Source: Flavilitoribacter nigricans DSM 23189 = NBRC 102662 (GTDB lineage: Bacteria > Bacteroidota > Bacteroidia > Chitinophagales > Saprospiraceae). Taken from it: a stretch of DNA of 64,000 nt. The stretch lies in the NCBI RefSeq assembly GCF_002646595.1, contig NZ_PDUD01000019.1:109128-173127 (forward strand), written 5' to 3'. This document shows, one piece after another, positions 1-64,000 of the stretch. Each line of letters begins with the position of its first letter. Positions within the stretch are counted from its first letter, which is position 1. The translations under genes were made by a program, and so were the position numbers. The notes beneath the pieces were generated by a model. The model saw only the letters and a list, made by a program, of their open reading frames with translations, made no database searches and was not told the DNA's origin.

Positions 1-180
1 ACCACTTAGACAGTCCTTACAAATTAAGTAACCAATACCTAACTGGCGTAAAATTGGGGTGGTGCTGACGTGTCAAACACGTCATCATAAAACCACTTTG
101 CGTCCAAAATAACCTAACAACCCATTGCATGTAGCATAGCTATACCCACCTTTTTTTGCGGACAATAACCGTCCGACATC

Positions 181-1137
181 ATGACTTTTGAGACTAATTT
201 CTTTTACCAAACCAATGACAGACAACTTATGATGGATAGGTCAGCTATGCACGTCATTCAATCTGCTCCCTATCGGACGCAGCATTCCGTTTTCCCACTT
301 TCCGCAGGACAGTCAGCTCCCGCTTCCGGAAAACATTTTGCGGAAAACAAGGACACCGGATTATTGGAGCCCTTGCCCCTACACACTATCGATGACGTTA
401 TTGCGGCGCTGGCCACGATCATCTGGGATTCGGAACAGCGCCACGATCCACTGGGCTATTTTGCCGTGCTGTATCAGAAAGTGACCATAAAGGTCAAGGA
501 AGGGATTGCCAATAATTTTTTTGACGACGGCCCGCGTATGGAACAACTGGATATTGTGTTCGCAGAACGGTACCTCGCAGCTTATTTCGCCTACCAACAA
601 GGGCAGCCCCTCTCCTACTGCTGGAAAAAAGCCTTTGATCTCGGTTCGGTCGACGAGCCGATCGTCCTGCAGCATCTATTGCTGGGCATCAATGCGCACA
701 TCAATCTCGACCTAGGCATTGCGGCGGCGGAAGTGTGCGCGGGAGAAGATATCCGTGGCTTAAAAAACGATTTTATCAAAATAAATGAGATCCTGGCTTC
801 CCTGGTAGACGAGGTCATGTGCGGCCTCTCCGGGATCTGGCCCTTCTACGGGCTCATCCTGGAAAGGGCCGGAAAATTCGATAACCTCCTGGTGGATCTG
901 GTTATGCGGGCGGCCCGGATAAGCGCCTGGAAGTTTGCCAAAAAGCTGGCAAAAAAACCGGCCCGTGAAAAGACGAAGCTTATCGCCAGGCGGGATCGGC
1001 AAACCGCCCGGAAAGCCAAATTTATCGGGCGGCCCGGTACCATCACCAGTATGATGCTGCGCCGGATCCGGCAGGAAGAACGGGGCTCCGTATCCGAAAA
1101 ACTTTTCGAACTGAGTGTACCGGCGGTAGCCTCCTAG
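181..1137 (+). CDS. hypothetical protein with a conserved DUF (possibly DUF5995-like); Lys/Arg-rich C-terminal tail
   Basis: Intact 318-aa ORF with an ATG start. Internal motif 'LLLGINAHINLDLGIAAAE' recalls a conserved DUF family. No catalytic motif recognised. Confidence 0.45.
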   Translation: MTFETNFFYQTNDRQLMMDRSAMHVIQSAPYRTQHSVFPLSAGQSAPASGKHFAENKDTGLLEPLPLHTIDDVIAALATIIWDSEQRHDPLGYFAVLYQKVTIKVKEGIANNFFDDGPRMEQLDIVFAERYLAAYFAYQQGQPLSYCWKKAFDLGSVDEPIVLQHLLLGINAHINLDLGIAAAEVCAGEDIRGLKNDFIKINEILASLVDEVMCGLSGIWPFYGLILERAGKFDNLLVDLVMRAARISAWKFAKKLAKKPAREKTKLIARRDRQTARKAKFIGRPGTITSMMLRRIRQEERGSVSEKLFELSVPAVAS

Positions 1138-1221
1138 CAAACCACAAAGGAGGGAGGAGGAAGGGAAGAGTGCGTAGGTTTTCATAATGATCACTCTCCT
1201 TTCCTCACTCCCGCATTTTAG

Positions 1222-1308
1222 CAGAGAACACAGGAGTCGAACCTGTACCGGGAGCCTCCGAACCCAAAATGCCTAAGGGCGCAACCAACCGATATTTGCC
1301 TGTTCTCT
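1222..1308 (-). tRNA. tRNA-Ser-like gene (type II, long variable arm) with a non-pairing anticodon stem; possible pseudo-tRNA
   Basis: Read as the reverse complement. Acceptor AGAGAAC/GTTCTCT, D-arm GCAA-ATATCGGTTGG-TTGC and T-arm ACAGG-TTCGACT-CCTGT all fold. D-arm and T-arm are paralogous to the Ser(GCT) gene at 1671-1763. The anticodon region CCCTT-AGGCATT-TTGGG cannot form a 5-bp stem. No CCA is encoded. Confidence 0.4.
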
Positions 1309-1467
1309 GGGGACGATAGACTGCGAACGTACACCCCTTGCTGATCCTGCCGCTATCCGCGTAGCATCCCGGGAAATGTGAGGCCGTCAGCTCTCTTAAT
1401 GGCCAGCCGGATCTATTCCGGCCGAACCGTCTACCGTCCGGTGCAGTAGGCGTTCGCATAATAAAAG

Positions 1468-1540
1468 TACCCCCGGGAAGGATCGAACTTCCACCACGCG
1501 GCTTAAAAGACCGCTGCTCTGCCGGTTAAGCTACGAGGGT
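1468..1540 (-). tRNA. tRNA-Lys (anticodon TTT)
   Basis: The reverse complement folds by hand as a 73-nt cloverleaf: acceptor ACCCTCG/CGGGGGT (one G-T wobble), D-stem GCTT/GAGC, anticodon stem GCGGT/GCCGC with loop CTTTTAA, T-arm GGAAG-TTCGATC-CTTCC. No encoded CCA. Confidence 0.7.
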
Positions 1541-1547
1541 ATATTTG

Positions 1548-1630
1548 CAGAGAGTAAAGGAGTCGAACCCTCATCCCGAAGGATGGCCCGGTTTTCAAGA
1601 CCAGTTACGCACCATCGCGTGCTACTCTCT
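1548..1630 (-). tRNA. tRNA-Ser (anticodon TGA)
   Basis: 83-nt type II tRNA. Acceptor AGAGAGT/ACTCTCT, anticodon stem CTGGT/ACCGG with loop CTTGAAA, variable-arm hairpin ATCC-TTCG-GGAT, T-loop TTCGACT. No encoded CCA. Confidence 0.7.
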
Positions 1631-1670
1631 GGTTCCGAAGTGATCTTCACTCCGGTCAGTGCATTGAAAT

Positions 1671-1763
1671 TGGCGGAGAGCACAGGAATTGAACCTGCAC
1701 CGGCCTCTGGGACCGGCTCCGATTAGCAGTCGGATGCAACAAACCAATATTTGCCTACTCTCC
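1671..1763 (-). tRNA. tRNA-Ser (anticodon GCT), CCA encoded
   Basis: Acceptor GGAGAGT/GCTCTCC, D-arm GCAA-(11 nt)-TTGC, anticodon stem TCCGA/TCGGA with loop CTGCTAA, 19-nt variable arm, T-arm GCAGG-TTCAATT-CCTGT, 3' GCCA. Confidence 0.8.
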
Positions 1764-1802
1764 AGATATGAGGGCCGCCACTGGCTTAAATGATGGCCGC
1801 TG

Positions 1803-1873
1803 CGCGGGTAGCAGGATTCGAACCTACAGGTCACGGTTTTGGAGACCGCTTACCACACCAATTGGGTACCCAC
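1803..1873 (-). tRNA. tRNA-Gly (anticodon TCC) candidate with a short, atypical D-arm
   Basis: Acceptor GTGGGTA/TACCCGC, anticodon stem GCGGT/ACCGT with loop CTCCAAA, T-arm GTAGG-TTCGAAT-CCTGC. Only 17 nt lie between the acceptor and anticodon stems (CCCAATTGGTGTGGTAA), so the D-stem is 3 bp or non-canonical by manual folding. Confidence 0.5.
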
Positions 1874-1911
1874 ATAAAAAAAGCCCCTTACATCAGCATG
1901 CAAGGGGCTTT
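1874..1911 (-). terminator. rho-independent terminator (minus strand) between the phosphodiesterase gene and the tRNA cluster
   Basis: Perfect 10-bp stem AAAGCCCCTT/AAGGGGCTTT with a 12-nt loop. On the minus strand it is followed by a run of T (plus-strand aaaaaaa at 1874-1880). Confidence 0.6.
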
Positions 1912-2042
1912 AGATTGCCTTATTCGGACATATCATAGATCTCCCCCTGCCGGACGATGCTTCGCCCAACGCTTACTACTGATGGAGATCGATATGTGGT
2001 GATTTGTATTCATACGGCTAATACTACAGGCTTTGGGAGGGA

Positions 2043-2891
2043 TTAGTTCCGGGAGGCGGAAAAAAAGTTTTGCAGGCGCGCCAGATCATCGGCATTGATC
2101 CAGTCTATACCCAGTTTACGGTATACCTTCCAGGCGGATTCCGATTCGGGCATCGCCCACAGTCTCAACTGTTTGCCTTCCCGGTGTACCGATTTGATCA
2201 GCTTCCGCAATTGCTTTTTCTCCTTGGCGCTCAGTTTGCCGGTACCATCCCACTGCAGCACCTTACCGTAGCGTTCGCTGATCACCGGCATTTTACCGGC
2301 GGTGTAGCCCTTGCCCACATCATCCGGGCGGCCGTCCAGACGGGCAATATGGGTATCTGCTTGCAGAATGGTTTCGATGGGACGGTTGCCGGAAAGGAAT
2401 ACCATCACCGGACCGGCTACTTCCCGCCCGGCTTCGATCCGGGAAAAGATAGAGGCGTACTCCTGCAGTTGCCGACTGATCAGGGAATAAGTTTCCGCTG
2501 CATCAGTTTTGATGTCGATCATGAGTTGAAAATGCCCGTCGTATCCCGGATAGACCTGTCCGTTATTCTTGCTGATGCGTTCGCGCAGGGGCTCCAGGTA
2601 CAACTGTTTTAAGGTTCGGGCGGGATCTACCTGATCCGGTCGGTTGTGGTAAACGTACAGGTCACCGTCAATCGCAAAGACATCCGCTTCGATACTGGTA
2701 AAACCGTGATCCAGCGCATCCAGCAGGGGCCTTTCGTGTTCGTAATCGTTGTGAGCGTGGGCGTAGGGGATCGGAGCGAAGGTCTGAGCCCGGCAGGCCA
2801 GGAGGGAAAAGGTCAGCACCATCGCGATCAGTGGCCGGTAGCATAATTTCATCGGTATCAGCTTTAGTTCACAAAAGAAAAGATCGGGCAA
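2043..2891 (-). CDS. secreted PLC-like phosphodiesterase (PI-PLC X-domain-like) family protein
   Basis: Motif 'HAHNDYEH' near the N-terminus is typical of PLC-like phosphodiesterase TIM barrels. Signal-peptide-like segment MKLCYRPLIAMVLTFSLLAC. The true start is probably the internal Met (about 2852). Confidence 0.5.
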   Translation of the reverse strand: MPDLFFCELKLIPMKLCYRPLIAMVLTFSLLACRAQTFAPIPYAHAHNDYEHERPLLDALDHGFTSIEADVFAIDGDLYVYHNRPDQVDPARTLKQLYLEPLRERISKNNGQVYPGYDGHFQLMIDIKTDAAETYSLISRQLQEYASIFSRIEAGREVAGPVMVFLSGNRPIETILQADTHIARLDGRPDDVGKGYTAGKMPVISERYGKVLQWDGTGKLSAKEKKQLRKLIKSVHREGKQLRLWAMPESESAWKVYRKLGIDWINADDLARLQNFFSASRN

Positions 2892-3010
2892 TAGGGTACG
2901 CTGTATTGCCCATTGTGGATCTCAGGCCGGAACGGCCTGGTGTCCACCCTCTCCTGGCAAAACTAACCAATCCAATTCAAAGAAGGATGCAACTGTAATT
3001 TCGGTGGGTA

Positions 3011-3283
3011 TTAAGCCATTTGGTAAGGGCCGGAGGCCGACCAGGAATGGACGTATTTAAGATCCCAGTTGGGAAGAAGACAGGAAAAACCATACTTCTT
3101 ATACCGTTCGATCAGGGTCATCAGGCCGATGGCCGTAAACTGGCGACCGGATTGTAAAGATCGATCCATCAAACTGAGTAAAACCAGGCTCGCGCGCTGA
3201 CGGGTAGAATAATCTTCGTGATTTTTTCTGATCTGCTCCAGTGTGTTTACCTCATCGGTGGGCAATAGATAAGTAATGTCCAT
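3011..3283 (-). CDS. hypothetical protein (90 aa)
   Basis: ORF only; no recognisable motif. Confidence 0.3.
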   Translation of the reverse strand: MDITYLLPTDEVNTLEQIRKNHEDYSTRQRASLVLLSLMDRSLQSGRQFTAIGLMTLIERYKKYGFSCLLPNWDLKYVHSWSASGPYQMA

Positions 3284-3710
3284 GCTTAATGGTTTTAGTA
3301 AGGTTAAGAAGTGCAGATGGTCTCAAGCTTAAAGTACAGGACACGATGGATTGTTCGTTCCGGACCACAATTAGTCTGAACTTTTTCCGATGTTTAAGTA
3401 TTTGGGAAAGGCGGAATGGATAAAGATTGGGGAATCAATCAAAGTCGCTAATAAAACGAAGCTGAAGAATAACTTATTATACGCCCCGCTAATTTGAAAG
3501 GTTGCGATCGGGGGTGAATTTTGGGTAATTCCGGCCCGGGCACCCGGTGTAAAAAACAACACCTAATCTGGCATCTAGACTGATAATCAATGCTTTAATA
3601 TACGTTTTTTTTTGCGGGTAGATTTTCCTATTGCCCATTTTAGGACAGGCGTTTTTTAACAATCGATAAAATTAGACTATCTACAGATCAGCAGCTCTCT
3701 GCATTCCCGT

Positions 3711-4373
3711 TTAACGCAGGACTTCCACTTCCGATACCCGCTCAAAAGCTTTCACTTCCCACTCCCGGCGCCGTTGCATCGCGATCATTTTGAATCCGGC
3801 GGCTTCGACCATTGCTTCGATCTTACCGGCGGGGTGAATGAAGGACCGAAACTGGCCTCCTCTGATCTTGCGGATCTTCTCCACCACAACGTGCACCAAA
3901 CGTACCCACCAGACTTCTCGGGGAATACTGTAAACGTACCAGCGACGGGCCTTGCTCAGCGAATGCCGGACGAGCCCTTCGTAATCTTCATAACAACAGA
4001 TCACTTTGTCGAGCGTCACCAGATCCGCCGGGTCTACGGTGGCGTGTAATTCCGTAAAATCACCCAGTTTGGCGTCAATCTGTCCGGTCAATTCCCTGTT
4101 TGTAGCTTCCTGGAGAAAAGTTTGCCGGTACCCGGCCGCAATATCGACATAGGTAGCCGTGGCCAGTCCCCGGTTAAAGGACTCCAGGATCATCGCACCG
4201 ATCCCGGCTCCGATATCGAGTTGGGTCCTTCCCCGGAGGGGCAGTTGCTGTAAGACCGCCAAAAAAGGTCGCGAACTCTTTTTCACGCCCCCCGCCAGGT
4301 AATCTTTCATCTCCTTCGCGGCGCTGGCGTCATCAAAAGTTTGTTGGTAAGCCTGATTACAGCAAGAGTCCAT
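3711..4373 (-). CDS. class I SAM-dependent methyltransferase
   Basis: Glycine-rich SAM-binding motif 'LDIGAGIGAM' at the expected position in a 220-aa protein. Confidence 0.7.
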   Translation of the reverse strand: MDSCCNQAYQQTFDDASAAKEMKDYLAGGVKKSSRPFLAVLQQLPLRGRTQLDIGAGIGAMILESFNRGLATATYVDIAAGYRQTFLQEATNRELTGQIDAKLGDFTELHATVDPADLVTLDKVICCYEDYEGLVRHSLSKARRWYVYSIPREVWWVRLVHVVVEKIRKIRGGQFRSFIHPAGKIEAMVEAAGFKMIAMQRRREWEVKAFERVSEVEVLR

Positions 4374-4484
4374 AGCGCAAGATGGTTTGAATAGACGTGA
4401 CCAAAAAACTAACGCGAGTCCGAAACAATCCGGACTCGCGTCAATTTAGCTAATATTCTGGAAAGTCAGCAGCTCGTTCCGCGC

Positions 4485-6860
4485 TTACGGGCGGATCACT
4501 TTTCCTTTTGCTTTCGCTTCCTGCATCGGATTCGGGCGTTCTTCCGTTTTGTGGCTCTTGAACACCTGGAAGCGACTCGGCATTTCCATTACCGGCCAGT
4601 TGTTGTTGCTCTCATCGATGTCCGCCGTTTCCCGGAAAGGGTCCAGGCGAATGGCTTTCACTTCCTTTTCGGTCACAAAAACGCGGGAGAATTTGTCTTC
4701 ATTCTTCCGCCAGACCTGTGCCGGCAGGCGCTCCACTTTGGTGGTGCCGTCTTCAAAAGTGAATTCCAGGATCACCGGCATTACCAGACCACCCTTATTG
4801 CTGAAATACAGCTCGTAGTAGTTCTTGTCGCCGAATTTTTCCGTTTTTTCCTTTTTGCTCAGGGTCTCCGCGTACAGCTCTGTTTTCACCATAGTGACGG
4901 AATCGGCCGTTTCCCAGGGCTTATATTCGGTGTAGAAATCCACCAGCTCTTCGTCTTTCTCTATGGAGAATTCCAGGCCTTCTTCGCGGTTACGCTTCTT
5001 GGAAATGTGCTCGTAAGGCTTATCCCTTTTCACCGGATAGCTTACCTCGCGGGTTTCCGGATCACTCTCCAGGTCGACCTTGTACCACTGGATGCTGTCC
5101 AGGGAAATATCAACCGCTTCGGTGGTATAGAACCAACCGCGCCAGAACCAGTCCAGATCCACCGCACTGGCATCTTCCATGCTGCGGAAGAAATCAGCCG
5201 GAGTGGGGTGTTTGAACGCCCAGCGACGGCTGTACTCCTTGAAGGCATAGTCAAACAGTTCGCGACCCATGACGGTTTCCCGCAGGATGTTCAGCGCGGT
5301 AGCCGGTTTGGCGTAGGCATTCGGTCCGAACTGTACGATGTTTTCGCTATTGGTCATGATCGGTTCCAACAGATCCTTTTCCGCTTTCATGTAATCTGTG
5401 ATGGCGTAAGCCGGGCCCCGGCGGGAAGGATAGTTGTTGTCGAACTCCTGCTCGGTCAGGAACTGCAGGAAAGTATTGATCCCTTCGTCCATCCAGGTCC
5501 ACTGGCGTTCGTCACTGTTGATGATCATCGGGAAATAGTTGTGCCCCACTTCGTGAATGATCACACCGATCGCGCCGTACTTGGCCCGTTCGGTGTAGGT
5601 ACCGTCCTCTTCCGCACGACCGTAGTTGAAACAGATCATCGGATATTCCATACCGTTGGAAGCCTCAACGGAGATAGCTACCGGGTAGGGATAAGGAATG
5701 GTGTATTTGGAATAGGTCTTCAGCGTATGAGCGACCGTTTTGGTGGAATAGCGGTTGTAGATCGGATAAGCCTCTTTGCCGTAGTAGCTCATCGCCATCA
5801 CCCGCCGGCCGTCTTCGGTGAAGTGAGGCATGGCATCCCAGACGAATTTCGGGCTGGCCGTCCAGGCAAAGTCCCTTACGTTATCCGCTTTGTAGATCCA
5901 GGTTTTGGTGTTGGTAGCCTTTTTGGCTTTTTCTGTGGCTTTGGCTTCATCCAGGGTAACGATCTCGATGGGTTCTTTAGCCGTTTTGGCCTGCTCCCAA
6001 CGTTTCAACTGGGCCGGAGTCAGTACCGTGGAGTAATTCAGACACTCGCCGGTAGAGCCGACTACGTGGTCTTCCGGCACGGTCATTTTCACGATAAAGT
6101 TACCGAAAGTCAGCGCGAATTCTCCCCGTCCGGTGAACTGCTTGTTTTGCCATCCTTCCACATCACTGAACACACAGAGTCTTGGATACCACTGCGTTAT
6201 CGTAAAGATATAGTCATCTTCTTCTTCAAAATGCTCGTATCCACCCCGACCGCGGAAATAAGGATTCATCCGGTCGGTGATGTAATAGTGCCAATCCACA
6301 TTGAAGGCGAAAGTCTCTCCCGGCTTGAGCGGCTGTGGCAGATCCACCCGCATCATCGTCTGGTTGATGATGTATTTCAGGGGTTTTCCGTTCGCATCGG
6401 TGATGCTTTCGATCTTGTGTCCGTATTTGGAGCGATCGATATCTTCCAGGCGGCTGAGCGCACCTTCGCTCATGGTATTCCGCAGGCTGCTCGGATCGGC
6501 GTGGTGGCTGTCGGTCAGATCGGAATGTTCGTTTTCATCCAATTGCAACCACAGGTAACGCAGGGTATGTGGCGATTGATTGTAATACGTAATAAGTTCT
6601 TTCCCATCCAGTTTCAGATTATCCACGTCCAGCGTGCACTCAATGTCATAATCGGCACGCTGCTGCCAATATTCCGGTCCGGGTGCGCCGTCCGGTCCCC
6701 GGTAAATGTTGGGATCCGGCAGGGTTTCGCCGAGTTGTTCAAATTTGGTACCGTGATTGGAGCCCGGATTCTGGGCCCAGAGAAAACTGCCGGTGATCAG
6801 AAGGGTGAATACTGTAAGAAACCTTACTACATAAGGACTGTCAAGAAGGTTTTTCATCAT
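4485..6860 (-). CDS. M1-family zinc metallopeptidase (aminopeptidase N-like), secreted
   Basis: Exopeptidase motif 'GMEYPMI' and zinc-binding 'HEVGHNYF' (HEXXH) with a downstream Glu. N-terminal signal peptide. The 775-aa ORF on the opposite strand has no motifs and is a shadow ORF. Confidence 0.85.
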   Translation of the reverse strand: MMKNLLDSPYVVRFLTVFTLLITGSFLWAQNPGSNHGTKFEQLGETLPDPNIYRGPDGAPGPEYWQQRADYDIECTLDVDNLKLDGKELITYYNQSPHTLRYLWLQLDENEHSDLTDSHHADPSSLRNTMSEGALSRLEDIDRSKYGHKIESITDANGKPLKYIINQTMMRVDLPQPLKPGETFAFNVDWHYYITDRMNPYFRGRGGYEHFEEEDDYIFTITQWYPRLCVFSDVEGWQNKQFTGRGEFALTFGNFIVKMTVPEDHVVGSTGECLNYSTVLTPAQLKRWEQAKTAKEPIEIVTLDEAKATEKAKKATNTKTWIYKADNVRDFAWTASPKFVWDAMPHFTEDGRRVMAMSYYGKEAYPIYNRYSTKTVAHTLKTYSKYTIPYPYPVAISVEASNGMEYPMICFNYGRAEEDGTYTERAKYGAIGVIIHEVGHNYFPMIINSDERQWTWMDEGINTFLQFLTEQEFDNNYPSRRGPAYAITDYMKAEKDLLEPIMTNSENIVQFGPNAYAKPATALNILRETVMGRELFDYAFKEYSRRWAFKHPTPADFFRSMEDASAVDLDWFWRGWFYTTEAVDISLDSIQWYKVDLESDPETREVSYPVKRDKPYEHISKKRNREEGLEFSIEKDEELVDFYTEYKPWETADSVTMVKTELYAETLSKKEKTEKFGDKNYYELYFSNKGGLVMPVILEFTFEDGTTKVERLPAQVWRKNEDKFSRVFVTEKEVKAIRLDPFRETADIDESNNNWPVMEMPSRFQVFKSHKTEERPNPMQEAKAKGKVIRP

Positions 6861-7010
6861 ACTAGTTTAAAATGTTAGTTGGTATCGGGCATCCCGGAGG
6901 TGCCCACGAAAGATTTGTAAAGTTACAAAGCTAATAACACGCGATCCACGAATGTGGTTGGATTTTCGACCTAAGGGAAAAAGATATACCTTAGCTCGGA
7001 AAAAGTTTAT

Positions 7011-7850
7011 ATGAATGGCAAGACCGGTATCTGGGATACGCTACCGCTCACCACCGACATGAATTCTGCTATGAAAAATATCATTACCATTTTCCTGTGC
7101 CTGCTGGCGCTGCCTATCCTGGCCCAGGACCTTTCCCTGTTTGAAAAAAGGACGTTTACGAATAAAAAAGGAGAAGTACTCCCCTACCGGATCCTCTTTC
7201 CGAAGAATTATGACGCCAGTAAAAAATACCCACTCGTGCTTTTCCTGCACGGTGGCGGCGAACGCGGAGACGATAATGAGAAGCAATTGGTGCACGGGGT
7301 AAAGGTGTTCCTGGGAGCGGAAAATCGCGAGCAATACCCGGCCATCGTCATTGCCCCGCAGTGCCCGGCCGACAGTTACTGGGGGTCGGTGAAATTCGAA
7401 CGGACTAAATATCCGCTGGATATGGATTTCAACTACGACTATGATATCACCACCGGGCTGCGCCTGGCCATGGAACTCACCAAACATACCATCAAACAGG
7501 AAGGTGTAGACAAAGACCGCGTTTACATTACCGGCCTTTCGATGGGCGGAATGGGTACACTGGAGGCCGTTTACCGGTTTCCCAAACGTTTTGCCGCAGC
7601 GGTTGCCGTTTGCGGCGGGGCCGATGTTGCCGCTTACAAAAAGAAACAGGCCCGCATCCCTTTTCGCCTGTACCACGGGGAAGTGGACGGGGTAGTTGCC
7701 GTTGACCATTCCCGGGCCATGTACGCCAAACTGCAGGAACTGGGCGCTGCAGTTTCCTATAAGGAATACCCCGGCGTCAATCACAACAGCTGGGAAAATG
7801 CCTACGCCGAGCCCGATCTGCTATCCTGGTTGTTTGCGCAGGAGCGATAG
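7011..7850 (+). CDS. alpha/beta-hydrolase fold esterase (phospholipase/carboxylesterase or prolyl-oligopeptidase-type), secreted
   Basis: Oxyanion-hole 'LHGGGE', nucleophile elbow 'GLSMGG', downstream His in 'VNHNSW'. Signal peptide MKNIITIFLCLLALPILAQ, so the real start may be an internal Met near 7059-7071. Confidence 0.75.
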   Translation: MNGKTGIWDTLPLTTDMNSAMKNIITIFLCLLALPILAQDLSLFEKRTFTNKKGEVLPYRILFPKNYDASKKYPLVLFLHGGGERGDDNEKQLVHGVKVFLGAENREQYPAIVIAPQCPADSYWGSVKFERTKYPLDMDFNYDYDITTGLRLAMELTKHTIKQEGVDKDRVYITGLSMGGMGTLEAVYRFPKRFAAAVAVCGGADVAAYKKKQARIPFRLYHGEVDGVVAVDHSRAMYAKLQELGAAVSYKEYPGVNHNSWENAYAEPDLLSWLFAQER

Positions 7851-7970
7851 GCGATACCGATCGGGACTACCGGATCAGTATAGACATAGTGCGATCAGGG
7901 AAGAGCAGGTAAGTTGCACCGATTCTCTTCGGATATTACAAAAAACTGATCTTGGTGAAGGATTTTTATA

Positions 7971-8005
7971 CTGATGCGGTGATAGTCATCGCACCACCGC
8001 ATCAG
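7971..8005. terminator. hairpin between convergent genes (esterase on plus, AraC on minus); likely bidirectional terminator
   Basis: 11-bp perfect stem CTGATGCGGTG/CACCGCATCAG with a 13-nt loop, followed by tatttatttc. Confidence 0.5.
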
Positions 8006-8013
8006 CCAGCTAT

Positions 8014-8877
8014 TTATTTCACGATCTTTTTCAATCCTTTACGATATTCCCGCGGACTGGCACCCGTGATCGCCTTGAACTGCTTGTTGAAGTGCGAAAG
8101 GTTGTTGAAACCACTTTCGTAACTAACGGCAGCGATACTCAAGTGATCGTCGGCGAGCAGACTACTGGCGTGCGCCACCCGGAATTCGTTGACGAATTGA
8201 GTAAACGTTTTATTCGTGAGTTTTTTGAAATAACGACAAAAGGCGGGCACCGTCATATTCGCCAGACGGGCGGCCGTTTCCAACTCTACGTCCGACAGAT
8301 AATTGTGCTCTACGTATTCGTAGATCTTCTCGATCCGCTCGTGATCCTGGCCGTTGACCTCCAGACCGAAACCGCTCGCATTGAGCATCTGGTATTCGGT
8401 AGAGGTAGCCATGGACTGCAGTACGCGCAGAAGCCGTAACATGCGATCAAAATTATCGAACTGCAGCATTTCCCGCAGCAAATCGCCCACCTGCTTTTTG
8501 GTCTCTCCGTTGAAACTCACGCCTACTTTGGAGCGCTCAAACAACTGCTGGATGGACTTCAGCTCCGGCCGGTTCAAAAATTCCGATCCCAGAAACTCTT
8601 CCTTCATCTGTACCACGATCTCGATGTGCCGTTCCTTCAGTCCTTCGGTAAAACCGAAGTGGGGAAGGTTGGGTCCCAGGAAGATCAGATCACCGTCTTC
8701 GTAATAAGAAATATGATCACCTATATGTCGCTTTCCTTTCCCGTTGGAGATATAAACGATCTCGTACTCGGGGTGGAAATGCCAACGGGGTGTATTGCAG
8801 TAATTCAGGTCATCGAAGTACCTCACTGTGAAAGAACTGCCAAACCCCGGTTCTATTTTTTCCAAACGTGCTTTCAT
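8014..8877 (-). CDS. AraC-family transcriptional regulator (N-terminal cupin-like sensor, C-terminal HTH)
   Basis: C-terminal 'AraC signature' region (PAFCRYFKKLTNKTFTQFVNEFRVAHASSLL ... GFNNLSHFNKQFKAITGASPREY). 287 aa. Confidence 0.8.
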   Translation of the reverse strand: MKARLEKIEPGFGSSFTVRYFDDLNYCNTPRWHFHPEYEIVYISNGKGKRHIGDHISYYEDGDLIFLGPNLPHFGFTEGLKERHIEIVVQMKEEFLGSEFLNRPELKSIQQLFERSKVGVSFNGETKKQVGDLLREMLQFDNFDRMLRLLRVLQSMATSTEYQMLNASGFGLEVNGQDHERIEKIYEYVEHNYLSDVELETAARLANMTVPAFCRYFKKLTNKTFTQFVNEFRVAHASSLLADDHLSIAAVSYESGFNNLSHFNKQFKAITGASPREYRKGLKKIVK

Positions 8878-9068
8878 AAGTCAATTCTTTATGATCTCCC
8901 GGCATAGCCTAAAGGAAATCAAGTAAGCAAAAATGACTTGCTCCGATCAATTCAGAAACTTTAGACTGATTAAATTTATTCTTAAGGATACACCTAAATC
9001 GACCAATAAGTTCGATATTAACATACCGCTGCAAATATACTACCTATCTTGGTCAATATTGTTTTATT

Positions 9069-9821
9069 TTGCCGGTATGTTTAGGACGTAAACTAACTTT
9101 TTTTGTCACTTTATCGCTCTATATGCACTTACTAATCGCTTCCGCAACCGGCTTTGAAATTGCTCCGCTGGAAGAATGGCTACAGGCTAACAGTCACAGA
9201 ATCAACAATTTCAGTTATCGCCTCGGACACGCTCAGATCGACCTGCTCATTACCGGCGTAGGAATCCCGCTGAGTGCCTACAGCTTTGGCCGGCTCTTTG
9301 CCAAGCAGTCCTATGATCTGGCGATCCAGGCCGGGATCGCGGGTGCGCTGGACCGGAACCTGGAGATCGGAGAGGTTGTTCAGGTCACCTCCGAAAGCTT
9401 CGGTGACCTGGGAGTGGAAGAGGCGGACGGCAGTTTCACCTCAGCCATCAGCATGGGCCTGATCGATGCGAACCAGCCTCCTTTCGTGAAGGGGCTCCTC
9501 CCCTCGCCTACCGGAACGGGCACTCCGTCCTTTCTCAAATCCGTAACGGGAACTACCGTGATGAAGGTGCACGGGCAGGAAGAAAGCATCACCGCATTCC
9601 GCAATCGTACCGACGCCCAGGTGGAGAGTATGGAGGGCGCCAGCTTTGCCTACGCCTGTCTGCTCGAACAGCAGCCGTTTCTGCAGATCCGGGCAATCTC
9701 CAATTACGTGGAAAAGCGCAACCGGGATGCCTGGGATATCCCCCTGGCGATCGGGAATTTAAACCAGGTACTGATGGATATGGTGCAGATTTTGGCCGCT
9801 ACCGGGAGGGCCGGCGGTTGA
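9069..9821 (+). CDS. nucleoside phosphorylase family I protein, futalosine hydrolase (MqnB)-like or MTA/SAH nucleosidase-like
   Basis: 'HLLIASATGFEI' N-terminus and overall PNP/MTAN-fold pattern. The ORF-track start at 9069 is TTG; the probable real start is ATG at 9123 (MHLLIA...). Confidence 0.5.
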   Translation: MPVCLGRKLTFFVTLSLYMHLLIASATGFEIAPLEEWLQANSHRINNFSYRLGHAQIDLLITGVGIPLSAYSFGRLFAKQSYDLAIQAGIAGALDRNLEIGEVVQVTSESFGDLGVEEADGSFTSAISMGLIDANQPPFVKGLLPSPTGTGTPSFLKSVTGTTVMKVHGQEESITAFRNRTDAQVESMEGASFAYACLLEQQPFLQIRAISNYVEKRNRDAWDIPLAIGNLNQVLMDMVQILAATGRAGG

Positions 9822-9857
9822 ATCGTGGTTCTGCCACTCGAGTGGCAGGACCACGAT

Positions 9858-10706
9858 TTACCTGCCGGCGCGGATCATCCGATCCTTTCCGCCGAGATCC
9901 TGGCGCAATTCGATGCTTTTAAAACCAATGTCTTTAAGCAATTCCACGACCCGCTCTGCATTGTACTCATTCGTCTCGAAAAACAGGTACCCATCGGGTA
10001 GCAACTGCTGAAATGCCAGCAGACCGATCTCCCGGTAAAATACCAGTGGATCGTTTTCGGGCGCGAAGAGGGCCAGTTCCGGTTCGTGGGATAAGACGTG
10101 TTCCGGCATCAGATGCCGTTGGGAAGGTGGGATATAGGGTGGGTTGCTGATGATGTAATCAAAATTGCCCAGTTCGGGCCAACCGGCGGAATTCAGGATA
10201 TCCTGTTCGATCCAGGCGACTTCCACTTCGTTGCGGCGGGCGTTCGCGGCGGCCAGTTCGAGAATATCCGCGCGGACATCCAGTCCGCTTACCGTCAGGG
10301 CCGGGGCTTCGTGCTTGATCGTGATCGGGATACAGCCCGTTCCGGTGCCGATATCCAGTATTTTTTTTTCGGTGGGCTTGCCGGATTGTTTCCAGGTTTC
10401 GAGTACCCAGTGTACCAGTTCTTCCGTCTCCTGCCGCGGGATCAGTACGCGGGGATCTACCCCGAATTTTAGTCCGTAAAAATCCGCTTCGCCCAGAATA
10501 TACTGTACCGGTTCTCCGCGCAGCAGTCGCTGCTGAATGTGGCGGTAGAGCATTTCTTCTTCCGAACTGGCCTCGCGGTCCGGCTGATCCGCCCGGTACT
10601 CGAATACGTCTTCCAGCACAATGCGCGTAATACTGCCGGCTTCACCGGCCTCGTAGCGGCTTTGCAGATTTTCCTGCAGGCCTCTTTTTATTTCGAGCAG
10701 GGTCAA
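9858..10706 (-). CDS. prmC: peptide chain release factor N5-glutamine methyltransferase
   Basis: 'ISNPPY' (NPPY) motif plus SAM-binding 'ILDIGTGTGCI'. TTG start overlapping the upstream TGA stop (TTGA). Confidence 0.8.
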   Translation of the reverse strand: MTLLEIKRGLQENLQSRYEAGEAGSITRIVLEDVFEYRADQPDREASSEEEMLYRHIQQRLLRGEPVQYILGEADFYGLKFGVDPRVLIPRQETEELVHWVLETWKQSGKPTEKKILDIGTGTGCIPITIKHEAPALTVSGLDVRADILELAAANARRNEVEVAWIEQDILNSAGWPELGNFDYIISNPPYIPPSQRHLMPEHVLSHEPELALFAPENDPLVFYREIGLLAFQQLLPDGYLFFETNEYNAERVVELLKDIGFKSIELRQDLGGKDRMIRAGR

Positions 10707-11836
10707 GACAAACGGTTTTTAAAATCCTGGTGATCAAAGGTTTTTACGATCTCCAATTCACCGTCTTCCTGCAGGATGCAGATATTGGGATGTTTGACTC
10801 CATTGAATGTGGTTGTTTTCACCATCGTGTAGTGGATCATATCCTCGAAGACCATCCGGTCGCCAATCTCCAGCGGTTTTTCGAAGGAATAGGCCTCCAT
10901 GTAATCACCGGCCAGGCAACTCACGCCTCCGATACGATAAGTGGGTTTCCCATCAACCGGATCCGTTGCGCCGACGATGCGCGGGCGGTAGGGCATTTCG
11001 AGCGTATCGGGCATGTGTGCGGTAAAAGACACGTCGAGGATCGCGGTCTTTACTCCGTGGTTTTCGATAATGTCGAGGACCGTAGCTACCAGCACACCGG
11101 TTTCCCAGGCAATGGCGCTGCCGGGTTCCAGGATGACCTGCAGGGTATGCCGCTGCCGGAAATCCTGCAATAGTTTCACCAGATGATCCACATCGTAATC
11201 CTTGCGCGTCATCAGGTGGCCACCGCCGAAATTCACCCATTTCAACTGGGGGAAATATTTGGCAAACCGCTTCTCAAAAGCTTGCAGCGTTTTTTCCAGC
11301 GTATAGGATGAACTCTCACAAAGGGTGTGAAAATGCAGACCTTCAATTCCCTCCGGTAGCCGGTCGCCCAGATTGGGGGCTGTTTCTCCCAGACGGGAAA
11401 CCGGAGAAGCGGGATTGTACAAGTCCGTTTCCACTTCGGAATATTCCGGATTCACCCGCAGGCCCATGCTGATGGGTTCGGGATAGTTTTGCACCTGCTC
11501 ATGGTAGCGGTGGAACTGGTTCAAAGAATTAAAGGTGATATGACTGCTGTAGCGCATAATATCCGCAAAATCCTCCGGCAGATAGGCCGGGGAATAAGTA
11601 TAGGCCCGCACGCCCATTTCGTCGTAGATCAAACGGGCTTCATCCAGCGAACTGGCGGTTGCGCCACTCAGGTACTGGCCGACAATGGGGAATACCCGCC
11701 ACATGGAAAAGCCCTTTAGCGCCAGAATGATATCCACACCGGCCTGTTCCCGGACACTGCGGATCAGTTCCAGATTTTTGCGCAGGCGGGCCATTTCGAG
11801 TACAAAAGAGGGAGAAGGTATAGCTTGGTAATTCAA
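10703..11836 (-). CDS. nspC: carboxynorspermidine/carboxyspermidine decarboxylase (PLP fold-type III)
   Basis: N-terminal 'PSPSFVLEMARLRKNLELIRSVREQAGVDIILALKGFSMW' matches the NspC family pattern, and the length of 377 aa fits. Directly downstream of a saccharopine-dehydrogenase-family gene. Confidence 0.75.
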   Translation of the reverse strand: MNYQAIPSPSFVLEMARLRKNLELIRSVREQAGVDIILALKGFSMWRVFPIVGQYLSGATASSLDEARLIYDEMGVRAYTYSPAYLPEDFADIMRYSSHITFNSLNQFHRYHEQVQNYPEPISMGLRVNPEYSEVETDLYNPASPVSRLGETAPNLGDRLPEGIEGLHFHTLCESSSYTLEKTLQAFEKRFAKYFPQLKWVNFGGGHLMTRKDYDVDHLVKLLQDFRQRHTLQVILEPGSAIAWETGVLVATVLDIIENHGVKTAILDVSFTAHMPDTLEMPYRPRIVGATDPVDGKPTYRIGGVSCLAGDYMEAYSFEKPLEIGDRMVFEDMIHYTMVKTTTFNGVKHPNICILQEDGELEIVKTFDHQDFKNRLS

Positions 11837-11903
11837 GTGGTATGCTGGTTTAAAAGGTACCGCGAAGCGAGGGTTTTATCCGTCGCTTCGCGGAAAAGAG
11901 ATC

Positions 11904-13109
11904 TTAAAATTCCAGGTCTACCCCAACTTCTTCGTGCCAGGGCAATCCGTATTCATTCATTTTATCCAGGAAGGGATCCGGGTTGAATTCCTCTACATTG
12001 AATACGCCCGTACCGGACCATTCTCCGGTGAGGACCATCATCGCACCGATCATGGCCGGTACTCCCGTAGTATAGGAAACGCCCTGGGCGCCCGTTTCGT
12101 CGAAAGCGGCCTGGTGGCTGCAATTGTTCCAGATGTAATAGGTTTGTTCCTTACCGTTCTTGATCCCGCGGATGCGGCAACCAATAGACGTCTGGCCGGT
12201 ATAATTCTCCCCGAGTTCGCCGGGATCCGGCAGTACAGCCTTCAGGAATTCCAACGGAATGATATCCACGCCTTTGTATTTGACCGGATCGATCCGGGCC
12301 ATGCCGATATTCTGGATCACCCGCAGGTGCGTGAGGTATTCCTGACCGAAGGTCATCCAGAAACGGGCTCTTTTCAGACTGGGAAAGTTCTTCACGAGGG
12401 ATTCCAGTTCTTCGTGGTAAATGAGGTAAGAATCTTTCGGGCCGATGTCCGGATAGTTCAGCACTTTCATTTCCGAGTGCGGCGGGATCTCCACCCATTT
12501 GCCGTTTTCGTAGTAGCGACCGTTTTGGGTGATCTCCCGGATATTAATCTCCGGATTGAAGTTGGTGGCAAAAGCTTTACCGTGATCTCCGGCGTTGCAG
12601 TCCACGATATCCAGGTAATGCATCTCATCAAAGAAATGCTTCGCCGCCCGGGCGGTAAATACACTGGTAGCACCGGGATCAAAGCCACAGCCGAGTACGG
12701 CCATGATGCCTTTTTCCTTAAAGCGGTCCTGATAGGCCCACTGCCAGCTGTATTCGAATTTTGCTTCGTCTTTGGGTTCGTAGTTGGCCGTATCGAGGTA
12801 GTGCACCCCGGTTTCCAGGCAGGCTTCCATGATGGTAAGATCCTGGTAAGGCAAAGCTACGTGAATGACCAGTTTGGGGCCGAAAGAGCGGATCAATGCC
12901 GCCAGTTCGGGTACATTTTCCGCATCTACTGCGGCGGTGGTAATATGTTGATGACCGGTTGCGGCCTTGGCGTCGGCGGCAATTACATCGCACTTGGATT
13001 TGGTACGACTTGCCAGTAATATCTCCGAAAACACTTCGGGATGCTGGGCGCACTTGAAGGCGACTACCCGGCCGACACCGCCGGCACCTATGATCATAAC
13101 TTTTGACAT
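11904..13109 (-). CDS. saccharopine dehydrogenase family protein; in this context carboxynorspermidine/carboxyspermidine dehydrogenase
   Basis: N-terminal Rossmann motif 'MIIGAGGVGRVVA'. 401 aa. Forms an operon with nspC. Confidence 0.7.
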   Translation of the reverse strand: MSKVMIIGAGGVGRVVAFKCAQHPEVFSEILLASRTKSKCDVIAADAKAATGHQHITTAAVDAENVPELAALIRSFGPKLVIHVALPYQDLTIMEACLETGVHYLDTANYEPKDEAKFEYSWQWAYQDRFKEKGIMAVLGCGFDPGATSVFTARAAKHFFDEMHYLDIVDCNAGDHGKAFATNFNPEINIREITQNGRYYENGKWVEIPPHSEMKVLNYPDIGPKDSYLIYHEELESLVKNFPSLKRARFWMTFGQEYLTHLRVIQNIGMARIDPVKYKGVDIIPLEFLKAVLPDPGELGENYTGQTSIGCRIRGIKNGKEQTYYIWNNCSHQAAFDETGAQGVSYTTGVPAMIGAMMVLTGEWSGTGVFNVEEFNPDPFLDKMNEYGLPWHEEVGVDLEF

Positions 13110-13146
13110 GTGTTGGTATTTTTCAAATTTCGGTCAAAAATAAAAA

Positions 13147-13174
13147 GGTAGCCGGTTTCTGAAAACCGGTACCT
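13147..13174. terminator. hairpin terminator downstream of the MBL hydrolase gene (minus strand)
   Basis: GGTAGCCGGTTT-CTGA-AAACCGGTACC stem with one bulge, flanked by A/T runs on both sides. Confidence 0.5.
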
Positions 13175-13209
13175 TAATTTTTTATTTTTCAGAACGGGCA
13201 GCCAGGTGC

Positions 13210-14103
13210 CTAAACACCACTACCGGTTCTCAGTTCTACAGCTCGGCTTTCCGGCTCCACCCGGTCGGACTCCGGGGCTACCGGAGTGGGTATACCGTAT
13301 TCCTTGCGAATGAGTTCGATATTTTTTTTGTGAAATTCCTCCTGCCCCATCCGAAAATCATAACGCTCCCATAACTCCTCATCCGGAAAGCGCTGGCCCG
13401 TCGTTACGGCTTCCCGCAAACGGACAATATAATCTCTGGACTCCTGTAGACGTGAAAACATCTCGGAAGTATCGGTGCTCACATCACCGTGACCCGGAAT
13501 TAAGTATTTCGGCTGGCGGTTCTTGATGATCGATTCGGCTTTATCCAGCGTTTTCAGGTAATCTTCGGCACTGTGGTAGATAAATGGAAACTCTTCATTG
13601 GACAAATAATCCCCCGCGATCCAGATCCCCAGCGGTTCGATCAACGTAAACACCCCGTCACCATTATGGCCGGGAGCCATCCAGAAGCTCAGGCGCGTAT
13701 CGCCGATGGTAATAAAATCCGTCTGGTCATCCACCGCAATATCCACCCGCGGATAACACATTTTATACGGTCGGCGAACGTAGTATTCCTGATCGAATTT
13801 GCGGATGGCCCGGAGTTGTTCCTCACGGTCCGAATTGTCCTTAAAGGCCTGGCTGGCAATGGTATAAGCTTCCGGAAAAGCCCCGAAGCCCAGGATGTGA
13901 TCGTAATCGGAATGGGTAAACAACAAATAAACCGGGCGGCCGTTCTTAATGGCATCCACATGATTCCGGATGGCCGTTACCTCGTGCGGCAACCAGGTGG
14001 GGTCCACCACCAAAATCAGGTCATTGGTCTCTACAACTACAGAATTGGTTCGGAAAAGTGCGCTTTCAAAAACGCTAAAATGTCTATTTTTAAATTGAAT
14101 CAT
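13210..14103 (-). CDS. MBL-fold metallo-hydrolase
   Basis: 'HSDYDH' (HxHxDH) zinc-binding motif and later His/Asp residues in a 297-aa protein. Confidence 0.75.
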   Translation of the reverse strand: MIQFKNRHFSVFESALFRTNSVVVETNDLILVVDPTWLPHEVTAIRNHVDAIKNGRPVYLLFTHSDYDHILGFGAFPEAYTIASQAFKDNSDREEQLRAIRKFDQEYYVRRPYKMCYPRVDIAVDDQTDFITIGDTRLSFWMAPGHNGDGVFTLIEPLGIWIAGDYLSNEEFPFIYHSAEDYLKTLDKAESIIKNRQPKYLIPGHGDVSTDTSEMFSRLQESRDYIVRLREAVTTGQRFPDEELWERYDFRMGQEEFHKKNIELIRKEYGIPTPVAPESDRVEPESRAVELRTGSGV

Positions 14104-14175
14104 AATTCGTCTTGCTTAGCCTTTCAACCAGAAAAGCAGCGGTCAGGTTTACTAAATTAACACAAGATTCAAAAC

Positions 14176-14892
14176 TTGGCCGGTTTGAGAATCATTATAA
14201 CCAAAGAAATGCAGTATTTATCCAAATTGTGCCTTCCGGTTTTTCTTTTTTTCGGACTAAACCTCTGTGGCCAGAAAACCATCAGCCTGAAAAACCCTTC
14301 TTTTGAAGGCAAACCCACGATGAGTGATGTACCCGGTAATTGGAGGGACTGTGGTTTTCCCGGAGAAAGCGCACCGGATGTCCAACCCTGCGGCGCTTTT
14401 GAAGTGACGACAATCGCCAGTGACGGCGATACCTATCTCGGCATGGTTACCCGCGATAATGATACCTGGGAAAAGGTCGGCACCAAACTATCGCCCAAAA
14501 TGGAGGCCGGCGTGGTGTACGAATTCAGTATTCAGTTGTGTCAGTCGGAGACCTACCAGAGCGCCAGTCGCCTGACCGGCGAGCCGACCAACTTTATCAC
14601 CCCCGTCGTGCTGCGCATATTTGGCGGCAACAGCTACTGTGAAAAGGAACAGATGCTCGGTGTGTCTCCCCCAATCGACCACGCCGAGTGGGGAACTTAC
14701 CGTTTTACCCTCAGCCCACAGCAGGAATATTCCCACCTCCTGCTGGAGGCCTATTACGTAACTGCCCGCGGCCTGGCCTATTGCGGTAACCTGCTGGTGG
14801 ATAATGCTTCGGATCTGGTCCCGATCGGACGGTCGGAGACGATTGAGCGGGCTAGTTTGGTGGGGGAACGGGTGGAGGAGACTCGAAAATAA
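14176..14892 (+). CDS. secreted hypothetical protein
   Basis: Signal peptide (MQYLSKLCLPVFLFFGLNLCGQ); several Cys. No known motif recognised. Confidence 0.45.
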   Translation: MAGLRIIITKEMQYLSKLCLPVFLFFGLNLCGQKTISLKNPSFEGKPTMSDVPGNWRDCGFPGESAPDVQPCGAFEVTTIASDGDTYLGMVTRDNDTWEKVGTKLSPKMEAGVVYEFSIQLCQSETYQSASRLTGEPTNFITPVVLRIFGGNSYCEKEQMLGVSPPIDHAEWGTYRFTLSPQQEYSHLLLEAYYVTARGLAYCGNLLVDNASDLVPIGRSETIERASLVGERVEETRK

Positions 14893-15029
14893 ACAGCCTT
14901 ACCGTATCATCCCCAACTTTACGTGTAAATGACTGAAATAGGTAAAAGAACGCGTTAAAAGGTCAAACTATACGATCTGGATTCCCACAATTTTGTCTTG
15001 TAAACTTTATCTAACCAAAAGAAAAGAAT

Positions 15030-15272
15030 ATGAGACTTCCAATCCAGGTTCAGCCTATCCTTCGGAATCATCTTAATTCCGTCAATCAAGACCGATTAAA
15101 CTTATCCAAGGCCAGACTCCGGCTGCAGGACTGTACCGGCGTACCCAATAATATCGTAGGCTCCTGCTTTGATAGCAACGGCCCGGTGCCGGGCCGGTTT
15201 AACTGTTCTGCATGCTGTGCACTCCGCGGCGCCATCTCTTGGCAGGGCGGTGGGTATGCAGTGGCTTGTTAA
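15030..15272 (+). CDS. small Cys-rich protein (80 aa) with an 'MRLPIQ' leader-like N-terminus; candidate precursor peptide
   Basis: ATG start. N-terminus M-x-L-P-x-Q-x-x-[PA]-[IV] shared with two other small ORFs (16997-17314, 17407-17580). C-terminal third holds 7 Cys (DCTG...GSCF...NCSACCALRGA...AVAC). Confidence 0.45.
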   Translation: MRLPIQVQPILRNHLNSVNQDRLNLSKARLRLQDCTGVPNNIVGSCFDSNGPVPGRFNCSACCALRGAISWQGGGYAVAC

Positions 15273-15366
15273 TTCATAGCCGCAATTATAGTCCTCACCA
15301 TCTTACAGCATGCGGATTAATTCTTTCATGAGCTAATACTAATCTTGAAGTTTATCGCTGCTGGAG

Positions 15367-16152
15367 ATGGTCAATACCGCAAAACATTTCGCGCATTATT
15401 TCTTCCTTAAACCAAAATCATTCAAAATTATGGCAAATTCAATTAATTGGGATTCCGGCCAACTGATCAATCTGAACGTCGGTGACACCGCTACTTGTAA
15501 AGGTGGATTAAACGTTGGCCAGGTCTACGGCTTGTTTTTTTACAACGCAGCAGGTAACGACGCCTCTACGACCGTCAATGTGGTTTGGTCAAATTCCAAC
15601 CCTCCTGTGATGGTCAATGTTCCCGGAACGACCATGAATCAGGGGCTAGCAGCCATTTGCTTTGTAGACGGCAGCCAAACCAATACCGTTTCAGCCTCGG
15701 TTACGCACGGTAATCAGGGAGCAAATGTCCAAGCCTTCATTTGTAGCGTAAAAATGCCAGTAAATACCAGCGGGATCCAGAACACCCAACTTCCTCTGGA
15801 TGGTAATCAGCATCCATTTCATAAGTTTACCCGATTTTATGCAGTACCGGCATCTCACTGGTATTCGGCTCAGATTCAAAGCGATGTTAACCAGTTTATC
15901 AGTGTCCAATTTACCGAATCGAAGGCCAACGTATATATCGTAAATAAAATAGTCGATCCGTCTAACGTAATCAAGTACGCCGGTGACGCCCAGGACTTAG
16001 TGACCGTAAAAACCTCCGACCATCAGTCTATCTCCTTTAATTTGCAAGGCAACGGCCGACAGTTCGTCTGGATGAATGCTGACAGTATTCAAAACAGTCA
16101 GGACGCCACAATTGCAGTGCAATCGCTAAGCAATTTGTTTGCGACTTTGTAA
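15367..16152 (+). CDS. hypothetical N/S/T/Q/V-rich protein, predicted beta-rich, no signal peptide
   Basis: ORF directly downstream of the 80-aa peptide ORF. Probable start MANSINW near 15430. No recognisable domain. Confidence 0.45.
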   Translation: MVNTAKHFAHYFFLKPKSFKIMANSINWDSGQLINLNVGDTATCKGGLNVGQVYGLFFYNAAGNDASTTVNVVWSNSNPPVMVNVPGTTMNQGLAAICFVDGSQTNTVSASVTHGNQGANVQAFICSVKMPVNTSGIQNTQLPLDGNQHPFHKFTRFYAVPASHWYSAQIQSDVNQFISVQFTESKANVYIVNKIVDPSNVIKYAGDAQDLVTVKTSDHQSISFNLQGNGRQFVWMNADSIQNSQDATIAVQSLSNLFATL

Positions 16153-16166
16153 GTAAACAGTGCTAA

Positions 16167-16194
16167 AAATGCCGGCTCTTGTAAGCCGGCATTT
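16167..16194. terminator. bidirectional rho-independent terminator between convergent genes
   Basis: Perfect 10-bp stem AAATGCCGGC/GCCGGCATTT with an 8-nt loop, followed by gcattttag. Confidence 0.6.
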
Positions 16195-16285
16195 GCATTT
16201 TAGAAAGTTTGGTTTTTCCTTTTCAATCCTGAATCTAAGTTCCAATATCTTTAGTTTGACCATTACCGTCTTAAAGTTCCACCTG

Positions 16286-16828
16286 CTATTTTTTATTATT
16301 CACCAGAGCAAATATCCAACTCCATAGTGGATTCCCCATCGGAAACCTTGCTCCGCTTCCCCAGCGATAGTTGACCGGTGGCCTCAACACCGGAAGTTTC
16401 ATTCCATCTTCCCGTGCCGCAACTGCTGGAACCACCATCAACAAAGTAAAATGGAAAATCCCTACTTTCCCACTTTGCTCCTGGTCTCCCTCCTCCCTTA
16501 CCCTCACTTCCTGTTCCAATATAAAGCGTCCTCCCGGCTGTGCAGGCACTCCGTGGAATAGTTCGTTATCTCCCTTATCGTTGGTTACCGGATCCTTTTC
16601 GATCACCGTTATTGTTATCTTTCGCCGGATTTCGTCCAGAGCCGGGTCGAAATCCCCTTCTGCGATCAGTTCAGGTGATTCAAATAATTTTTCTTCTCCG
16701 TTTCGGAGCAACATATCTTTTGTATAATCTGTCCGAAGGGCACGGATAGCGATAGACAGGTCTTTTCCCATATTATCTCCAGTGTATCGGATCGATTGCA
16801 GGTAAAGTTTAACCTTTGGAGTATTCAT
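16286..16828 (-). CDS. hypothetical protein (180 aa)
   Basis: ORF downstream, on the minus strand, of the Cys-rich peptide genes. No known motif. Confidence 0.4.
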   Translation of the reverse strand: MNTPKVKLYLQSIRYTGDNMGKDLSIAIRALRTDYTKDMLLRNGEEKLFESPELIAEGDFDPALDEIRRKITITVIEKDPVTNDKGDNELFHGVPAQPGGRFILEQEVRVREEGDQEQSGKVGIFHFTLLMVVPAVAAREDGMKLPVLRPPVNYRWGSGARFPMGNPLWSWIFALVNNKK

Positions 16829-16996
16829 AAACGGAAGCTTTTAAATGAGGAAATGAACAGAGGGCAGAAAGACATTCCTTCTGCCCCGGGTCTGTTGAAG
16901 ACTTATACACGACGTAGGGTGGAATTATCCTGATGGTATTTGACAGCTCAGGACCGAACCTGCTCCTACATCTGTATACATCTTCCCTATGCGGCC

Positions 16997-17314
16997 TTAG
17001 CCACAAAAACTTTTCAATACTGCAGGTATTGGAATACCGATCTTTTCTGCGCCGGATACCGCCGTACAGATCACGGTTTTGGCTCCTCCTTCAATACAAT
17101 CTTCACAGTCGGATACGAAACTGGCAAAAGCTGGTAAACAGAGCGGAAGATCTTCCGGAAAACCCAGGGGGTCACAGGGGCCAACAACCAGAAGACCAAA
17201 TTTGCCGGCACATTTCAATCCTTCGCCCAAACTGCAGCTGGTCTTTAGGTGACGTCGAAGCAAGGGTAGATCACGAGATTTTAGCACCGCGTGGTGTTGA
17301 TTGGGAAGTTTCAT
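16997..17314 (-). CDS. small Cys-rich protein (105 aa) with an 'MKLPNQ' leader-like N-terminus; candidate precursor peptide
   Basis: ATG start. Nine Cys. Start context ATAATTA-ATG-AAA-CTT-CC is nearly identical to that of the 57-aa ORF. An 8-bp hairpin (16862-16886) lies downstream. Confidence 0.45.
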   Translation of the reverse strand: MKLPNQHHAVLKSRDLPLLRRHLKTSCSLGEGLKCAGKFGLLVVGPCDPLGFPEDLPLCLPAFASFVSDCEDCIEGGAKTVICTAVSGAEKIGIPIPAVLKSFCG

Positions 17315-17356
17315 AATTATTGGATTTTATGATGAGCAGAACTAGATAAATGACAA

Positions 17357-17384
17357 TGAGGCAAGAGGAGCACCTCTTGCCTCA
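17357..17384. terminator. strong hairpin between the two tandem small Cys-rich ORFs; candidate attenuator or terminator
   Basis: Perfect 12-bp stem TGAGGCAAGAGG/CCTCTTGCCTCA with a 4-nt loop AGCA. Flanked by moderately T-rich sequence on both strands. Confidence 0.55.
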
Positions 17385-17406
17385 TACCAAATTTTAAACT
17401 GAAGTG

Positions 17407-17580
17407 CTAGCAGACGGTTGCATTGCAGGCCGCAATACAAAGCGTTTTTGCTATACCGGTCAGCATGCTGCAGCCCGCCATACAAATATCACAAGGGATA
17501 GATGACAACTGCATTCCGTTGGAGCGGTAATTCACTTTGCTGGCCTTCTGTACAGGCACAGCTTGCTTTGGAAGATTCAT
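17407..17580 (-). CDS. unannotated small Cys-rich ORF (57 aa, MNLPKQAVPVQKASKVNYRSNGMQLSSIPCDICMAGCSMLTGIAKTLCIAACNATVC); candidate precursor peptide
   Basis: Translated by hand from the minus strand. ATG at 17580, TAG at 17407-17409. It is below the 60-aa cutoff of the supplied track. It lies 37 nt downstream of the S8 protease stop. Confidence 0.45.
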   Translation of the reverse strand: MNLPKQAVPVQKASKVNYRSNGMQLSSIPCDICMAGCSMLTGIAKTLCIAACNATVC

Positions 17581-17616
17581 AATTATGAAATTTTAAAGGT
17601 GAAAAAATGAATGGAA

Positions 17617-19659
17617 TTAGTGGATATACCAGGAGCGCACGCTACCGATAGTAACCGGCACGACATCACTGACATCGACAGTATAGCGGTACACTTTTCT
17701 GGCCTTTTCGTAGCGTTGCAGGGGATCAAAGAAGATCAGTTGTACATCGTATCCATCGACGCCGGGACGTACGATCGGACTCTTCGTTACTTTGATATCA
17801 GTGAGTTGGAGTGAATCTGCAGCTGCTGCCTGGAAAACACTATTGGCAGTGAAAGCATTAGTAGCCGCATAGTTGAGCGCCCGTTCCTGTGGAGTAAGTC
17901 CGAAGTTGCGGAATTCGTAGTAAACACGTTCCAGGAAATTAGCCAGTGCTTCAATGGTAGAGGTATCGCCCACTGCTTCTGCCAGGGCTTGGGTGGACCA
18001 TTCGGCCATTCCCCGCAGAGAAGGTACGATAGCCGGAACTACCTGCCCGTTGAGCAAAGTCACTTTACCCGCAATTATACCCGGCACAGCAACTCTTTCC
18101 ACACCGTTCTCCTCTAATTGTCCTTTCAATGAATCGACCAGTCGCTCGTAGGTAAGGTGGGCGTATGCTCCCAGGGGATGAATGGCGTAAATGGGCGTTC
18201 CCTCCTGTTCCAACGTCCAGATAAGCTCCGTAGCTTCGTACATATTGCCTGATTCCAGGTGATCAATTACCACCTGAGGATCGTTCAGGTTATCATTGAT
18301 ATGTTGTAGGAATGAGTCGCGCCGGGATTCATTGACAAAGTCATAGCCAATGGTACCCAGAGCGTATACTTTCTGGTGAGTGGCACCGGCATTTCCTTTC
18401 TTTCCACCACAGCTACATCCTCCACTTTCTTTTTTCCCACCGCAACCACATCCGCAGGAGGGCTCGATCTCAGAGGGAGAAATACGGGGCAAATCGGTGG
18501 TAACAGTGATATCTGATATGGCCTGGCTCAAGGATTCGTTAGTTTTGGCTTCGGAAAAGTTTTCCATTGGTTGTAATTCTAATGATTCTGAAAGTTGAAC
18601 CTGCACGGAAGCACCTTCATTCCGTACATCCTGGTCCAGTTCGGATAGTTTTTTATGGACATTTTCCATGGTAGAAGAATTTTTTATGTTAATTAATGGA
18701 GAATTGGTATCGATTGGAGTGGCCAGCTGTGCTGCCCCTGAGGTGAAGTCTTCCATCCGTTCTGCCGGTCTCACCTTCGCCGGAAGGATCAACTCCTGTA
18801 AAGCTGCTTGAACATTGAGCGTGCCTCGCAAAAAGCGACTGCACTCTTCGATATTTCGATCCGGACAGGGATTTGCCGTCTGAAGCAAAATATTCTTTAT
18901 GCGATGGGGATCAGGTTGTTCGCCTCTTTTTATTAGCAGACTGAGTAATAAGGCCACCACCCCGGAAACGTAGGGAGTAGCAAAGCTGGTACCGGATTTT
19001 GGTCCGTACCGACCGTTGGTCAAGGCCCCGTTAATATTTCTGCCCGGAGCGAGCAGTCCGTTGGTGAGATAGGCATCGCCCCAGTTGCTGTCAGGAAGAG
19101 GTATACCGGAAATATCCATTGCTCCTACCGTTAATACGGTAGGTACAGCAGCTGGGACATGTAGGCAACGACATCCGTTATTTCCAGCGGCCGCAACGAC
19201 CAGTATATTTTCTTTATCACACTGCTCTAAAGCACGCGCCAATACCTCATCCGGTTCACCAAAATCATCCAGTTCCCCGGCGCTGATATTGATTACGTGT
19301 ACTTTATGTTGAATCGCTTTGTTAATTGCCCTGGCCAGATCGAGTTGAGTAGCCAACTGTACTTTCTTATCAGACGTCATCTCAAATAGCGGAATGATAA
19401 TTCCGGTCACTTGGGGCGCAATCCCTTTGACCAGCGAATGATGCTGGCCAAAAATGATACTGCTGACGTGGGTTCCGTGATCGGAAGGTTCGCAGCTGGC
19501 CTCATCATCCCCGTATATGCTAACCTGGGACAATTGAGCTCCAGCCAGCGCCGGATGATCCAACTCCGCCGGACCGTCGATAATAGCTATGCGAATATCA
19601 GGTTCACCCAGGGTCAGTGCCCACAGGCGACCAATATCCTCGTGGACTTGATCGTACAT
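17617..19659 (-). CDS. subtilisin-like (S8) serine protease with a ~300-aa C-terminal domain resembling the PatA/PatG-family C-terminal DUF
   Basis: Catalytic triad motifs 'IAIIDG' (Asp), 'DHGTHVS' (His), 'GTSFATPYVSG' (Ser). No signal peptide. Gly/Cys-rich linker 'SCGCGCGGKKESGGCSCGGKKGNAG'. The C-terminal domain carries 'VYALGTIGYDFVNESRRDSF', recalled to be characteristic of cyanobactin protease C-terminal domains. Confidence 0.75.
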   Translation of the reverse strand: MYDQVHEDIGRLWALTLGEPDIRIAIIDGPAELDHPALAGAQLSQVSIYGDDEASCEPSDHGTHVSSIIFGQHHSLVKGIAPQVTGIIIPLFEMTSDKKVQLATQLDLARAINKAIQHKVHVINISAGELDDFGEPDEVLARALEQCDKENILVVAAAGNNGCRCLHVPAAVPTVLTVGAMDISGIPLPDSNWGDAYLTNGLLAPGRNINGALTNGRYGPKSGTSFATPYVSGVVALLLSLLIKRGEQPDPHRIKNILLQTANPCPDRNIEECSRFLRGTLNVQAALQELILPAKVRPAERMEDFTSGAAQLATPIDTNSPLINIKNSSTMENVHKKLSELDQDVRNEGASVQVQLSESLELQPMENFSEAKTNESLSQAISDITVTTDLPRISPSEIEPSCGCGCGGKKESGGCSCGGKKGNAGATHQKVYALGTIGYDFVNESRRDSFLQHINDNLNDPQVVIDHLESGNMYEATELIWTLEQEGTPIYAIHPLGAYAHLTYERLVDSLKGQLEENGVERVAVPGIIAGKVTLLNGQVVPAIVPSLRGMAEWSTQALAEAVGDTSTIEALANFLERVYYEFRNFGLTPQERALNYAATNAFTANSVFQAAAADSLQLTDIKVTKSPIVRPGVDGYDVQLIFFDPLQRYEKARKVYRYTVDVSDVVPVTIGSVRSWYIH

Positions 19660-19765
19660 CGTTAAAAATTATTTTCCTGTTTGATAAGAAGGGATACTGT
19701 AGAAAGATGACCTTACAAAGGTATAGAGCGCTACCAACTAGGATTTGTCCGTACTGTGCATCATT

Positions 19766-20476
19766 TTACCATTTTGGAGCGAGATTCGGATTACCCTTAC
19801 CATAAATACTAGAGAATCTGGACGGCGCACAACCGAATTCCTTTTTAAAACTTCGGCAGAAACTGGTTTGATTGCTATATCCTACCTCGTCCGAAACTGC
19901 TCCCACCGAAGCTACATTGCTGAGTAATAGTTTTGCCGCGTATTGTAAACGAATAACACGGATAAGGTTTCCGGTTGAACAATTTATGATTATCCGTGTC
20001 CGCCGGTTGAGTTGTGAATTACTTAAACCAATACGATGAGCCAGAAAGGAAACATCCAGCTGAGGAGCGCTGATATACCGGAAAATCAACCGCACCAGCT
20101 TTCGAACAAAAATCTCCTCTTGAGTATCCAATGAAATAGTTAATTCAAGCCAATTGAAAGCTAAAGTCATTAAATTATCAACCCCGCATTCCCGATTATT
20201 TAAACTGCGATACCAAGCCGACTCAATATTATTCACCAAATTTCCAGATCCGGTTTCGGATAGCTCTTGGTCTTTAATGTAGATCGTTCTCCTTAGATCT
20301 TTTCGACCGTATAGCCAGCCCCTCCCACGGGGTTCTGCTTGCTGCTGAAATTTATTTTTTTCGAAAAATGCATACCGTTGGATATCCTCCCAGGACGCAA
20401 CATTATGGCGTTCCAAATTTGACTTTATCATAATTTTCAGGCTTGGATGTTTGTAAGTTACCGCTGTCCAGGGCAA
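19766..20476 (-). CDS. AraC-type HTH domain transcriptional regulator
   Basis: C-terminal dual HTH region (IGLSNSQLNRRTR ... GYSNQTSFCRSFKKEFGCAPSRF). Confidence 0.65.
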   Translation of the reverse strand: MPWTAVTYKHPSLKIMIKSNLERHNVASWEDIQRYAFFEKNKFQQQAEPRGRGWLYGRKDLRRTIYIKDQELSETGSGNLVNNIESAWYRSLNNRECGVDNLMTLAFNWLELTISLDTQEEIFVRKLVRLIFRYISAPQLDVSFLAHRIGLSNSQLNRRTRIIINCSTGNLIRVIRLQYAAKLLLSNVASVGAVSDEVGYSNQTSFCRSFKKEFGCAPSRFSSIYGKGNPNLAPKW

Positions 20477-20635
20477 AGCAGCTTCTGTGAACAGATGTCC
20501 TTCCGGACCAGTCCCTTAAATGAAATCAGCGGTGAGATTAGATCTTGGATTTAAACAAAGTTAACGTTCCGTATTCAGCTGCACTTGCACATTTCACGCA
20601 TCCATTTGCATTATCTGCGCAAGCTGTTTACGGGT

Positions 20636-21049
20636 TTAACGGGCAGCTCTCCGGCGAAACGTTGAGGGTGTACAATTGAACTGCTTCTTAAACCGGCGGC
20701 AAAAATAAGCCTGGTCCCGAAAGCCGCAGCGGTAGGCGATGTCTCCGATACTGGCCACATTGCTTTCCAGCAGACCGGCCGCGTGCCGGAGTCGAATTTC
20801 CAGGATCAGTTTTCCGGCGGATTGACCGATCAGTTTGTTGAGTTTGCGATTGAGCTGAGAAACGCTCAGGTGGATATTATCGGCCAGGTCCTGTACACTG
20901 AAATGCTCGTTCGCGAGGTTGCGTACGATGTGGTGCCGCACTTTTTCCAGAAATTGTTCATCCTGGGAGATGAGGTACCTGGTGATGCTTTGGGGCCATT
21001 GAAATTTGTCGGTAGTTAATGGTTTAAAATTGGGGGGTATTTCGTTCAT
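20636..21049 (-). CDS. short AraC-type HTH protein (137 aa, no obvious sensor domain)
   Basis: HTH_18/AraC signature (IHLSVSQLNRKLNKLIG ... GFRDQAYFCRRFKKQFNCTPSTF). Only about 30 residues precede the DNA-binding domain. Confidence 0.6.
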   Translation of the reverse strand: MNEIPPNFKPLTTDKFQWPQSITRYLISQDEQFLEKVRHHIVRNLANEHFSVQDLADNIHLSVSQLNRKLNKLIGQSAGKLILEIRLRHAAGLLESNVASIGDIAYRCGFRDQAYFCRRFKKQFNCTPSTFRRRAAR

Positions 21050-21290
21050 GACAGGTTTAGGTTTGAGGTTTAATCAGTTGCTTTTTGCTAATGATGCTTC
21101 TAAAGTAGATCGTCTGTACCTGGAACGCAACGACAATAGTTTTTAGAAATAACCCCAATCGCCTGCACAATTTTTCAAAATTCACCGCACAAATAAATGA
21201 TTTACAGTTAATTATATTTTAAAGCAAATAATATCAAAAATCAGTATATTGTAGGCTGACATCAATGAACTTTGGCTATTCTTCCCCCTT

Positions 21291-22718
21291 ATGCACGATA
21301 GCAAACTATTCCAATTACTCAAAGTACTGAGTGAACCAGAACTCAGACGGCTGAAACTTTTCCTCAAATCACCCTTTTTCAATACCAATGCTCATATCCT
21401 GAAGTTGTACCAGGTGCTGCGGAAGGATCATCCTTACTACCAATCGAAGAACCTGAGCAAGGAAAAGGTCTACCAAAAAGTTTTTCCCGGCACCGACTAC
21501 CACCATCAGAAGTTGCTCAATCTGATGTCGAATTTCACCGCCCTGCTCAAGGATTACCTGCGGAACATCCAACTGGAAAAGACCGCCCATCTGCAAGACC
21601 GGCTGCTGTTGCAATCCTTCGCCGAACGGCCCCTGGCCTATGAGACCTTCGAGCGGGAAATGTTTAAGGCCGACCGTGAACTGGATAAAGGCACGGTTCG
21701 GGACAGCATCTATTTCCAGCAGAAATTCTGGCTGGGGCAATCCTACTGCAATCACCCGGCTACGGATAAATTCAAATTATCTCCGGAGGTCTACGAAGCC
21801 TCCATGGAGCAACTGGATCAATGGTATATTCTGGAAAAGTTACTGCTGAGTTGTGAAATGAAGGCCCGGGAAAAGCCGCTTTCGGAAAATCACCGCATCT
21901 GGTTGTTGCAGGAGATTTCCGAAAAAGCGTATGACTTTCGGGAGGATGCCCCCGTCATTATGGCCTATCTGGAAATTTTGGAATTGCTGGAAACGGAAGA
22001 AACCGTTTCCTATACCCGGCTGAAAGATATTCTGTGGCGCAATTTTGCGGATTTCACCCGCCTCCAGCAACAACAGATCCTGCAGTGCCTGATCAATTTT
22101 ACGATCTTACGGGGGAATCAGGGGGAACAACTGTTCCTGCAGGAAAACCTGGAATTGTATCAGTTTGGCCTGACGGCCGGTCTCTTCCTGGAACACGGTA
22201 TGCTGAACGACATGCAGTTCATTAACATCGTCAACATCGCTCTGCGTACGGGCGCCACCCAATGGTGCCAGAAATTTATCCGGGAGCATAAAAAGAGGCT
22301 CGATCCGCGGGCCCGGAAGGATGCCGTTTCCCTGGCCAATGCGCTATGGCTGTATAAAACCCAGCAGGCCGAAACGGCAATTAATTTGCTGCAGGAGGTT
22401 GATTTTCTGAACGTTTACTACCAGATCCAGTCCCGGGTGCTGCTTCTCAAGATCTTCTATGAATCCTTCCAGCAAGACCTGAACTACTTCGAACTGATCA
22501 ACGCCCAGGTCGAATCCTTCGAACGCTATCTCCGCCGGAATGAGCAACTCGCCGACCATAAAAAAGAAGGTCTTCTCAATTTTGCCCTCGCGGTTAAACG
22601 ACTGATCCGCCTGCAAATGGAATTGCAGAATTCTGATCAGGAACGGACAAAAATGAGAAGACAACTCGAACAACAGATCCCGGTTTACAATAAATCCTGG
22701 TTACTGAACCAGATCTGA
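21291..22718 (+). CDS. hypothetical alpha-helical protein (475 aa)
   Basis: Long intact ORF with an ATG start. Leu/Gln-rich; no motif recognised. Confidence 0.45.
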   Translation: MHDSKLFQLLKVLSEPELRRLKLFLKSPFFNTNAHILKLYQVLRKDHPYYQSKNLSKEKVYQKVFPGTDYHHQKLLNLMSNFTALLKDYLRNIQLEKTAHLQDRLLLQSFAERPLAYETFEREMFKADRELDKGTVRDSIYFQQKFWLGQSYCNHPATDKFKLSPEVYEASMEQLDQWYILEKLLLSCEMKAREKPLSENHRIWLLQEISEKAYDFREDAPVIMAYLEILELLETEETVSYTRLKDILWRNFADFTRLQQQQILQCLINFTILRGNQGEQLFLQENLELYQFGLTAGLFLEHGMLNDMQFINIVNIALRTGATQWCQKFIREHKKRLDPRARKDAVSLANALWLYKTQQAETAINLLQEVDFLNVYYQIQSRVLLLKIFYESFQQDLNYFELINAQVESFERYLRRNEQLADHKKEGLLNFALAVKRLIRLQMELQNSDQERTKMRRQLEQQIPVYNKSWLLNQI

Positions 22719-22740
22719 AGTCGCCGGCAGTACCGGGCCG

Positions 22741-22780
22741 CTAGATCTCGGGCACATCCGTGATGATTCGGCTGCGCTTC
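22741..22780. repeat. intergenic repeat, copy 1 (AGATCTCGGGCACATCCGTGATGATTCGGCTGCGC)
   Basis: About 30 of 35 nt identical to a second copy at 26701-26740. Both lie just downstream of stop codons. Confidence 0.5.
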
Positions 22781-23441
22781 GGAACCGGTTCCGGGACCGC
22801 CCGCAGGGGTAGCATAGTCTGATTAAAATTTCTACTAAAAATGCGAAAGGGCTCAATAAGGGTCATTGGAAAAGCAATTTATTTGGGTTTAGAAAATGTA
22901 CGGATTGCAGAGCGGATCAGTTGACGGATCCCGGACACCCATCGGAACCGGTTAACGCCGGATCCTCATACCTCAGTCAGCATGCCAATTTCCTTTCGGA
23001 AGCATGCAGCACACCTTACAGAAAGATCGCCTTATTAGAGTAGGAACTGTTTGAATGGTAGGAACTAATGAAAAGAGCGGGAAATCGCTTTCCGCAAATT
23101 ACAAATTTTTACGTGTTTTCATTAGTACATTTTCGAGAAAAAACCGGATACATTGATGAGGCTGGTCAAAAAACTGCATTTCCGGCCCGACCGCAACGGG
23201 TCAGATCTACCGAAAGGTTGCCTAAAAAAGCCAGGACCTTTTCGGTTGCGGATCTTGCTGCCGCCCCTAATTTACGCGTTCCCGACCGGTCCGGGACAAG
23301 CTATTGATCATCCTTTTGCCCAATTATTGACGGGCTAACTTCCCCGAAGACGAGCCCCGGGATCTACATTTTATTTGGTCTGCCTTTCATTAGCTTCTTC
23401 TGATTGTTACTTTTGAGTTTGCTAAAAACCATCAAAACATT

Positions 23442-25010
23442 ATGAAAAGAACAAAACTTCTTTACTTATTCTTTTTTTTACTGATCGCTTTTTTAACTCC
23501 GGCCTGCGATAATACGGCCGACACCGAAGAGGAATCTACCGAACAGGCGGCCACCTCGCCCAACATCATCTTCATTTACGCCGATGATCTCGGTTACGGT
23601 GATGTCAGTGCCTACGAAGTGGGCCAGCTGTCCACGCCGAATATTGACCGGCTGGCCAACGGTGGAGTGAAGTTCACCAATGGTTACGCCTCCTCGGCGA
23701 CCTGTTCGCCCAGCCGCTACGCGCTGCTTACCGGCAGCTATCCGTGGCGTAACCCCCGGGCCAAAATCCTGCCCGGTACCGCTCCCCTATTAATCGATAC
23801 GGCCCAGATGACCGTCCCAAAAATGCTCCGCGCTCAGGGATACCATACCGGCGTTGTCGGCAAATGGCACCTCGGACTGGGTGACGGCAATACCGACTGG
23901 AACCAACACATCGCGCCCGGCCCCAATGAGGTTGGTTTCGACTACAGCTACATCATGGCCGCTACCCAGGACCGGGTGCCGACCGTTTATATAGAGGACG
24001 GCGACGTGGTCCGGCTGGACCCGAACGATCCCATCGAAGTGGACTATCGGCAGAATTTCCCGGGAGAACCCACCGGCAAGGACAATCCGGAAATGTTGAA
24101 AATGAAGTGGCACCACGGCCACAACAGCAGCATCGTGAACGGTATTCCCCGGATCGGGTTCATGAAGGGTGGCGATGCCGCCAAATGGGTGGACGAAAAT
24201 ATGGCCGACACCTTCCTGGTACGGGCCCAGGACTATATACGGATGCATAAAGAGGAGCCTTTCTTCCTGTACTACGCCCTGCAGCAACCGCACGTACCGC
24301 GCACACCGCATCCGCGCTTTGTCGGCAAATCCGGCATGGGCCCCAGAGGGGACGTGATCGTGGAGGCCGACTGGTGCATCGGCGAATTGCTGAAAACGCT
24401 GGAAGCGGAAGGTTTAATGGAGAATACCCTCATCGTGTTGTCCAGTGATAACGGTCCGGTGCTTAACGATGGTTATTACGATGATGCTGTGGAAAAGCTC
24501 GGAGACCACACGCCGTGGGGGCCACTGCGGGGAGGAAAGTACAGCCTGTTCGAAGCCGGCACCCGCGTACCCTTTATCTCCTACTGGCAGGGGCACATCG
24601 AACCGACGGTATCCGACGCGGTCATCTCGCAGATCGACCTTTTTGCTTCCCTGGCCGAACTGGTCGGAAGCGATGCCCGTACGGATGACAGTGAGGAAAT
24701 GCTGGATGTGCTAATGGGGGAAAGTCAGGATGGCCGCGATGAACTCATTCTGGAAGCGACCACCCGCACCGCCCTTCGCAAAGGAGACTGGATCCTGATC
24801 CCTCCTTACCAGGGACCGGCCGTCAATAAATCGGTTAATATCGAACTGGGGAATGCGGAGGACTTTCAGTTGTACAATCTGAAAGATGATCTCGGCCAGC
24901 AAAAAAATCTGGCGGAAGCCCAGCCGGAAAAGTTACAGGAAATGATCGCCGCTTTTCAGGCCATTCGCGGTACGGAATTCCAGGAAGTAGAACAACTGGA
25001 ACTGAAATAA
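23442..25010 (+). CDS. sulfatase (arylsulfatase family, Cys-type)
   Basis: Formylglycine motif 'CSPSRYALLTG', 'IFIYADDLGYGD' metal-binding N-terminus, lipoprotein-type signal peptide. Confidence 0.9.
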   Translation: MKRTKLLYLFFFLLIAFLTPACDNTADTEEESTEQAATSPNIIFIYADDLGYGDVSAYEVGQLSTPNIDRLANGGVKFTNGYASSATCSPSRYALLTGSYPWRNPRAKILPGTAPLLIDTAQMTVPKMLRAQGYHTGVVGKWHLGLGDGNTDWNQHIAPGPNEVGFDYSYIMAATQDRVPTVYIEDGDVVRLDPNDPIEVDYRQNFPGEPTGKDNPEMLKMKWHHGHNSSIVNGIPRIGFMKGGDAAKWVDENMADTFLVRAQDYIRMHKEEPFFLYYALQQPHVPRTPHPRFVGKSGMGPRGDVIVEADWCIGELLKTLEAEGLMENTLIVLSSDNGPVLNDGYYDDAVEKLGDHTPWGPLRGGKYSLFEAGTRVPFISYWQGHIEPTVSDAVISQIDLFASLAELVGSDARTDDSEEMLDVLMGESQDGRDELILEATTRTALRKGDWILIPPYQGPAVNKSVNIELGNAEDFQLYNLKDDLGQQKNLAEAQPEKLQEMIAAFQAIRGTEFQEVEQLELK

Positions 25011-25038
25011 CCGGCAACCGGTTTCGCTCACGGAGATT

Positions 25039-25079
25039 GGGAATGCAGGATTTACGTTGGAAAAGTCTCTGCATTCCCG
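25039..25079. repeat. hairpin plus repeat element downstream of the sulfatase stop; likely terminator
   Basis: 10-bp perfect stem GGGAATGCAG/CTGCATTCCC with a 20-nt loop. The 3' arm is part of the 14-mer TCTCTGCATTCCCG, which also occurs at 3696-3709. Confidence 0.5.
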
Positions 25080-25176
25080 ACCTTCCTGCTTCGGGTATCC
25101 ACGTATCATTCATGGCCGTGCCTGTCCTTTCACCTTATTTTAAGAGGGCCCCGCTCACCAGATCCAAATCCAGTCT

Positions 25177-26571
25177 ATGAAACTATTACATGTTCTCCTT
25201 CCAGTACTCCTGTTGTCCCTGATCGCCTGTAAAAGCTCCCGGGATCAGGCCACTACCCAGCGCCCGCCCAATATCATCTACATTATGTCCGATGATCAGG
25301 GATACGCCGATCTCGGCTGCTACGACAGTAAATTCGTACAAACGCCCAACCTGGACCGCATGGCCGCCGAAGGCATGCGTTTTACCCAGGTATACGCCGG
25401 CAGTCCGGTCTGTGCACCTACCCGCTGCGCGCTGATGACCGGCAAACACGACGGCCACCTCACCCGCCGGGACAATCGTACCACCGATGATGCCGATAAA
25501 CCCTTCATGCAACGGAAACTCGTCCCGCTGAAAGCCGAGGATTATACCATCGGCGAAATGATGCAGGATGCCGGTTACGCTACCGGAGCGATCGGCAAAT
25601 GGGGACTCGGTAATCCCGGCACCACCGGTACGCCCACGCTGCAGGGCTTCGACTATTTTTACGGCTATATCGATCAGGTACACGCTCATAATTACTATAC
25701 GGACTACCTGATGCGCAATACCGATACCGTGCCTATTCCGGAAAATCGCAACAACCAGCGCCAGGTGTACACCCACGATCTGATGGCCGCGGATGCTCTG
25801 GATTTTGTCCGCCAGCACCGGGAAGAACCCTTCTTCCTGTACCTCCCGTATACCACGCCGCACGGCCGCTACGAGGTGCCGGACAATTCTCAGTACGCCG
25901 GTCAGCCCTGGCCGGAGCAGGTAAAGAACTACGCGGCTATGATCACGCGCATGGATAAGGACATCGGGGAATTGTTCACCCTTCTGAAAGAACTGGGCCT
26001 GGATGAAAATACCATCGTTTTTTTTACTTCCGATCACGGTCCCAATCCTCCCTTCATCGAACCCCTGGAAAGCAACAAACCTTTCCGCGGCGTAAAACGC
26101 CAACTGCTGGAGGGTGGCCTGCGGGTACCGATGATCGTCCGCTGGCCGGGTAAGATCCGGGCGGGCACCGTCAGCGATTTTCCCTGGGCTTTCTGGGATG
26201 TGATGCCCACCATGGCCGAACTGGCCGCCACCCAAACACCGGAAAACATCGACGGTATATCCGTACTGCCTACCCTGCTGGGACAGCAACAGCAACCCCA
26301 CGATTATTTTTATTGGGAGTTTTACAGTCCCTTTCAGCAGGCCGTGCGGGTGGACCACTGGAAAGGAATCCGGCTGGGTACGGAAGAACCGATCCACCTG
26401 TTTGATCTGAACAAGGATCCCGAAGAACTAAATGACCTGGCGGGACAACATCCGGACATCGTACAGAAAATGGAAAATATCATGGCCGAAGCGCACACGC
26501 CCAGCCCGTACTGGCCCACCGTGGCGACAGCCGGAGAAGAAGCGAAAAAAATACTGTCGGCGAAGGAGTGA
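25177..26571 (+). CDS. sulfatase (Cys-type)
   Basis: 'CAPTRCALMTG' formylglycine motif, 'IIYIMSDDQGYAD', lipoprotein-type signal peptide. Confidence 0.9.
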   Translation: MKLLHVLLPVLLLSLIACKSSRDQATTQRPPNIIYIMSDDQGYADLGCYDSKFVQTPNLDRMAAEGMRFTQVYAGSPVCAPTRCALMTGKHDGHLTRRDNRTTDDADKPFMQRKLVPLKAEDYTIGEMMQDAGYATGAIGKWGLGNPGTTGTPTLQGFDYFYGYIDQVHAHNYYTDYLMRNTDTVPIPENRNNQRQVYTHDLMAADALDFVRQHREEPFFLYLPYTTPHGRYEVPDNSQYAGQPWPEQVKNYAAMITRMDKDIGELFTLLKELGLDENTIVFFTSDHGPNPPFIEPLESNKPFRGVKRQLLEGGLRVPMIVRWPGKIRAGTVSDFPWAFWDVMPTMAELAATQTPENIDGISVLPTLLGQQQQPHDYFYWEFYSPFQQAVRVDHWKGIRLGTEEPIHLFDLNKDPEELNDLAGQHPDIVQKMENIMAEAHTPSPYWPTVATAGEEAKKILSAKE

Positions 26572-26700
26572 TCCGAAAACGCAACGGGCCCAGCGGGAAT
26601 TGATCCCGTCGGGCCCGCATACTGGATGGCCGTTGCCGGTAAGGAAGCGCATCCGGACCGCCTGCAGGCCGCATCCGGATGAGATCAATTACCCTTCTGA

Positions 26701-26740
26701 TCAGATCTCCGGCACGTCGGTGATGATCCGGCTCCGCCCG
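26701..26740. repeat. intergenic repeat, copy 2 (AGATCTCCGGCACGTCGGTGATGATCCGGCTCCGC)
   Basis: Paired with 22741-22780. Lies downstream of the sulfatase stop. Confidence 0.5.
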
Positions 26741-27000
26741 GTTTTGTTACCGGCGGATCGGCGATCTATGCCCGGATGGACCGGAAAGCGTTCGTGTGTG
26801 GTTTTGATCAAGCGAATGTAGTTTCTCATTGGTCATGAAAATTTTAGATGTTTAAAAAATAGTTGCGCTTTTGAAAAAATTGGACGTGCTTATTGGAGAG
26901 AAACGCTTGTGCTTTATTCATCACAAAACTGTTATAAATATCCGGCCCGTATAAGCGTAAAATTGTGGAAAGTGCAGATTGGGTAAAAGCACGGCGGTTT

Positions 27001-27019
27001 ATAGGTATTTCTACCTGTT
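27001..27019. promoter_or_regulatory. palindromic operator-like site, copy 1 (ATAGGTATTTCTACCTGTT; core AGGTA-N4-TACCT)
   Basis: Exact 19-nt direct repeat of 27165-27183. Each copy is itself a 5-4-5 inverted repeat. Located in an AT-rich intergenic region. Confidence 0.45.
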
Positions 27020-27164
27020 GGGTTATTGATTTAATGATGAACCGCTTATTTTAATCGCCACTCAATACTTCGCAAAGTCCTTTATCCTGTTTATTATTTC
27101 CAGGAATAGGATTTATCCCGCTCTATACTGACCGGCCAGCTTCCGGGTACATTTATTGGAATCC

Positions 27165-27183
27165 ATAGGTATTTCTACCTGTT
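27165..27183. promoter_or_regulatory. palindromic operator-like site, copy 2
   Basis: See copy 1. 164 bp separates the two copies. Confidence 0.45.
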
Positions 27184-27646
27184 TCGGCCCGGTTATCTTG
27201 AAAAAGTGGAAATTGACCGGTAACTTTATGTACATTGGAGATATAGATAACTAGTAGAAGTGTAGCGTATTACAATATTTATATCCCTACGCGATTCTCC
27301 TGATTATTCAACTTATCCGGTATTAATACGGCCCACGGTAATTAAAAACGCTACAATCTCAAACCATGAATGATCAGGCCGTTATTCCCGGAACGCACAA
27401 AATCACCACCAGCTAATAATCATTTCGTACCATCCCGTGATTAATTAAGTCCTATTATTAATTCGGACGGTTTATCCGTCCGCGATCAACAGTCTCCTTC
27501 AGATTTAACGTATTTATCGGATCACTGACCGCTTTATTGCCGGTCAGCTTGCAGGCCATTTTTATGCCCTGAATGAACGAATGATCCAAGAAAATAAACT
27601 GAACGTTTTCAATTTCCGAATAAATTTTCACCTAAAACCCACTTAA

Positions 27647-28159
27647 ATGAACTGGAAAATCAATTACTGGACGGTATTATTTGCCATTACGGCACTGGGA
27701 TTCTTGATCTATGCTTTTACCAGGCCGGATTGTCCTCCTGTAGGATCATCTCCTTCCGTATGTTATGCTCCACCCGATACACTAACCCCGCAAGAGGCTA
27801 TTAACCGGCTCTGGCCCTATACTCTGTTCATTGAGAACTACAAAAATACTATCGAGGAGATCGCAAAAGAAAACCCCAAACTTGACTCCTTGGTTTCGGA
27901 CATCTCCAATTTGAACCTTCGCTACTTTCACCTACCCAGATGTGAACTCAATGAAATGCTGAGAAGAAGGCCAGACGGGGATGCTTACGGATATCTGATG
28001 CTGGAAGATGATCCGCGAAATCCCGGAAAAAAGCAGATATCGTTAATGTTCTACGATAAGGTATTACCGCCGGATATAAATCCAGAATCGCTTGATGATG
28101 ATGATGGGACTTTTTATGATTTCATAAATCCATGCCCAACGATATGTGGAGGACAATAG
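27647..28159 (+). CDS. hypothetical membrane-anchored protein (170 aa), low-GC gene
   Basis: N-terminal TM helix, Cys-containing, acidic C-terminus. GC about 43% against about 57% for neighbouring genes. Confidence 0.45.
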   Translation: MNWKINYWTVLFAITALGFLIYAFTRPDCPPVGSSPSVCYAPPDTLTPQEAINRLWPYTLFIENYKNTIEEIAKENPKLDSLVSDISNLNLRYFHLPRCELNEMLRRRPDGDAYGYLMLEDDPRNPGKKQISLMFYDKVLPPDINPESLDDDDGTFYDFINPCPTICGGQ

Positions 28160-28258
28160 TATAGAATGCCTTTCACAACTTTGGACACATTATCAGAATA
28201 ACCTGAGTTTAAAGCTTTCCGGGGAGGCTTTCCCCGGAAAGCTAAAATCAATAGTAGG

Positions 28259-28906
28259 ATGCAAACTATACTAAGTTGGTTAATTAATATTACACTCCTG
28301 ATTTTAGCAGTAAATGTCTTTGCTTTTTTGAAGGCATTGAAATATTTGCCCTCATTTCATAAATGGTTTGCTTTTTTTCTGACAACTGGTTTAATTGTCC
28401 AGATATTTGCACAAATATTATCGATTTCAGCGATAAACAACCTTCCATTACTTCATTTCTATACCTTTTTTGAATTCATCTTTTTATCCTTATTCTATCA
28501 AAAGCTACTTCAGCAGATCCCCGCTAAAAATTTCGGCTATTTCATTATAGCGATCTGTGTCATTATTATTTTAAACACCTGCTTTATTCAGTCCTTATTT
28601 AGCTTCAACAGTATAGCGAAAACAATCACCCACGCTGCCTATATTGGCTATGCATTATTTTATTTTTTCGGACGCATAAAGTCAGGATCGGTATTTATGA
28701 ATTTGATTAATTCAGCGGTGCTGATATATTATTCAGGGAGCCTGTTTATCTTTATGTTTACCAATATACTGACCTATTTTGAAGAACTCATTCCATACTA
28801 TGATTATCTTTGGATTAGCAATGCATTACTCTATCTAATCTTCCAGTTAATCGTATTATACGGGCTATGGAAAACGGTTTACAGGCCAATGAAATTTTCA
28901 CCATGA
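28259..28906 (+). CDS. polytopic membrane protein (about 5-6 TM helices), low-GC; possible sensor or accessory to the downstream histidine kinase
   Basis: Highly hydrophobic 215-aa ORF with AT-rich codons. Overlaps the HK start by 40 nt in another frame. Confidence 0.5.
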   Translation: MQTILSWLINITLLILAVNVFAFLKALKYLPSFHKWFAFFLTTGLIVQIFAQILSISAINNLPLLHFYTFFEFIFLSLFYQKLLQQIPAKNFGYFIIAICVIIILNTCFIQSLFSFNSIAKTITHAAYIGYALFYFFGRIKSGSVFMNLINSAVLIYYSGSLFIFMFTNILTYFEELIPYYDYLWISNALLYLIFQLIVLYGLWKTVYRPMKFSP

Positions 28907-29676
28907 TCATGCTAGGGATCGTGATCATGTTATGTCTGGCCGTAGCCTTTGTTTTACTGGCCAACCGATCTCAGAAAAGGATCTACCGGGAACAAATGAA
29001 GGCCAAGGCCCTGCAACTCGCCCACCAGGAACAACTGCTCTACAGTACGATCCTGACCCAGGAAGAGGAGCGCAAGCGTATCGCCAAGGACCTGCACGAT
29101 GAGATCGGTTCCAAGCTTAATGTGATCAACCTCAACCTCCACCGCTTGCGCAAATTTGCTACCGAACCGACCGTGATCACCGATACCGTCCACGACCTCT
29201 TTGAGATCATTGGCAATACCATCGATACGACGCGGCGCATTTCTCACGATCTGCTGCCGCCAACCCTCGAAAATTTCGGTTTGCGGGAAGCCGTCCGTGA
29301 GCTGTGCGAAAGTTATCCCGGCGGCACCGCGCCGGAAGTAGTGTTTGATCTGCTGCAGGATCATCCACTCCGGGTGGATAAATCGATCGAACTGAATGTT
29401 TTCCGCATCCTGCAGGAGTTGATCAATAACTCTATCCGCCACGGCCGGGCAAGCCGGATCGGGATCCGATTGTGGCTGAAACCGGATGGCATTTCACTCG
29501 GTTACCAGGATAACGGCCGGGGGTTCGATCCGGAAAAGGTCCGGGAAAATCCGGGTTTGGGACTGCAAAACATCCAAAGCCGGATCAATATGATCGGAGC
29601 GGATTACCAGCTCCAGTCCCAGCCGGGCAAGGGGGTACAGGTCCAGATCGATTATCGGATCCATAAAGTACCGTAG
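28867..29676 (+). CDS. sensor histidine kinase, HisKA_3/NarL-partner type
   Basis: Single TM, then coiled coil and H-box 'LHDEIGSKLNVINLNL', HATPase_c motifs ('LQELINNSIRHG', 'DNGRGFD', 'GLGLQNIQSRI'). Confidence 0.8.
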   Translation: MENGLQANEIFTMIMLGIVIMLCLAVAFVLLANRSQKRIYREQMKAKALQLAHQEQLLYSTILTQEEERKRIAKDLHDEIGSKLNVINLNLHRLRKFATEPTVITDTVHDLFEIIGNTIDTTRRISHDLLPPTLENFGLREAVRELCESYPGGTAPEVVFDLLQDHPLRVDKSIELNVFRILQELINNSIRHGRASRIGIRLWLKPDGISLGYQDNGRGFDPEKVRENPGLGLQNIQSRINMIGADYQLQSQPGKGVQVQIDYRIHKVP

Positions 29677-29714
29677 CACCCGGAATTCTCCTTGAAAAAA
29701 GAACAAACCTATAA

Positions 29715-30425
29715 TTGCAAATAAATACTCCGTTTAAACTTATGATCAATCTAGCCATAGCCGAAGACGAAGCCTTATTCCGCAAGGGCATGATCGCTTT
29801 GCTCGAAGGAGAACCCGATCTCCGGATCTGTTTTGAAGCCGGGGACGGACAGGAACTCCTGCAAAAACTGAAATCCGCCGACCTGCTGCCCGATATCCTG
29901 CTGCTCGATCTGAAAATGCCGAAACTCAACGGCATCGAAGTAGCCAAGATCATTCGCGAAGAGTACCCCAGTCTGCGGATCATCGTGCTGTCTACCTATT
30001 TCAGCAAAGCTTTCATCATCAATATGATCGAACTGGGAGCCGGCGCCTACCTCCCGAAAAACGCCACGCCCGACCAGGTGATCAGTAGTATTCACGAGGT
30101 GTATCAGAAAGGCTTCAGTTACGATCAGGCGGTCATGGAGGTGATCCGCGATAACATGATCCATAAAACCCGCCCCAAAGCAGACCTGCAGACCGGCTAC
30201 GACATTACTGCCCGCGAAAGTGAGGTCCTTCAGTTGATCTGTGAGGAATACACCACCCCCGAAATCGCCGAACGACTCTATATCAGTCCGCGCACCGTGG
30301 ACGGTCACCGGAATAACCTGCTGCAAAAACTCGGCTGCCGCAATGTTGCGGGGCTGGTGGTCTTTGCCCTGCAGCACCAGCTCGTAACGATTCGCCCTGA
30401 AACTTTTTGGTTCCGAAAGGGGTAA
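29715..30425 (+). CDS. response regulator, NarL/LuxR family (REC plus LuxR-type HTH)
   Basis: Receiver Asp in 'LLLDLKMP'. C-terminal 'LTARESEVLQLICEEYTTPEIAERLYISPRTVDGHRNNLLQKLG' is a LuxR HTH. Confidence 0.85.
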   Translation: MQINTPFKLMINLAIAEDEALFRKGMIALLEGEPDLRICFEAGDGQELLQKLKSADLLPDILLLDLKMPKLNGIEVAKIIREEYPSLRIIVLSTYFSKAFIINMIELGAGAYLPKNATPDQVISSIHEVYQKGFSYDQAVMEVIRDNMIHKTRPKADLQTGYDITARESEVLQLICEEYTTPEIAERLYISPRTVDGHRNNLLQKLGCRNVAGLVVFALQHQLVTIRPETFWFRKG

Positions 30426-30629
30426 AATCTAAATTAAAGGGTAGATTTGGTTATTCTAATGATCGTCGACAGCCCGGCTGCGTTCCAAAATGCGAGGCCG
30501 CGCTCCCCTACCCCCGACAATCCGCTACTTCTCAGCAAATTGCAGATTGACAAAGTGCGGAAAAATGTGCAAATTAGTATTCCTACCCAACATTTGGGGA
30601 CGAACGGCTGACGACATAAATTCCCTGGC

Positions 30630-31181
30630 ATGCAGGAACTGATCAACATTCTCTTCTGGATAGGCACGATTGCCGGTGGGCTGATGGTCATTCTATTGCT
30701 CATTTCCATTTTTGCCGGCCTTGAGATCGGTGGAGACCTCGATGTTATCGGGGACGGAGATAGTCCGGCCGATGCGGCCGACGGTTCCTTCGGTATCATC
30801 AAAACCCTGCTCACTTTTGTTTCCGTCGGTTCCTTCACCGCCCGGGCCATATTTCTGAACACCTCCTGGTCCTGGCCGGTCGCTACCCTTTCCGCCCTGA
30901 TATCCGGCATTGCCGCCGTTTTACTGCTGAGTTGGTTTTTCCGCTGGTTGCTCAGAAACCAGGAAGAAGGCAACTGGCACCTCTGGCAGGCCGAAGGTAA
31001 GATGGGCGTAGTGCACGTACCGATCCCTCCCGACGGCAAAGGCCGCATTATGGTCCAGATCGACGACGCCCGCCGGGAGATCAGCGCCCGCTCACAAAGC
31101 GGTCAGGCTATGGGTACCCACGATAAGGTACTGGTGGTGGAAGCCAAAGAAGATCACGTGATCGTTGCACCAATGGAATAA
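30630..31181 (+). CDS. NfeD-like membrane protein (OB-fold), partner of the flotillin gene
   Basis: Two or three TM helices followed by a C-terminal soluble beta domain. Sits immediately upstream of the SPFH/flotillin gene, the typical arrangement. Confidence 0.55.
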   Translation: MQELINILFWIGTIAGGLMVILLLISIFAGLEIGGDLDVIGDGDSPADAADGSFGIIKTLLTFVSVGSFTARAIFLNTSWSWPVATLSALISGIAAVLLLSWFFRWLLRNQEEGNWHLWQAEGKMGVVHVPIPPDGKGRIMVQIDDARREISARSQSGQAMGTHDKVLVVEAKEDHVIVAPME

Positions 31182-31225
31182 CAAGATTTTGCCTCAATTT
31201 ATACGACAATAATAAACCTGAAACC

Positions 31226-32776
31226 ATGAAACATTTCCAGCTTCTCCTGCTCAGGAACTTAAAAAAGGCCGGCGCTTCGGGCCTCGCGCTACTATTGGCT
31301 ACGCCTTTGTTGGCCCAGTTCGATGGAGGAATTACCGGTAGCGGCATGTCGGCACTACTACCCATTCTCCTGGTGGTCGCGCTGCTGTTTTTTCTGCTCT
31401 GGTTCTTTGTATCCCGCTACCGGCGTTGCCCGTCCGACAAGATCCTCGTGATCTACGGTAAAACCGGCAAAGGTAGTGCCAACTGTATCCACGGGGGTGC
31501 CGCTTTTGTCTGGCCCGTTATCCAGGACTATCAGTACCTGGATCTGCAACCCATGTCGATCGATGTGAACCTGCAGGATGCGCTTTCCAAACAAAACATC
31601 CGGGTATCCGTACCCGCCCAGTTTACCGTAGCGATCGGTAACGAGCCTACCCTCATGACTTCGGCGGCCGAACGCCTGCTGGGGATGCAAAAGGATGCCA
31701 TCCGGCACCTGGCCCACGATATCATCATGGGGCAGATGCGCCTGGTAATCGCCAATATGGATATTGAAGAGTTGAATTCCGACCGCGATAAGTTTGTAAC
31801 TTCCGTATACGAACACGTCGGGGACGAACTCCATAAGATCGGCCTGAGCCTGATTAACGTGAACGTCACCGATATTCACGACGAATCCGGTTATATCAAA
31901 GCCCTGGGCCAGGAAGCCGCCGCCAAAGCCATCAACGATGCCAAAGTAAAAGTGGCCAAAGAAGAACGGACCGGTGCCATCGGGCAGGCGGAAGCGGATA
32001 AGGAACGGCGTACCTCCGTAGCGGCTGCCGACTCCGCGGCTGAGATCGGAGAAAAGAACGCCCAGGCCGACGCCATCAAAGGAAAGAACCTCGCGGATAT
32101 CCAGATTGCGAAGTCGGATGCCGACCGGCGCCAGCAGGTAGCCGAAGCGAATAAAACTGCAGAAGTAACGGAAAAAACCACCGAAGCTGAAGCGCAAAGA
32201 GCAGCCTACCTGGCCCAGAAAGAAGCCGAGGAAGCGCGCAAGGAACGGGAACTCGCCGCCCGCCGGGCCAATGAAGTCGTCCAATCTCAGATCGAGAAAG
32301 AAAAGACTGTGATCGCGGCCGAAGCGGAAGCAGAACACAAACGCAAAGTAGCCGAAGGGGAAGCTGCCGCCATCCTGGCCAATTACGAGGCCCAGGCGGA
32401 AGGTATCCGCAAGGTACTGGACGCACAGGCCGCCGGTTTTCAGAAACTGGTGGATGCCGCCAACGGGAATCCCCAGGCCGCTATCGGATTGTTGATGGTG
32501 GATAAGATCCCCGAACTCGCCAAACTGCAGGCGGAAGCCATTAAAAACATCAAATTCGATAAGGTCACCGTTTTTGACGGAGGCGACGGGCAGGGAGCTG
32601 CCGGTTTCATGAGTGGCCTGTTCAAGGCTATTCCCGCACTGAGCGAATTTATGAACCAGTCGGGCCTCAGCCTGCCCGAGTACCTGGCCAAAAACGGCAA
32701 TGGTAATGGCCATGGCAACGGCAACGGCGAACCGGCCGAAAAAGAAGTGATCATTAAAAAAACGAAAAAAGAATAG
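31226..32776 (+). CDS. flotillin-like SPFH/band-7 family protein (YqiK-like)
   Basis: N-terminal TM, SPFH domain, long Ala/Glu/Lys-rich coiled-coil region typical of flotillins. 516 aa. Confidence 0.75.
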   Translation: MKHFQLLLLRNLKKAGASGLALLLATPLLAQFDGGITGSGMSALLPILLVVALLFFLLWFFVSRYRRCPSDKILVIYGKTGKGSANCIHGGAAFVWPVIQDYQYLDLQPMSIDVNLQDALSKQNIRVSVPAQFTVAIGNEPTLMTSAAERLLGMQKDAIRHLAHDIIMGQMRLVIANMDIEELNSDRDKFVTSVYEHVGDELHKIGLSLINVNVTDIHDESGYIKALGQEAAAKAINDAKVKVAKEERTGAIGQAEADKERRTSVAAADSAAEIGEKNAQADAIKGKNLADIQIAKSDADRRQQVAEANKTAEVTEKTTEAEAQRAAYLAQKEAEEARKERELAARRANEVVQSQIEKEKTVIAAEAEAEHKRKVAEGEAAAILANYEAQAEGIRKVLDAQAAGFQKLVDAANGNPQAAIGLLMVDKIPELAKLQAEAIKNIKFDKVTVFDGGDGQGAAGFMSGLFKAIPALSEFMNQSGLSLPEYLAKNGNGNGHGNGNGEPAEKEVIIKKTKKE

Positions 32777-32994
32777 AGCATACGGATTACCATCCGACAA
32801 CGGGCTAAAGCCCGACCGTCGGATGGTGGTCCCGCCGGCTCAACTCCGGCAAGTATCTGGCCGTCTCCGCTTTACACATTAAAGACCAGATAGCGTCTGG
32901 TTGAAATGTTTCCACCCATCACCTTCCCGTATCCTCCGGAACTGTTTTCCCGCTATAAAAATTCAAGTCTTACCCCAGGGGAGTTTAGTAGATT

Positions 32995-34341
32995 GTGCGT
33001 CCTAATAACGTTACCACAAAATCAACAACCATTATGAATCGCAATTTACTGGTACTCTGTCTGCCCTGTCTGGCCGTACTGGCCTTATCATCCTGTAGCC
33101 CTAAAATAGCCCAATCTGCCTATCTGACCGACGATGGCGCCTGGTGCTGGTTTTCCGACCCGCGGGCGATCATCCACGATGAGGAAGTGATCACCGGCTG
33201 GGTAAAAGCGGACGGCACCATCGAAGCTGCATCGCTCAATCTGGACAACAATAAGATCACCACCAAGGATCTGTATCCGGACCTGCAATCCGACGATCAC
33301 GATAACCCGGCCTTCGTGGAAACGGCCGAAGGCAATATCATCGCTACTTACACGACCCATTCCGGGCCCGACGGCTTTTTTATCAATACTACCAGTAAAG
33401 GAGGGGATGTCAGTAGCTTCAGCAAAGCGGAACAGATCTACCTCCTGGATTCCACCCAACTGGAGGAATTTCCAAAAGTGCACGTGACCTACGCCAACCC
33501 CTACCGCCTGGAAGCGGAAGATGGACGCCTGTATTGCTTCGGCCGCTGGACGGGCTACAAACCGAATGTCATGTGGTCCGATGATGATGGGGAAAGCTGG
33601 ACCAAAAGCAAGGTCTTTATTACCAACTACCCCTTCGATCCGAATAACCGCCCTTACGCAAAGTACTATTCCGACGGCAAATCCCGCATCCACATCATCT
33701 TTACGGATGGGCACCCGCGGGTGGAACCGACCAACTCCGTGTATTATGCCTATTACGAAAATGGTGCATTTTACCGGGCGGACGGTACCCAGATCGCCGA
33801 TATGAATACCATCCCGTTCGAACCCAAAGACGCTACGGTGATCTACCAGTCGACGGAAACGGAAGGTCGCGCCTGGATCGCCGATGTGGCCGCCGACGAG
33901 CAGGGCAATCCGGTGATCCTCTACACCCGGAGCCCCAGTGAGACGGACCACCGCTACTGGTACGCCAAATACGACGGCAGGAAATGGTTCAACACGGAAA
34001 TGGTAGCGGCCGGGAAATGGTTCCCCCAGACCCAGGAGGGCAAGACGGAGCGCGAACCGCACTATTTCGGCAACCTCACCGTCAACCCGAACAACACAAA
34101 TGTCGTTTACCTGTCCCGGGAGATCAATGACGTTTTTGAGATCGAAAGGTGGGAAACCAAGAACAACGGACTCACCTGGAAAAGCCAGGCGATCACCAAA
34201 GATTCACAACTGGATAATATCCGACCCTATATCCCCCGGAACGGAGACGGCGATACGGAGATCGTGCTCTGGATGGAAAATGAAAAGTATATTCACTACA
34301 CGAATTACAAAACGGCGATCCGCTACTACCGGCATAAATAG
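32995..34341 (+). CDS. BNR-repeat (sialidase-like beta-propeller) family protein, secreted lipoprotein
   Basis: BNR/Asp-box motifs 'SDDDGESWTK' and 'TKNNGLTWKS'. Lipoprotein signal (LALSSC). Confidence 0.55.
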   Translation: MRPNNVTTKSTTIMNRNLLVLCLPCLAVLALSSCSPKIAQSAYLTDDGAWCWFSDPRAIIHDEEVITGWVKADGTIEAASLNLDNNKITTKDLYPDLQSDDHDNPAFVETAEGNIIATYTTHSGPDGFFINTTSKGGDVSSFSKAEQIYLLDSTQLEEFPKVHVTYANPYRLEAEDGRLYCFGRWTGYKPNVMWSDDDGESWTKSKVFITNYPFDPNNRPYAKYYSDGKSRIHIIFTDGHPRVEPTNSVYYAYYENGAFYRADGTQIADMNTIPFEPKDATVIYQSTETEGRAWIADVAADEQGNPVILYTRSPSETDHRYWYAKYDGRKWFNTEMVAAGKWFPQTQEGKTEREPHYFGNLTVNPNNTNVVYLSREINDVFEIERWETKNNGLTWKSQAITKDSQLDNIRPYIPRNGDGDTEIVLWMENEKYIHYTNYKTAIRYYRHK

Positions 34342-34471
34342 TGCTAAAGATTCTACACTCCATACCGGTACGAAATTATCTTACCGGTATGGAGTGCATT
34401 TGAAAAAGAAGGGTTTAACCCCACACGCATCCGGTTATTGGTTCAGCCAATTATCCGATCATTCGGCAACC

Positions 34472-35911
34472 TCAATAATCCTTCCCCGCAGCGCTGTTTT
34501 CTACCGAAGCCTCCCAGCGCTCCCATTCCGACTGCAATCGCTCCAGCAATTCCGGTTTTTCCGCCGCCAGATCAAAAGTTTCGTCCGGATTATCCAGCAG
34601 GTCGAACAGTTGCCAGGCGGCAGCGGCATCTTTCCGGTAGATCTTGTAGCGGGTACCGATGTAGGCCGCCTGCTCCCGAAACAGGAAAGGCAGATATCGC
34701 TCTTCCATTTTTTCGCCGGTCCCTTCCACCAGCGGCAGGATATTCCGGCCATCAAAGGGGCGATCGTAGCGATCCAGATCCACTTGCAGCAAATGGGCGA
34801 TGGTCGGGAAATAATCCGAGGTGTAGGCCGGTACATTGACCACCTGCCCGCCCGCGATCCGCTCCGGCCAGACCATAAGGCCCGGCACCCGGATCCCCCC
34901 TTCGTGCAGACTGCGCTTGCGCCCCTGCAAACCGTAAGTTTGTCCGGCGTGGCGCTGATCCGGCGCTTTGCCTTCCGGGCCGTTATCACTGGTAAAGAAA
35001 AGGAGCGTGTTATCCGCTACGCCCAGTTCCGCCAGGTGGGCCCGCAGGCGACCGATCTGCTCGTCCATCGCGGTAATGCAGCCATAAAATTCCTGCTGAT
35101 CTTCGGATAGCCCTTCGTACAGTGCCCGGTAATTTTCTCCGGTCAGCACGGGTAAGTGGGGCGAATGGAACCAGATCACGCTCAAAAAAGGCCGATCGGC
35201 GGCCACGGCCCCGTCGATAAACGGGATCACGCGATCCATAATGATGCGGGAATCGTCCCCGTCCAGATTGTTGGTTTCGATCGCTCCCGGCCCCGTCCAG
35301 TAGTAGGTACCGAAGTGCGTGCCGGGTTGGCGTTTACCGGTATCCATTGCCGAAGCCGGTGGGGTGACCATCGGATCCCAGGTAGGGACTTTGGACTCCG
35401 TGACGAAAGCGACATCAAAGCCGTTATCCCAGGGCGGTGCGTAGTCTCCGGCAAATTTTGCCTTGCCTCCCCGATTCGCGTCCAGGGTGTCCCGGGTCAG
35501 GGTGCCCAGGTGCCATTTCCCGAAATGCCCGGTCGTATAGCCCCGTTCCCGGACCATTTCGGCCAGACTGATCTCTTCGGGTTTGAGGTGTCCGCAATTG
35601 GCCGTACAGATCCCAAACCGTTCGGGATGGCGACCGGTCATCACACTCGCCCGCGTGGGAGAACAAACCGCTGATGCCGCGTAAAAACGGGTAAATTCTA
35701 CCCCTTCCCGGACCATCTGGTCCAAATGGGGCGTTTGCAGGTAGGGATGCCCGTTATACGCAGCGTCGCCCCACCCCTGATCATCCGTCATGATCAGAAT
35801 GATGTTGGGGCGGCTGTTTTCCGGCTTCGCGTCCTGGGCGTCCACCAGGCCTCCGAACAGCATCAGACACAGGAACAGTATACTCGATTGTTTCATGTAA
35901 AAGCATTTCAT
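34472..35911 (-). CDS. sulfatase (Cys-type)
   Basis: 'CSPTRASVMTG' formylglycine motif, 'IILIMTDDQGWGD', signal peptide. Confidence 0.9.
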   Translation of the reverse strand: MKCFYMKQSSILFLCLMLFGGLVDAQDAKPENSRPNIILIMTDDQGWGDAAYNGHPYLQTPHLDQMVREGVEFTRFYAASAVCSPTRASVMTGRHPERFGICTANCGHLKPEEISLAEMVRERGYTTGHFGKWHLGTLTRDTLDANRGGKAKFAGDYAPPWDNGFDVAFVTESKVPTWDPMVTPPASAMDTGKRQPGTHFGTYYWTGPGAIETNNLDGDDSRIIMDRVIPFIDGAVAADRPFLSVIWFHSPHLPVLTGENYRALYEGLSEDQQEFYGCITAMDEQIGRLRAHLAELGVADNTLLFFTSDNGPEGKAPDQRHAGQTYGLQGRKRSLHEGGIRVPGLMVWPERIAGGQVVNVPAYTSDYFPTIAHLLQVDLDRYDRPFDGRNILPLVEGTGEKMEERYLPFLFREQAAYIGTRYKIYRKDAAAAWQLFDLLDNPDETFDLAAEKPELLERLQSEWERWEASVENSAAGKDY

Positions 35912-36160
35912 TGGGAAGTGATCCGGAATATTTCCTTACCGGCAAAATGCACAATTTCGCCGGGAGTGAAAAATTTTGCGCCCATTGGGTTGAATTCATG
36001 GAAATGTCGGCAACCAAAAAAAGCCGAACTTCCCGTAATGGTATTTTTTCCGGCGGAGCCTTCCAGCAAAAAAAGTATCACTTTCGGCTGATAAATTGGT
36101 AGCCGAACCAGTTGGAGAAAATTACCTTTCCGAAAACAAGGTCCAAAATTCAATTACAGT

Positions 36161-38566
36161 ATGGTACAGCAAGACAAGACTGGCTACAAGCTTCAAAAAA
36201 ACCTTTTCCTACCGTTTCTTTTTCTTCTGCTGGGCATGTTCATCACGTCATCCGCCCGCGCCCAATCCGAAAAACGGGATGATCTCTTTTTCAAGGAACG
36301 GCTCGCAAGGGTGGATCCGGACAATATTTTCAAGACCGAGGATTACTACAACTGGGGGCCTTCCATCCTCAGGAGTGCCGACGGGCAGTACCACCTGTTT
36401 TATTCCCGCTGGAAAAAATCCTACGGTTTCACCGGCTGGCTGACCCATTCGGAAATTGCCCACGCCGTTTCCTCCTCTCCGTCCGGTCCCTGGGAATACC
36501 GGGAAACGGCACTCCGGGGAGCCGGCAAGGGCCGCTGGGACGCCATTACGGCCCACAATCCCAAGATCAAATTCTTTGAAGGTAAATACTATCTCTACTA
36601 TATTTCCACCCATCTGGATGAGGAAACTTACGCGGACGATTACCTGCGGGAGATCGCCAAAACGGGGTATCAACACCCCGCCTGGAAGACCCTGCGGACC
36701 AATCAGCGTACGGGGGTAGCGGTGGCAACTTCCCTCGACGGTCCCTGGGAGCGCCTGGATGCGCCCCTGATCGAGCCGTCGGGTCCCATCACCACGCTAA
36801 CCGTCAACCCCGCGATCGACCGGGGTCCGGACGGGAAATACTACCTCATCGTGAAGGGGGACAAACCCAATGAGACCCGCTTCATTCGCAATCAGGCCAT
36901 TGCCATTTCCGATAGTCCGACCGGCCCTTTCCGCATGCAGGACCAACCGGTGATCGACTATCTCGATACCGAGGATGTATCCATGTGGTACGATAGCCAA
37001 CGGAAACAGTTTTACGGGGTGTTCCACGCGCATTCCTTCATCGGCATGATCAATTCCCCCGACGGCATCCACTGGAAAAAGGCCACGGAATACGCGCTGA
37101 CGCCCAAACGCATCCTACTCAGCAACGGTGATACCCTCCGCCCCGATCGCATGGAACGGCCCTTTGTCTACCAGGAAAACGGCGTCCCAGAAGTGTTGAG
37201 TGTAGCGGTTAAAAAAGGTAATGACTCCTACCTGGTATTTATCCCGGTAGAAAAGGCCGAACGTCCGCTGCCGAACCACCGCCAGCTCGCCTGGCAACAA
37301 GCCGAACTGGGGGCCATATTTCATTATGATCTGCACGTCTTCGACGGACAAAAATACGGGCAGGCCGGCAACCGCATTTCTCCTGTGCCGGATTATCAGA
37401 TCTTCCGACCGGAGCAACTGGATACCGACCAGTGGGTCCGGGCGATCAAGGAGGCGGGTTTCACCTTTGCCCTGCTTACCGCCACCCACGAAACCGGGTT
37501 TGCGCTGTTCCAGTCCGAGGTGAATCCCTATTCTATGAAGGCGCTGAATTTTCAGGAGGGCAAAGGGGATCTGGTGCGGGATTTCGTCAACTCCTGCCGC
37601 AAATACGGCATCAAACCCGGCATCTACCTGGGTATCCGCTGGAATTCCTTTTTTGGGGTCCACAACTTTCAGGTCCAGGGTGAAGGGGAGTTCCGGGAAC
37701 AGCGCCAACGGTATTACAACCAGATGGTGGAAGGCATGCTACGGGAGATCTGTACTAATTACGGGGAGCTGTTCGAGATCTGGTTTGACGGTGGTGCGGA
37801 TCATCCCGATAACGGCGTTCCGGACGTCCTGCCCATCGCGCAGCAGTACCAGCCGAACTGCCTGTTCTACCACAATCTCCAACTGGCCGAAGTACGCTGG
37901 GGTGGATCCGAAAGCGGTGCTATGGATTATCCCTGCTGGGCGACCTTTCCGAATCCCTACTCCCACGGCGGCGATACCCACGCCGAACGCATGCGCCTGC
38001 TCAAACAGGGTGATCCGGACGGCGCCTACTGGATGCCCGCCATGGCCGACGCGCCTCTGCGGGGTTATAACGGACGCCACGAATGGTTCTGGGAACCGGA
38101 CGATGAGGCCCACATTTTCCCCGTGGAGAATCTGATGAATATGTACGAAAAATCCGTAGGCCGCAATGCTACCCTCATCGTAGGACTTACTCCCGATCCG
38201 AAGGGACTGATGCCCGAGGCCGATGTGAAACGTTTGCAGGAATGGGGCAATGCCATTAAGGAAAAATACGGAACGCCCCTCGCCCAAACCGGCGGTAAGG
38301 GTCGGGAAATCCAACTACAACTGGAAACCGCCACGCCCATCGGACACGTCATCATTCAGGAAGACATTGCCCAGGGCGAACGCGTTCGCAATTACCGCAT
38401 TGAAATAAAGAACCGGGGCAAATGGCAGGAAGTGGCCAGCGGTATTTCCGTCGGCCACAAGCGTATTCAGGCCTTCGAACCGGTTACGGCCAAGCGGATC
38501 CGGCTGATCATTTCCGAAGCGACGGACGAGGCGCTGATCACGAACTTCTCCGTTTTTAAGCCCTGA
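36161..38566 (+). CDS. multidomain glycosidase: N-terminal GH43-like five-bladed beta-propeller, central GH29 alpha-L-fucosidase domain, C-terminal F5/8-type C (discoidin-like) domain
   Basis: N-terminal 'GPSILRSADGQYHLFY' and 'GKYYLYY' beta-propeller GH signatures. Central region 'LLTATHETGFALFQS' and surroundings resemble the GH29 fucosidase catalytic region. Signal peptide present. Confidence 0.65.
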   Translation: MVQQDKTGYKLQKNLFLPFLFLLLGMFITSSARAQSEKRDDLFFKERLARVDPDNIFKTEDYYNWGPSILRSADGQYHLFYSRWKKSYGFTGWLTHSEIAHAVSSSPSGPWEYRETALRGAGKGRWDAITAHNPKIKFFEGKYYLYYISTHLDEETYADDYLREIAKTGYQHPAWKTLRTNQRTGVAVATSLDGPWERLDAPLIEPSGPITTLTVNPAIDRGPDGKYYLIVKGDKPNETRFIRNQAIAISDSPTGPFRMQDQPVIDYLDTEDVSMWYDSQRKQFYGVFHAHSFIGMINSPDGIHWKKATEYALTPKRILLSNGDTLRPDRMERPFVYQENGVPEVLSVAVKKGNDSYLVFIPVEKAERPLPNHRQLAWQQAELGAIFHYDLHVFDGQKYGQAGNRISPVPDYQIFRPEQLDTDQWVRAIKEAGFTFALLTATHETGFALFQSEVNPYSMKALNFQEGKGDLVRDFVNSCRKYGIKPGIYLGIRWNSFFGVHNFQVQGEGEFREQRQRYYNQMVEGMLREICTNYGELFEIWFDGGADHPDNGVPDVLPIAQQYQPNCLFYHNLQLAEVRWGGSESGAMDYPCWATFPNPYSHGGDTHAERMRLLKQGDPDGAYWMPAMADAPLRGYNGRHEWFWEPDDEAHIFPVENLMNMYEKSVGRNATLIVGLTPDPKGLMPEADVKRLQEWGNAIKEKYGTPLAQTGGKGREIQLQLETATPIGHVIIQEDIAQGERVRNYRIEIKNRGKWQEVASGISVGHKRIQAFEPVTAKRIRLIISEATDEALITNFSVFKP

Positions 38567-38638
38567 CCGAGGCGCCGTCAACAAATTGTTACATTACATT
38601 GAACTATTCGGTGAGTTAACTTCAGAAAATGAAACGAC

Positions 38639-40186
38639 ATGTATAGGATCAACTATTCACTACTACTGGTACTGCTCCTTCTGACCGGCTGTACCGCAGA
38701 AGAGGATGTCTCCAACCACCCCAACATCGTCTACATTCTGGCCGATGACCTCGGCTACGGAGATCTGAGTTTTCTCAATGCTGACTCCAAGATCCAAACG
38801 CCGCATCTGGATCAGCTCGCTGCGGGTGGGCTCCATTTTACGGATGCGCACTCGGGCTCGGCCGTCTGCACGCCCACGCGCTACGGGATATTAACCGGTC
38901 GGTACGCCTGGCGTACGCCGCTGAAACAGGGCGTGCTCTGGCCCTACGATCCGCCACTTATCCAAGGAGAAAGAATAACGGTGGCCGAAATGCTGCGCGA
39001 GCAGGGTTACGCGACCGCCTGTATCGGCAAATGGCACCTGGGCTGGGACTGGCCGCTCACCGGTGGCGGTTACGCCCGGGATTCGCTGCAGGGCTTCGGA
39101 TTCGACCGGGCGGCACGCCTACGGATCGAAGCATCCGTCGATTTCAATAAACCCGTAAATAATGGCCCGCTGAGCCACGGGTTCGATTATTACTTCGGTG
39201 ATGATGTACCGAACTTCCCACCCTATTCCTTCATCGAGAACGATCGTCTGCTGGCTTTTCCCGATCAGGAAAAGCCCGATTCCCTGTTCGGCAATCCGGG
39301 CAAAATGAGCGCCGGTTGGGAACTGGAAGCCGTCATGCCGGCGATCACGGAAAGAGCTGTTTCCTACATTGACGAACAAAGTACGGGCGACCAGCCTTTC
39401 TTTCTCTATTTCACCCTGACCGCCCCGCATACGCCCATCGCTCCGGCGGATGCCTTCAAAGGGAGCAGTCAGGCCGGTGCCTACGGTGATTATGTGCAAC
39501 AGGTAGACTGGACGGTGGGGCAGATCATGCAGGCTCTGCAGGAGGCCGGTATCCGGGAGGAAACGCTCGTCATCTTTACCAGCGATAACGGATCGCCGGC
39601 CCGGGAAGGAGTGAACTGGTCCGGAGCGGTCAGTTCGGTTCTCAAATACGACCATCATCCCAGCTATCATTTTCGCGGTACCAAAGCGGATATCTGGGAA
39701 GGCGGCCACCGGGTGCCCTTCATTGTGCACTGGCCCGCGAAAATAGCCGCGGGTAAGCACTCGGACCAAACGATCTGCCATACGGACTTTATGGCTACCT
39801 GCGCCGCGATTACCGGACAGTCTTTACCGGAACGCACGGCAGAAGATAGTTACAATCTGCTCCCGCTGTTACTCGATCCCCAACGGCAAACTCCCATCCG
39901 GGAAGCCACCGTCCATCATTCGGGCAACGGTTCTTTTGCCATCCGCAAAGGCAAATGGAAACTCATCCTGGATGCCGGCTCCGGCGGTTGGAGTGATCCG
40001 AAAAATGCCCGGGCGCTGGAGGATGGCCTTCCCGCGGTACAATTGTACGAGATGGATACGGATTTCGGAGAACAAAACAATGTGGAAGGCGATCATCCGG
40101 AAGTAGTGCAGGAACTGCGGGCCCTGTTGGAATCCTACCAATCCAGTGGTCGCAGTGTGCCGGTAGGCGATCACGATGGGAAGTGA
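38639..40186 (+). CDS. sulfatase (Cys-type)
   Basis: 'CTPTRYGILTGRYAWR' formylglycine motif, 'IVYILADDLGYGD', lipoprotein signal. Confidence 0.9.
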   Translation: MYRINYSLLLVLLLLTGCTAEEDVSNHPNIVYILADDLGYGDLSFLNADSKIQTPHLDQLAAGGLHFTDAHSGSAVCTPTRYGILTGRYAWRTPLKQGVLWPYDPPLIQGERITVAEMLREQGYATACIGKWHLGWDWPLTGGGYARDSLQGFGFDRAARLRIEASVDFNKPVNNGPLSHGFDYYFGDDVPNFPPYSFIENDRLLAFPDQEKPDSLFGNPGKMSAGWELEAVMPAITERAVSYIDEQSTGDQPFFLYFTLTAPHTPIAPADAFKGSSQAGAYGDYVQQVDWTVGQIMQALQEAGIREETLVIFTSDNGSPAREGVNWSGAVSSVLKYDHHPSYHFRGTKADIWEGGHRVPFIVHWPAKIAAGKHSDQTICHTDFMATCAAITGQSLPERTAEDSYNLLPLLLDPQRQTPIREATVHHSGNGSFAIRKGKWKLILDAGSGGWSDPKNARALEDGLPAVQLYEMDTDFGEQNNVEGDHPEVVQELRALLESYQSSGRSVPVGDHDGK

Positions 40187-40196
40187 GTCGGGTCCC

Positions 40197-40694
40197 TTAC
40201 TTGAACAGGCGACCGACACTAAATCCCGGCCAGAACCCCAGGGATGGTTTCTTTTCCGACAGACGGGTCGGGGTCGGATCCAGCCGAATGTAGGGGAAAC
40301 CGCCGACGCTCACATGGAAGCGGCCACGGGCGGGTTGAAAGCGATAACAAAGGCCCAGCACCAGGTCCACTTTAAAGTCGGACTGATCACGATCCCAAAA
40401 TCGTAGGCCTTCGGAAACGGGCGTAATGGCCATTGTCAACTCGGGGTGATGGTCTTTTCTGCCGCCCAGTAAGGTGAATCCCAGCGGTACGGCCAGAGTT
40501 TGTTCCAGCACGCCCGCTCCGACCCGGAATTGCCCGGACCAGTACCGGCCGGTGAATACCGTACGGGCGTAGTTAAGCGAATAATAGGGTGCCGCCCCAC
40601 CAACTTCCAGAAAAACGGAAGACGTAGTGAATTGGGCGCTGGCCGGGGTTCCAAATAGCATTGCGGCAAAAATGCTCAACAGTCGGATTTTCAT
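40197..40694 (-). CDS. hypothetical outer-membrane beta-barrel-like protein (165 aa)
   Basis: Signal peptide, alternating hydrophobic pattern, C-terminal aromatic residue (…RLFK). Confidence 0.4.
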   Translation of the reverse strand: MKIRLLSIFAAMLFGTPASAQFTTSSVFLEVGGAAPYYSLNYARTVFTGRYWSGQFRVGAGVLEQTLAVPLGFTLLGGRKDHHPELTMAITPVSEGLRFWDRDQSDFKVDLVLGLCYRFQPARGRFHVSVGGFPYIRLDPTPTRLSEKKPSLGFWPGFSVGRLFK

Positions 40695-40748
40695 AGTCTT
40701 GGTTCTGCGAGGGACGAATATACGCAGGTATTTGGTGAAACTATCGGA

Positions 40749-42557
40749 ATGGGCTATTTTACCCTTTCAAAACGAAACCAACTCTACATGAAAGATCTTT
40801 TTCTCCTTTTCCTGCTCGTGCTGCAGGTATTTTGCGGATTTGCCCAATCCACCCAATGGTGGGATCCCACCGATCAGGATTTTCACACCATAGAAGGACA
40901 AGCCTGGCCCGATGAGGTTAAAGCGCCCTACGACCGGCTACCGGCCCGGGCGGAAGGTGTAGTGCGAGATGCCGTCTGGAACCTTTCCCGGCATGCCGCC
41001 GGGCAGTTGATCCGCTTTCGTTCGAATGCGGAAAAGATTACCGTGCGCTACGGCGTCGGCAGTAAAAATTTCGGCAAGACCCACATGCCGGCAACCGGGG
41101 TCAGCGGAGTGGATCTCTACGCCATCAGTAGTGACGGCCAGTGGCTCTGGACCAAAGGTAACCGCAGTTTCGGCGACACGGTCGTTTACCGCTTCAACGG
41201 TTTGAAACCCAACGACGGCTACCACAAATTCGGACGGGAGTACCGACTGTACCTTCCGCTTTACAACAGTGTGGAATGGCTGGAGATCGGGGTCGAAGAA
41301 GGCGATTTTTTCCGGCCGCTGCCGGTACGTCCGGAAAAACCGATCGTTGTTTACGGAACGTCCATTGCCCACGGTGCCTGTGCCTCCCGGCCCGGAATGG
41401 CCTGGACGAATATACTGGGTCGCAAAATGGACCGACCGATGATCAACCTCGCCTTTTCGGGCAACGGCCGGCTGGAGGAGGAAGTCGTCTCTTTTTTGAC
41501 CGAGATCGACCCGGAGATCTACATTGTGGATTGTCTGCCCAACCTGTGGAACGCCGAACTGTACGACGACGCGGAACTGTCCCGGCGGATCCTGGAATCC
41601 GTGCGGCAACTGAAAAAAGCGCATCCCGAAGTGCCGGTCCTACTCACCGAGCACGCCGGCTACACGGATGGCTCTATGGTGCCGGAGCGGCAGGGACTGT
41701 TTACCCGGGTGAATGATATTCAGGAAAAGGCCTTCGAGCAGCTTCGAAAAGAAGGTCTGACGGAGATCCACTACCTGCCCTACGAAGACCTGAACCTGGG
41801 ACTGGACGATATGGTAGACGGCACCCACCCCAACGATCTGGGGATGATGCACTACGCCGAAGCCTACGAGAAAGCCCTGCGGACCATTCTGCAGGAACCC
41901 ACGGGAGCCATCTCCACCACCCAGCCCTGTATTCAGTACCGGGAGCCGGGCAATTACGACTGGGAAGACCGTCACCACGAAATACTGGAGCGCAACCGCA
42001 CCCATCCGCCGAAAATGGTGATTCTCGCCAATTCCATCGTGCATTTCTGGGGCGGCGAACCGAAAGCAAAACTCGCCCGGGAAACGGAGAGTTGGGAAAA
42101 GGGCTTTACGCCTATGGGACTGGCCAATTACGCCTACGGCTGGGATCGGATCGAAAATGTGCTCTGGCGGGTCTACCACGGCGAACTGGACGGCTTTAGC
42201 GCCGAGAAAGTCCTGATTATGATCGGCACCAACAATATGCACCTGAATACCAATCAGGAGATCATGGACGGCCTGAAACTACTGGTCCGGGCCGTACAGG
42301 CCCGCCAGCCCGATGCGGAGATCGTGCTGATGGGGATCCTGCCCCGCCGGGATTACGAAGAACGCATCCGCCAACTCAATACGGGCATCGAATGGCTGGC
42401 CCGCACCAATGGCATCCGGTACAACTTTATTGGAGATGTCTTCCTGCAAGGAGACGGCAAGATCAACGAAGCTTTGTTCTCGGACGGGCTCCATCCGAAT
42501 AAGGCCGGTTACCTGAAGATGCGCGGCCCGCTGGAAGAGATCCTTAAACGTCCTTAA
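40749..42557 (+). CDS. tandem SGNH/GDSL-hydrolase domain protein (putative carbohydrate O-acetylesterase)
   Basis: Two SGNH blocks: 'VVYGTSIAHG ... LAFSGNG ... DGTHPND' and 'ILANSIVHFWGG ... IGTNNM ... DGLHPNKAGY'. Signal peptide. Confidence 0.7.
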   Translation: MGYFTLSKRNQLYMKDLFLLFLLVLQVFCGFAQSTQWWDPTDQDFHTIEGQAWPDEVKAPYDRLPARAEGVVRDAVWNLSRHAAGQLIRFRSNAEKITVRYGVGSKNFGKTHMPATGVSGVDLYAISSDGQWLWTKGNRSFGDTVVYRFNGLKPNDGYHKFGREYRLYLPLYNSVEWLEIGVEEGDFFRPLPVRPEKPIVVYGTSIAHGACASRPGMAWTNILGRKMDRPMINLAFSGNGRLEEEVVSFLTEIDPEIYIVDCLPNLWNAELYDDAELSRRILESVRQLKKAHPEVPVLLTEHAGYTDGSMVPERQGLFTRVNDIQEKAFEQLRKEGLTEIHYLPYEDLNLGLDDMVDGTHPNDLGMMHYAEAYEKALRTILQEPTGAISTTQPCIQYREPGNYDWEDRHHEILERNRTHPPKMVILANSIVHFWGGEPKAKLARETESWEKGFTPMGLANYAYGWDRIENVLWRVYHGELDGFSAEKVLIMIGTNNMHLNTNQEIMDGLKLLVRAVQARQPDAEIVLMGILPRRDYEERIRQLNTGIEWLARTNGIRYNFIGDVFLQGDGKINEALFSDGLHPNKAGYLKMRGPLEEILKRP

Positions 42558-42716
42558 ATCCTTCCGGGGATAGAGACCTGAAGAAACCATAAATAAAATT
42601 CACCGCCAGGGCCCGAAGATTTTTGAAAAAAGCGGCTAACAAGCCTTACGGCTCAGCGGCCCTGGCGGTGAAAAAAATAAAAATTTCAGTAGTGAGGTTT
42701 TACACCACTCCGCCCT

Positions 42717-44006
42717 TTAACCGGTCGAATTGGACAGGGTCGAATACTTGGTGTTTTCGGTATTTACGTAAGTGGATTCACGCACAAACCACCCTACTAC
42801 CGCCAGCGATATAAGCAGTTCAGCGGCGACCACCCACCGCAAAGCGGGCAGAGCGAACCAGTCCGCCGTATACCAGATGATGGCCAGTCCAAACAGGCAG
42901 CGCAAGCCTTCTATCCAAAAGGCGTTTTTATCCTTATCCATCAGCGCTGTGTAGGCGTAGATCGTCAGGAACAGAAAGGCCCCGTAGATGAAAAGGTCCG
43001 GGAAACCGATCTCCTTGAAGTAGAGCAGCAGATGCATCAGCATCAGAGTGGTCAGTACACACTGAAACCACGACCAGGCGTGCAGCGCCGGAGAAGCCCG
43101 GGTATCGAACTTCACCAGGCTGTGCTGGTCTACCGATCTTACGGGGAAGCGCGACTGCACATCCTCCGGTCGCCAGCCCGTAGGCATAAACCAGATCCGC
43201 AGTTTATCCCACCAGCTATTCGTATACCAGGCATCCCGGATCAGCATGAGCAGATGGGCAAAATTCTGCTTGATGGGATTCCAGGTGTCCAGCGGCCGGG
43301 TGCTGCCGTAGACCGGCGGCTCCTCGTCCAGTTCCTCCTGGAAAGTGCCGAACAGGCGATCCCAGATGCAGAATACGCCCGACAGGTTCTTATCGATGTA
43401 GATGTCGTTCAAAGCGTGGTGCACCCGGTGCTGGGAAGGTGTAACGATGATGTATTCCAGCACCCCCAGTTTGCCGATATGCGGCGTGTGGATCCAAAAT
43501 TGCAGCAGGAAATGAACAGGCGTAAGTATGGCAACGACTTCCGGTGGCACCCCCAGGAGCGCGGCCGGAAACATAAAAATGAAAAACAGGCTGACAAATT
43601 CGGAAATAGGCTGCCGCAGGGCTACGGCCAGATTGTATTCTTCACTGGTATGGTGCACCACGTGTTTATTCCAGAAAAAGTTGACTTCATGGGATAGCCG
43701 GTGACTCCAGTAAGTGGCAAAATCGAGGGATAGAAACGCGATCAGGTAGGTTTGCCAGCTCGCCTGCACCTCGTAAATGGCCAGATGGGTCTCCATCTTC
43801 TCGTAGCCGATGATAAATACCGTAAGTCCCAGCACACTTTTCAGGGTGTTGGCTACACCGCTGCTGATACTGGAGATGGTATCCAGACTGCGAAAGACCC
43901 TGGTCCCCTTGCACCAGGAATACCCCGCCTCAAGGATCACAAAAGAAAAAAGCATCGGAATAGCGTACAACAGCACATTGGCGTAAGCCTCCATTGGAGT
44001 ATCCAT
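42717..44006 (-). CDS. fatty acid hydroxylase / sterol desaturase superfamily membrane protein
   Basis: His-box motifs 'HRLSHE', 'HVVHH', 'HRVHHALN' in a polytopic membrane protein. Confidence 0.7.
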   Translation of the reverse strand: MDTPMEAYANVLLYAIPMLFSFVILEAGYSWCKGTRVFRSLDTISSISSGVANTLKSVLGLTVFIIGYEKMETHLAIYEVQASWQTYLIAFLSLDFATYWSHRLSHEVNFFWNKHVVHHTSEEYNLAVALRQPISEFVSLFFIFMFPAALLGVPPEVVAILTPVHFLLQFWIHTPHIGKLGVLEYIIVTPSQHRVHHALNDIYIDKNLSGVFCIWDRLFGTFQEELDEEPPVYGSTRPLDTWNPIKQNFAHLLMLIRDAWYTNSWWDKLRIWFMPTGWRPEDVQSRFPVRSVDQHSLVKFDTRASPALHAWSWFQCVLTTLMLMHLLLYFKEIGFPDLFIYGAFLFLTIYAYTALMDKDKNAFWIEGLRCLFGLAIIWYTADWFALPALRWVVAAELLISLAVVGWFVRESTYVNTENTKYSTLSNSTG

Positions 44007-44025
44007 AATTGCAAAATTTCTGGGT

Positions 44026-44748
44026 TTACGGCTTTTCGGCCACTACAAAATCACTTACCCCGCGGAAACAGGTTTTACTGTGCCGGATACGGAAACCGGC
44101 CGCCTCAATGGCTTCACAAAATTCTCCGTGACTGTGCGTCCAGTAGCCTCCCTGGCGTTGTATCTCGCGGATATAGGCGTTTTGCCGACTCACTTCCTTC
44201 CCCTCGCGCATGATCTCCAGCGTTTTTTTGAATCCGTATTTCCGCAGCAGGTGCCAGCCGATCGCCAGTTGCCAGTCCAGCACATTGACAATACGGCCGG
44301 CGTTGACCAGTACGGCCGGGCGGCCCGGCTCCAGCCATTCGTACATGTTTTGCAGCACCTTTGCGGGATCCGGAAAAGTGTAAAGGGCGTGGATGCTGAT
44401 CAGGCCCTGCAGTGAGTCGGGGGCCAGCTTAATTTCATCCACCCCCAGGGAACGGATCTGGTGATTCGACAGTTCCAGCCGGTACTTCTTTTGGGCCGCC
44501 TGTTCGTTCATACCTTCATCCTTATCGATGTGCAGGACGGTCGCCTGGGGAAAGTTTTGGGCCATGGCCAGAGAGTAGTTACCGGTACCGGCGCCGATGT
44601 CGGCCAGAACCGCACCGGAGGGTACCGACCATTTTCCGACCTCCTGCATCACCTGTCGGTGCAGTTTTTGGTAGAATGGGTTGTAGTCAAATAAGATATC
44701 GTATTTCTGGGCGTAGGTTCCCCAGCTTAGCGTTTGGGCCGTAGGCAT
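44026..44748 (-). CDS. class I SAM-dependent methyltransferase
   Basis: 'LADIGAGTGNYSLA' SAM-binding motif. Confidence 0.75.
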   Translation of the reverse strand: MPTAQTLSWGTYAQKYDILFDYNPFYQKLHRQVMQEVGKWSVPSGAVLADIGAGTGNYSLAMAQNFPQATVLHIDKDEGMNEQAAQKKYRLELSNHQIRSLGVDEIKLAPDSLQGLISIHALYTFPDPAKVLQNMYEWLEPGRPAVLVNAGRIVNVLDWQLAIGWHLLRKYGFKKTLEIMREGKEVSRQNAYIREIQRQGGYWTHSHGEFCEAIEAAGFRIRHSKTCFRGVSDFVVAEKP

Positions 44749-44896
44749 AATGGTCTGGTTTTAATAGGGTGTCTGGAGTTTGAGATCTGAAATGTTTTGG
44801 GTGAAAGCTTGCCGCACAGGACGATCTGCCGGTAATGGAAACCGGGTCTACCTGCGTCTTTCCTCTACCGGCATCGACGGACCGTTCCGGTCGCGA

Positions 44897-45622
44897 TCAG
44901 GCTACCTTGCGTTGATGATCGATGAGGGAAAGCTTTGCCTGTTCGGCAAACCGGGCTACATCCTCCTCGTTGTATTCCGGCATACCGCGTTTCAGGATCG
45001 CGCCCAGGCAGGATTCGGACCGATTGATCAACAGAGAGATCTCCGCATCAATCCAGTCATACTGACGAGGCGTATCCGAAATGGGATTCAGTCCCAGGAA
45101 GCGCTGGTAAAAAGCGATGTGATTGGACTGCACGGAGGTAATGATGTACTCGCACTGGTGAAAAGCGGAGTTCAGGCCGTGCGCCCGGAACAGCAGGAAC
45201 TGGGCAAAGATGGAATGACGGCCCTGGAAGTCCGGATCGATCGCAAAACGATTAGATTCCAGCAGGGGTACTTTTTCGCCCAATTTAGCGGTCAGTTCTT
45301 TTTCGAAGAAGTGGACGCCTTCGGTGGGTAGCCAGTTATAAGCTTCGGAGTAAACGCAGCTTCGGATGGTGGCTACCGGTTTGCCGGCGTTCCAGACCAG
45401 GAAGATGCGAACGTTCGGCGCAAAATCGTAATCGTCGTAGAGCATGCCTTCTTCGTTTACGGGAATCATTCCGGCCTGGAGATAGGAGCGGTAGCGGATC
45501 TGGAAAGCGAGCTGGCGACTTTCCGGGCTTAAGCATACTTCCAAGGTGAAATCGCCGTGTACGCTTACAATTTGACTTTCAGACGGTTGGGTTGCAACCT
45601 GACAAGCGGATACCTGTTTCAT
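44897..45622 (-). CDS. GNAT-fold N-acyl amino acid synthase-like (FeeM/OlsB-like, Acetyltransf_5-type) protein
   Basis: Size (241 aa) and conserved pattern ('…LESNRFAIDPDFQG…') resemble N-acyltransferases that make N-acyl amino acid lipids. Weak by-eye assignment. Confidence 0.4.
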   Translation of the reverse strand: MKQVSACQVATQPSESQIVSVHGDFTLEVCLSPESRQLAFQIRYRSYLQAGMIPVNEEGMLYDDYDFAPNVRIFLVWNAGKPVATIRSCVYSEAYNWLPTEGVHFFEKELTAKLGEKVPLLESNRFAIDPDFQGRHSIFAQFLLFRAHGLNSAFHQCEYIITSVQSNHIAFYQRFLGLNPISDTPRQYDWIDAEISLLINRSESCLGAILKRGMPEYNEEDVARFAEQAKLSLIDHQRKVA

Positions 45623-45977
45623 AACGGTTTAGTTTTTAAATAATTCGTTTATATTTGATCGAATGGGTTAGAGCGAAATCTGGATGAGATGAGAATGAAA
45701 AAGCAAGAAATGATCTATTACAAAGGTAGGCGGGAAAGCGGTTGCCGGCTTATCAGCTATGTTGCATAAACCTTCAATTTTTCTTCATCAAATGTTGCAT
45801 AATTCACTTATGTCGCATGAAATATTTCATAATTAACAATACGTCTTCTGCCTTCGCCGGGACAAAAAAAGGAGCTCGTCCCCGCGTGGCTTTTCCGGTA
45901 AAGACGAACGGAAACAGGCCGCGGAAGCAGTGAATTTCTCCAAGAATCCTACAACACTTTAATGCTTAAAAACACCA

Positions 45978-47660
45978 ATGACAAAGATCCGAATCTACTA
46001 CCCTGTAGCCGGTTTACTGGCTGCGATCCTTCTCTTCTTTTCCTGCGGGGAAAGCAACGATGCGCCCGCTTATGACCTGGTCATTTACGGCGGCACTTCC
46101 GCCGGTATCGCGGCCGCCATTCAGGCTAAACGCATGGACAGATCGGTCATCCTCATCGAGCCGAGTACACGCATCGGAGGTCTGACCACCGGCGGACTCG
46201 GCCAGACCGACATCGGCAACAAATCCGCCATCGGCGGCATCTCCCGCGAGTTTTATTCCGCCATCAAAGAGTACTACGATCAGAACGAGCACTGGAAATG
46301 GCAGGAAAAGGCCGAGTATAAGGACGGGGGCCAGACGCGCACCGCCGCCGGAGAGGCCTCCATGTGGACTTTTGAACCTTCCGCCGCCCTGAGTGTCTAC
46401 GAGGATTTTATCGAACAGAACGGTATCGAGCTGGTAATGAACCAGAAACTGGACCGCAGTACCGGTGTCCAAAAGGAAGGCACCGATATACAATCCATCC
46501 GGATGCTTTCCGGCGAAACCTACCGGGGAAAAATATTCATCGACGCCACCTACGAAGGCGACCTCCTGGCCACGGCCGGCGTCTCCTACACGGTGGGCCG
46601 GGAAAGCAACGATCAGTACCGGGAAACCCTCAACGGGGTACACACCAAACTCCGGGATACGACCATGACCGGACAACGGTCCAACAACGCGGTAAACCAC
46701 AACTTTGTGGACGGCGTGGATCCCTACGTAGTACCGGGAGATGCTACCAGCGGCCTGCTGCCCTACATCAACCCGGACGGTCCGGGTACCGAGGGTGCCG
46801 GTGATGATCATTTGCAGGCCTACTGTTTCCGCATGTGCCTGACCGATCATCCGGACAACCGCATTCCCTTCGAAAAACCGGCAGATTACGATGAAAAGAA
46901 CTACGAATTGCTACTGCGCAATTACGAAGCCGGGGAGGAAGGTTTTCCCTGGATCAACTCCCAGATGCCCAACCGCAAAACGGATACCAATAACCGCGCC
47001 GGATTCTCTACCGACTTTATCGGCCAGAATTATAATTATCCCGAAGCCAGCTACGAAGAGCGGGAAGTCATTCGCGAGCAACACCGCAACTACCAGAAAG
47101 GCCTGATGTGGACCCTCGCCTACCACCCGCGCATGCCGGATCACATCCGGGAAGGAGTGTCCCGCTGGGGTACCTGTAAGGATGAATTCGCCCGGGAAGA
47201 TGGCTGGCAGGAGCAATTATATGTACGCGAAGCCCGCCGGATGGTCGGCCCCTACGTCATGACGCAGTACAATTGCGAAGGCATCGAAGTGGCCGAGGAT
47301 CCCGTCGGCATGGGCGCTTACGGGATGGATTCCCATCATACCCAGCGCTACGTCACGGCTGAAGGCTGGGTAAAAAATGAAGGTAACGTAGAGGCGCACG
47401 TAAAAGCCCCCTACCCGATCAGCTACCGCTCGATCGTGCCGAAATCCGAGGAATGCACCAATCTGCTGGTACCGGTTTGCCTAAGCGCCACCCATATTGC
47501 CTTCGGTTCCATCCGGATGGAGCCGGTGTTTATGGTACTCGGTCAGTCGGCCGCTACGGCCGCCAGTCTGGCCATCGACCGGGAGATCGCCGTGCAGGAT
47601 CTGCCGTACGCCGAATTGCAAAAAGTTTTACTGGCTGATAAACAGGTGCTGGAGAATTAA
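45978..47660 (+). CDS. FAD-dependent oxidoreductase (PF12831-like), secreted lipoprotein
   Basis: Dinucleotide-binding '[18 protein letters not shown]' followed by 'GGLTTGG'. Lipoprotein signal (LLFFSC). Confidence 0.7.
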
Positions 47661-47719
47661 GCCGGCACGTAAGCGGGAACAGGTCATCGAATCCTGGCCT
47701 GTTCCCGATCAATCATGTA

Positions 47720-48934
47720 CTACTGCTCCGTCAGTACATTCTCGTACCAGATCACGCCGAGGCCACCGCTATCCGGTCCGTAGTTTTCCTCGCAAATCAA
47801 TACATCCAGATCGCCGTCCAAGTCGATATCCAGCAACTCCACCTTGTCGTATTTGGCATTGTGGGCTCCGGAAATGGCTTTAAAATCCTGGGGTTGCGCC
47901 TGATCTAAATGTTTCCCGTCCAGCCAGATCAGGCCGTTCTTCTCGGCGCCGTTGGTGTTGGTACTGATCACTAAATCGGGCGTTCCGTCGCGATTGATAT
48001 CTCCAGCCGTGACCGATTTGGCCCGTCCCGTAAAGTCCGGCAGTGCAATGATCCGTTCTTCCCAGTTTTTGCCGAAAGTATCATGGCGGGTATAGACCCG
48101 TACACTTTCCTCACTACGTTCGGCTACGATGATTTCCTCTACCCCATCACCGTCCAGATCCGCAATATCCATAAACATCACCTCCAGACTCTGACCGCCG
48201 ATCAAATGACTGTTCCAGGCCTGGGTTTGGGCGGTTCCCGGTCCCGGATTTTCCAGCCAGCGGCACCCCCGCAATGCTCCATTGCGATCTGTGATCACCA
48301 GATCAAGATCCCCATCGCCATCCATATCGCGGGTAAAAAGGCCCATGAGCCACCCCAGAGGAGTGATCGGATGCCAGACCCATTTTTTCAGATTCCGGGT
48401 CCGGCGGGGAGCTGCAAACCAGCCGAGCGCGGCTCCATGTCCCTTGCCGCCCGCCACCAGATCGAGGCCGCCACGACCGTCCACCTCCATCGGCTCAGCG
48501 TACATCCACATCATGCGCTGATCAGAGGCAGGCAGTACTTTTTGCCGCCATTTTTCCGCGTCCAGCCAATTTCTTTTGGGTGCAAAATGCAGCATGATCT
48601 GCTCCGCATTTTTTTCCGAGCAGCTGAAGACTACCCAACGACCACGCTGGTTCGTAGGAGCAAAAACGGCATCTTCTACCGCCGGTGTCTGACCTACAGT
48701 TACCGCGGGCCAGAGCGACCGAACGCCGGCTGGCCCCGGATGAAGATAGACCCGGGTGAGCGCTCCTTCCTCCCAGCCGGTGGTGATGTCCGGCAGGCCG
48801 TCGGCATTGATATCGGCCAGCTTTACCCCGTCCGCCCCGGTTGAGGAAGCATCAATGGTATGACGGGGCCATTCCTGGGCGGACAGCGCCAGCCCGAACA
48901 GACAGCAACAACCCCAAATGATCGTTCTGAACAT
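47720..48934 (-). CDS. FG-GAP repeat (integrin-alpha-like beta-propeller) protein, secreted
   Basis: Repeated 'D-x-[DN]-x-DG-x-x-D' calcium-binding FG-GAP motifs (DINADGLPDI, DMDGDGDLDLV, DLDGDGVEEI, DINRDGTPDLV, DIDLDGDLDVL). Confidence 0.7.
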   Translation of the reverse strand: MFRTIIWGCCCLFGLALSAQEWPRHTIDASSTGADGVKLADINADGLPDITTGWEEGALTRVYLHPGPAGVRSLWPAVTVGQTPAVEDAVFAPTNQRGRWVVFSCSEKNAEQIMLHFAPKRNWLDAEKWRQKVLPASDQRMMWMYAEPMEVDGRGGLDLVAGGKGHGAALGWFAAPRRTRNLKKWVWHPITPLGWLMGLFTRDMDGDGDLDLVITDRNGALRGCRWLENPGPGTAQTQAWNSHLIGGQSLEVMFMDIADLDGDGVEEIIVAERSEESVRVYTRHDTFGKNWEERIIALPDFTGRAKSVTAGDINRDGTPDLVISTNTNGAEKNGLIWLDGKHLDQAQPQDFKAISGAHNAKYDKVELLDIDLDGDLDVLICEENYGPDSGGLGVIWYENVLTEQ

Positions 48935-48959
48935 ATATCCGGCGTTTTGATGATGTGTT

Positions 48960-51392
48960 TTATTTCTCCTGCACCCGCAGCAGCCATTCCTCGCCGCCGG
49001 CCAGTTCGACCGGGATCCCTGCCAGCAGTTCCGCTGCGCTGTATTCTTTTATCGGTTGATCCCGTCCGGTCTGCAGCAGATAGGTAGCTCCCTCGCGAAC
49101 GGTAAACCATTCCGGGAATTGATTGATCCGGGGATAATCGGCGGGAAGGTGTAACACCGTTTGGTGCCGCGGCTGATCGAAATAAAGTGTGCCGACCCAG
49201 TCCGAGTCCGCTTTTACGGATACGATGATACCTCCATCCGCCGTGGGTTCGGCGCCCCACAGAACGTCTTCCCGCCAATTCGAAAGATAGGTTCCCTGCG
49301 TCTTCCACAAACAATACATGATGGAAGTACGGGCAAAATTGCCGTCGCCGTGCCAGCCCTCGATGATGCCATTCCCCCGATAAGCTTCGGTATCGGAACG
49401 GTGACTGGAATCCTGCATGGACCACATCACCTGGATCTCGCTGTCGAGCCATTCCTGCGCTACCTGCCCGGGCAGGCGGTTGTAAAGGTTCAGACCGCCT
49501 TCCACCGCATCCGCGTATCCGTCCTGACTGCCGTTCTCCCAGTCGAAATTGCGATAAAAGAGCAGATTATTCAGTGCCCGCTCGATGGCTTCGCGGTATC
49601 GCTCGGTTGCGTCGACCAGATAAACCGTATAGAAACCGTTGTAATTATATCCCCAGTTATCGGCGATGCGGTCCCGGACGATCGCTCCGTCCTGCGGATT
49701 GACCACATCGTACATCAGGCCATGCTCATTGAGTCCGACTTCCAAAATGCGATCCAGTAACTGATGGATCCGGGGGGAATAGGCGATCTTCTTTTCGGGG
49801 CGGGCGTGGGCTACCGTAAAGTACAGTTCACACAGACCGGATACGATCTCACAACCGTGGTCCCGCAGGCGCAGGCTGGTCTGGTCCCGGCTGGGGTGTT
49901 GGTCTCCCAGTAAATAATAATCTCCCAGGCGAACGGCCCAATCCAGGTATTTTTCGTCGCCGGTCATCCAGTAGATGCGCGACAGGGTTTGCAGCAACTC
50001 TCCGTTCACCTCTACGTTGGTGCCCGGAATGTTGCCGAAAGGCGTAGTGTACTCAGCTTCCGCCCAGATATCGTCCAGAATGCCGATCATGCGTTCACTC
50101 CAGGGAGAAGCGCCCAGCCATTCCGTCAGCGGCAGTAGTCCGTCTTTAACGTATTCGGAAGCTCCGAAGATGATTCGGTCCAGTTGCGGCTCTTTATCCT
50201 GGAAAGCCTGTTTGGAGAACGAATAGGTATCCGGCAGCCGGCCCAGCCGGGAGGTCAGTTTGGTTTCACTGGCCAGCATATCGCGCATGTCTTTTTCGAA
50301 AACCGGTCGGTCCAGCAGGGCCGCCGTCAGCACCATAAAGGGATAATTGTCCGCCGCTGCATCCTGAGCGTTCCAAAAATCCCGGGAGCTACCGAGGTTG
50401 CGGGGGATCAAACCGCTCTTGGGGTCCCGCTCCTGCATCCAGGCGTGCAGAAAATTGTAGCTGCGGCGAAAACCTTCGTTGGCCACCCGGGCGTTCCGCC
50501 GGGCGGCGCCCGCACCACCCCAATCCTGCCGCTTTACCATCTTCAGCATGGCCTCCGCGTAACGTTCTCCCAGCAGGATCTGACTCGGTGAATCAAAATG
50601 AGTACTATCGGTAGTGGCCGTACCCTCCGAACTGATCACCGCGGTATGCGGGATGAGGTCCGGTAACTGCGCCAGGATTTCGTTGAAGGGGATGCGTTGT
50701 TCCCGGGCCTCCGAGACCTTACCGGCTACGAAGGGCAGGTCCGGATCGTCGAATGCTTCCCGGAAAGCATTGATCAGCACTTCCATGCGTCCCAGATAGA
50801 GGTCGCGCCGGAAAGGCCCCGAATCACTTTCGCCCTGATGCCAGATGATCCCTTTGAGCGTTCCGTAGGCCATTGCTTCCCGGGTACGACGTACGGCATC
50901 GGCAAAAAATTGGGTACCCGGCAACCACTGCACGATACCCGATCCGCCTTTGGCATTGACGATCAATCCGATGTTTCGCCCACCAACGGCCGTCATATCC
51001 CGGGCGAAAGCATAGGCGGGACTCAGACGCTGCATATCGATCACTTTGCGAATGGTGGAAAAACGATTCAACGGATTGGTAGCGGTAACCCAGGGATTAA
51101 GTTGATCGCCGGTATAGAGCAATGCGCCGTTAATGGGAGCTTTGTCCTCATCGCGAATAGGTGCCCGGCCGGCCATATTGGACTGCCCGATGACCAGATA
51201 AAGATCCAGGTTCCGGGGAACGGCCTGATGGGTTTCCGTCGATAGGGATTGTGCGAAAATACCGCCGGGTAAAATACCCGCGAGGATCAGGAGGAATAGG
51301 GCAAAAACAAATCGCTGCATAATACTGGAAATAGCTTTGGTGTCGGTCCATTGACGAAGAATATGCCTACCGAACACTACATCCGGATTCAT
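48960..51392 (-). CDS. bifunctional: N-terminal sialate O-acetylesterase (SASA/DUF303) domain plus a large C-terminal glycoside-hydrolase-like domain
   Basis: 'YLVIGQSNMAGR' SASA motif and 'IIWHQGESDS'. About 500-aa C-terminal domain not assigned. Probable true start at internal MQRFVFALFLLILAG (about 51320). Confidence 0.6.
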   Translation of the reverse strand: MNPDVVFGRHILRQWTDTKAISSIMQRFVFALFLLILAGILPGGIFAQSLSTETHQAVPRNLDLYLVIGQSNMAGRAPIRDEDKAPINGALLYTGDQLNPWVTATNPLNRFSTIRKVIDMQRLSPAYAFARDMTAVGGRNIGLIVNAKGGSGIVQWLPGTQFFADAVRRTREAMAYGTLKGIIWHQGESDSGPFRRDLYLGRMEVLINAFREAFDDPDLPFVAGKVSEAREQRIPFNEILAQLPDLIPHTAVISSEGTATTDSTHFDSPSQILLGERYAEAMLKMVKRQDWGGAGAARRNARVANEGFRRSYNFLHAWMQERDPKSGLIPRNLGSSRDFWNAQDAAADNYPFMVLTAALLDRPVFEKDMRDMLASETKLTSRLGRLPDTYSFSKQAFQDKEPQLDRIIFGASEYVKDGLLPLTEWLGASPWSERMIGILDDIWAEAEYTTPFGNIPGTNVEVNGELLQTLSRIYWMTGDEKYLDWAVRLGDYYLLGDQHPSRDQTSLRLRDHGCEIVSGLCELYFTVAHARPEKKIAYSPRIHQLLDRILEVGLNEHGLMYDVVNPQDGAIVRDRIADNWGYNYNGFYTVYLVDATERYREAIERALNNLLFYRNFDWENGSQDGYADAVEGGLNLYNRLPGQVAQEWLDSEIQVMWSMQDSSHRSDTEAYRGNGIIEGWHGDGNFARTSIMYCLWKTQGTYLSNWREDVLWGAEPTADGGIIVSVKADSDWVGTLYFDQPRHQTVLHLPADYPRINQFPEWFTVREGATYLLQTGRDQPIKEYSAAELLAGIPVELAGGEEWLLRVQEK

Positions 51393-51573
51393 TAGCTAAT
51401 ATTCAAACCCCGGTTTAATGGAAACTTGCCTTTCGGACGTCTTACCATCTACAGGCAACTGGTACAGAGCGGGATAGCCCTCCCCGGCAGAAGCAGTACA
51501 TTCACTGCTGGCCTTTTTTTCGATAGCGACAGAAGGCTCCATCTTTTCTACCGCTTTTTAATTTTTAACTATT

Positions 51574-54500
51574 TTGAGCAACCAACCCTTTCCAGGTAAA
51601 TTGAAAAACATCATGAGCAAATACCTATTCCTTTTCCTTGCCATTGCCATTCTCTCTTCCTGCAAGCAACAAAGCGCGCCGGCGGATGAATCTACCAAGA
51701 CATTTTACGCTGAAAAAGACGGGAACAGCATTTACGTTTTTGAAAAAGGGCAGAGCAAGCCGGTGGTTACCCAAAACGCCGCGCCGGATTTCCGCCCCTA
51801 TCTGCATCCTATTCTGGCACCGGGTTCCGAAGCGGAACTGACCCAGTACAGCCCCGGTCACCACAAACACCAGACGGGCCTGTACTGGGGATTCACCAGG
51901 GTGAACGGTACGGGTATCGAGCCCGACAGTCTCAGTAAATGGTTTTACCGCCCCGATAAACCGGAAGCCATCCGTCAACAGATCGGCCGCGACTTTTTCC
52001 ACCATCCGGAAGGTACCCACTGGCAACGCAAGTCGCTGGACCTGCTCATCGACGAAGGCAGCCAGCTTAAATGGCAAACCGTCTACAATATGCTCGACGA
52101 GCAGGGGCAACCCATTTTAGAAGAAACCCAGATCTGGACCTTTTCCGAGTCCAACGGCCACCACCTGCTGGAACTGGAATGGAAAGGGAAGGCCCTGACC
52201 GATATCACTATCAATGAATTTGATTACGGCGGCCTCTTCCTGCGCATGCCCTGGCACGAAGGCATCGAGGGCGAAGTGATCAATGCCGCCCGGCAGCGTA
52301 ATGAAAAAGCCGAAGGTCAGCGCGCCCAGTGGGTCGATGTGGGGATGGCCATCGAGGGCCTCGACGAATGGGGGCATATTGCCATCTTCGACCATCCGGA
52401 TAATGACGGGTTTCCGCAAACCTGGCGCGTGGACGGACAACTGGGCGTCGGTCCCGTCCGGGCCCGGCAGGGAGACTGGCAGATCAAAGCGGGTGAAACC
52501 GCTACCTTCCGCCATCAGATCGTGGCCTATGAGGGAGAGCTGAGCGACATTAGCCTGAATAAACTCTGGGGCGATTTCATCGGAGATCAGGGGATGTACA
52601 ACGGTACCGCGCTCTGGGGGCTGGCCCAGGAGGAAGGATACAGTGCCAAATTCCTGACGCCGGAGGAAGCTATTGCCGAAATGACCATCAAAGAAGGCTA
52701 CACCGTGAATGCTTTTGCCGCCGAACCCATGATCACCCAACCCATGGCTTTTTGCTGGGATGACCGGGGTCGCATGTGGATCGCCGAAAACCGGGATTAC
52801 GAGTCCCGCGGTTCCGGGTTTTCCAATTCCGGGGATAGCCGGATCCTTATCCTGGAAGATACCGATCGCGACGGCGTGGCCGATAAAAAGACCGTTTTCC
52901 TGGAAAATATTCCCTTCCCTTCTGCCATTGCCGTCGGCTTCGACGGTCTTTATCTGGGAGCACCGCCCAACCTGCTGTTCGTTCCCGATAAGAACCACGA
53001 TGACCGGGCCGACGAGGCGGATATCGAAGTATTGCTGACCGGCTGGGGCATCCGCGACCGGCACGAGACCATCAATAGTTTTCACTGGGGGCCCGACGGC
53101 TGGTTGTACGGGCTGGAAGGCTTCGCCACTCCTTCGGTGATCCGCAAGCCTACGGGCAAAGGCAAGATCTACCGGGCCGGAGAGCCCTTCCCCGAAAATC
53201 TGCTGGATGCGGACGGCGTGGATATCAACGGCGGGGTATGGCGCTACCACCCGACCAAAAAGCGCTTCGAAGTGGTCGCCCACGGTTTCAGTAATCCCTG
53301 GGGTATCGATTACGATGCCAAGGGGCAGTTATTCATTTCGGCCTGTGTGATCCCCCACATGTTCCACGTCATTCCGGGCGGGATCTACCACCGTCAGGGC
53401 GGACGGCACTTCAATCCCTACGTATACAAAGACATTCAGACCATTGTGGATCATCGCCACCGTTCGGCCCACGGCGGCGCCCGCATTTACCAGTCGGATG
53501 CGTTCCCGGAAGAACAGCGGGGCCGCCTGTTTATGGCCAATATCCACGAACATGCGGTGCTTTCCGATATTCTGCAGCCGAATGGTTCGGGTTTTACCGC
53601 CAGCCACGGGGAGGATTTTATGCTGGCCAACAATGCCCAGTGGATCGGATTCAGTATGGAGATCGGTCCGGAAGGCGGCCTGTACGTGCTGGACTGGCAC
53701 GATGCCGACATCTGCGGCAAGGAGGTCAAACACAAAGAGACTGGTCGGGTGTTCCGCATCACCCCGGAAAACTCCCGGGCCGAAAACTGGTCGGGGCGCT
53801 ACGATGACCTCATTACGTTCTCGGATGAGCAACTGGTCGCCCTACAGTGGCAGGGCAGTGACTGGCACGCCCGCCGCGCCCGGGTGATCCTGCAGTTCCG
53901 GGCTTCCAAAGGAGCACTCTCTTCGGAAGCTACCCACGAGTTGTCCGATCACTTCAATAATGATACCAATGCCGATTACCGCCTGCGGGCGCTTTGGGCC
54001 TTATACATCACCGGCAACATCAGTGAAGACCTGCTGATCAGCTCCCTGGATGATCGCGATCCCTACGTGCGGGCCTGGGCGATACAGTTCCTGTGTGAGG
54101 ATAAAACTGCCGACCGCAAATCCCTGCTCCGGATGACCGAACTGGCCCGCAAGGAACAATCACCGGTAGTCCGTTTATACCTGGCCAAAGCGCTGCAACG
54201 GATCGATGCGGAAAGTCGCTGGGCCCTGGCCGAAAATCTGGTTACCTACGCGGACGATGCGGACGATCCAAATATTCCCTTTATGCTGTGGTTCGGTATA
54301 GAATCGCTGGTGCCCGAACAAGCGGAGCGGGCCCTGGCCCTCGCCGGAAAAAGCAAGATCCCCATGGTAACCAATCACATTGCCCGCCGACTGGTGGATG
54401 CCGGTGAACTGGAACCGCTCACCGCCGCCCTCAGCCGTAAGTCCGCCAATCGGCAGCAATTGCTGGAAGGTATGCTCGCCGGCCTCGAAGGCCGCGTCGA

Positions 54501-55503
54501 TATCGATGCGCCCAAAAACTGGGAAAAAGTATACCAGGGGCTGTCGGCTGATAAGGTAAGTGCCGCAACGGCGCTGCGCATTTCTCAGTATTTCGGTAAT
54601 GCCGCCGCCGCGGAAGCTATGCTGGCCAGCCTGAAAGATCCGAAAGCCGGTAATGACCAAAAAGAAAATGCAATAACCGTTCTCGCCGCCCAGCAACGTC
54701 CGGAATTACCGGCGGAACTGCCCCGCCTGCTCGAAGTTCCCGAACTCCGCATTCCGGTGATCCGGGCGGTGGCCAGCTACGACCGGCGCGATCTGGGGAC
54801 CTTGTTATTGGATAAATATTCCCAATTGCCGCTCGATGCCAAACAGGAAGCGATCCTGGCCCTGTCCTCCCGACCGGTATACGGACGCCTGCTTGCCGAT
54901 GCCATCAAAAACGAAAAAATTGCCAAAAAAGAGATCCCTCCCTACGTTGCTTTACAACTTCGGCGGGTTGTGGGTAATGGTTTTGTGGAAATTTGGGGTC
55001 CTATCGATGAGCTGTCTTCGGATAAAAGGTCCGAATACGCCAAATACCAACGGCTACTGCAACCCGGAGCTATCGCCCAGTCCGATCCGGTACAGGGAAA
55101 AGGGGTATATCTGCGCACCTGCGGAGCCTGCCACAAGATGTACGGTGAAGGGGGCAATCTGGGTCCGGACCTGACCGGTTCCAATCGCACCAATACGGCC
55201 TACCTGCTGGGAAATATCCTGGAACCCAGCAGCGAGATCCAGGACGATTACAAAATGGTAGTGATCACCACGCAGGACGGCCGGACGTTCAGCGGCAATA
55301 TCGTCGCGGAAAACGACCAGCAGCTGACCATGCGGGTAGTCGGCCAGGATGAGATCCAGATCAGTCAGTCCAATATTCAGTCGCGGGAAGTCACCCCGAA
55401 ATCGATGATGCCGGAAGGCCTGCTACAGTACCTGACGGACAAAGAGATATTGGACCTGGTCGCCTTTTTACAAACCAAAGAACCAATCGTAGAAATGGAC
55501 TAA
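51574..55503 (+). CDS. PVC-type heme-binding CxxCH protein: PmoA-like N-domain, membrane-bound-dehydrogenase-type beta-propeller, HEAT repeats, C-terminal cytochrome c
   Basis: C-terminal 'CGACHKMYGEGGNLGPDL' (CxxCH). HEAT-like 'DPYVRAWAIQFL' and 'SPVVRLYLAKAL'. Propeller motifs 'WGPDGWLYG'. N-terminal region is paralogous to the ORF at 55606-56634. Confidence 0.65.
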   Translation: MSNQPFPGKLKNIMSKYLFLFLAIAILSSCKQQSAPADESTKTFYAEKDGNSIYVFEKGQSKPVVTQNAAPDFRPYLHPILAPGSEAELTQYSPGHHKHQTGLYWGFTRVNGTGIEPDSLSKWFYRPDKPEAIRQQIGRDFFHHPEGTHWQRKSLDLLIDEGSQLKWQTVYNMLDEQGQPILEETQIWTFSESNGHHLLELEWKGKALTDITINEFDYGGLFLRMPWHEGIEGEVINAARQRNEKAEGQRAQWVDVGMAIEGLDEWGHIAIFDHPDNDGFPQTWRVDGQLGVGPVRARQGDWQIKAGETATFRHQIVAYEGELSDISLNKLWGDFIGDQGMYNGTALWGLAQEEGYSAKFLTPEEAIAEMTIKEGYTVNAFAAEPMITQPMAFCWDDRGRMWIAENRDYESRGSGFSNSGDSRILILEDTDRDGVADKKTVFLENIPFPSAIAVGFDGLYLGAPPNLLFVPDKNHDDRADEADIEVLLTGWGIRDRHETINSFHWGPDGWLYGLEGFATPSVIRKPTGKGKIYRAGEPFPENLLDADGVDINGGVWRYHPTKKRFEVVAHGFSNPWGIDYDAKGQLFISACVIPHMFHVIPGGIYHRQGGRHFNPYVYKDIQTIVDHRHRSAHGGARIYQSDAFPEEQRGRLFMANIHEHAVLSDILQPNGSGFTASHGEDFMLANNAQWIGFSMEIGPEGGLYVLDWHDADICGKEVKHKETGRVFRITPENSRAENWSGRYDDLITFSDEQLVALQWQGSDWHARRARVILQFRASKGALSSEATHELSDHFNNDTNADYRLRALWALYITGNISEDLLISSLDDRDPYVRAWAIQFLCEDKTADRKSLLRMTELARKEQSPVVRLYLAKALQRIDAESRWALAENLVTYADDADDPNIPFMLWFGIESLVPEQAERALALAGKSKIPMVTNHIARRLVDAGELEPLTAALSRKSANRQQLLEGMLAGLEGRVDIDAPKNWEKVYQGLSADKVSAATALRISQYFGNAAAAEAMLASLKDPKAGNDQKENAITVLAAQQRPELPAELPRLLEVPELRIPVIRAVASYDRRDLGTLLLDKYSQLPLDAKQEAILALSSRPVYGRLLADAIKNEKIAKKEIPPYVALQLRRVVGNGFVEIWGPIDELSSDKRSEYAKYQRLLQPGAIAQSDPVQGKGVYLRTCGACHKMYGEGGNLGPDLTGSNRTNTAYLLGNILEPSSEIQDDYKMVVITTQDGRTFSGNIVAENDQQLTMRVVGQDEIQISQSNIQSREVTPKSMMPEGLLQYLTDKEILDLVAFLQTKEPIVEMD

Positions 55504-55506
55504 CCC

Positions 55507-55593
55507 CCTGACACCTGACACCTAAAAACCCTGATGCCTGAAATCTGACACCCGACACCTGATACACTGACACCTAAAAACCTGACACCTGAT
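55507..55593. repeat. degenerate tandem array of CTGACACC-type units (about 9 copies)
   Basis: ctgacacc tgacacc …ctgatgcc tgaaatc tgacacc cgacacc tgataca ctgacacc …ctgacacc tgatc. Located between the 1309-aa gene stop and the next start. Confidence 0.6.
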
Positions 55594-55605
55594 CAAAACA
55601 AAACA

Positions 55606-56634
55606 ATGAAATACCAAACCTCCATTTTCTGCCTCATCCTGTGCATCGCCGCCGGCTGCCGGTCTGCAGATAAAAGTACGCCAATGGTTGACCTGATAAC
55701 GATCGACGACGAACAAAAGATAGATATCCGATTTGGCGATCAGTTATTCACCACCTATCATTTTTCCAGCGACCTGGAAAAGCCCGTACTGTGGCCGGTT
55801 ATTTCGGCCAACGGTCACGAACTGACCCGCGGGTATCCACTGAAGCCGAAAGTTGGCGAACGGGTCGATCACCCGCACCACCTGGGGGTCTGGCTCAATT
55901 ACGGTGATGTGAACGGTTTGGATTTCTGGAACAATTCGAAGGCGATCGCTCCCGAGCGGGCACCGCACTACGGCACCATCCGCCACCAGGAGATCACGGA
56001 CACGAAAACCGGAGATAAATCGGCATCTATCACCGCAACTGCCAGCTGGAATGACCACAGCGGGCACAGCCTGCTGCGGGAAGTCACCCAGTTGGAATTC
56101 CGCGCGCAGGACAGTGTCCGGATCATCGACCGGACGACAACCCTGACCGCCCTGGAAGATACCGTAGCGCTAACGGACAATAAGGAGGGCATGTTCGCCA
56201 TCCGGGTTACCCGCGAACTCGAACTTCCCAGCGACGGCAAACAAAAGCTCTGGGGCGCGAACGGAGAGGTGGAGGAAATTGAAAACCCCGATAATTCCCA
56301 GGTTCGCGGAGACTACCTCAGCAGCGAGGGCATCACCGGTGGTAAGGTATGGGGCACCCGGGCCAAATGGATGAAACTATCGGGTGAACTGGAAGGCGAT
56401 CCGGTGGCGCTGGTGATCTATGATCATCCCGATAATGTGGGCTACCCCACCTACTGGCACGCCCGCTCTTACGGCCTGTTTGCAGCCAATCCGCTGGGAC
56501 AAAAAGTATTTTCTGAAGGAGAAAAGAAGCTCAACTTTAAGCTCATGCCCGGAGAATCGGTTACTTTTAAGTACCGGCTGGCGGTTTTCTCCAGCGATCC
56601 TTCGGTGGCGGAGATCGAACAAATGGACTATTAA
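55606..56634 (+). CDS. PmoA-like / DUF6807-type secreted protein
   Basis: Lipoprotein signal. 'VDHPHHLGVWLNYG' motif shared with the N-domain of the upstream 1309-aa protein ('GHHKHQTGLYWGF'). Confidence 0.5.
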   Translation: MKYQTSIFCLILCIAAGCRSADKSTPMVDLITIDDEQKIDIRFGDQLFTTYHFSSDLEKPVLWPVISANGHELTRGYPLKPKVGERVDHPHHLGVWLNYGDVNGLDFWNNSKAIAPERAPHYGTIRHQEITDTKTGDKSASITATASWNDHSGHSLLREVTQLEFRAQDSVRIIDRTTTLTALEDTVALTDNKEGMFAIRVTRELELPSDGKQKLWGANGEVEEIENPDNSQVRGDYLSSEGITGGKVWGTRAKWMKLSGELEGDPVALVIYDHPDNVGYPTYWHARSYGLFAANPLGQKVFSEGEKKLNFKLMPGESVTFKYRLAVFSSDPSVAEIEQMDY

Positions 56635-56712
56635 TTCCCATTCGGTAAAGCATTAAAAACGCATTGTAAGGACACATTACAATGGGTCTCTCCATAATTT
56701 TAAAATAAAAGC

Positions 56713-58089
56713 ATGACTAATCGAAGACGTTTTATCAAAAAAGCCGCAGCCGGTGCCGCCGGGATGGCGCTGGGCACTTCGGCATTTTCCGCAAAATCCT
56801 ATCGCAATATCATAGGGGCCAACGACCGGGTGATCCTGGCTTCCATCGGAGTTCGCGGCCGTGGTAAAGGCCTGCTGGAGAACTTCACCCGCATGTACAA
56901 GGACGGCGTCATGGTGAAAACCGTTTGTGATGTGGATTCTTCTTTCCTGGGCGAACGGGTCAAAATGGCCGCCGACAATCAGGATGGCAATAAACCCGGC
57001 ACGGAAACCGATATGCGAAAGGTTTTTGATGACCAGGAAGTAGATGCCGTCATAGTCGCTACGCCCAACCACTGGCACGCACTGGCCACCATCTGGGCCT
57101 GCCAGGCGGGTAAGAACGTATACGTGGAAAAACCGAGCTCACACAATGTATGGGAAGGCCGCAAGATGATCGAAGCGGCCCGCAAATACGACCGCATCGT
57201 GCAGGTAGGTTTTCAGAACCGCTCCATCAGCAATGTGATGCAGGCCATGGCTTTCCTGCACGACGGAGGTATCGGCGATGTATACATGTCGCGCGGGATG
57301 TGCTTCAAACCACGGGATTCCTTCGGTATTGCCGAAGACAGTGCTCCCCCCGCTTCCCTGAATTACGATCTCTGGCTCGGCCCGGCCAACTGGCGCCCCT
57401 ACAACGAGAAGAGAGGGCACTACAACTGGCACTGGCACTGGGATACCGGCAACGGTGACACCGGCAACCAGGGGCCGCACCAGTTCGATATTGCCCGCTG
57501 GGGACTGGGCAAAAAAGTGCATCCCGTCAAGGTGCAGTCCATGGGTGGTATCTTCGGTATCTCTCCGAAGGAATGCTCCCAGGAAACTCCGAATACGCAA
57601 ACCTCCGTTTTCGAATACGATGACGGTAAGATCCTCGAGTTTGAAACCCGCGGCCGTTACACGAATGCCGAAGCGCCCGCCGGCGTTAAGATCGGTAACC
57701 TCTTTTACGGCACCGAAGGCTGGCTGGAACTGAACGGCAGCACCTGGAAAGCTTACCGCGAACGTGAGAACAAACCATTCGCCGGATCGGATATGGCAGA
57801 AACGGCTGCCGTTGGCGGCGACCAGTCTTTCCGCACCGCTCCGGACAGTAAAGGGCATTTCGCCAACTTCATCGACGCCGTGAAAGCCGGTAACCGCAGT
57901 ATCCTGAATTGCGATGTGGAAGTCGGCCATATGTCCACCGTACTGCCCCTGATCGCGAACATTGCCTACCGCACGGGAGATACGCTGGAATTTAACGGTG
58001 AATTCGAACAGTTCATTGATAATGAGGCAGCAGACCTGTACCTGAAGCGCCGCTACCGTTATCCTTACGTGGTGCCGGAGAAGGTGTAA
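56713..58089 (+). CDS. Gfo/Idh/MocA-family oxidoreductase with a TAT signal
   Basis: 'RRRFIKKAAAGAAGMAL' twin-arginine signal. Rossmann 'ASIGVRGRG' and characteristic 'EKP' region. Confidence 0.8.
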   Translation: MTNRRRFIKKAAAGAAGMALGTSAFSAKSYRNIIGANDRVILASIGVRGRGKGLLENFTRMYKDGVMVKTVCDVDSSFLGERVKMAADNQDGNKPGTETDMRKVFDDQEVDAVIVATPNHWHALATIWACQAGKNVYVEKPSSHNVWEGRKMIEAARKYDRIVQVGFQNRSISNVMQAMAFLHDGGIGDVYMSRGMCFKPRDSFGIAEDSAPPASLNYDLWLGPANWRPYNEKRGHYNWHWHWDTGNGDTGNQGPHQFDIARWGLGKKVHPVKVQSMGGIFGISPKECSQETPNTQTSVFEYDDGKILEFETRGRYTNAEAPAGVKIGNLFYGTEGWLELNGSTWKAYRERENKPFAGSDMAETAAVGGDQSFRTAPDSKGHFANFIDAVKAGNRSILNCDVEVGHMSTVLPLIANIAYRTGDTLEFNGEFEQFIDNEAADLYLKRRYRYPYVVPEKV

Positions 58090-58135
58090 TTCCTTTTTTA
58101 TCAAGGATTTAACTAAAATTTGAGACTTTCTAAGT

Positions 58136-59386
58136 TTGGCAAACTTAGAAAGTCTTTATATTACATTTATTACCAAAGCGAAAAACACCGCCCACATGGG
58201 TAAATATGTCTTGGTGCTCTGCACCTTTTTCCTCTCCTCTACCTTTCTCTTCGGTCAAAGGGATCTGGACCTTTACTACCACCAAACCCGCGGCGGACTC
58301 CAAAATGCTCAGCTCCGTTTTGAACGGGAAAAGACCGGCCGCGTCGCATTCCTGGGCGGTTCCATCACCCACAACCCCGGCTGGCGGGATAGTGTCTGTG
58401 TATATCTGCAGCGGCGTTTTCCGGAAACAACTTTTGAGTTCATCGCCGCGGGTATTCCCTCCATGGGCAGTACGCCGGGGGCTTTCCGCCTGGACCGCGA
58501 TGTGCTTTCCAAAGGCCGGATCGATCTGCTGTTCGAGGAAGCCGCCGTCAATGACGCCACGAACGGGCGTAGCCGGGAGGAACAGATCAAGGCTATGGAA
58601 GGTATCGTCCGCCACGTCCGATACCGGAATCCAGCTGCCGACATCCTGCTGATGTACTTTGTGGATCCGGATAAAATGGCCGACTACCGGGCCGGACGAG
58701 TACCGGAAGTTATTCAGCACCACGAAGTGGTCGCACTGCACTACGGATTACCCAGTATCAATCTGGCCCGCGAGGTGACCGAACGGATCGATCGCGGAGA
58801 ATTTTCGTGGGAGCAGGATTTTAAGGACCTGCACCCCTCCCCTTTCGGCCAGGGGGTCTACGCCCGCTCCATGATCCACTTTCTGGACCGGGCCTTTGAC
58901 CATAATCTCACCGCCGAAACTCAGGTAACACCGCATTCACTTCCAGAAAAACTGGAACCTTTCTGCTACGATGACGGCCGTCTGATCGACATCGGGGCCG
59001 CCGGGCTGGCCGATGGCTGGCAGCTGGAATCCAACTGGTCTCCCGGTGACGGAACCGGTACCCGGAAAAATTACACCCAGGTACCTATGCTCATCGGCAC
59101 CTCGCCGGGTGGGGCCTTACGGTTGAAGTTCCGCGGGCACACGGTAGGGATTGCCGTTGCTGCCGGACAGGATGCCGGCATGATCGAATACCGTATTGAC
59201 AAAGGGGACTGGCAACGGCTCAACCTGTTTACCCAATGGAGTAAATCGTTGCATTTGCCCTGGTATTACACGCTGGCCGGCGGCCTGAAGGATAAAAAAC
59301 ACCGGCTCGAAATCCGGGTGATCGGAGAGAAAGATGAGCGAAGTAATGGAAATGCCTGCCGGATACGGTACTTTTACGCTAACTGA
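58136..59386 (+). CDS. SGNH-hydrolase-like protein with a C-terminal beta domain
   Basis: 'VAFLGGSITHN' block I. Probable real start at MGKYVLVLC (about 58196). Confidence 0.45.
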   Translation: MANLESLYITFITKAKNTAHMGKYVLVLCTFFLSSTFLFGQRDLDLYYHQTRGGLQNAQLRFEREKTGRVAFLGGSITHNPGWRDSVCVYLQRRFPETTFEFIAAGIPSMGSTPGAFRLDRDVLSKGRIDLLFEEAAVNDATNGRSREEQIKAMEGIVRHVRYRNPAADILLMYFVDPDKMADYRAGRVPEVIQHHEVVALHYGLPSINLAREVTERIDRGEFSWEQDFKDLHPSPFGQGVYARSMIHFLDRAFDHNLTAETQVTPHSLPEKLEPFCYDDGRLIDIGAAGLADGWQLESNWSPGDGTGTRKNYTQVPMLIGTSPGGALRLKFRGHTVGIAVAAGQDAGMIEYRIDKGDWQRLNLFTQWSKSLHLPWYYTLAGGLKDKKHRLEIRVIGEKDERSNGNACRIRYFYAN

Positions 59387-59438
59387 TAGGATCCCGCACG
59401 CTACTTTTGGCACCTCAATCTGAACTATTAACCGCCGT

Positions 59439-60893
59439 ATGATAAGCTTTCGTTCTGCCTGTTCCATACTTTTCGTTGCCCTCTTGCCGGCCTGCAATAC
59501 CGCCAGGAAAGCCGCTCATTCTTCCCGTCCTAATATCCTGTTCGTCATCGCGGATGACCTCTCCGCCGAAGCGCTGAGCACTTACGGCAATCAGCAATGC
59601 CGTACGCCCAATATCGACCGGCTGGCCAGCCGGGGATTTCGCTTCACCCGGGCCTATTGTCAATATCCCGTTTGCGGCCCTTCCCGGGCAGCGCTGATGT
59701 CGGGTATGTATCCCACAAAAATGGGCATCATGAATAACGGCGGCAGTGATAAGATCGATGAGATCCTGCAGGATAAGGCCTCCATGCCCCAGTTGTTTAA
59801 AGAAAATGGCTATCATACGACCCGCCTCAGTAAGATCTACCACATGCGGGTACCGGGCGACATCACCGCCGGCGTGAACGGCCCGGACCACGCGCCCTCC
59901 TGGAGCGAACGTTTCAATTTTCAGGGAGCCGAATGGATGACCGAGGGCGAACGTACCCACCTGTCCAACGAAAAGCTGCAATTCAAACCGGACGTCCACT
60001 ACAATCTTGGATTTGGCACGGCTTTTTATGTTGTCAAGGGGGAAGGCAAGGGAGCAGAACAGCCCGACTACCGGGCAACCAGCAAAGCCATCGATATCAT
60101 GCAGCAACACCGGAAACAGTCCGACCAGCCGTTTTTCCTGGCGGTGGGCTATATCCGCCCCCACGTTCCCCTGGTAGCGCCGGCGAGTGCCTATGAGCCC
60201 TTTCCGCCGCAGGAAATGGAATTGCCGGAAAAAGTGGACAATGACCAGCGGGATGTCCCCCAGTTGGGTAAGCCACGCACCTCGGAAAGTTTCGGCATCA
60301 GCGCGCCCGAAAAACAACGGGAAGTGCTCAGCGCCTACTACGCTTCGGTCGCGTTCATGGATCAGCAGTTTGGCCGCCTGCTGGATGCCCTGGAGGCGGA
60401 AGGGCTGGCGGAAAACACCATCGTGGTCTTCACCAGCGACCACGGCTATCATCTCGGAGAACACGATTTCTGGCAAAAATGGAGTCTGCACGAAGAATCC
60501 GTCCGCATCCCGCTGATCATTGCGGGACCCGGTGTGGAATTTTCCGAATCGGATGCCCTTGCCGAGCAGATCGACCTCTACCCTACCCTGGCCGGGCTGG
60601 TCGGTTTATCTGCCCCGGACCATGTCCAGGGAAAAAGTCTGTTGCCCGTACTGCGGGAGCCGAAAACACAGGTGCGGGAGGCCGTTTACAGTGTAACCAG
60701 CAACGGCGCACTGCTTCGAACCAATGACTGGGCCTACATGCAATATAAGGACGGTTCCGAGGAATTATACGATATGAACCGGGACCCCCAACAATATAGT
60801 AACCTGGCGAAAATTCCGAATTATCAATCCAAGCGGGAGGAAATGGCCCGACTGTTAAAGGAAAAACAGGCAATGGTAGTTGGCAACCCATAA
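59439..60893 (+). CDS. sulfatase (Cys-type; iduronate-2-sulfatase-like)
   Basis: 'CGPSRAALMSG' motif, 'ILFVIADDLSAE', signal peptide. Confidence 0.9.
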   Translation: MISFRSACSILFVALLPACNTARKAAHSSRPNILFVIADDLSAEALSTYGNQQCRTPNIDRLASRGFRFTRAYCQYPVCGPSRAALMSGMYPTKMGIMNNGGSDKIDEILQDKASMPQLFKENGYHTTRLSKIYHMRVPGDITAGVNGPDHAPSWSERFNFQGAEWMTEGERTHLSNEKLQFKPDVHYNLGFGTAFYVVKGEGKGAEQPDYRATSKAIDIMQQHRKQSDQPFFLAVGYIRPHVPLVAPASAYEPFPPQEMELPEKVDNDQRDVPQLGKPRTSESFGISAPEKQREVLSAYYASVAFMDQQFGRLLDALEAEGLAENTIVVFTSDHGYHLGEHDFWQKWSLHEESVRIPLIIAGPGVEFSESDALAEQIDLYPTLAGLVGLSAPDHVQGKSLLPVLREPKTQVREAVYSVTSNGALLRTNDWAYMQYKDGSEELYDMNRDPQQYSNLAKIPNYQSKREEMARLLKEKQAMVVGNP

Positions 60894-61090
60894 ATTTTAT
60901 TAGATAATCTTTTATTTTTTATCTTTAGCGCGTCTTAGTATTAAATTTCTCCCCCAAATTTCCATTGAGAATAAAGTTCTGTATTTTATTAATAGCATTC
61001 AAAGACTTATCCCATGTTGGTATTGCCTGATACTGAGGGCAATGGAAGACATGGTCGATATCTACACTCAAAACGAAATTCAAACAGGAA

Positions 61091-62329
61091 ATGACGAACG
61101 AAAAAAGACTTTTTTATGGTAGCTGTTTTGCCTTGATCACAACAGCACTGTCCTTCAGTATCCGGGCGGGGATCTTACCACAGTTGGGGGAAGAACTAAG
61201 TTTATCCGCGGAGCAACTTGGATTTATCAACTCCATGTGGTTTCTCGGTTTCCCCATTTCCATGGTGATCGGCGGTTTGGTCTACCACACCGTTGGTGGT
61301 AAAAAGATCATGCAATTCGCCTTCGTTGCCCACGCAATTGGTATCCTGATGACGATCTACTCCGGAAGTTATACCGGACTGCTGATCTCTACCCTGCTGA
61401 TCGGCTTGGGTAACGGTTGTACCGAAGCGGCCTGTAACCCGATGATCGCCGATGCCTATAAGGGGGTACAAATGAGTAAGATGATGAACCGCTTTCACAT
61501 GTGGTTCCCGGGCGGTATCGTGATCGGTAGTCTTATATCCAAGTTTATGACCGATGCCGGTTTTGGCTGGGAAGCACAGATCTGGGTGATCCTCATCCCG
61601 ACGCTGATCTACGCTTACCTATTCTTCGGTCAGGACTGGCCCAAGGCCAAATCCGAAGCGGCAACTACCGTTTCCGGCAACTTCCAGGCAATGCTTACCC
61701 CGCTGTTCATTTTCATGTTCTGCTGTATGGCCCTGACGGCTATCTCCGAATTCGGTCCGCAGCAGTGGGTGGGTCTGATCCTGGCTAAGAGTGGAGCGCA
61801 ACCGATGTTGATCCTGGCGCTGGTTACCGGTTTGATGGCCGTGGCTCGTTATTTTGGTGGCGAAGCGGTACACGCGCTCAACACTACCGGGGTACTCCTC
61901 GGATCGGCCATACTCGCTACGATCGGGGTTTATCTGTTCAGTACCCAGACCGGTGGCATGGCTTACGTGGCCGCGATCATCTACGCGATGGGTATCGCTT
62001 ACTTCTGGCCGAACATGATCGGTTTCATTGCCGAATACATTCCTAAGAGTGGTGCACTCGGGATGTCCATTATCGGTGCGGTAGGGATGTTCTCTACTTC
62101 AATCTTCCAACCGATCATCGGTGGCTGGATCGATTCCGATCGTGCCGAAGCTGCGGCAACCGGCCTCACAGGTGACGAACTCGATCTCGTAGCCGGCCAG
62201 GCTACACTGGGTACCATGGTCCTCTTCCCGTTGATCCTGGTGGTACTTTTCACCGTCCTGTTCTTCTGGATGAGAAATCGTCAGCCAAAAGGAAACGAGG
62301 AAGCTGCCGAATTGGTAACGGATTATTAA
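61091..62329 (+). CDS. MFS transporter (sugar:H+ symporter-like, FucP-type candidate)
   Basis: 12 predicted TM helices. MFS signature 'GGLVYHTVGGKK' between TM2 and TM3. Confidence 0.75.
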   Translation: MTNEKRLFYGSCFALITTALSFSIRAGILPQLGEELSLSAEQLGFINSMWFLGFPISMVIGGLVYHTVGGKKIMQFAFVAHAIGILMTIYSGSYTGLLISTLLIGLGNGCTEAACNPMIADAYKGVQMSKMMNRFHMWFPGGIVIGSLISKFMTDAGFGWEAQIWVILIPTLIYAYLFFGQDWPKAKSEAATTVSGNFQAMLTPLFIFMFCCMALTAISEFGPQQWVGLILAKSGAQPMLILALVTGLMAVARYFGGEAVHALNTTGVLLGSAILATIGVYLFSTQTGGMAYVAAIIYAMGIAYFWPNMIGFIAEYIPKSGALGMSIIGAVGMFSTSIFQPIIGGWIDSDRAEAAATGLTGDELDLVAGQATLGTMVLFPLILVVLFTVLFFWMRNRQPKGNEEAAELVTDY

Positions 62330-62376
62330 GTGCCACCGCACTGATAAAACTGTGCTTTACTTACTTAAAACTCCAA

Positions 62377-63591
62377 TTGGAAACACCTTCCAATTGGAGT
62401 TTTTTGTTTATTTTTTCCAAAAGTTCTCAAAAGATCATACTCAAAAAACGAAAAATCCTACCTATCATGAAAAAACAACCATCCAATCTGGATCGTCGCC
62501 AATTTTTAAAAAAAGCCGGACTTGGGATCGGCCTGAGCACTCTGGCCACTTCGGCCTATCCTTTTGCTGACCTTTACGGTACGCCCCGGTCCGAAGAAGA
62601 TAAATTGGGCATCGCGCTGGTTGGCCTCGGGGGATACTCGAAAGGGAAGCTGGCTCCGGCCTTTGAATTTACGAAGTTCTGCAAATTGAGCGGCATCGTT
62701 ACCGGTTCACCGGACAAAGCCAAGGAGTGGATGGAACAACACAATATCCCGGAAAAAAACGTCTACAACTACGACAACTTCGATACGATCGCGGATAATC
62801 CCGATATCGATATCGTCTACGTAGTACTTCCCAACGCCATGCACGCCGATTACGTGATCCGGGCCGCTAAAGCCGGCAAGCACGTCATTTGCGAAAAGCC
62901 GTTCGATATATCCGTCAAGAAAGCCCAGGCCGCCGTGGATGCCTGTAAAGCAGCCGGGAAACTGCTCCAGATCGGTTATCGGTGCCAGTACGATCCTTTC
63001 CACCAGGAGATCATGCGGATCGGCCGGGAAAAAGTCCTCGGTGACATTAAAGTGATCCGCACCTCCGATTCGTTTTTCGGCGTCAACAGCAGCAATTGGC
63101 GCTTTACCGACCGCGAGCTGGCGGGTGGCGGTGCCCTGATGGACATCGGCGTGTACTGCATTCAGGGAGCGCGGTATTCCTCGGGCGAAGAACCGGTAGC
63201 CGTCTGGGCCAATACCTTCAACACCTATCCCGGTAAAATGGACGGTATGGAAGAGACCATCACCTTTACGATGGAATTCCCCAGCGGCGCGATCGCCAAT
63301 TGCACGGCCAGCTATGTCGCCCGGGCCGATGAATTACACATCTCAGCGGAAAAAGGCAATTACGGGCTTGAACCCGGCTACGGTTACGCACCGCCCCAGG
63401 GCTACATGCAAAACGAAAAAATGGACTTTGAACGCCACAACCAACAGGCGGTACAAATGGATGCTTTCGCCCGGAATATCCTGGACGGGACGCCGGTGAT
63501 CGCTGACGGCGAAGAAGGCGTGCAGGATATGCGGGTCATTGAGGCGATCTATAAATCGGCGAAAAAAGGTGGGAAACGGGTGAAGTTGTAG
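62377..63591 (+). CDS. Gfo/Idh/MocA-family oxidoreductase with a TAT signal
   Basis: Probable start MKKQPSNLDRRQFLKKAGLG (about 62467) with twin-arginine motif. 'IALVGLGGYS' Rossmann; 'EKP' motif. Confidence 0.8.
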   Translation: METPSNWSFLFIFSKSSQKIILKKRKILPIMKKQPSNLDRRQFLKKAGLGIGLSTLATSAYPFADLYGTPRSEEDKLGIALVGLGGYSKGKLAPAFEFTKFCKLSGIVTGSPDKAKEWMEQHNIPEKNVYNYDNFDTIADNPDIDIVYVVLPNAMHADYVIRAAKAGKHVICEKPFDISVKKAQAAVDACKAAGKLLQIGYRCQYDPFHQEIMRIGREKVLGDIKVIRTSDSFFGVNSSNWRFTDRELAGGGALMDIGVYCIQGARYSSGEEPVAVWANTFNTYPGKMDGMEETITFTMEFPSGAIANCTASYVARADELHISAEKGNYGLEPGYGYAPPQGYMQNEKMDFERHNQQAVQMDAFARNILDGTPVIADGEEGVQDMRVIEAIYKSAKKGGKRVKL

Positions 63592-63655
63592 CCATTTAGC
63601 CGATATTTATTAAAAATTGGCAGTTCCCTATGCCCCAGTTCAATAAACACTGCTC

Positions 63656-64000
63656 ATGGATCAGGAAAAATATTCAGCTATAGAGCAAGCCCTACAGGAA
63701 GGCAGTCTTTCCGAAGCTTTGTCGTTATTGGTGAAAGCCACCCGGGACGAGGAAAAAAGCATTCGGGAAGACGCAGCCCTACTCCAGTCCAAATTCGAAT
63801 ATAATCGCAATCAGTATGAAATAAAAGGCGTCCTTACGGATCAGGAATTCAATATCCATTATTCCAAAACAACTTTGGCTATACAGGATATCCTGGATCG
63901 GGTACGGCGCGGGCCGGGAGCTTCGGGGAGCGCCAAGTCAGTCCAAAAGTCCAACCTCCGGCCCCTGTTGTGGCTGGCCGGTATAGCAGCCTTGATCATT
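63656..64000 (+). CDS. hypothetical protein, 5' partial (runs off the window end)
   Basis: ATG at 63656, open to the window end, with a C-terminal hydrophobic stretch beginning. Not in the ORF track because it is truncated. Confidence 0.35.
   Translation, partial: MDQEKYSAIEQALQEGSLSEALSLLVKATRDEEKSIREDAALLQSKFEYNRNQYEIKGVLTDQEFNIHYSKTTLAIQDILDRVRRGPGASGSAKSVQKSNLRPLLWLAGIAALII

Follow-up and report, generated by a model that had tools for sequence, protein, structure and literature searches.

What does a cytoplasmic subtilisin of cyanobactin type process in a member of the Bacteroidota in which no peptide-modifying enzyme is encoded beside it? The question is raised by a stretch of 64,000 nucleotides from Flavilitoribacter nigricans DSM 23189 (hereafter the window), in which the initial annotation had recognised a possible ribosomal peptide system, i.e., a PatA/PatG-like protease with three small Cys-rich ORFs. 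The reading favoured here, to which a probability of about 60% is assigned, is a minimal maturation module of cyanobactin type, in which a single cytoplasmic PatA-type subtilisin with DUF is accompanied by three precursor genes. These would encode peptides composed of a leader with the cyanobactin N-terminal motif, a short spacer with a PatA-type site at its end, and a Cys-rich core running to the stop codon. The protease gene and its parts are located as follows:

17617-19659, minus strand: PatA-type cyanobactin maturation protease, 680 aa (TIGR03895; Pfam S8, PatG_D and PatG_C)
18790-19635, minus strand: S8 catalytic domain of PatA (N-terminal protease) type, residues ~9-290, similar to PagA and PatA
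18442-18468, minus strand: conserved substrate-like motif IEPSCGCGC, residues 398-406, in the otherwise disordered linker of the protease
17626-18375, minus strand: C-terminal cyanobactin DUF (PatG_D and PatG_C), residues ~429-678 (Pfam, 4uvq)

The 680-aa protein matches TIGR03895 with 626.8 bits (cutoff 421.05) over profile positions 1-605 of 606 and is 100% identical to the NCBI entry 'PatA/PatG family cyanobactin maturation protease [Flavilitoribacter nigricans]', such that the gene is already named as a cyanobactin maturation protease. It consists of the S8 domain, a disordered linker and the DUF, has no signal peptide, and was modelled by AF2 with a mean pLDDT of 81.5. The C-terminal domain, likened beforehand to the DUF of PatA/PatG proteases, matches exactly this and no unrelated family in the profile search (PatG_D, E = 1.7e-17; PatG_C, E = 9.5e-35; 178.5 bits to the PatG DUF structure 4uvq); its length, however, had been given as about 300 aa and amounts to about 250 aa.

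Concerning the S8 domain, the catalytic triad (D28/H61/S225) and the oxyanion residue N160 are invariant across 107 aligned homologues. Over residues 7-290 it can be aligned almost without gaps to PagA (4h6w, 301.7 bits) and PatA (4h6v, 280.6 bits), to both of which the protease is 52% identical; the PatG and PagG macrocyclase domains reach about 152 bits each and are alignable only from residue 56. Judged by these alignments, the enzyme is of PatA and not of PatG type, and the macrocyclase insert is absent. A second ORF of the protease family (PatG macrocyclase) does not occur in the window.

The three small ORFs are situated as follows, the 57-aa and 105-aa ORFs lying downstream of the protease on the same strand, as originally described:

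17407-17580, minus strand: candidate precursor A, ORF of 57 aa with 6 Cys, leader MNLPKQAVPVQK
16997-17314, minus strand: candidate precursor B, ORF of 105 aa with 8 Cys, leader MKLPNQHHAVLK
15030-15272, plus strand: candidate precursor C, ORF of 80 aa with 6 Cys, leader MRLPIQVQPILR, core ..CFDSNGPVPGRFNCSACCALRGAISWQGGGYAVAC

The third paralogue indeed lies on the other strand; its distance from the 105-aa gene is 1.7 kb rather than the 2 kb first given. The N-terminus common to all three, which had already been noticed, reads M-x-L-P-x-Q-x-x-[PA]-[VI]-x-[RK], with the LPxQ motif at residues 3-12. Translated in all six frames, the 64-kb window contains LPxQxxx[IVLF]x[RK] exactly three times, once in each small ORF, at residue 3. 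The motif is also situated at the N-terminus of the canonical cyanobactin leader, as in the PatE-derived peptide NILPQQGQPVIR (PMC5108345), and the precursor N-terminus is identified, from its sequence, with this N-terminal motif of the PatE leader, LPxQxxPVxR.

Across 89 peptides, M at -2 and R at +9, both of which lie outside the search pattern, are each found in 77. The leader, with a median of 28 aa, is followed by G[IVLM]x[PA]S in 39 of the 89 (1.16 expected), and the first Cys is mostly situated 0-5 residues past the cleavage site. The published recognition site of PatA is G(L/V)E(A/P)S (PMC10885120). In the family of precursor A the consensus is GVxxS/GIAC, whereas the sites of the three precursors in the window (GMQLS, HLKTS, and LRLQ(D)) are degenerate with respect to the general family consensus G-[VIL]-x-[PA]-S.

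No NCBIfam or Pfam model matches any of the three ORFs, even at E<=10; this includes TIGR03678, which we take to be the curated PatE model in NCBIfam. Since their dN/dS is about 0.15 (range 0.14-0.18, with synonymous sites near-saturated), they are regarded as real genes under purifying selection. In precursor A (dN/dS = 0.14 relative to the related locus L001), the putative site of cleavage follows ..GMQLS(26), ahead of a core of 31 aa with the spacing C-x2-C-x3-C-x10-C-x3-C-x4-C. A word-indexed search with the 57-aa peptide alone yielded three matches, and a profile search at E<=1 retrieved 92 proteins from the database, one for each 90%-identity cluster; all those that carry names are termed 'hypothetical'. 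S26 and all six Cys are conserved at 90% or more in this family. The AF2 model exhibits a coil leader and a helix-loop-helix core, i.e., a hairpin of helices 28-37 and 43-55 (pLDDT ~85) with Cys on both helices, for which Foldseek found nothing significant in the PDB (best match a saposin, E = 4.2).

Precursor B possesses a core of about 79 aa with the motif GPCDPxGxPEDL and is 79% and 63% identical to its orthologues in L001 and in a further related locus, L002 (pN 0.13 vs pS 0.75). Among 1.84e9 proteins it has eight representatives, five with the full leader motif and two with a degenerate one; its exact sequence is absent from a collection of 15e9 proteins, and it was therefore probably never called as a gene. 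In precursor C, the last 35 residues of the core (~46 aa) are the same as in L001 (dN/dS 0.15), and homologous cores occur downstream of PatA-like proteases in a member of the Oxalobacteraceae (L017) and in Shewanella hanedai (L022). The exact sequence of precursor C was not found in the public protein collection either, and two of the three precursor genes in the window have apparently escaped gene calling.

The association of protease and peptides extends to other genomes. A genome scan with the single protease as query returned nothing, and one with a 15-sequence alignment as query returned related loci. In 83 of these loci, 91 ORFs with the strict motif were counted in the 273 kb on the same strand within 4 kb downstream of the protease (in 48 of the 83 loci), and eight in the other 2.09 Mb, four of which are genuine; this corresponds to an enrichment of at least 87-fold directly downstream of the protease. 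A relaxed leader motif adds about 24 further loci. In the reverse test, four of four A-type peptides immediately followed a gene with S8, PatG_D and PatG_C domains, the surroundings being otherwise unrelated. Co-occurrence of the small ORFs with the protease, suggested as a check in the initial annotation, was thus found: they adjoin it in relatives at 77%, 60% and 57% identity and across phyla. The two-part module recurs in many bacterial phyla (at least seven besides cyanobacteria) and in some archaea, and it is peculiar neither to Flavilitoribacter nigricans nor to the Bacteroidota. In the literature searched, the coverage of which is incomplete, no description of the module was found, and an earlier account may exist. 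This spread past the Bacteroidota, the PatE leader motif, the PatA subtype and the NCBI gene name are points beyond the initial annotation.

The minimal architecture reported at first, with no YcaO, LanB/C or radical-SAM enzyme, is borne out by Pfam scans of positions 0-36 kb of the window, which contain none of these, no other modifying enzyme, no prenyltransferase and no ABC transporter; a GG-type leader does not occur in the window. Clustering of ORFs from 84 loci revealed no YcaO, LanB/C/M, PatG, PatF, radical-SAM or transporter family conserved with the module. Only the protease is universal, and wide recurrence is limited to protease, peptides, and scattered regulators, kinases and transporters; the C39-ABC family is found in only four of the 84. 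A radical-SAM (sactipeptide/SCIFF) reading was rejected, as the radical-SAM gene of locus L084 is isolated, lies on the opposite strand and is not conserved among the 84 loci.

LAELSEEAL is the heterocyclase-binding element of PatE-type leaders. Nothing similar to it occurs in the three leaders, and a C-terminal recognition sequence of the AYDG type is likewise absent, the cores ending at the stop codon. These observations bear on the view that the locus is only one part of a classical cyanobactin pathway, that the genes for heterocyclase, macrocyclase and prenyltransferase are situated elsewhere in the genome, and that azoline-containing macrocycles are produced. Although protease and leader motif are of cyanobactin type, this view is very improbable: besides lacking the heterocyclase element, a follower and the AYDG-type site, the precursors possess cores of 31-79 residues as compared with 6-20 in known cyanobactins (PMC4663559); genes for the three enzymes are absent from 36 kb of the window; and no other enzyme family recurs widely in the 84 loci, 77 of which contain a single protease ORF.

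Under the favoured reading of a minimal protease-precursor module, the protease and precursors A and B probably form one transcription unit, with the AraC-type proteins as candidate regulators. The neighbouring features are:

17356-17385, minus strand: perfect 13-bp hairpin between the genes of precursors A and B (dG -26.6 kcal/mol, z -4.35)
16861-16887, minus strand: 12-bp terminator-like hairpin after precursor B; the B gene of L001 is also followed by a 12-bp hairpin
19766-20476, minus strand: second AraC-type regulator, of 236 aa, next gene upstream of the protease (HTH_18, 7.7e-17)
20636-21049, minus strand: AraC-type regulator, HTH only, 137 aa (HTH_18, 1.4e-22; HTH_AraC, 5.1e-16)
16286-16828, minus strand: 180-aa ORF downstream of precursor B, hypothetical protein PHN05970.1

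The hairpin between A and B had been noted correctly as perfect, its stem being 13 bp rather than 12 bp long. It is classed as terminator-like, and equivalent stems follow the A gene in both L001 and L002, that of L002 differing in sequence. It is likely a terminator, attenuator or mRNA-stabilising stem, and the abundance of precursor mRNA may be adjusted by the hairpins behind A and B. The two upstream regulators were confirmed by Pfam as AraC-type. The 137-aa gene is syntenic in L001 and L002 and the 236-aa gene in L001; the AraC family is found in only 16 of the 84 loci, and the 137-aa protein is a candidate regulator, yet no universal part of the module. The 180-aa ORF is kept in L001 (55% identical, dN/dS 0.16), is absent from L002 and all other loci and has no Pfam or NCBIfam match; its membership in the module is doubtful. 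A 261-aa ORF (15367-16152) was rejected as a component, as it is not homologous to the L001 ORFs at that position; in Pfam and NCBIfam it exhibits only a weak match to DUF5969 (E = 0.13). A scan with a sigma-70 model, which is ill-suited to Bacteroidota promoters, was uninformative, with 13 matches as against 10.2 expected.

In the proposed maturation, the S8 domain would recognise the leader and cut just before the first Cys, a position predicted from homology and site conservation, releasing linear cores of about 31, 79 and 46 residues (A, B and C, respectively). Since there is no follower, macrocyclase, heterocyclase or prenyltransferase, the cores would be neither cyclised nor heterocyclised. 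They would then fold with every Cys in disulfides, three of which would staple the helical hairpin of A. Such pairing is suggested by the AF2 model and by the even Cys counts, which apply to each of the three precursors in the window and to 71 of the 79 Cys-containing peptides (most often six Cys; the remaining 10 of the 89 are Cys-free). Hypervariable and predicted to be disulfide-rich, the cores are plausible candidates for a secreted antimicrobial, toxin or signal, which is considered their most likely role. Disulfides are not normally formed in the cytoplasm of a Gram-negative cell, the protease has no signal peptide, and neither exporter nor thiol oxidase genes are encoded near it, which is a point against the disulfide proposal. 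The degenerate sites of the window's own precursors and the absence of a match to a curated precursor model count against the favoured reading as well.

The cytoplasmic location of the module and the lack of Dsb or exporter genes nearby are in favour of an alternative in which, within the same architecture, the cores also receive an unrecognised Cys modification, either through the DUF together with the CXC linker or through enzymes whose genes lie elsewhere. In that case true RiPPs with novel Cys chemistry, and not plain disulfide peptides, would result. The DUF is strictly kept in all protease homologues, though PatD, PatG and PatF are absent, and because it persists while every plausible partner enzyme is missing, it may perform an unrecognised step. 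A function as binder of the leader motif is not favoured, since in published NMR experiments PatE was not bound by the PatG DUF on its own (PMC4259220); PatA-type DUFs or the full-length enzyme may bind the leader motif. Furthermore, the linker pair C404 and C406 is conserved at 90% or more among the 107 protease homologues. The DUF fold, however, is without known catalytic relatives (PMC4259220), even Cys counts are the expectation from simple pairing, and with 10 of 89 cores devoid of Cys, Cys chemistry cannot be a universal role of the DUF. Overall, an additional modification of this kind is considered rather unlikely.

The linker itself contains a motif resembling a substrate: [IVL]-x-[PA]-[SA]-x(0-2)-C-x-C is found in about 52 of 79 proteases (shuffle expectation 1.9), and in the protease linker 301-425 AF2 predicts order for residues 397-402 alone, where residues 398-400 form a beta strand. 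IEPSCGCGC is possibly an autoprocessing or pseudo-substrate site, or else a CXC redox or metal motif. This conserved IEPS/CGC, as well as the Cys-rich, cytoplasmic character of peptides for which no export system is encoded, would fit small proteins that are partners of the protease (inhibitors, chaperones, or cytoplasmic metal- or redox-binding peptides) and not its substrates; the leader would only tether them, and the protease would act on something else, possibly on its own linker. We hold this to be improbable, since the cores are hypervariable, occur in up to seven copies per locus and have folds unrelated between loci, whereas leader and site are conserved, which is the signature of leader-directed substrates. 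In addition, canonical PatA cleaves precursors with the same leader motif and a similar site (PMC10885120).

The module favoured here shares with the cyanobactin pathways (pat, tru, pag) the PatA-type S8 protease with DUF and the LPxQxxPVxR leader motif; a putative site of the type G-[VIL]-x-[PA]-S, similar to the published PatA site, precedes the core in the consensus of the peptide family but is degenerate in the window. Despite this similarity, PatD, the PatG macrocyclase/oxidase and PatF are present there but not with the module, cassettes of 6-20 residues are replaced by one long Cys-rich core of 31-79 aa, and the module is found in a Bacteroidota host and in many phyla other than cyanobacteria. 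Linear cyanobactins (aeruginosamides, viridisamide, muscorides) also lack a macrocycle, and their leader is removed by a PatA homologue, as is predicted here. Their products are very short and azole-, prenyl- or methyl-modified, and their clusters encode YcaO and prenyl- or methyl-transferases; the module, in contrast, is without a tailoring enzyme, and its cores are long and Cys-rich. Muscoride MusD is described in PMC10885120. Leader removal by a subtilisin-family enzyme, predicted here, is likewise known for NisP and ElxP of class I lanthipeptides, ElxP also being cytoplasmic (PMC10885120); the present locus differs from these by the absence of LanB/LanC, by a protease of the PatA clade with cyanobactin DUF, and by another leader motif.

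Six-Cys peptides of the SCIFF/sactipeptide type are similarly short, with a C-x2-C-x3-C N-terminal half, but no NCBIfam SCIFF model matches, and Cys in both halves fit disulfides rather than sactionine bridges. By analogy only, a conserved N-terminus, predicted to be removed by proteolysis, with hypervariable, even-Cys cores recalls conotoxins, plant alpha-hairpinins and defensin-like bacteriocins, as does the disulfide-stapled helical hairpin predicted for the A type; there is no detectable homology to these families, and the precursors have neither a signal peptide nor a double-glycine leader.

A broader reading, offered tentatively, is that of an ancient two-gene module across prokaryotes, including Archaea, which makes hypervariable disulfide-rich linear peptides and of which the cyanobactins are a later elaboration. 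It might constitute a bacterial counterpart of conotoxin-like gene families, in which DUF and leader N-terminus would work together and the substrate-like IEPS/CxC linker would act either as a switch for autoprocessing or autoinhibition or as an intrinsic element for thiol oxidation.

The module reveals an unannotated peptide family, and its protease could serve as a leader-dependent, sequence-tolerant tool for the release of designed Cys-rich peptides. The PatA protease with DUF and the leader motif, the most conserved and least understood parts of cyanobactin biosynthesis, form a self-sufficient module, and their roles, left open in PMC4259220 and PMC5108345, become testable without the other pathway enzymes. 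Cyanobactins are usually regarded as peculiar to cyanobacteria, with heterocyclisation and macrocyclisation at the centre of their biosynthesis; the module redraws the boundaries of this family.

Every open reading frame (ORF) named in the initial annotation, which had proposed a RiPP-type system made up of a PatA/PatG-like protease and three Cys-rich ORFs, was present in the ORF listing of the window:

19766-20476 and 20636-21049, (-), two AraC-type genes
17617-19659, (-), protease ORF, 680 aa
17407-17580, (-), small ORF A, 57 aa, 6 Cys
16997-17314, (-), small ORF B, 105 aa, 8 Cys
15030-15272, (+), small ORF C, 80 aa, 6 Cys

By every feature tested, the protease is a member of the PatA/PatG family. 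It scores 626.8 bits against TIGR03895 ('PatA/PatG family cyanobactin maturation protease', cutoff 421), and Pfam assigns residues 22-263 to the subtilisin (S8) domain, 430-528 to PatG_D and 568-677 to PatG_C. The best matches among solved structures are PagA (4h6w, 301.7 bits) and PatA (4h6v, 280.6 bits), aligned nearly without gaps over residues 7-290, whereas for the PatG and PagG macrocyclase domains the score is only about 152 bits and the alignment starts only at residue 56; the protease is therefore a PatA-type leader peptidase lacking the macrocyclase insert. Over the S8 domain, identity to both PatA and PagA is 52%, which exceeds the median of 48.5% to 78 other family members; no exchange of D28, H61, N160 or S225 occurs in 107 homologues. 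Judged from its sequence, the identity and the competence of the protease can be regarded as established. An NCBI protein of F. nigricans is 100% identical to it, and since the NCBI name of the gene is already correct, the protease itself is not new.

A conserved motif, [IVL]-x-[PA]-[SA]-x(0-2)-C-x-C, is embedded in the linker that joins the S8 domain to the C-terminal PatG_D/PatG_C region (DUF); its window version is IEPSCGCGC (residues 398-406; 18442-18468, (-)). It was found in about 52 of 79 proteases (1.9 expected from shuffles), was also noted for the proteases of the related loci L004-L083, and looks, from its residues, like a substrate site followed by Cys. Across 107 sequences, C404 and C406 are conserved to at least 90%. 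AlphaFold2 models the linker (301-425) as disordered save for residues 397-402, with a beta strand at 398-400, which offers a lead: the modelled motif might dock as a pseudo-substrate or an autoprocessing site. A role as a CXC redox motif is a third possibility. A second CxC pair, C163/C165 (AAAGNNGCRC; residues 163-165, window 19165-19173, (-)), is situated inside the S8 domain and is invariant in all 107 aligned homologues.

The small ORFs were compared with their orthologues in the closest protease relatives, L001 (77% protease identity) and L002 (60%). The dN/dS ratio amounts to 0.14-0.18 for A and 0.15 for C, that of the protease in the same comparison being 0.09, and B differs from its orthologues by pN 0.13-0.23 and pS 0.75-0.81. 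As far as substitution patterns can tell, the small ORFs are established as genuine genes. Their common N-terminus, M-x-L-P-x-Q-x-x-[PA]-[VI]-x-[RK], matches the motif at the N-terminus of the canonical patellamide precursor; a peptide derived from that precursor, NILPQQGQPVIR, served as a ligand in PMC5108345. A six-frame translation of the 64 kb yielded exactly three matches to LPxQxxx[IVLF]x[RK], all starting at residue 3 of A, B and C. By these features they are classed as putative precursors of the cyanobactin type. No curated model in NCBIfam or Pfam matched A, B or C, even at E<=10; A is named 'hypothetical protein' in public data, and the exact sequences of B and C are missing from a collection of 15 billion proteins, so that they have apparently never been called as genes. 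Likewise, L002 possesses after A and B a third leader-bearing Cys-rich ORF (8875-9081, (+); 68 aa, MKLPNQNQPIGLG..., 6 Cys) which its source did not call as a gene. Under-annotation of such peptides seems to be general.

The cluster of F. nigricans (Bacteroidota, Saprospirales, Lewinellaceae) lies in a stretch of low G+C content (45-48% across window positions 14-22 kb vs 50-58% on both flanks); this and the patchy occurrence of the same core types across phyla would fit an origin by horizontal transfer. The hairpin reported between A and B has a perfect stem, of 13 bp rather than the 12 bp originally given (17356-17385; dG -26.6 kcal/mol, z -4.35), and a 12-bp hairpin is found downstream of B. 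Gene C is followed in the window by a Ser/Thr/Asn/Val-rich ORF of 261 aa (15367-16152, (+)) and in L001 by Ser/Thr/Asn/Val-rich ORFs of 254 aa and 164 aa (7200-8493, (-)), without homology between window and L001; the 164-aa ORF faintly matches the inclusion-body protein PixA. The position after gene C resembles a variable cargo slot. In L003 (6565-8041) and L085 (2050-3491) the protease is immediately preceded by genes for a HisKA_3 histidine kinase and a LuxR-type response regulator, a similar pair being situated 9 kb away in the window (28867-30425); such a pair may replace the AraC proteins as regulator.

The association of peptides and protease recurs in other genomes.

Protease identity and gene order in three related loci
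L001, 77%: AraC, AraC, protease, A, B, ORF175, then C on the opposite strand
L002, 60%: AraC, protease, A, B, then the third uncalled peptide
L003, 57%: protease, then one 70-aa Cys-rich ORF with the same leader

A profile scan for protease relatives (one genome per species) found 546 loci. The best 80 comprise 37 cyanobacterial and 43 other loci, the latter from Gamma-, Beta- and Alphaproteobacteria, Acidobacteriota, Planctomycetota, Bacteroidota, Clostridia, Hydrogenedentota and two archaeal lineages. In the archaeal loci (L058, Nitrososphaerales, 3021; L075, Thermoproteota, 5619, (-)) the PatA-like protease is adjoined by a Cys-rich ORF beginning MK[IL]PNQS, and the module thus crosses the boundary between bacteria and archaea. 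In the 273 kb that lie up to 4 kb downstream of a protease on its own strand, 91 ORFs show the strict leader motif; the remaining 2.09 Mb contain 8, and as four of these eight are themselves genuine, the enrichment is at least 87-fold. Such ORFs are present in 48 of 83 loci, and a relaxed motif reveals peptides in about 24 more, several of the remaining loci being truncated contigs. In the reverse direction, four of four A-type peptides chosen solely by the length of their contigs (Janthinobacterium, Aureispira, two metagenomes) lie directly downstream of an S8+PatG_D+PatG_C gene, in neighbourhoods otherwise unrelated. When the ORFs of 84 loci were clustered all against all, the protease was the only universal family; AraC regulators reach 16 loci, C39-ABC exporters 4 and additional protease copies 7 (five of them full-length), and no other enzyme family is widely recurrent. 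The precursor genes are linked to the protease, and we put the probability that both constitute one functional module at about 95%. The initial observation is confirmed by the analysis, and its interpretation supported.

The anatomy of the precursors was counted in 89 distinct peptides. M two residues ahead of the motif L/I and R at +9, both outside the search pattern, are each found in 77 of them. After the leader (median 28 residues) 39 exhibit G[IVLM]x[PA]S, 1.16 being expected from shuffles, and the first Cys mostly follows within 0-5 residues; the motif agrees with the PatA site given in the literature, G(L/V)E(A/P)S (PMC10885120). In the window precursors the putative recognition sites are degenerate, GMQLS|S (A), HLKTS|C (B) and LRLQ(D)|C (C), and the cut is predicted to fall behind S26 in A, S26 in B and Q33 or D34 in C. 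The great majority of Cys counts are even.

Cys per peptide and number of peptides
0: 10
2: 9
4: 9
6: 39
8: 12
10: 2
odd: 8

The A type has 92 database matches at E<=1, each representing one 90%-identity cluster and all named ones being 'hypothetical'. In its consensus (80 aligned), MxLPxQxxPVxR...GVxxS|GIACTLCxAACxxLSGxAKTLCxxACNATVC, the Ser and all six Cys are at least 90% conserved. AlphaFold2 with this alignment predicts the leader of A as coil (pLDDT 63-68) and the core as two helices (28-37 and 43-55, pLDDT about 85) with three Cys on or beside each; Foldseek returned no significant PDB match to the model. B-type peptides are rare: a set of 1.84 billion proteins contains 8 representatives, with a full leader motif in five and a degenerate one in two. 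In the 415-aa protein P0218 the B-type core forms the C-terminal ~65 residues without a leader, which suggests that it is an autonomous folded domain other proteins can bear. C-type peptides are likewise encoded after PatA-like protease genes in members of the Oxalobacteraceae and in Shewanella. In five cyanobacterial loci (L025, L030, L031, L032, L035), precursors encoded 0-4 kb downstream of the protease combine a perfect GVEAS site with amphipathic cores devoid of Cys (e.g., ..GVEAS|AWYDTVLDVVKTVAPIAAPILTSLI), and a conserved methyltransferase-like and a patatin-like gene accompany them; this set forms a separate sub-family of the module. Tandem arrays of up to seven precursors (Microcoleus L063, 2281-5240) or four nearly identical ones (Okeania L074, 10003-10881) behind a single protease indicate cassette-like expansion of cores.

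No tailoring genes were found in 36 kb of the window, and no widely conserved partner gene in the related loci. In the mechanism proposed here, the leader would direct cleavage just ahead of the first Cys, the products would be linear with every Cys paired as a disulfide, and the hairpins would determine how much precursor mRNA is present relative to that of the enzyme. The peptides are probably cleaved substrates of the protease; plain disulfide peptides as final products are a tentative proposal, to which we give slightly less than even odds.

The similarity to cyanobactin biosynthesis lies in the first proteolytic step. The system does not fall under the definition of the classical pathway: the macrocyclase PatG, the heterocyclase PatD and the prenyltransferase PatF are absent from the 36 kb of the window that were scanned, the window precursors lack the C-terminal recognition sequence of classical ones, and their cores comprise 31-79 residues, whereas known cyanobactin cores have 6-20 (PMC4663559). 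Full-text searches, which included literal peptide strings and had most subscription journals outside their coverage, returned no description of the module. Its main value is that of a widespread, unannotated module rather than of a curiosity of F. nigricans alone.

What the first reader, a model, noticed from the sequence alone, without database searches (positions are those of the whole stretch)
15030..17580. Shared leader motif and near-identical start contexts among the three small ORFs
N-termini align as MRLPIQVQPILRNHL, MNLPKQAVPVQKASK and MKLPNQHHAVLKSRD. At DNA level, the two minus-strand copies share ATAATT(A)-ATG-AA(T/A)-CTT-CC around the start, and the plus-strand copy has ATG-AGA-CTT-CCA. 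This points to gene duplication of a leader-core precursor family with diversifying Cys-rich cores. Such diversification is the hallmark of RiPP or bacteriocin precursor arrays.
Basis: seen in the sequence. Interest (0 to 1): 0.6.

Follow-up and report, generated by a model that had tools for sequence, protein, structure and literature searches.

The report
Cyanobactin-type leaders on cysteine-rich peptides
Three small genes beside a cyanobactin-type (PatA-like) leader-cutting protease in a Bacteroidota genome are real precursor peptides of a widespread, so far unnamed family whose shared start is the protease's recognition tag and whose cysteine-rich ends are three unrelated peptides.

Summary
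M-x-L-P-x-Q occurs exactly three times in the six-frame translation of the 64-kb window. All three are at the starts of ORFs A (15030-15272 +), B (16997-17314 -) and C (17407-17580 -). C and B lie directly downstream of a PatA-type cyanobactin protease (17617-19659 -).

All three genes have orthologs under purifying selection. Relatives found through their cores alone carry the same N-terminal box (LPxQxxPVxR). About 20 residues later they carry a PatA-like cleavage box, G(V/I)x(A/P)S. The same box heads genuine cyanobactin precursors.

The window has no macrocyclase, heterocyclase, prenyltransferase or PatB, and the peptides have no C-terminal recognition sequence. Most likely mechanism: the protease removes a 26-residue leader after Ser26 in each peptide. 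This would release cores of 54, 79 and 31 residues with 6, 8 and 6 cysteines, which then form disulfides.

"Duplication with diversifying cores" does not. The cores are unrelated families, and each is conserved; two of them occur in other phyla.

The peptides are annotated only as hypothetical proteins or not at all. I found no paper describing them. Biological function is unknown.

The parts
19766..20476 (-). AraC-family transcriptional regulator directly upstream of the protease on the same strand; putative regulator of the module
   Evidence: Pfam HTH_18/HTH_AraC. An AraC-type gene is adjacent to the protease in 9 of 83 related loci, including the Bacteroidota ones (L001, L002, L020, L023, L067).
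17617..19659 (-). PatA-type S8 serine protease with C-terminal cyanobactin DUF (PatG_D + PatG_C); no signal peptide; predicted leader peptidase
   Evidence: TIGR03895 at 627 bits (cutoff 421); Pfam Peptidase_S8, PatG_D, PatG_C. PDB matches: PagA 4h6w 302 bits and PatA 4h6v 281 bits over residues 9-290. PatG/PagG macrocyclase domains reach only about 151 bits, and only from residue 56. The residues I take as the catalytic triad by subtilase homology (D28, H61, S225) are invariant in the alignment. 100% identical to a Flavilitoribacter nigricans protein.
18397..18435 (-). Substrate-like motif SEIEPS|CGCGCGG in the linker between the protease domain and the DUF (approximate coordinates)
   Evidence: 79 of 108 homologs have [IVL]x[PA][SA] followed within 0-2 residues by CxC in the 50 residues before the DUF. 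There are no such matches in 67,915 other residues.
17407..17580 (-). Precursor C, 57 aa. Leader residues 1-26 (17503-17580) with N-box MNLPKQAVPVQK and cleavage box M23-Q-L-S26. Core of 31 aa with 6 Cys (17410-17502): SIPCDICMAGCSMLTGIAKTLCIAACNATVC
   Evidence: Leader HMM E 6.5e-5. Orthologs in L001 and L002. At least 82 homologous clusters, all 'hypothetical protein' with no Pfam domain. dN/dS 0.145. AF2 predicts a helical hairpin, helices 28-37 and 43-55, with core pLDDT 83-89.
17356..17385 (-). 13-bp stem-loop directly after precursor C (terminator/attenuator-like)
16997..17314 (-). Precursor B, 105 aa. Divergent leader residues 1-26 (17237-17314), MKLPNQHHAVLK ... L23-K-T-S26. Core of 79 aa with 8 Cys (17000-17236)
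   Evidence: Orthologs in L001 (79% identity) and L002 (63%) in the same position after C. Core homologs P0207, P0209, P0212 and P0213 have canonical leaders. dN 0.137 with saturated dS. AF2 predicts an all-helical fold at low confidence, pLDDT 63.
16861..16887 (-). 12-bp stem-loop directly after precursor B (terminator-like)
15030..15272 (+). Precursor A, 80 aa. Leader residues 1-26 (15030-15107), MRLPIQVQPILR ... L23-N-L-S26. Core with 6 Cys (15108-15269). An alternative cleavage after Q33, next to DCTG, is possible
   Evidence: Leader HMM E 1e-3. Ortholog in L001 with LTPS at residues 23-26 and its last 35 residues identical. Core homologs in L037 and L078. dN/dS 0.147.
16286..16828 (-). 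180-aa conserved hypothetical protein downstream of B; membership of the module uncertain
   Evidence: No Pfam or NCBIfam hit. Ortholog only in L001, absent from L002.
15367..16152 (+). 261-aa protein of unknown function downstream of A; variable slot, membership doubtful
   Evidence: No family hit. No homolog in any of the 83 loci. L001 has two different genes in this position.

Best explanation
ORFs A, B and C are ribosomally made precursor peptides that share a cyanobactin-type leader. They are most likely matured by the adjacent cytoplasmic PatA-type subtilisin-like protease, with no other dedicated tailoring enzyme.

Each precursor has an N-terminal recognition box, M-x-L-P-x-Q-x-x-(P/A)-(V/I)-x-(K/R). 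At a fixed distance it has a cleavage box, (L/M)23-x-x-S26. This is the local version of the PatA site G(L/V)E(A/P)S.

The protease is predicted to cut after Ser26. That would release three unrelated cores of 54, 79 and 31 residues with 6, 8 and 6 cysteines. These would oxidise to 3, 4 and 3 disulfides. The C core would be a disulfide-stapled helical hairpin.

Shown here: the genes are real and conserved. They belong to a large family tied by position to PatA-type proteases. The protease is PatA-like, not macrocyclase-like. The rest of the cyanobactin machinery is absent from the window.

Inferred: that this protease cuts these peptides, the exact cleavage site, disulfide formation, and export. 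The biological role is a guess; a released bacteriocin-like or signalling peptide seems most likely.
For: Position: 89 box-bearing small ORFs lie downstream of the protease on the same strand in related loci, against 0 upstream on the same strand. 63 of 83 loci have at least one.

Independent validation: relatives retrieved through the C, A or B core carry the same leader box.

Link to cyanobactins: genuine cyanobactin precursors in the same set (L066, L072, L074, L044) share the box. hhalign of C-type leaders against true cyanobactin leaders gives P 4.8e-5. Relatives give sub-threshold hits to TIGR03678 and TIGR04446.

Protease type: PatA/PagA-like, with the residues expected to form the catalytic triad conserved.

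Cleavage box: V/I-x-A/P-S in 46 of 57 relatives where a box was found. The distance from P4 to the box is 23-25 residues in 44 of 60. It is 23 in all three window peptides, putting the box Ser at position 26. The PatA consensus G(L/V)E(A/P)S is from PMC10885120.

Cys parity: 51 of 59 peptides with 4 or more Cys have an even count, and four of the eight exceptions have one Cys in the leader.

Real genes: dN/dS about 0.15 and hairpins after C and B.

No other tailoring genes.
Against: There are no experimental data. The window's cleavage boxes (MQLS, LKTS, LNLS) deviate from the canonical G(V/I)x(A/P)S. B's leader is not significant against the leader HMM on its own.

The protease has no signal peptide, and no exporter or thiol oxidase is encoded nearby. 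It is therefore unclear where the disulfides would form and how the peptides would leave the cell.

The leader HMM was trained on ORFs picked by a regular expression inspired by these peptides, which makes that test partly circular. The core-based retrievals offset this.

In the A-type relative from L037 the box abuts DCTG, so A could instead be cut after Q33. The Cys-parity counts include related sequences and are not independent.
Confidence: 0.75

Rival explanations
1. One reading: a local array made by tandem duplication of one leader-core gene, with the cores diversifying rapidly afterwards.
For: The three genes share a start motif and start context and lie within 2.6 kb.
Against: The cores have no detectable similarity to each other. 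Each core has its own conserved relatives; A-type and C-type relatives occur in other phyla. Orthologous cores are under purifying selection and are more conserved than the leaders.
Confidence: 0.08
2. These are canonical cyanobactins. The cores are excised and head-to-tail cyclised (possibly also heterocyclised or prenylated) by enzymes encoded elsewhere in the genome.
For: There is a PatA/PatG-family protease and a cyanobactin-type leader box.
Against: The peptides end at or next to the last Cys, with no AYDG/FAGDDAE-type follower. The protease is PatA-like, not macrocyclase-like. The 64-kb window holds no second paralog and no YcaO, PatF or PatB homolog. Cores of 31-79 residues are far longer than known cyanobactins, which have 6-20 residues (PMC4663559).
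Confidence: 0.03
3. The cysteines are substrates for another modification (thioether, thiazoline, or metal-cluster/metallophore chemistry), or the peptides act inside the cell as metal- or redox-binding peptides rather than as disulfide-bonded released peptides.
For: The protease is cytoplasmic and no exporter is encoded nearby. The protease linker itself is Cys-rich.
Against: The strongly even Cys counts across the family fit pairing. Only the protease is conserved across the 83 loci. The predicted helical hairpin places the CxxC/CxxxC motifs of the two helices opposite each other (geometry inferred, not measured).
Confidence: 0.12
4. The ORFs are chance reading frames and the motif is a coincidence.
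For: Pairwise similarity is short. The exact A and B sequences are absent from the protein collection.
Against: Searches show conservation, purifying selection, family membership and motif statistics.
Confidence: 0.01

Closest known systems
Cyanobactin biosynthesis (pat/tru/ten/acy/pag pathways): PatE-type precursors cut by the PatA N-terminal protease
   Same: The protease has the same architecture, S8 domain plus PatG_D/PatG_C DUF. The precursors carry the same N-terminal leader box; PatE's is NILPQQGQPVIR (PMC5108345; hhalign). The protease site is of the same type, G(L/V)E(A/P)S (PMC10885120).
   Different: There is no PatG macrocyclase, no C-terminal recognition sequence, no LAELSEEAL heterocyclase-binding element, and no PatB/C/D/F. 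The leader is short (26 aa). The cores are long (31-79 aa) and rich in Cys. The host is Bacteroidota, whereas a 2015 review states that cyanobactin clusters were known only from cyanobacteria (PMC4663559).
Linear cyanobactins (aeruginosamide/viridisamide type)
   Same: The products are not macrocyclised, and PatA-type processing removes the leader.
   Different: Per the reviews and my own knowledge, those are very short, heavily tailored (prenylated, methylated, thiazole-containing) peptides from clusters with heterocyclase and prenyltransferase. No tailoring enzyme is present here.
Class II (unmodified, disulfide-containing) bacteriocins with cleaved leaders
   Same: They work alike in outline: a ribosomal peptide, leader removal by a dedicated protease, disulfide-stabilised cores, and several unrelated cores sharing one leader type.
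   Different: There is no double-glycine leader. No C39-peptidase ABC transporter or immunity gene was identified among the ORFs I scanned in the window. The protease is a soluble S8 enzyme with cyanobactin DUF domains.
Alpha-hairpinins / vicilin-buried peptides (CxxxC...CxxxC helical hairpins)
   Same: The predicted fold of the C core is a two-helix hairpin with facing Cys motifs. The top Foldseek hit is a vicilin leader hairpin, 7uv1.
   Different: The match is not significant (E 5.7). It is a plant family with no evolutionary link, so this is an analogy only.

Membership tests
PatA/PatG family cyanobactin maturation protease (TIGR03895), for the enzyme | Full-length match above the curated cutoff; S8 domain plus PatG_D and PatG_C | tested here: met
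   627 bits against a cutoff of 421. All three Pfam domains are above their gathering scores.
PatA subtype (N-terminal protease) versus PatG subtype (macrocyclase) | A protease domain collinear with PatA/PagA, lacking the macrocyclase-specific insertion between the catalytic Asp and His | tested here: met
   PagA and PatA align over residues 9-290 at 302 and 281 bits. PatG and PagG align only from residue 56 at about 151 bits. D28 and H61 are 33 residues apart. The location of the macrocyclase insertion is from my own knowledge of the PatG structure papers.
Cyanobactin gene cluster | A second, PatG-type C-terminal protease/macrocyclase | tested here: not met
   The 64-kb window holds no paralog. 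The rest of the genome could not be searched.
Cyanobactin gene cluster | PatB/PatC homologs, and a heterocyclase (PatD) and/or prenyltransferase (PatF) | tested here: not met
   tblastn with PatB-like, YcaO and PatF-like queries finds nothing in the window. Pfam on the neighbouring genes shows only housekeeping genes and sulfatases.
Cyanobactin precursor (PatE-type) | Conserved N-terminal leader box (..LPxQxxPVxR..) | tested here: met
   A and C are significant against the leader HMM. The C-type family against true cyanobactin leaders gives P 4.8e-5. B qualifies only through its homologs. None reaches the NCBIfam cutoffs for TIGR03678 or TIGR04446.
Cyanobactin precursor (PatE-type) | N-terminal protease site G(L/V)E(A/P)S directly before the core | tested here: inconclusive
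   Relatives have V/I-x-A/P-S. The window peptides have MQLS, LKTS and LNLS ending at S26. Cleavage itself was not tested.
Cyanobactin precursor (PatE-type) | C-terminal recognition sequence (AYDG / FAGDDAE type) for macrocyclisation | tested here: not met
   A ends ...YAVAC, B ends ...KSFCG and C ends ...NATVC.
Cyanobactin precursor (PatE-type) | Heterocyclase recognition element LAELSEEAL | tested here: not met
   It is absent from A, B and C and present in the true precursors of L066, L072 and L074.
Double-glycine-leader bacteriocins | A GG/GA leader end and a C39 peptidase-ABC transporter | tested here: not met
   There is no GG at the leader end. No C39 peptidase or ABC transporter domain was found among the ORFs scanned.
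Lanthipeptides / sactipeptides / thiopeptides (other Cys-using RiPPs) | A LanB/C/M/KC, radical-SAM or YcaO enzyme in the cluster | tested here: not met
   None was found among the ORFs scanned between 8 and 28 kb.

The most novel reading that the evidence does not exclude
A PatA-type protease plus a roughly 26-residue cyanobactin-type leader forms a self-sufficient maturation module that has spread horizontally. It has been coupled to many unrelated disulfide-rich mini-protein cores, and in cyanobacteria also to Cys-free amphipathic peptides. It occurs in Bacteroidota, Proteobacteria, Acidobacteriota, Planctomycetota, Cyanobacteria and other phyla. This would be an undescribed peptide class that is larger than the classical cyanobactins, which would be one elaborated branch of it. 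In this reading the universally conserved N-box is the docking element for the so far functionless DUF domains, and the protease is controlled by the substrate-like IxPS|CxC site in its own linker.
Probability: 0.35. Interest if true: 0.75.

Novelty: new variant of a known kind. Interest (0 to 1): 0.6.

Why it matters
It would extend cyanobactin-type machinery well beyond cyanobacteria and beyond small macrocycles. The result would be a simple two-part system, a leader and a protease, that matures long disulfide-rich peptides.

That gives a defined, testable set of natural substrates for two open questions. One is what the invariant N-terminal box of cyanobactin leaders does. The other is what the conserved DUF domains of PatA/PatG do. 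PatG-DUF did not bind PatE in vitro (PMC4259220).

It also points to hundreds of unannotated or 'hypothetical' peptide genes. These include compact helical-hairpin scaffolds that could be bioactive or useful for peptide engineering.

Tried and rejected
- **Genome scan with the protease alone:** the single-protein scan of genome contigs found nothing. The alignment-based scan worked.
- **Word-indexed homolog search with ORF C alone:** it found only 3 proteins. The family alignment was needed.
- **Family databases:** Pfam and NCBIfam gave no hit for A, B, C or the 180-, 261- and 238-aa neighbours.
- **Fold searches:** neither the C nor the B model gave a significant PDB match. The B model has low confidence, pLDDT 63.
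- **Rfam:** nothing in 13-21.5 kb.
- **A possible fourth precursor:** the internal MKLPVLRPPV in the 180-aa ORF is not supported by the leader HMM.
- **Literature:** nine full-text searches, including literal peptide strings, found no description of PatA-only Cys-rich precursors outside cyanobacteria. The library lacks most subscription papers, so prior description cannot be excluded.
- **DUF-docking idea:** I considered whether the DUF domain docks the N-box. The only published test (PatG-DUF against PatE) was negative, so I keep this idea only within the novel reading.
Full report
**What is in the sequence**

The region holds three small ORFs.
- A, 15030-15272 (+), 80 aa, 6 Cys.
- B, 16997-17314 (-), 105 aa, 8 Cys.
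- C, 17407-17580 (-), 57 aa, 6 Cys.

Pairwise BLASTP among them is not significant (E 0.025-34). Taken pairwise, the shared part is only M-x-L-P-x-Q plus a Ser at position 26.

The pattern is nevertheless far from chance. M.LP.Q occurs three times in the entire six-frame translation of the 64-kb window. All three are at these N-termini, against 0.3 expected in shuffles.

Immediately upstream of C and B, on the same strand, lies a 680-aa protein (17617-19659).
- It matches TIGR03895, the PatA/PatG family cyanobactin maturation protease, at 627 bits against a cutoff of 421.
- It has Pfam Peptidase_S8, PatG_D and PatG_C domains.
- It is 100% identical to a protein of Flavilitoribacter nigricans (Bacteroidota, Lewinellaceae).
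- Its protease domain aligns end to end with the N-terminal proteases PagA (4h6w, 302 bits) and PatA (4h6v, 281 bits).
- The PatG/PagG macrocyclase domains match at only about 151 bits, and only from residue 56. So it is PatA-type.

An AraC-family regulator sits upstream. The window holds no second paralog and no homolog of PatB, the YcaO heterocyclase or the PatF prenyltransferase. The flanking genes are housekeeping genes and sulfatases.

**The ORFs are real genes**

A metagenomic contig whose protease is 77% identical (L001) has orthologs of A, B and C in the same arrangement. A 60%-identical one (L002) has C and B directly after the protease. A 57%-identical one (L003) has a single different Cys-rich peptide there.

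Against L001, dN/dS is 0.147 for A and 0.145 for C, at dS of about 1.05-1.10. For B, dN is 0.137 with saturated dS. The last 35 residues of A are identical, while its leader varies. Strong stem-loops follow C (17385-17356) and B (16887-16861).

C is annotated only as 'hypothetical protein' (WP_170110358.1). The exact A and B sequences are not in the 15-billion-protein collection.

**The family**

An alignment-based scan of one genome per species returned 80 loci with this protease type. They come from Cyanobacteria, Alpha-, Beta- and Gammaproteobacteria, Acidobacteriota, Planctomycetota, Bacteroidota, Clostridia, Actinomycetota and candidate phyla.

In 63 of 83 loci, small ORFs begin with M-(K/R/N)-(L/I/M/F)-P-x-Q-x-x-P-V-x-R. 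Of these, 89 lie downstream of the protease on the same strand and none lies upstream on the same strand. About 20 residues after the box, most carry V/I-x-A/P-S (46 of 57 where a box was found). The distance from the box Pro to that Ser is 23-25 residues in 44 of 60 cases.

In the window, all three peptides have (L/M)23-x-x-S26, a distance of 23 residues. Reviews give the PatA site as G(L/V)E(A/P)S (PMC10885120).

**Link to cyanobactin precursors**

Genuine cyanobactin precursors in the same set carry the same N-terminal box. These are the patellamide-like ones in L066, L072 and L074, and the anacyclamide-like ones in L044 and L046. The PatE leader peptide NILPQQGQPVIR is quoted in PMC5108345.

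Profile-profile comparison of C-type leaders with true cyanobactin leaders aligns kLPnQsxPVxR with P 4.8e-5. Relatives give sub-threshold hits to TIGR03678 and TIGR04446.

**Tests of membership for each window peptide**

A leader HMM built only from loci L004-L083 ranks C first (E 6.5e-5) and A second (E 1e-3) among 1762 six-frame segments of the window. B is not significant.

Because that HMM was trained on ORFs selected by a regular expression, I looked for evidence that does not depend on the leader.
- **C-type:** homologs retrieved by a family profile number at least 82 clusters. All conserve the six Cys and carry the box plus G-V-x-(A/P)-S.
- **A-type:** core homologs occur in L037 (Thermoanaerobaculaceae) and L078 (Undibacterium), with their own leaders.
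- **B-type:** an exhaustive phmmer search of 1.84 billion representatives found only 8 relatives. Several match only from residue 23-31 onward, yet start MRLPNQSQPVVR, MRVPIQSPPVSR or MRLPTQARPVLR. They score E 3e-9 to 4e-3 against the leader HMM.

B is therefore a genuine member with a diverged leader.

**What the cores look like**

The three cores are unrelated to each other.
- **C:** AlphaFold2 with 73 sequences predicts a disordered leader and a two-helix hairpin, helices 28-37 and 43-55, with core pLDDT 83-89. The CxxCxxxC motif would face CxxxCxxxxC.
- **B:** the model is all-helical but of low confidence, pLDDT 63.
- Neither model has a significant PDB neighbour.

Across the family, 51 of 59 peptides with 4 or more Cys have an even number. 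Four of the eight exceptions have one Cys in the leader. This favours full disulfide pairing. These counts include related sequences, so they are not independent.

**Mechanism proposed**

The AraC-type regulator controls an operon of protease, C and B. A is transcribed separately on the other strand.

The cytoplasmic PatA-type protease recognises the N-box and cuts after S26. It releases cores of 54 (A), 79 (B) and 31 (C) residues, which become disulfide-bonded. Only the protease is conserved across all loci, so no further dedicated tailoring is expected.

What is inferred rather than shown:
- that this protease cleaves these peptides;
- the exact site (for A, Q33 next to DCTG is an alternative, because the L037 homolog has its box there);
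- disulfide formation;
- export, since no exporter, thiol oxidase or immunity gene is evident nearby.

Function is unknown. By analogy with leader-cleaved, disulfide-stabilised bacteriocins I favour a released antimicrobial or signalling peptide, with low confidence.

**Comparison with what is known**

It works like the first proteolytic step of cyanobactin biosynthesis, and the enzyme is a member of the PatA/PatG family. It is not a cyanobactin cluster by the usual definition (PMC4663559). There is no macrocyclase, no C-terminal recognition sequence, no PatB/C, and no heterocyclase or prenyltransferase. The cores are 31-79 residues rather than 6-20, and the host is not a cyanobacterium.

'Duplication with diversifying cores' is not supported.

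Nine full-text searches, including literal peptide strings, found no description of these precursors. The library is incomplete, so I rate this a new variant of a known kind rather than categorically new.

Noticed in passing
window ~18397-18435 (-), protease residues ~409-421: The protease's own interdomain linker reads SEIEPS|CGCGCGG, which looks like its substrate site followed by Cys. In 79 of 108 family members, [IVL]x[PA][SA] followed by CxC sits in the 50 residues before the DUF. It never occurs elsewhere in 67,915 residues. It may be an autoprocessing or pseudo-substrate site. No paper mentioning this was found.
   Followed up: partly
L079 7785-8018; also L049, L051, L055, L057, L063, L080, L082: PatB/AcyB/McaB-family proteins (TIGR04220, E 1.9e-36), whose function is unknown, begin with the same MKLPKQSPPVKRP box as the precursors. 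They may themselves be protease substrates, or derived from precursors.
   Followed up: partly
window 16286-16828 (-), residues 142-155: The 180-aa hypothetical protein has an internal GMKLPVLRPPVNYR. Its L001 ortholog has GMKLPELRAPVVKG at the point where conservation between the two ends. It resembles the leader box, but the leader HMM score is not significant. RefSeq has two start choices for this gene, 180 and 161 aa.
   Followed up: partly
window 17581-17616 (-) and the equivalent spacers in L001, L002, L003, L028: The roughly 36-nt spacer between the protease stop codon and the first precursor ATG (TTTTTTCACCTtTAAAATTTCATAATT-ATG) is conserved among Bacteroidota loci whose proteins are only 57-77% identical. 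It may be a translation-initiation or internal promoter element.
   Followed up: no
L014, L015, L018, L019, L022, L047, L060 (cyanobacteria): The same leader and GVEAS box precede Cys-free amphipathic cores of about 25 residues (for example AWYDTLLDVAKKVAPIAANVVGSL). There are several copies per locus, often with a TIGR00027-type SAM methyltransferase nearby. They look like linear antimicrobial-peptide-like products of the same protease system.
   Followed up: no
P0211 (415 aa, metagenomic): The B-type core also occurs, without a leader, as the C-terminal domain (residues 351-413) of a larger protein. So it is an autonomous Cys-rich domain.
   Followed up: no
window 15367-16152 (+) versus L001 7200-8493: The slot between the 180-aa gene and precursor A holds a 261-aa protein with no homolog in any locus. 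The close relative L001 instead has two different genes there, one with a faint PixA (inclusion-body protein) hit. The cargo at this position is variable.
   Followed up: no
window 9858-13109 (-): The left flank holds a saccharopine-dehydrogenase-like gene, a PLP-decarboxylase-like gene and a PrmC-like methyltransferase. Two sulfatases lie on the right at 23442-26571. These are ordinary housekeeping or degradative genes and are not part of the module.
   Followed up: no

What the first reader, a model, noticed from the sequence alone, without database searches (positions are those of the whole stretch)
17407..17580. Unannotated 57-aa Cys-rich ORF immediately downstream of the protease
Hand translation of the minus strand gives MNLPKQAVPVQKASKVNYRSNGMQLSSIPCDICMAGCSMLTGIAKTLCIAACNATVC (ATG 17580, TAG 17407). 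It is below the ORF-track cutoff, so routine annotation would miss it. Position (37 nt after the protease stop), a hydrophilic leader, and a hydrophobic core with 7 Cys and a C-terminal Cys fit a precursor or bacteriocin-like peptide.
Basis: seen in the sequence. Interest (0 to 1): 0.7.

Follow-up and report, generated by a model that had tools for sequence, protein, structure and literature searches.

The report
Cysteine-rich cyanobactin-type precursor peptide gene
The 57-codon reading frame is a real, conserved gene for a small cysteine-rich peptide that is almost certainly made as a precursor and trimmed by the neighbouring PatA-type protease, and it belongs to an undescribed peptide family found next to such proteases in several bacterial phyla.

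Summary
The ORF at 17407..17580 (-) exists as described. Corrections: it has 6 Cys, not 7; the gap to the protease stop is 36 nt; and RefSeq already lists it as a hypothetical protein of Flavilitoribacter nigricans.

It is a real gene. A syntenic metagenome locus gives dN/dS about 0.14 with dS about 1.1, and a profile search finds 50 cluster representatives.

The upstream 680-aa gene is an A-type (leader-removing) PatA/PatG-family protease. In all 10 contexts with enough sequence, across Bacteroidota, Alpha- and Betaproteobacteria and metagenomes, a family member lies downstream of such a protease.

The leader carries LPxQxxPVx(R/K), also present in the verified cyanobactin precursors PatE and AcyE. 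At the leader/core junction the family shows G-(V/I/L/M)-x-(P/A)-S, which matches the published PatA cleavage site.

The core (C-x2-C-x3-C-x10-C-x3-C-x4-C) is predicted to be a helix-loop-helix. Cys counts are even in 37 of 38 members.

Two further precursors with the same leader, pepB and pepC, lie nearby. No macrocyclase, heterocyclase, PatB/C or exporter was found.

Best reading: a PatA-only, linear, disulfide-stapled peptide. Cleavage, disulfides, export and activity are inferred. I rate it a new variant of a known kind.

The parts
17407..17580 (-). pepA: 57-aa precursor peptide gene (the finding), stop codon included
   Evidence: Translation. RefSeq WP_170110358.1. dN/dS 0.14 against L001. 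50-representative family.
17503..17580 (-). Predicted leader, residues 1-26: N-terminal LPKQAVPVQK motif and the G22-M-Q-L-S26 junction. Cleavage is predicted after S26.
   Evidence: Family columns: P4 37/38, Q6 36/38, P9 32/38, V10 30/38, R12 34/38; junction G 22/38, V/I/L/M 38/38, P/A 31/38, S 33/38. PatA-like enzymes cleave after G(L/V)E(A/P)S (PMC10885120). Coil in the AF2 model. Cleavage itself is inferred.
17410..17502 (-). Predicted 31-aa core SIPCDICMAGCSMLTGIAKTLCIAACNATVC: 6 Cys, a twin CX3C plus an outer Cys pair, helix-loop-helix
   Evidence: AF2 gives helices 28-37 and 43-55 with block pLDDT 86-92 over residues 31-57. Cys pattern conserved in 31/38 members, and the outer pair is lost together in two members. 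Disulfides are inferred.
17581..17616 (-). 36-nt protease-pepA spacer, nearly identical in the orthologous locus despite saturated synonymous divergence; a possible promoter or translation-initiation element
   Evidence: Window ...ATTTTTTCACCTTTAAAATTTCATAATT against L001 ...ATTTTTTCACCTATAAAATTTCATAATT. Function is inferred.
17356..17385 (-). 13-bp stem-loop just after the pepA stop (terminator- or stabiliser-like)
   Evidence: The L001 orthologue keeps the stem through a paired G-C to A-T change. Strong hairpins also follow pepA homologues in L006, L010, L013, L018, L019 and L021.
17617..19659 (-). 680-aa PatA/PatG-family protease, A-type: S8 domain at about residues 9-290, Cys/Gly-rich linker, C-terminal PatG_D/PatG_C domain of unknown function at about residues 429-678
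   Evidence: TIGR03895 626.8 bits against a cut-off of 421. Pfam S8 + PatG_D + PatG_C. Best PDB matches are PagA 4h6w (9e-89) and PatA 4h6v (2e-82), against PatG macrocyclase 4aks (3e-43). D28, H61 and S225 are invariant.
16997..17314 (-). pepB: 105-aa second precursor with the same leader (MKLPNQ..., L23-K-T-S26) and an 8-Cys core
   Evidence: 63-78% identical relatives lie directly after PatA-type proteases in L001, L007 and L008. Saturated synonymous divergence with 79% amino-acid identity. AF2 gives a helical core with a disordered leader. Exact sequence not in the protein collection.
16861..16887 (-). 12-bp stem-loop after pepB
15030..15272 (+). pepC: 80-aa third precursor with the same leader (MRLPIQVQPILR, L23-N-L-S26) and a 6-Cys core, on the opposite strand
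   Evidence: Orthologue in L001 at 12876..12637. Leader HMM E = 2.7e-4. Exact sequence not in the protein collection.
16286..16828 (-). orfC: conserved 180-aa protein of unknown function at the end of the operon; no family assigned
   Evidence: 55% identical orthologue in L001, dN/dS 0.16. No Pfam or NCBIfam hit. Whether it belongs to the system is not established.
19766..21049 (-). Two AraC-family regulator genes (19766..20476 and 20636..21049) upstream on the same strand, syntenic in L001; candidate regulators
   Evidence: Pfam HTH_18/HTH_AraC. Synteny. A regulatory role is inferred.

Best explanation
pepA encodes the precursor of a cyanobactin-type ribosomal peptide that needs only one maturation enzyme.

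- It is probably transcribed with, or just downstream of, the protease gene, and its message ends in a conserved stem-loop.
- The 57-aa product has a 26-residue hydrophilic leader carrying the LPxQxxPVx(R/K) motif of cyanobactin precursors.
- The adjacent A-type PatA-family subtilisin is predicted to cut after G22-M-Q-L-S26.
- This releases a 31-residue hydrophobic core that folds as a helix-loop-helix.
- The core is predicted to be stapled by three nested disulfides: C37-C48, C33-C52 (a twin CX3C, as in plant alpha-hairpinins) and C30-C57.
- There is no macrocyclisation, heterocyclisation or prenylation, so the product is linear.
- pepB and pepC, which share the leader and the same 26-residue leader length, are further substrates of the same protease.

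Shown here: the gene is real and under purifying selection; the family exists; it is linked to the protease across phyla; leader and junction motifs are shared; a helical hairpin is predicted; Cys parity holds and the outer Cys pair is lost together.

Inferred: the actual cleavage and its site, disulfide formation and connectivity, export, and a probable antagonistic (bacteriocin or toxin-like) role.
For: Coding and selection:
- dN/dS 0.14 at dS about 1.1, one in-frame indel, and third-position-biased changes (9/7/25) against syntenic L001.

Family:
- 50 representatives at E <= 1e-3.
- Members in Flavilitoribacter, Janthinobacterium, Mesorhizobium and many metagenomes, all named 'hypothetical protein'.

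Protease type:
- TIGR03895 above its cut-off.
- The S8 domain is far closer to PagA/PatA than to the PatG macrocyclase.
- Gloeothece PatA aligns over its full length, whereas PatG aligns only through its C-terminal domain.

Linkage:
- A protease lies directly upstream on the same strand in the window, L001, L006, L010, L012, L013, L018, L019, L020 and L021.

Leader:
- P.Q..PV.R occurs in 18 of 5544 six-frame ORFs. These are 15 family members plus PatE (two entries) and AcyE, with no decoys and 0.34 expected by chance.
- The PatE and AcyE sequences were verified by exact look-up.
- 5 of 38 members weakly hit TIGR03678 and 2 of 38 hit TIGR04446; in the two hits examined in detail (one per model) the match lies in the leader region.

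Junction:
- G-(V/I/L/M)-x-(P/A)-S in the family against the published G(L/V)E(A/P)S (PMC10885120).
- An exact GVEPS occurs in a Mesorhizobium paralogue.

Hypervariable cores behind near-identical leaders:
- L020 (4 genes), L012 (3-4), L018, L021 and L006 (2 each).

Fold and disulfides:
- AF2 helix-loop-helix, core pLDDT about 90.
- Cys count is even in 37/38 cores. C30 and C57 are lost together in two members, and in the two members that keep all six canonical Cys any extra Cys come in twos.
- Thioredoxin-fold genes lie nearby in L012, L018 and L020.
Against: - No experiment shows cleavage, disulfides, secretion or activity.
- The window's own junction (GMQLS) departs from the A/P consensus at P2.
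- HMM similarity of the leader to PatE and AcyE is only about 7 bits. NCBIfam precursor models score about 14 bits against cut-offs of 35-40, and pepA itself hits neither.
- The protease has no signal peptide and no exporter gene is conserved nearby, so it is unclear where disulfides would form or how the peptide leaves the cell.
- The core is uncharged, unlike most antimicrobial peptides.
- The Foldseek matches to alpha-hairpinin-type structures are not significant (E = 3.4).
- Published ITC/NMR work found no binding of the PatG C-terminal domain to PatE (PMC4259220), so the role of the leader motif is open.
Confidence: 0.72

Rival explanations
1. The peptide is an intracellular Cys-rich metal- or redox-active small protein (metallothionein or chaperone-like). 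The protease merely processes or degrades it, and the Cys bind metal ions rather than forming disulfides.
For: The protease lacks a signal peptide and no exporter is conserved nearby. The protease linker is itself Cys/Gly-rich. The core has six Cys and is uncharged.
Against: - The Cys count is even in 37/38 members, the outer pair is lost together, and in the two members that keep all six canonical Cys the extras come in twos. This fits pairwise bonding better than metal sites.
- The CX3C...CX3C spacing on two predicted antiparallel helices is the disulfide-stapled hairpin pattern.
- Several very different cores share one leader within an operon, which is typical of secreted toxins or RiPPs rather than a housekeeping metal binder.
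- Thioredoxin-fold genes lie nearby in three loci.
Confidence: 0.1
2. The small Cys-rich proteins are inhibitors, or trans-acting folding or regulatory partners, of the adjacent subtilisin rather than its substrates.
For: They are strictly adjacent to the protease. From general knowledge, some plant alpha-hairpinins inhibit serine proteases.
Against: - The leader carries the same motif as genuine PatA substrates, and the junction matches the PatA cleavage consensus.
- Multiple hypervariable cores, including a Cys-free one in L015, follow one conserved leader. An inhibitor would be expected to conserve the interacting core instead.
Confidence: 0.08
3. The Cys are further modified (thioether, thiazoline or radical-SAM chemistry) by enzymes encoded elsewhere, so the product is a heavily modified RiPP rather than a disulfide peptide.
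For: Radical SAM genes lie near the module in Janthinobacterium (L010) and in L013. Canonical cyanobactins heterocyclise Cys.
Against: No heterocyclase, oxidase, PatB/C or radical SAM homologue lies in the window or in most related loci. The two radical SAM genes show no similarity to each other and sit in different positions. The RSI heterocyclase recognition element of the PatE leader is absent.
Confidence: 0.07
4. The ORF is a chance open frame in an intergenic region.
For: ORFs of this length are common by chance: 175 in the window against about 118 in shuffles.
Against: Purifying selection, an in-frame indel, a conserved start and a cross-phylum family.
Confidence: 0.02

Closest known systems
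Cyanobactin precursor peptides (PatE, AcyE; NCBIfam TIGR03678 / TIGR04446) and PatA-mediated leader removal
   Same: Short precursor encoded next to a PatA/PatG-family protease. N-terminal LPxQxxPVxR-type leader motif. G-(L/V)-x-(A/P)-S-type junction before the core. Conserved leader with hypervariable cores, and several precursor genes per locus.
   Different: - No C-terminal recognition sequence (AYDG); the peptide ends at the last Cys.
- No LAELSEE element.
- No PatG macrocyclase, heterocyclase, oxidase, prenyltransferase or PatB/C.
- One long core of about 30 residues (79 in pepB), rather than one to four cores of 3-20 residues.
- Host is Bacteroidota or Proteobacteria rather than cyanobacteria.
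- Scores far below the family cut-offs.
Linear cyanobactins (aeruginosamides, viridisamide A)
   Same: The product is not macrocyclised and the leader is removed by a PatA homologue.
   Different: Those are 3-5-residue peptides with a prenylated N-terminus and a C-terminal thiazole (methylated in the aeruginosamides), made by clusters that still encode PatD, PatG and PatF-type enzymes (PMC4663559). Here the product is a predicted peptide of about 31 residues held by disulfides, with no tailoring genes.
Plant alpha-hairpinins (e.g. EcAMP, vicilin-buried peptides) and other twin-CX3C helical hairpins
   Same: CX3C-X10/11-CX3C pattern on a helix-loop-helix. The published pairing is C1-C4 and C2-C3 (PMC11253845). 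The top, non-significant, Foldseek matches are the Ara h 1 and Ana o 1 leader peptides.
   Different: - Bacterial rather than plant.
- An extra outer Cys pair, giving three predicted disulfides.
- Released by a cytoplasmic PatA-type subtilisin from a cyanobactin-type leader rather than via the secretory pathway.
- Neutral and hydrophobic rather than mostly cationic.
- No detectable sequence homology was shown.
Disulfide-containing unmodified bacteriocins (class II, e.g. laterosporulin-type; from general knowledge)
   Same: Small ribosomal peptide with a cleaved leader, stabilised only by disulfides, and a possible antagonistic role.
   Different: Those use double-glycine or Sec leaders and dedicated ABC exporters or immunity genes. 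None of these is present here, and the processing enzyme is a PatA-family subtilisin.

Membership tests
Cyanobactin precursor (E peptide) | Encoded next to a PatA-family N-terminal protease | tested here: met
   36 nt downstream of a TIGR03895 protease. The same arrangement holds in 10/10 informative contexts.
Cyanobactin precursor (E peptide) | Conserved N-terminal leader motif (LPQQGQPVIR in PatE, RPQQVAPVER in AcyE) | tested here: met
   pepA has LPKQAVPVQK and the family consensus is LPxQAxPVxR. The regex P.Q..PV.R hits only family members plus PatE and AcyE among 5544 ORFs. By HMM the similarity is weak, at 7 bits.
Cyanobactin precursor (E peptide) | RSII protease site G(L/V)E(A/P)S immediately before the core | tested here: inconclusive
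   The family junction is G-(V/I/L/M)-x-(P/A)-S, but the window peptide has GMQLS. Actual cleavage was not tested.
Cyanobactin precursor (E peptide) | RSIII (AYDG-type) C-terminal recognition sequence for macrocyclisation | tested here: not met
   The peptide ends ...NATVC*. 23/38 members end at the last Cys.
Cyanobactin precursor (E peptide) | Score above the NCBIfam cut-off for TIGR03678 or TIGR04446 | tested here: not met
   pepA hits no family. The two family hits examined score about 14 bits against cut-offs of 35-40; across all 38 members the best E-value is 0.0047.
Canonical cyanobactin gene cluster | PatG-type macrocyclase plus PatB/PatC (and optionally a heterocyclase, oxidase or prenyltransferase) | tested here: not met
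   tblastn with the Gloeothece PatG, PatB, PatC, heterocyclase and oxidase finds only the single A-type protease, matched through the shared C-terminal domain, in the 64-kb window and the related loci.
PatA-type (A) protease, TIGR03895 | Full-length match above cut-off, with S8 + PatG_D + PatG_C architecture | tested here: met
   626.8 bits against 421. Pfam domains.
PatA-type (A) protease, TIGR03895 | A-type rather than G-type (macrocyclase) subtilisin domain | tested here: met
   PagA 9e-89 and PatA 2e-82, against PatG macrocyclase 3e-43. The alignment to PagA is essentially gap-free.
PatA-type (A) protease, TIGR03895 | Intact Asp-His-Ser catalytic triad | tested here: met
   D28 (IIDGP), H61 (HGTH) and S225 (GTSFA) are invariant in four proteases and align with PagA and PatA. 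Activity was not tested.
Alpha-hairpinin / twin-CX3C helical hairpin | CX3C-Xn-CX3C motif | tested here: met
   C33-x3-C37-x10-C48-x3-C52, conserved in 35 of 38 members. Published pattern C1X3C2X11C3X3C4.
Alpha-hairpinin / twin-CX3C helical hairpin | Helix-loop-helix fold | tested here: met
   AF2 helices 28-37 and 43-55, core pLDDT about 90. This is a prediction only, and the Foldseek matches are not significant.
Alpha-hairpinin / twin-CX3C helical hairpin | C1-C4 / C2-C3 disulfide connectivity | not testable with these tools
   Only indirect support: Cys parity and joint loss of the outer pair.
Bacteriocin | Secreted and antimicrobial, with immunity and/or export genes | not testable with these tools
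   No exporter or immunity gene was recognised. Activity is unknown.

The most novel reading that the evidence does not exclude
The pepA family and its sister cores (pepB, pepC, pepD and the 8-Cys types) may define a widespread, cross-phylum class of 'PatA-only' ribosomal peptides. These would be linear, disulfide-stapled helical hairpins or bundles, in effect bacterial alpha-hairpinins, with hypervariable cores behind one cyanobactin-type leader. In that case the conserved LPxQxxPVxR leader motif could be the long-sought ligand of the conserved PatA/PatG C-terminal domain of unknown function.
Probability: 0.25. Interest if true: 0.75.

Novelty: new variant of a known kind. Interest (0 to 1): 0.6.

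Why it matters
Cyanobactins are a heavily used platform for peptide engineering, yet they are regarded as essentially cyanobacterial. Two conserved features also remain unexplained: the N-terminal part of the leader, and the C-terminal domain of PatA and PatG.

A minimal two-component version (one protease plus precursors) in culturable Bacteroidota and Proteobacteria would:
- extend the class to long, disulfide-rich products;
- offer a simple system for testing what the leader motif and the C-terminal domain do;
- add a family of compact, stable Cys-stapled helical hairpins with hypervariable sequences as candidate antimicrobials or scaffolds.

On the practical side, two of the three precursor genes in this locus seem to be missing from public protein sets, as does a similar ORF in Acaryochloris marina pREB2. 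Annotation pipelines are therefore under-calling this family.

Tried and rejected
Searches that gave little or nothing:
- Genome-contig scans with the protease alone (nothing) and with a four-protease alignment (one Bacteroidales MAG) gave little. Contexts were obtained through the look-up of encoding contigs instead.
- A profile search of the family against PDB sequences did not retrieve PatE chains; the only hits were chance matches such as glucokinase.
- A leader-only HMM scores PatE and AcyE at just 7 bits, so the link rests on the exact short motif and on gene context, not on HMM significance.
- Foldseek of the AF2 model against the PDB gave no significant hit.
- Pairwise BLAST of pepA against pepB found nothing; their relatedness is confined to the leader.
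- Pfam and NCBIfam have no model for any of the precursor classes.
- Rfam and tRNA scans of the locus were empty.
- An all-against-all BLAST found no accessory gene shared by all contexts, so orfC, the 310-334-aa ORF, the PUD1_2/DUF6895 genes, patatin and the redoxins are lineage-specific neighbours.

Literature: seven searches found no full paper on this family. One of them was wasted on 'GLEAS', which matched 'Gleason'. The only prior hint is a 2019 conference abstract (in PMC7024214) stating that cyanobactin pathways occur across bacteria and include disulfide-bridged antimicrobial peptides.

Rejected readings: a chance ORF; macrocyclic (cyclotide-like) products, because the protease is A-type and there is no follower sequence; and heterocyclised Cys, because there is no heterocyclase.
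Full report
**1. The observation**

The minus-strand ORF from ATG 17580 to TAG 17407 is present and translates to MNLPKQAVPVQKASKVNYRSNGMQLSSIPCDICMAGCSMLTGIAKTLCIAACNATVC. Three details need correcting:
- It has six cysteines (positions 30, 33, 37, 48, 52, 57), not seven.
- The spacer to the upstream stop codon is 36 nt.
- The ORF is not unannotated. The identical sequence is RefSeq WP_170110358.1, 'hypothetical protein [Flavilitoribacter nigricans]'.

This identifies the window as Flavilitoribacter nigricans (Bacteroidota, Saprospiria, Lewinellaceae).

The leader half is hydrophilic (GRAVY -0.65, four Lys/Arg, no acidic residues). The second half is hydrophobic and uncharged overall (GRAVY +1.31).

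An ORF of this length is not remarkable in itself. The window holds 175 Met-to-stop ORFs of at least 57 aa, and shuffles give about 118.

**2. It is a real gene**

A 60-kb metagenome contig (L001) carries the whole neighbourhood in the same order: AraC, AraC, a 680-aa protease, a 58-aa peptide, a 105-aa ORF and a 175-aa ORF.
- Nucleotide identity is only about 73%.
- Against this orthologue pepA has 81% amino-acid identity, dN/dS 0.14 at dS about 1.1, and a single in-frame codon indel. The protease has dN/dS 0.09.
- Differences fall 9/7/25 on codon positions 1/2/3.

A profile built from three sequences, searched against 1.84 billion cluster representatives, found 50 proteins at E <= 1e-3, nearly all 56-66 aa long. 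A second search placed members in Janthinobacterium spp. (Betaproteobacteria), Mesorhizobium sp. KR9-304 (Alphaproteobacteria) and many metagenomes. Every named member is called 'hypothetical protein'. Neither Pfam nor NCBIfam has a model for the family.

**3. The neighbouring protease**

[quoted passage not shown] Pfam gives Peptidase_S8 + PatG_D + PatG_C, and NCBI annotates the protein this way.

The subtilisin domain is of the A type, which removes leaders:
- It matches the solved N-terminal proteases PagA (4h6w, 9e-89) and PatA (4h6v and 3zxx, about 1e-82) with essentially gap-free alignments.
- The PatG macrocyclase domains reach only about 1e-43.

The C-terminal half matches the PatG domain of unknown function (4uvq, 2e-51). 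Asp28, His61 and Ser225 are invariant among four related proteases.

Using the annotated Gloeothece PCC 7822 cyanobactin genes as queries, only PatA aligns over its full length. No macrocyclase domain, PatB, PatC, heterocyclase or oxidase homologue exists anywhere in the 64-kb window or in the flanks of the related loci.

**4. Linkage of peptide and protease**

Every family member recovered on a contig long enough to judge lies downstream of, and on the same strand as, a PatA-type protease. These are:
- the window and L001;
- Janthinobacterium L010/L011;
- L013/L014;
- L018, L019, L020 and L021;
- L006, whose first 153 nt encode the protease C-terminus;
- Mesorhizobium L012, where the gene caller missed the S8 domain but tblastn finds it at 5373-6209.

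That is 10 of 10 contexts spanning at least three bacterial classes, plus metagenomes of unknown affiliation. No other gene is shared by all contexts.

**5. A shared leader with many cores**

A search for the N-terminal motif showed that pepA is one of several precursor types.

In the window itself there are two more:
- pepB (16997..17314, -, 105 aa, 8 Cys, MKLPNQHHAVLK...);
- pepC (15030..15272, +, 80 aa, 6 Cys, MRLPIQVQPILR...).

In all three window precursors a hydrophobic-x-x-Ser motif occupies residues 23-26 (MQLS, LKTS, LNLS), so all three have a 26-residue leader.

pepB relatives (63-78% identical) directly follow PatA-type proteases in more distant loci (L007, L008), where another type (pepD, ending CCCP) comes next.

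Related loci hold tandem arrays with near-identical leaders and different Cys-rich cores: four in L020, three or four in L012, and two each in L018, L021 and L006. A Bacteroidales MAG has the same leader on a Cys-free, Gly/Ala-rich core.

Between the window and L001, the pepA leader differs at 11.5% of nucleotides and the core at 34%. A conserved leader with hypervariable cores is the signature of ribosomal natural-product and toxin precursors.

**6. The leader is of the cyanobactin type**

The family consensus is M-x-L-P-x-Q-A-x-P-V-x-R, with P4 in 37/38 members, Q6 in 36/38, P9 in 32/38, V10 in 30/38 and R12 in 34/38.

I recalled the PatE and AcyE sequences from memory and verified them by exact look-up, as 'patellamide precursor protein' and 'anacyclamide precursor AcyE'. 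They read ...ILPQQGQPVIR... and ...IRPQQVAPVER... near their N-termini.

The pattern P.Q..PV.R occurs in 18 of 5544 six-frame ORFs from all sequences in hand. These are 15 family members, the two PatE entries and AcyE; there are no decoys, and 0.34 occurrences are expected by composition.

By HMM the similarity is weak:
- The leader HMM scores PatE and AcyE at 7 bits.
- Five of 38 members touch TIGR03678 and two touch TIGR04446. The two hits examined in detail score about 14 bits, far below the cut-offs, and both lie in the leader region.

The same kind of ORF also occurs in cyanobacteria. In Acaryochloris marina plasmid pREB2, an unannotated ORF 70 nt after a lone PatA/G protease reads MRIPNQ...GGVQPS|GPGLGRLCNEICRSPGGGGVCPLCEF....

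**7. The predicted cleavage site**

A review of RiPP leader proteases states that PatA-like enzymes cleave after G(L/V)E(A/P)S (PMC10885120).

In the family alignment, the five columns before the core are G (22/38), V/I/L/M (38/38), variable, P/A (31/38) and S (33/38). Exact cyanobactin-like sites occur in relatives: GVEPS in a Mesorhizobium paralogue, GVEAS in P0017 and GVTPS in P0022.

The window peptide has G22-M-Q-L-S26, which predicts cleavage between S26 and S27. This would release a 31-residue core, SIPCDICMAGCSMLTGIAKTLCIAACNATVC. This step is inferred, and the Leu at P2 is atypical.

There is no sequence after the core: 23 of 38 members end at the last Cys. Macrocyclisation by the PatG mechanism is therefore excluded.

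**8. The core**

The Cys spacing C-x2-C-x3-C-x10-C-x3-C-x4-C is kept in 31 of 38 members. It contains a twin CX3C motif, the pattern of plant alpha-hairpinins, whose disulfides pair C1-C4 and C2-C3 (PMC11253845).

AlphaFold2 with the 38-sequence alignment gives a coil leader and two helices (28-37 and 43-55). Block pLDDT is 86-92 over residues 31-57, and the overall mean is 80.6.

Foldseek against the PDB has no significant match. Its top hits (E = 3.4; rmsd 1.1 Å over 28 columns) are the Ara h 1 and Ana o 1 vicilin leader peptides, which are of that hairpin type.

Indirect support for disulfides:
- Cores have an even number of Cys in 37 of 38 members: 6 in 32, 8 in three, 4 in two.
- The two 4-Cys members have lost C30 and C57 together.
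- In the two members that keep all six canonical Cys, the extra Cys come as pairs.
- Thioredoxin-fold (AhpC/TSA-redoxin) genes lie just downstream in L012, L018 and L020.

I therefore predict three nested disulfides: C37-C48, C33-C52 and C30-C57. Connectivity is not testable here.

**9. Expression signals**

The 36-nt spacer between the protease and pepA is almost identical in L001 (27 of 28 positions of its 3' part), although synonymous sites are saturated.

A 13-bp stem-loop follows the pepA stop at 17385..17356. L001 keeps it through a compensatory G-C to A-T change. Strong hairpins follow pepA homologues in six other loci (-17 to -52 kcal/mol). A second hairpin follows pepB. No Rfam family or tRNA lies in the locus.

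Two AraC-type regulators sit upstream in both the window and L001.

**10. Interpretation**

The best-supported reading is a minimal, 'PatA-only' cyanobactin-type system. One A-type protease trims a set of precursors that share a cyanobactin-like leader, and the products are linear peptides stabilised by disulfides.

Open points:
- where oxidation happens and how the peptide leaves the cell, since the protease has no signal peptide and no exporter is conserved;
- what the peptide does, given that the core is neutral and hydrophobic, unlike typical cationic antimicrobials;
- what reads the N-terminal leader motif. Published ITC/NMR work found no binding of the PatG C-terminal domain to PatE (PMC4259220).

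The rival readings are weaker, for the reasons given under each rival: a metal-binding intracellular peptide, a protease inhibitor or partner, and further Cys modification by unlinked enzymes.

**11. Novelty**

The protease family, leader proteolysis by PatA and linear cyanobactins are all known. A 2019 conference abstract reports that cyanobactin pathways occur across bacteria and include disulfide-bridged antimicrobial peptides (in PMC7024214).

I found no full description of this precursor family in seven literature searches. It has no model in Pfam or NCBIfam, and all members are annotated as hypothetical. It fails several defining tests for canonical cyanobactins: no RSIII, no PatG, no PatB/C, and scores below the model cut-offs.

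I therefore class it as a new variant of a known kind, of moderate to good interest.

Noticed in passing
window 16997..17314 (-) and 15030..15272 (+): Two further Cys-rich precursor genes, pepB (105 aa, 8 Cys) and pepC (80 aa, 6 Cys), carry the same leader and the same 26-residue leader length. Their exact sequences are absent from the 15-billion-protein collection, so they appear to be unannotated, unlike pepA.
   Followed up: partly
window about 16286..16403 (-), inside orfC (16286..16828): The conserved 180-aa orfC has an in-frame internal MKLPVLRPPV... near its C-terminus (MKLPELRAPV in L001). It resembles the precursor leader motif and could be a fused or internally initiated Cys-free peptide.
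   Followed up: no
window about 18403..18456 (-), protease residues 402-419: The linker between the S8 domain and the C-terminal domain is Cys/Gly-rich (CGCGCGGKKESGGCSCGG). C402, G403, C415, C417, G418 and G419 are invariant in four Bacteroidota proteases, suggesting a possible metal or redox site.
   Followed up: no
window 17581..17616: The protease-pepA spacer is almost identical to that of L001 although synonymous sites are saturated. pepA and pepB also share ATAATTATGAA around their start codons, which suggests a conserved initiation or promoter element, or gene conversion between leaders.
   Followed up: partly
L016 9981..10169 (Acaryochloris marina MBIC11017 plasmid pREB2, NC_009927.1): An unannotated 62-aa ORF lies 70 nt after a lone PatA/PatG-family protease. 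It has an MRIPNQ... leader, a GGVQPS junction and a 4-Cys core. The PatA-only, Cys-rich variant therefore also exists in cyanobacteria.
   Followed up: partly
L017 14550..14765 (Gloeothece verrucosa PCC 7822 plasmid, NC_014534.1): [quoted passage not shown] It matches the leader HMM (E = 0.009), hinting that PatB proteins carry a precursor-like N-terminus.
   Followed up: no
proteins P0032, P0039, P0029 (short JGI metagenome contigs): Three metagenome proteins of 118-294 aa carry repeats of the core Cys pattern (C-x2-C-x3-C-x10/11-C-x3-C-x4-C): two in P0029, about four in P0032 and at least two clear copies in P0039. The repeats are separated by Lys/Ser/Asp-rich spacers and lack the LPxQ leader. 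They look like multi-core precursors of the plant alpha-hairpinin kind. Their source organism is unknown.
   Followed up: partly
L015 10834..10983 (Bacteroidales MAG, CBDDLB010000006.1): The same MKLPNQ leader sits on a Cys-free, Gly/Ala-rich 49-aa peptide just after a PatA-type protease. The leader/protease module therefore also serves non-Cys cores.
   Followed up: no
L012 5373..7329 and 7452..8466 (Mesorhizobium sp. KR9-304): The gene caller placed a minus-strand gene over the S8 domain, but tblastn shows a complete PatA-type protease on the plus strand. It is followed by three or four tandem precursors, one with an exact GVEPS site, and then a redoxin gene.
   Followed up: partly
L018 5530..6699, L020 9159..10274, L012 9313..9861: Thioredoxin-fold (AhpC-TSA/Redoxin) genes lie a few genes downstream of the precursors in three unrelated loci, preceded by a patatin gene in L018 and L020. 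They may help with oxidative folding.
   Followed up: no
window 15367..16152 (+) against L001 11841..12605: The 261-aa ORF after pepC and the 254-aa ORF in the syntenic position in L001 show no BLAST similarity (E <= 1e-3). L001's 254-aa and 164-aa ORFs (the latter with a faint PixA match) are paralogues of each other. This slot next to the precursor genes seems to be variable.
   Followed up: no
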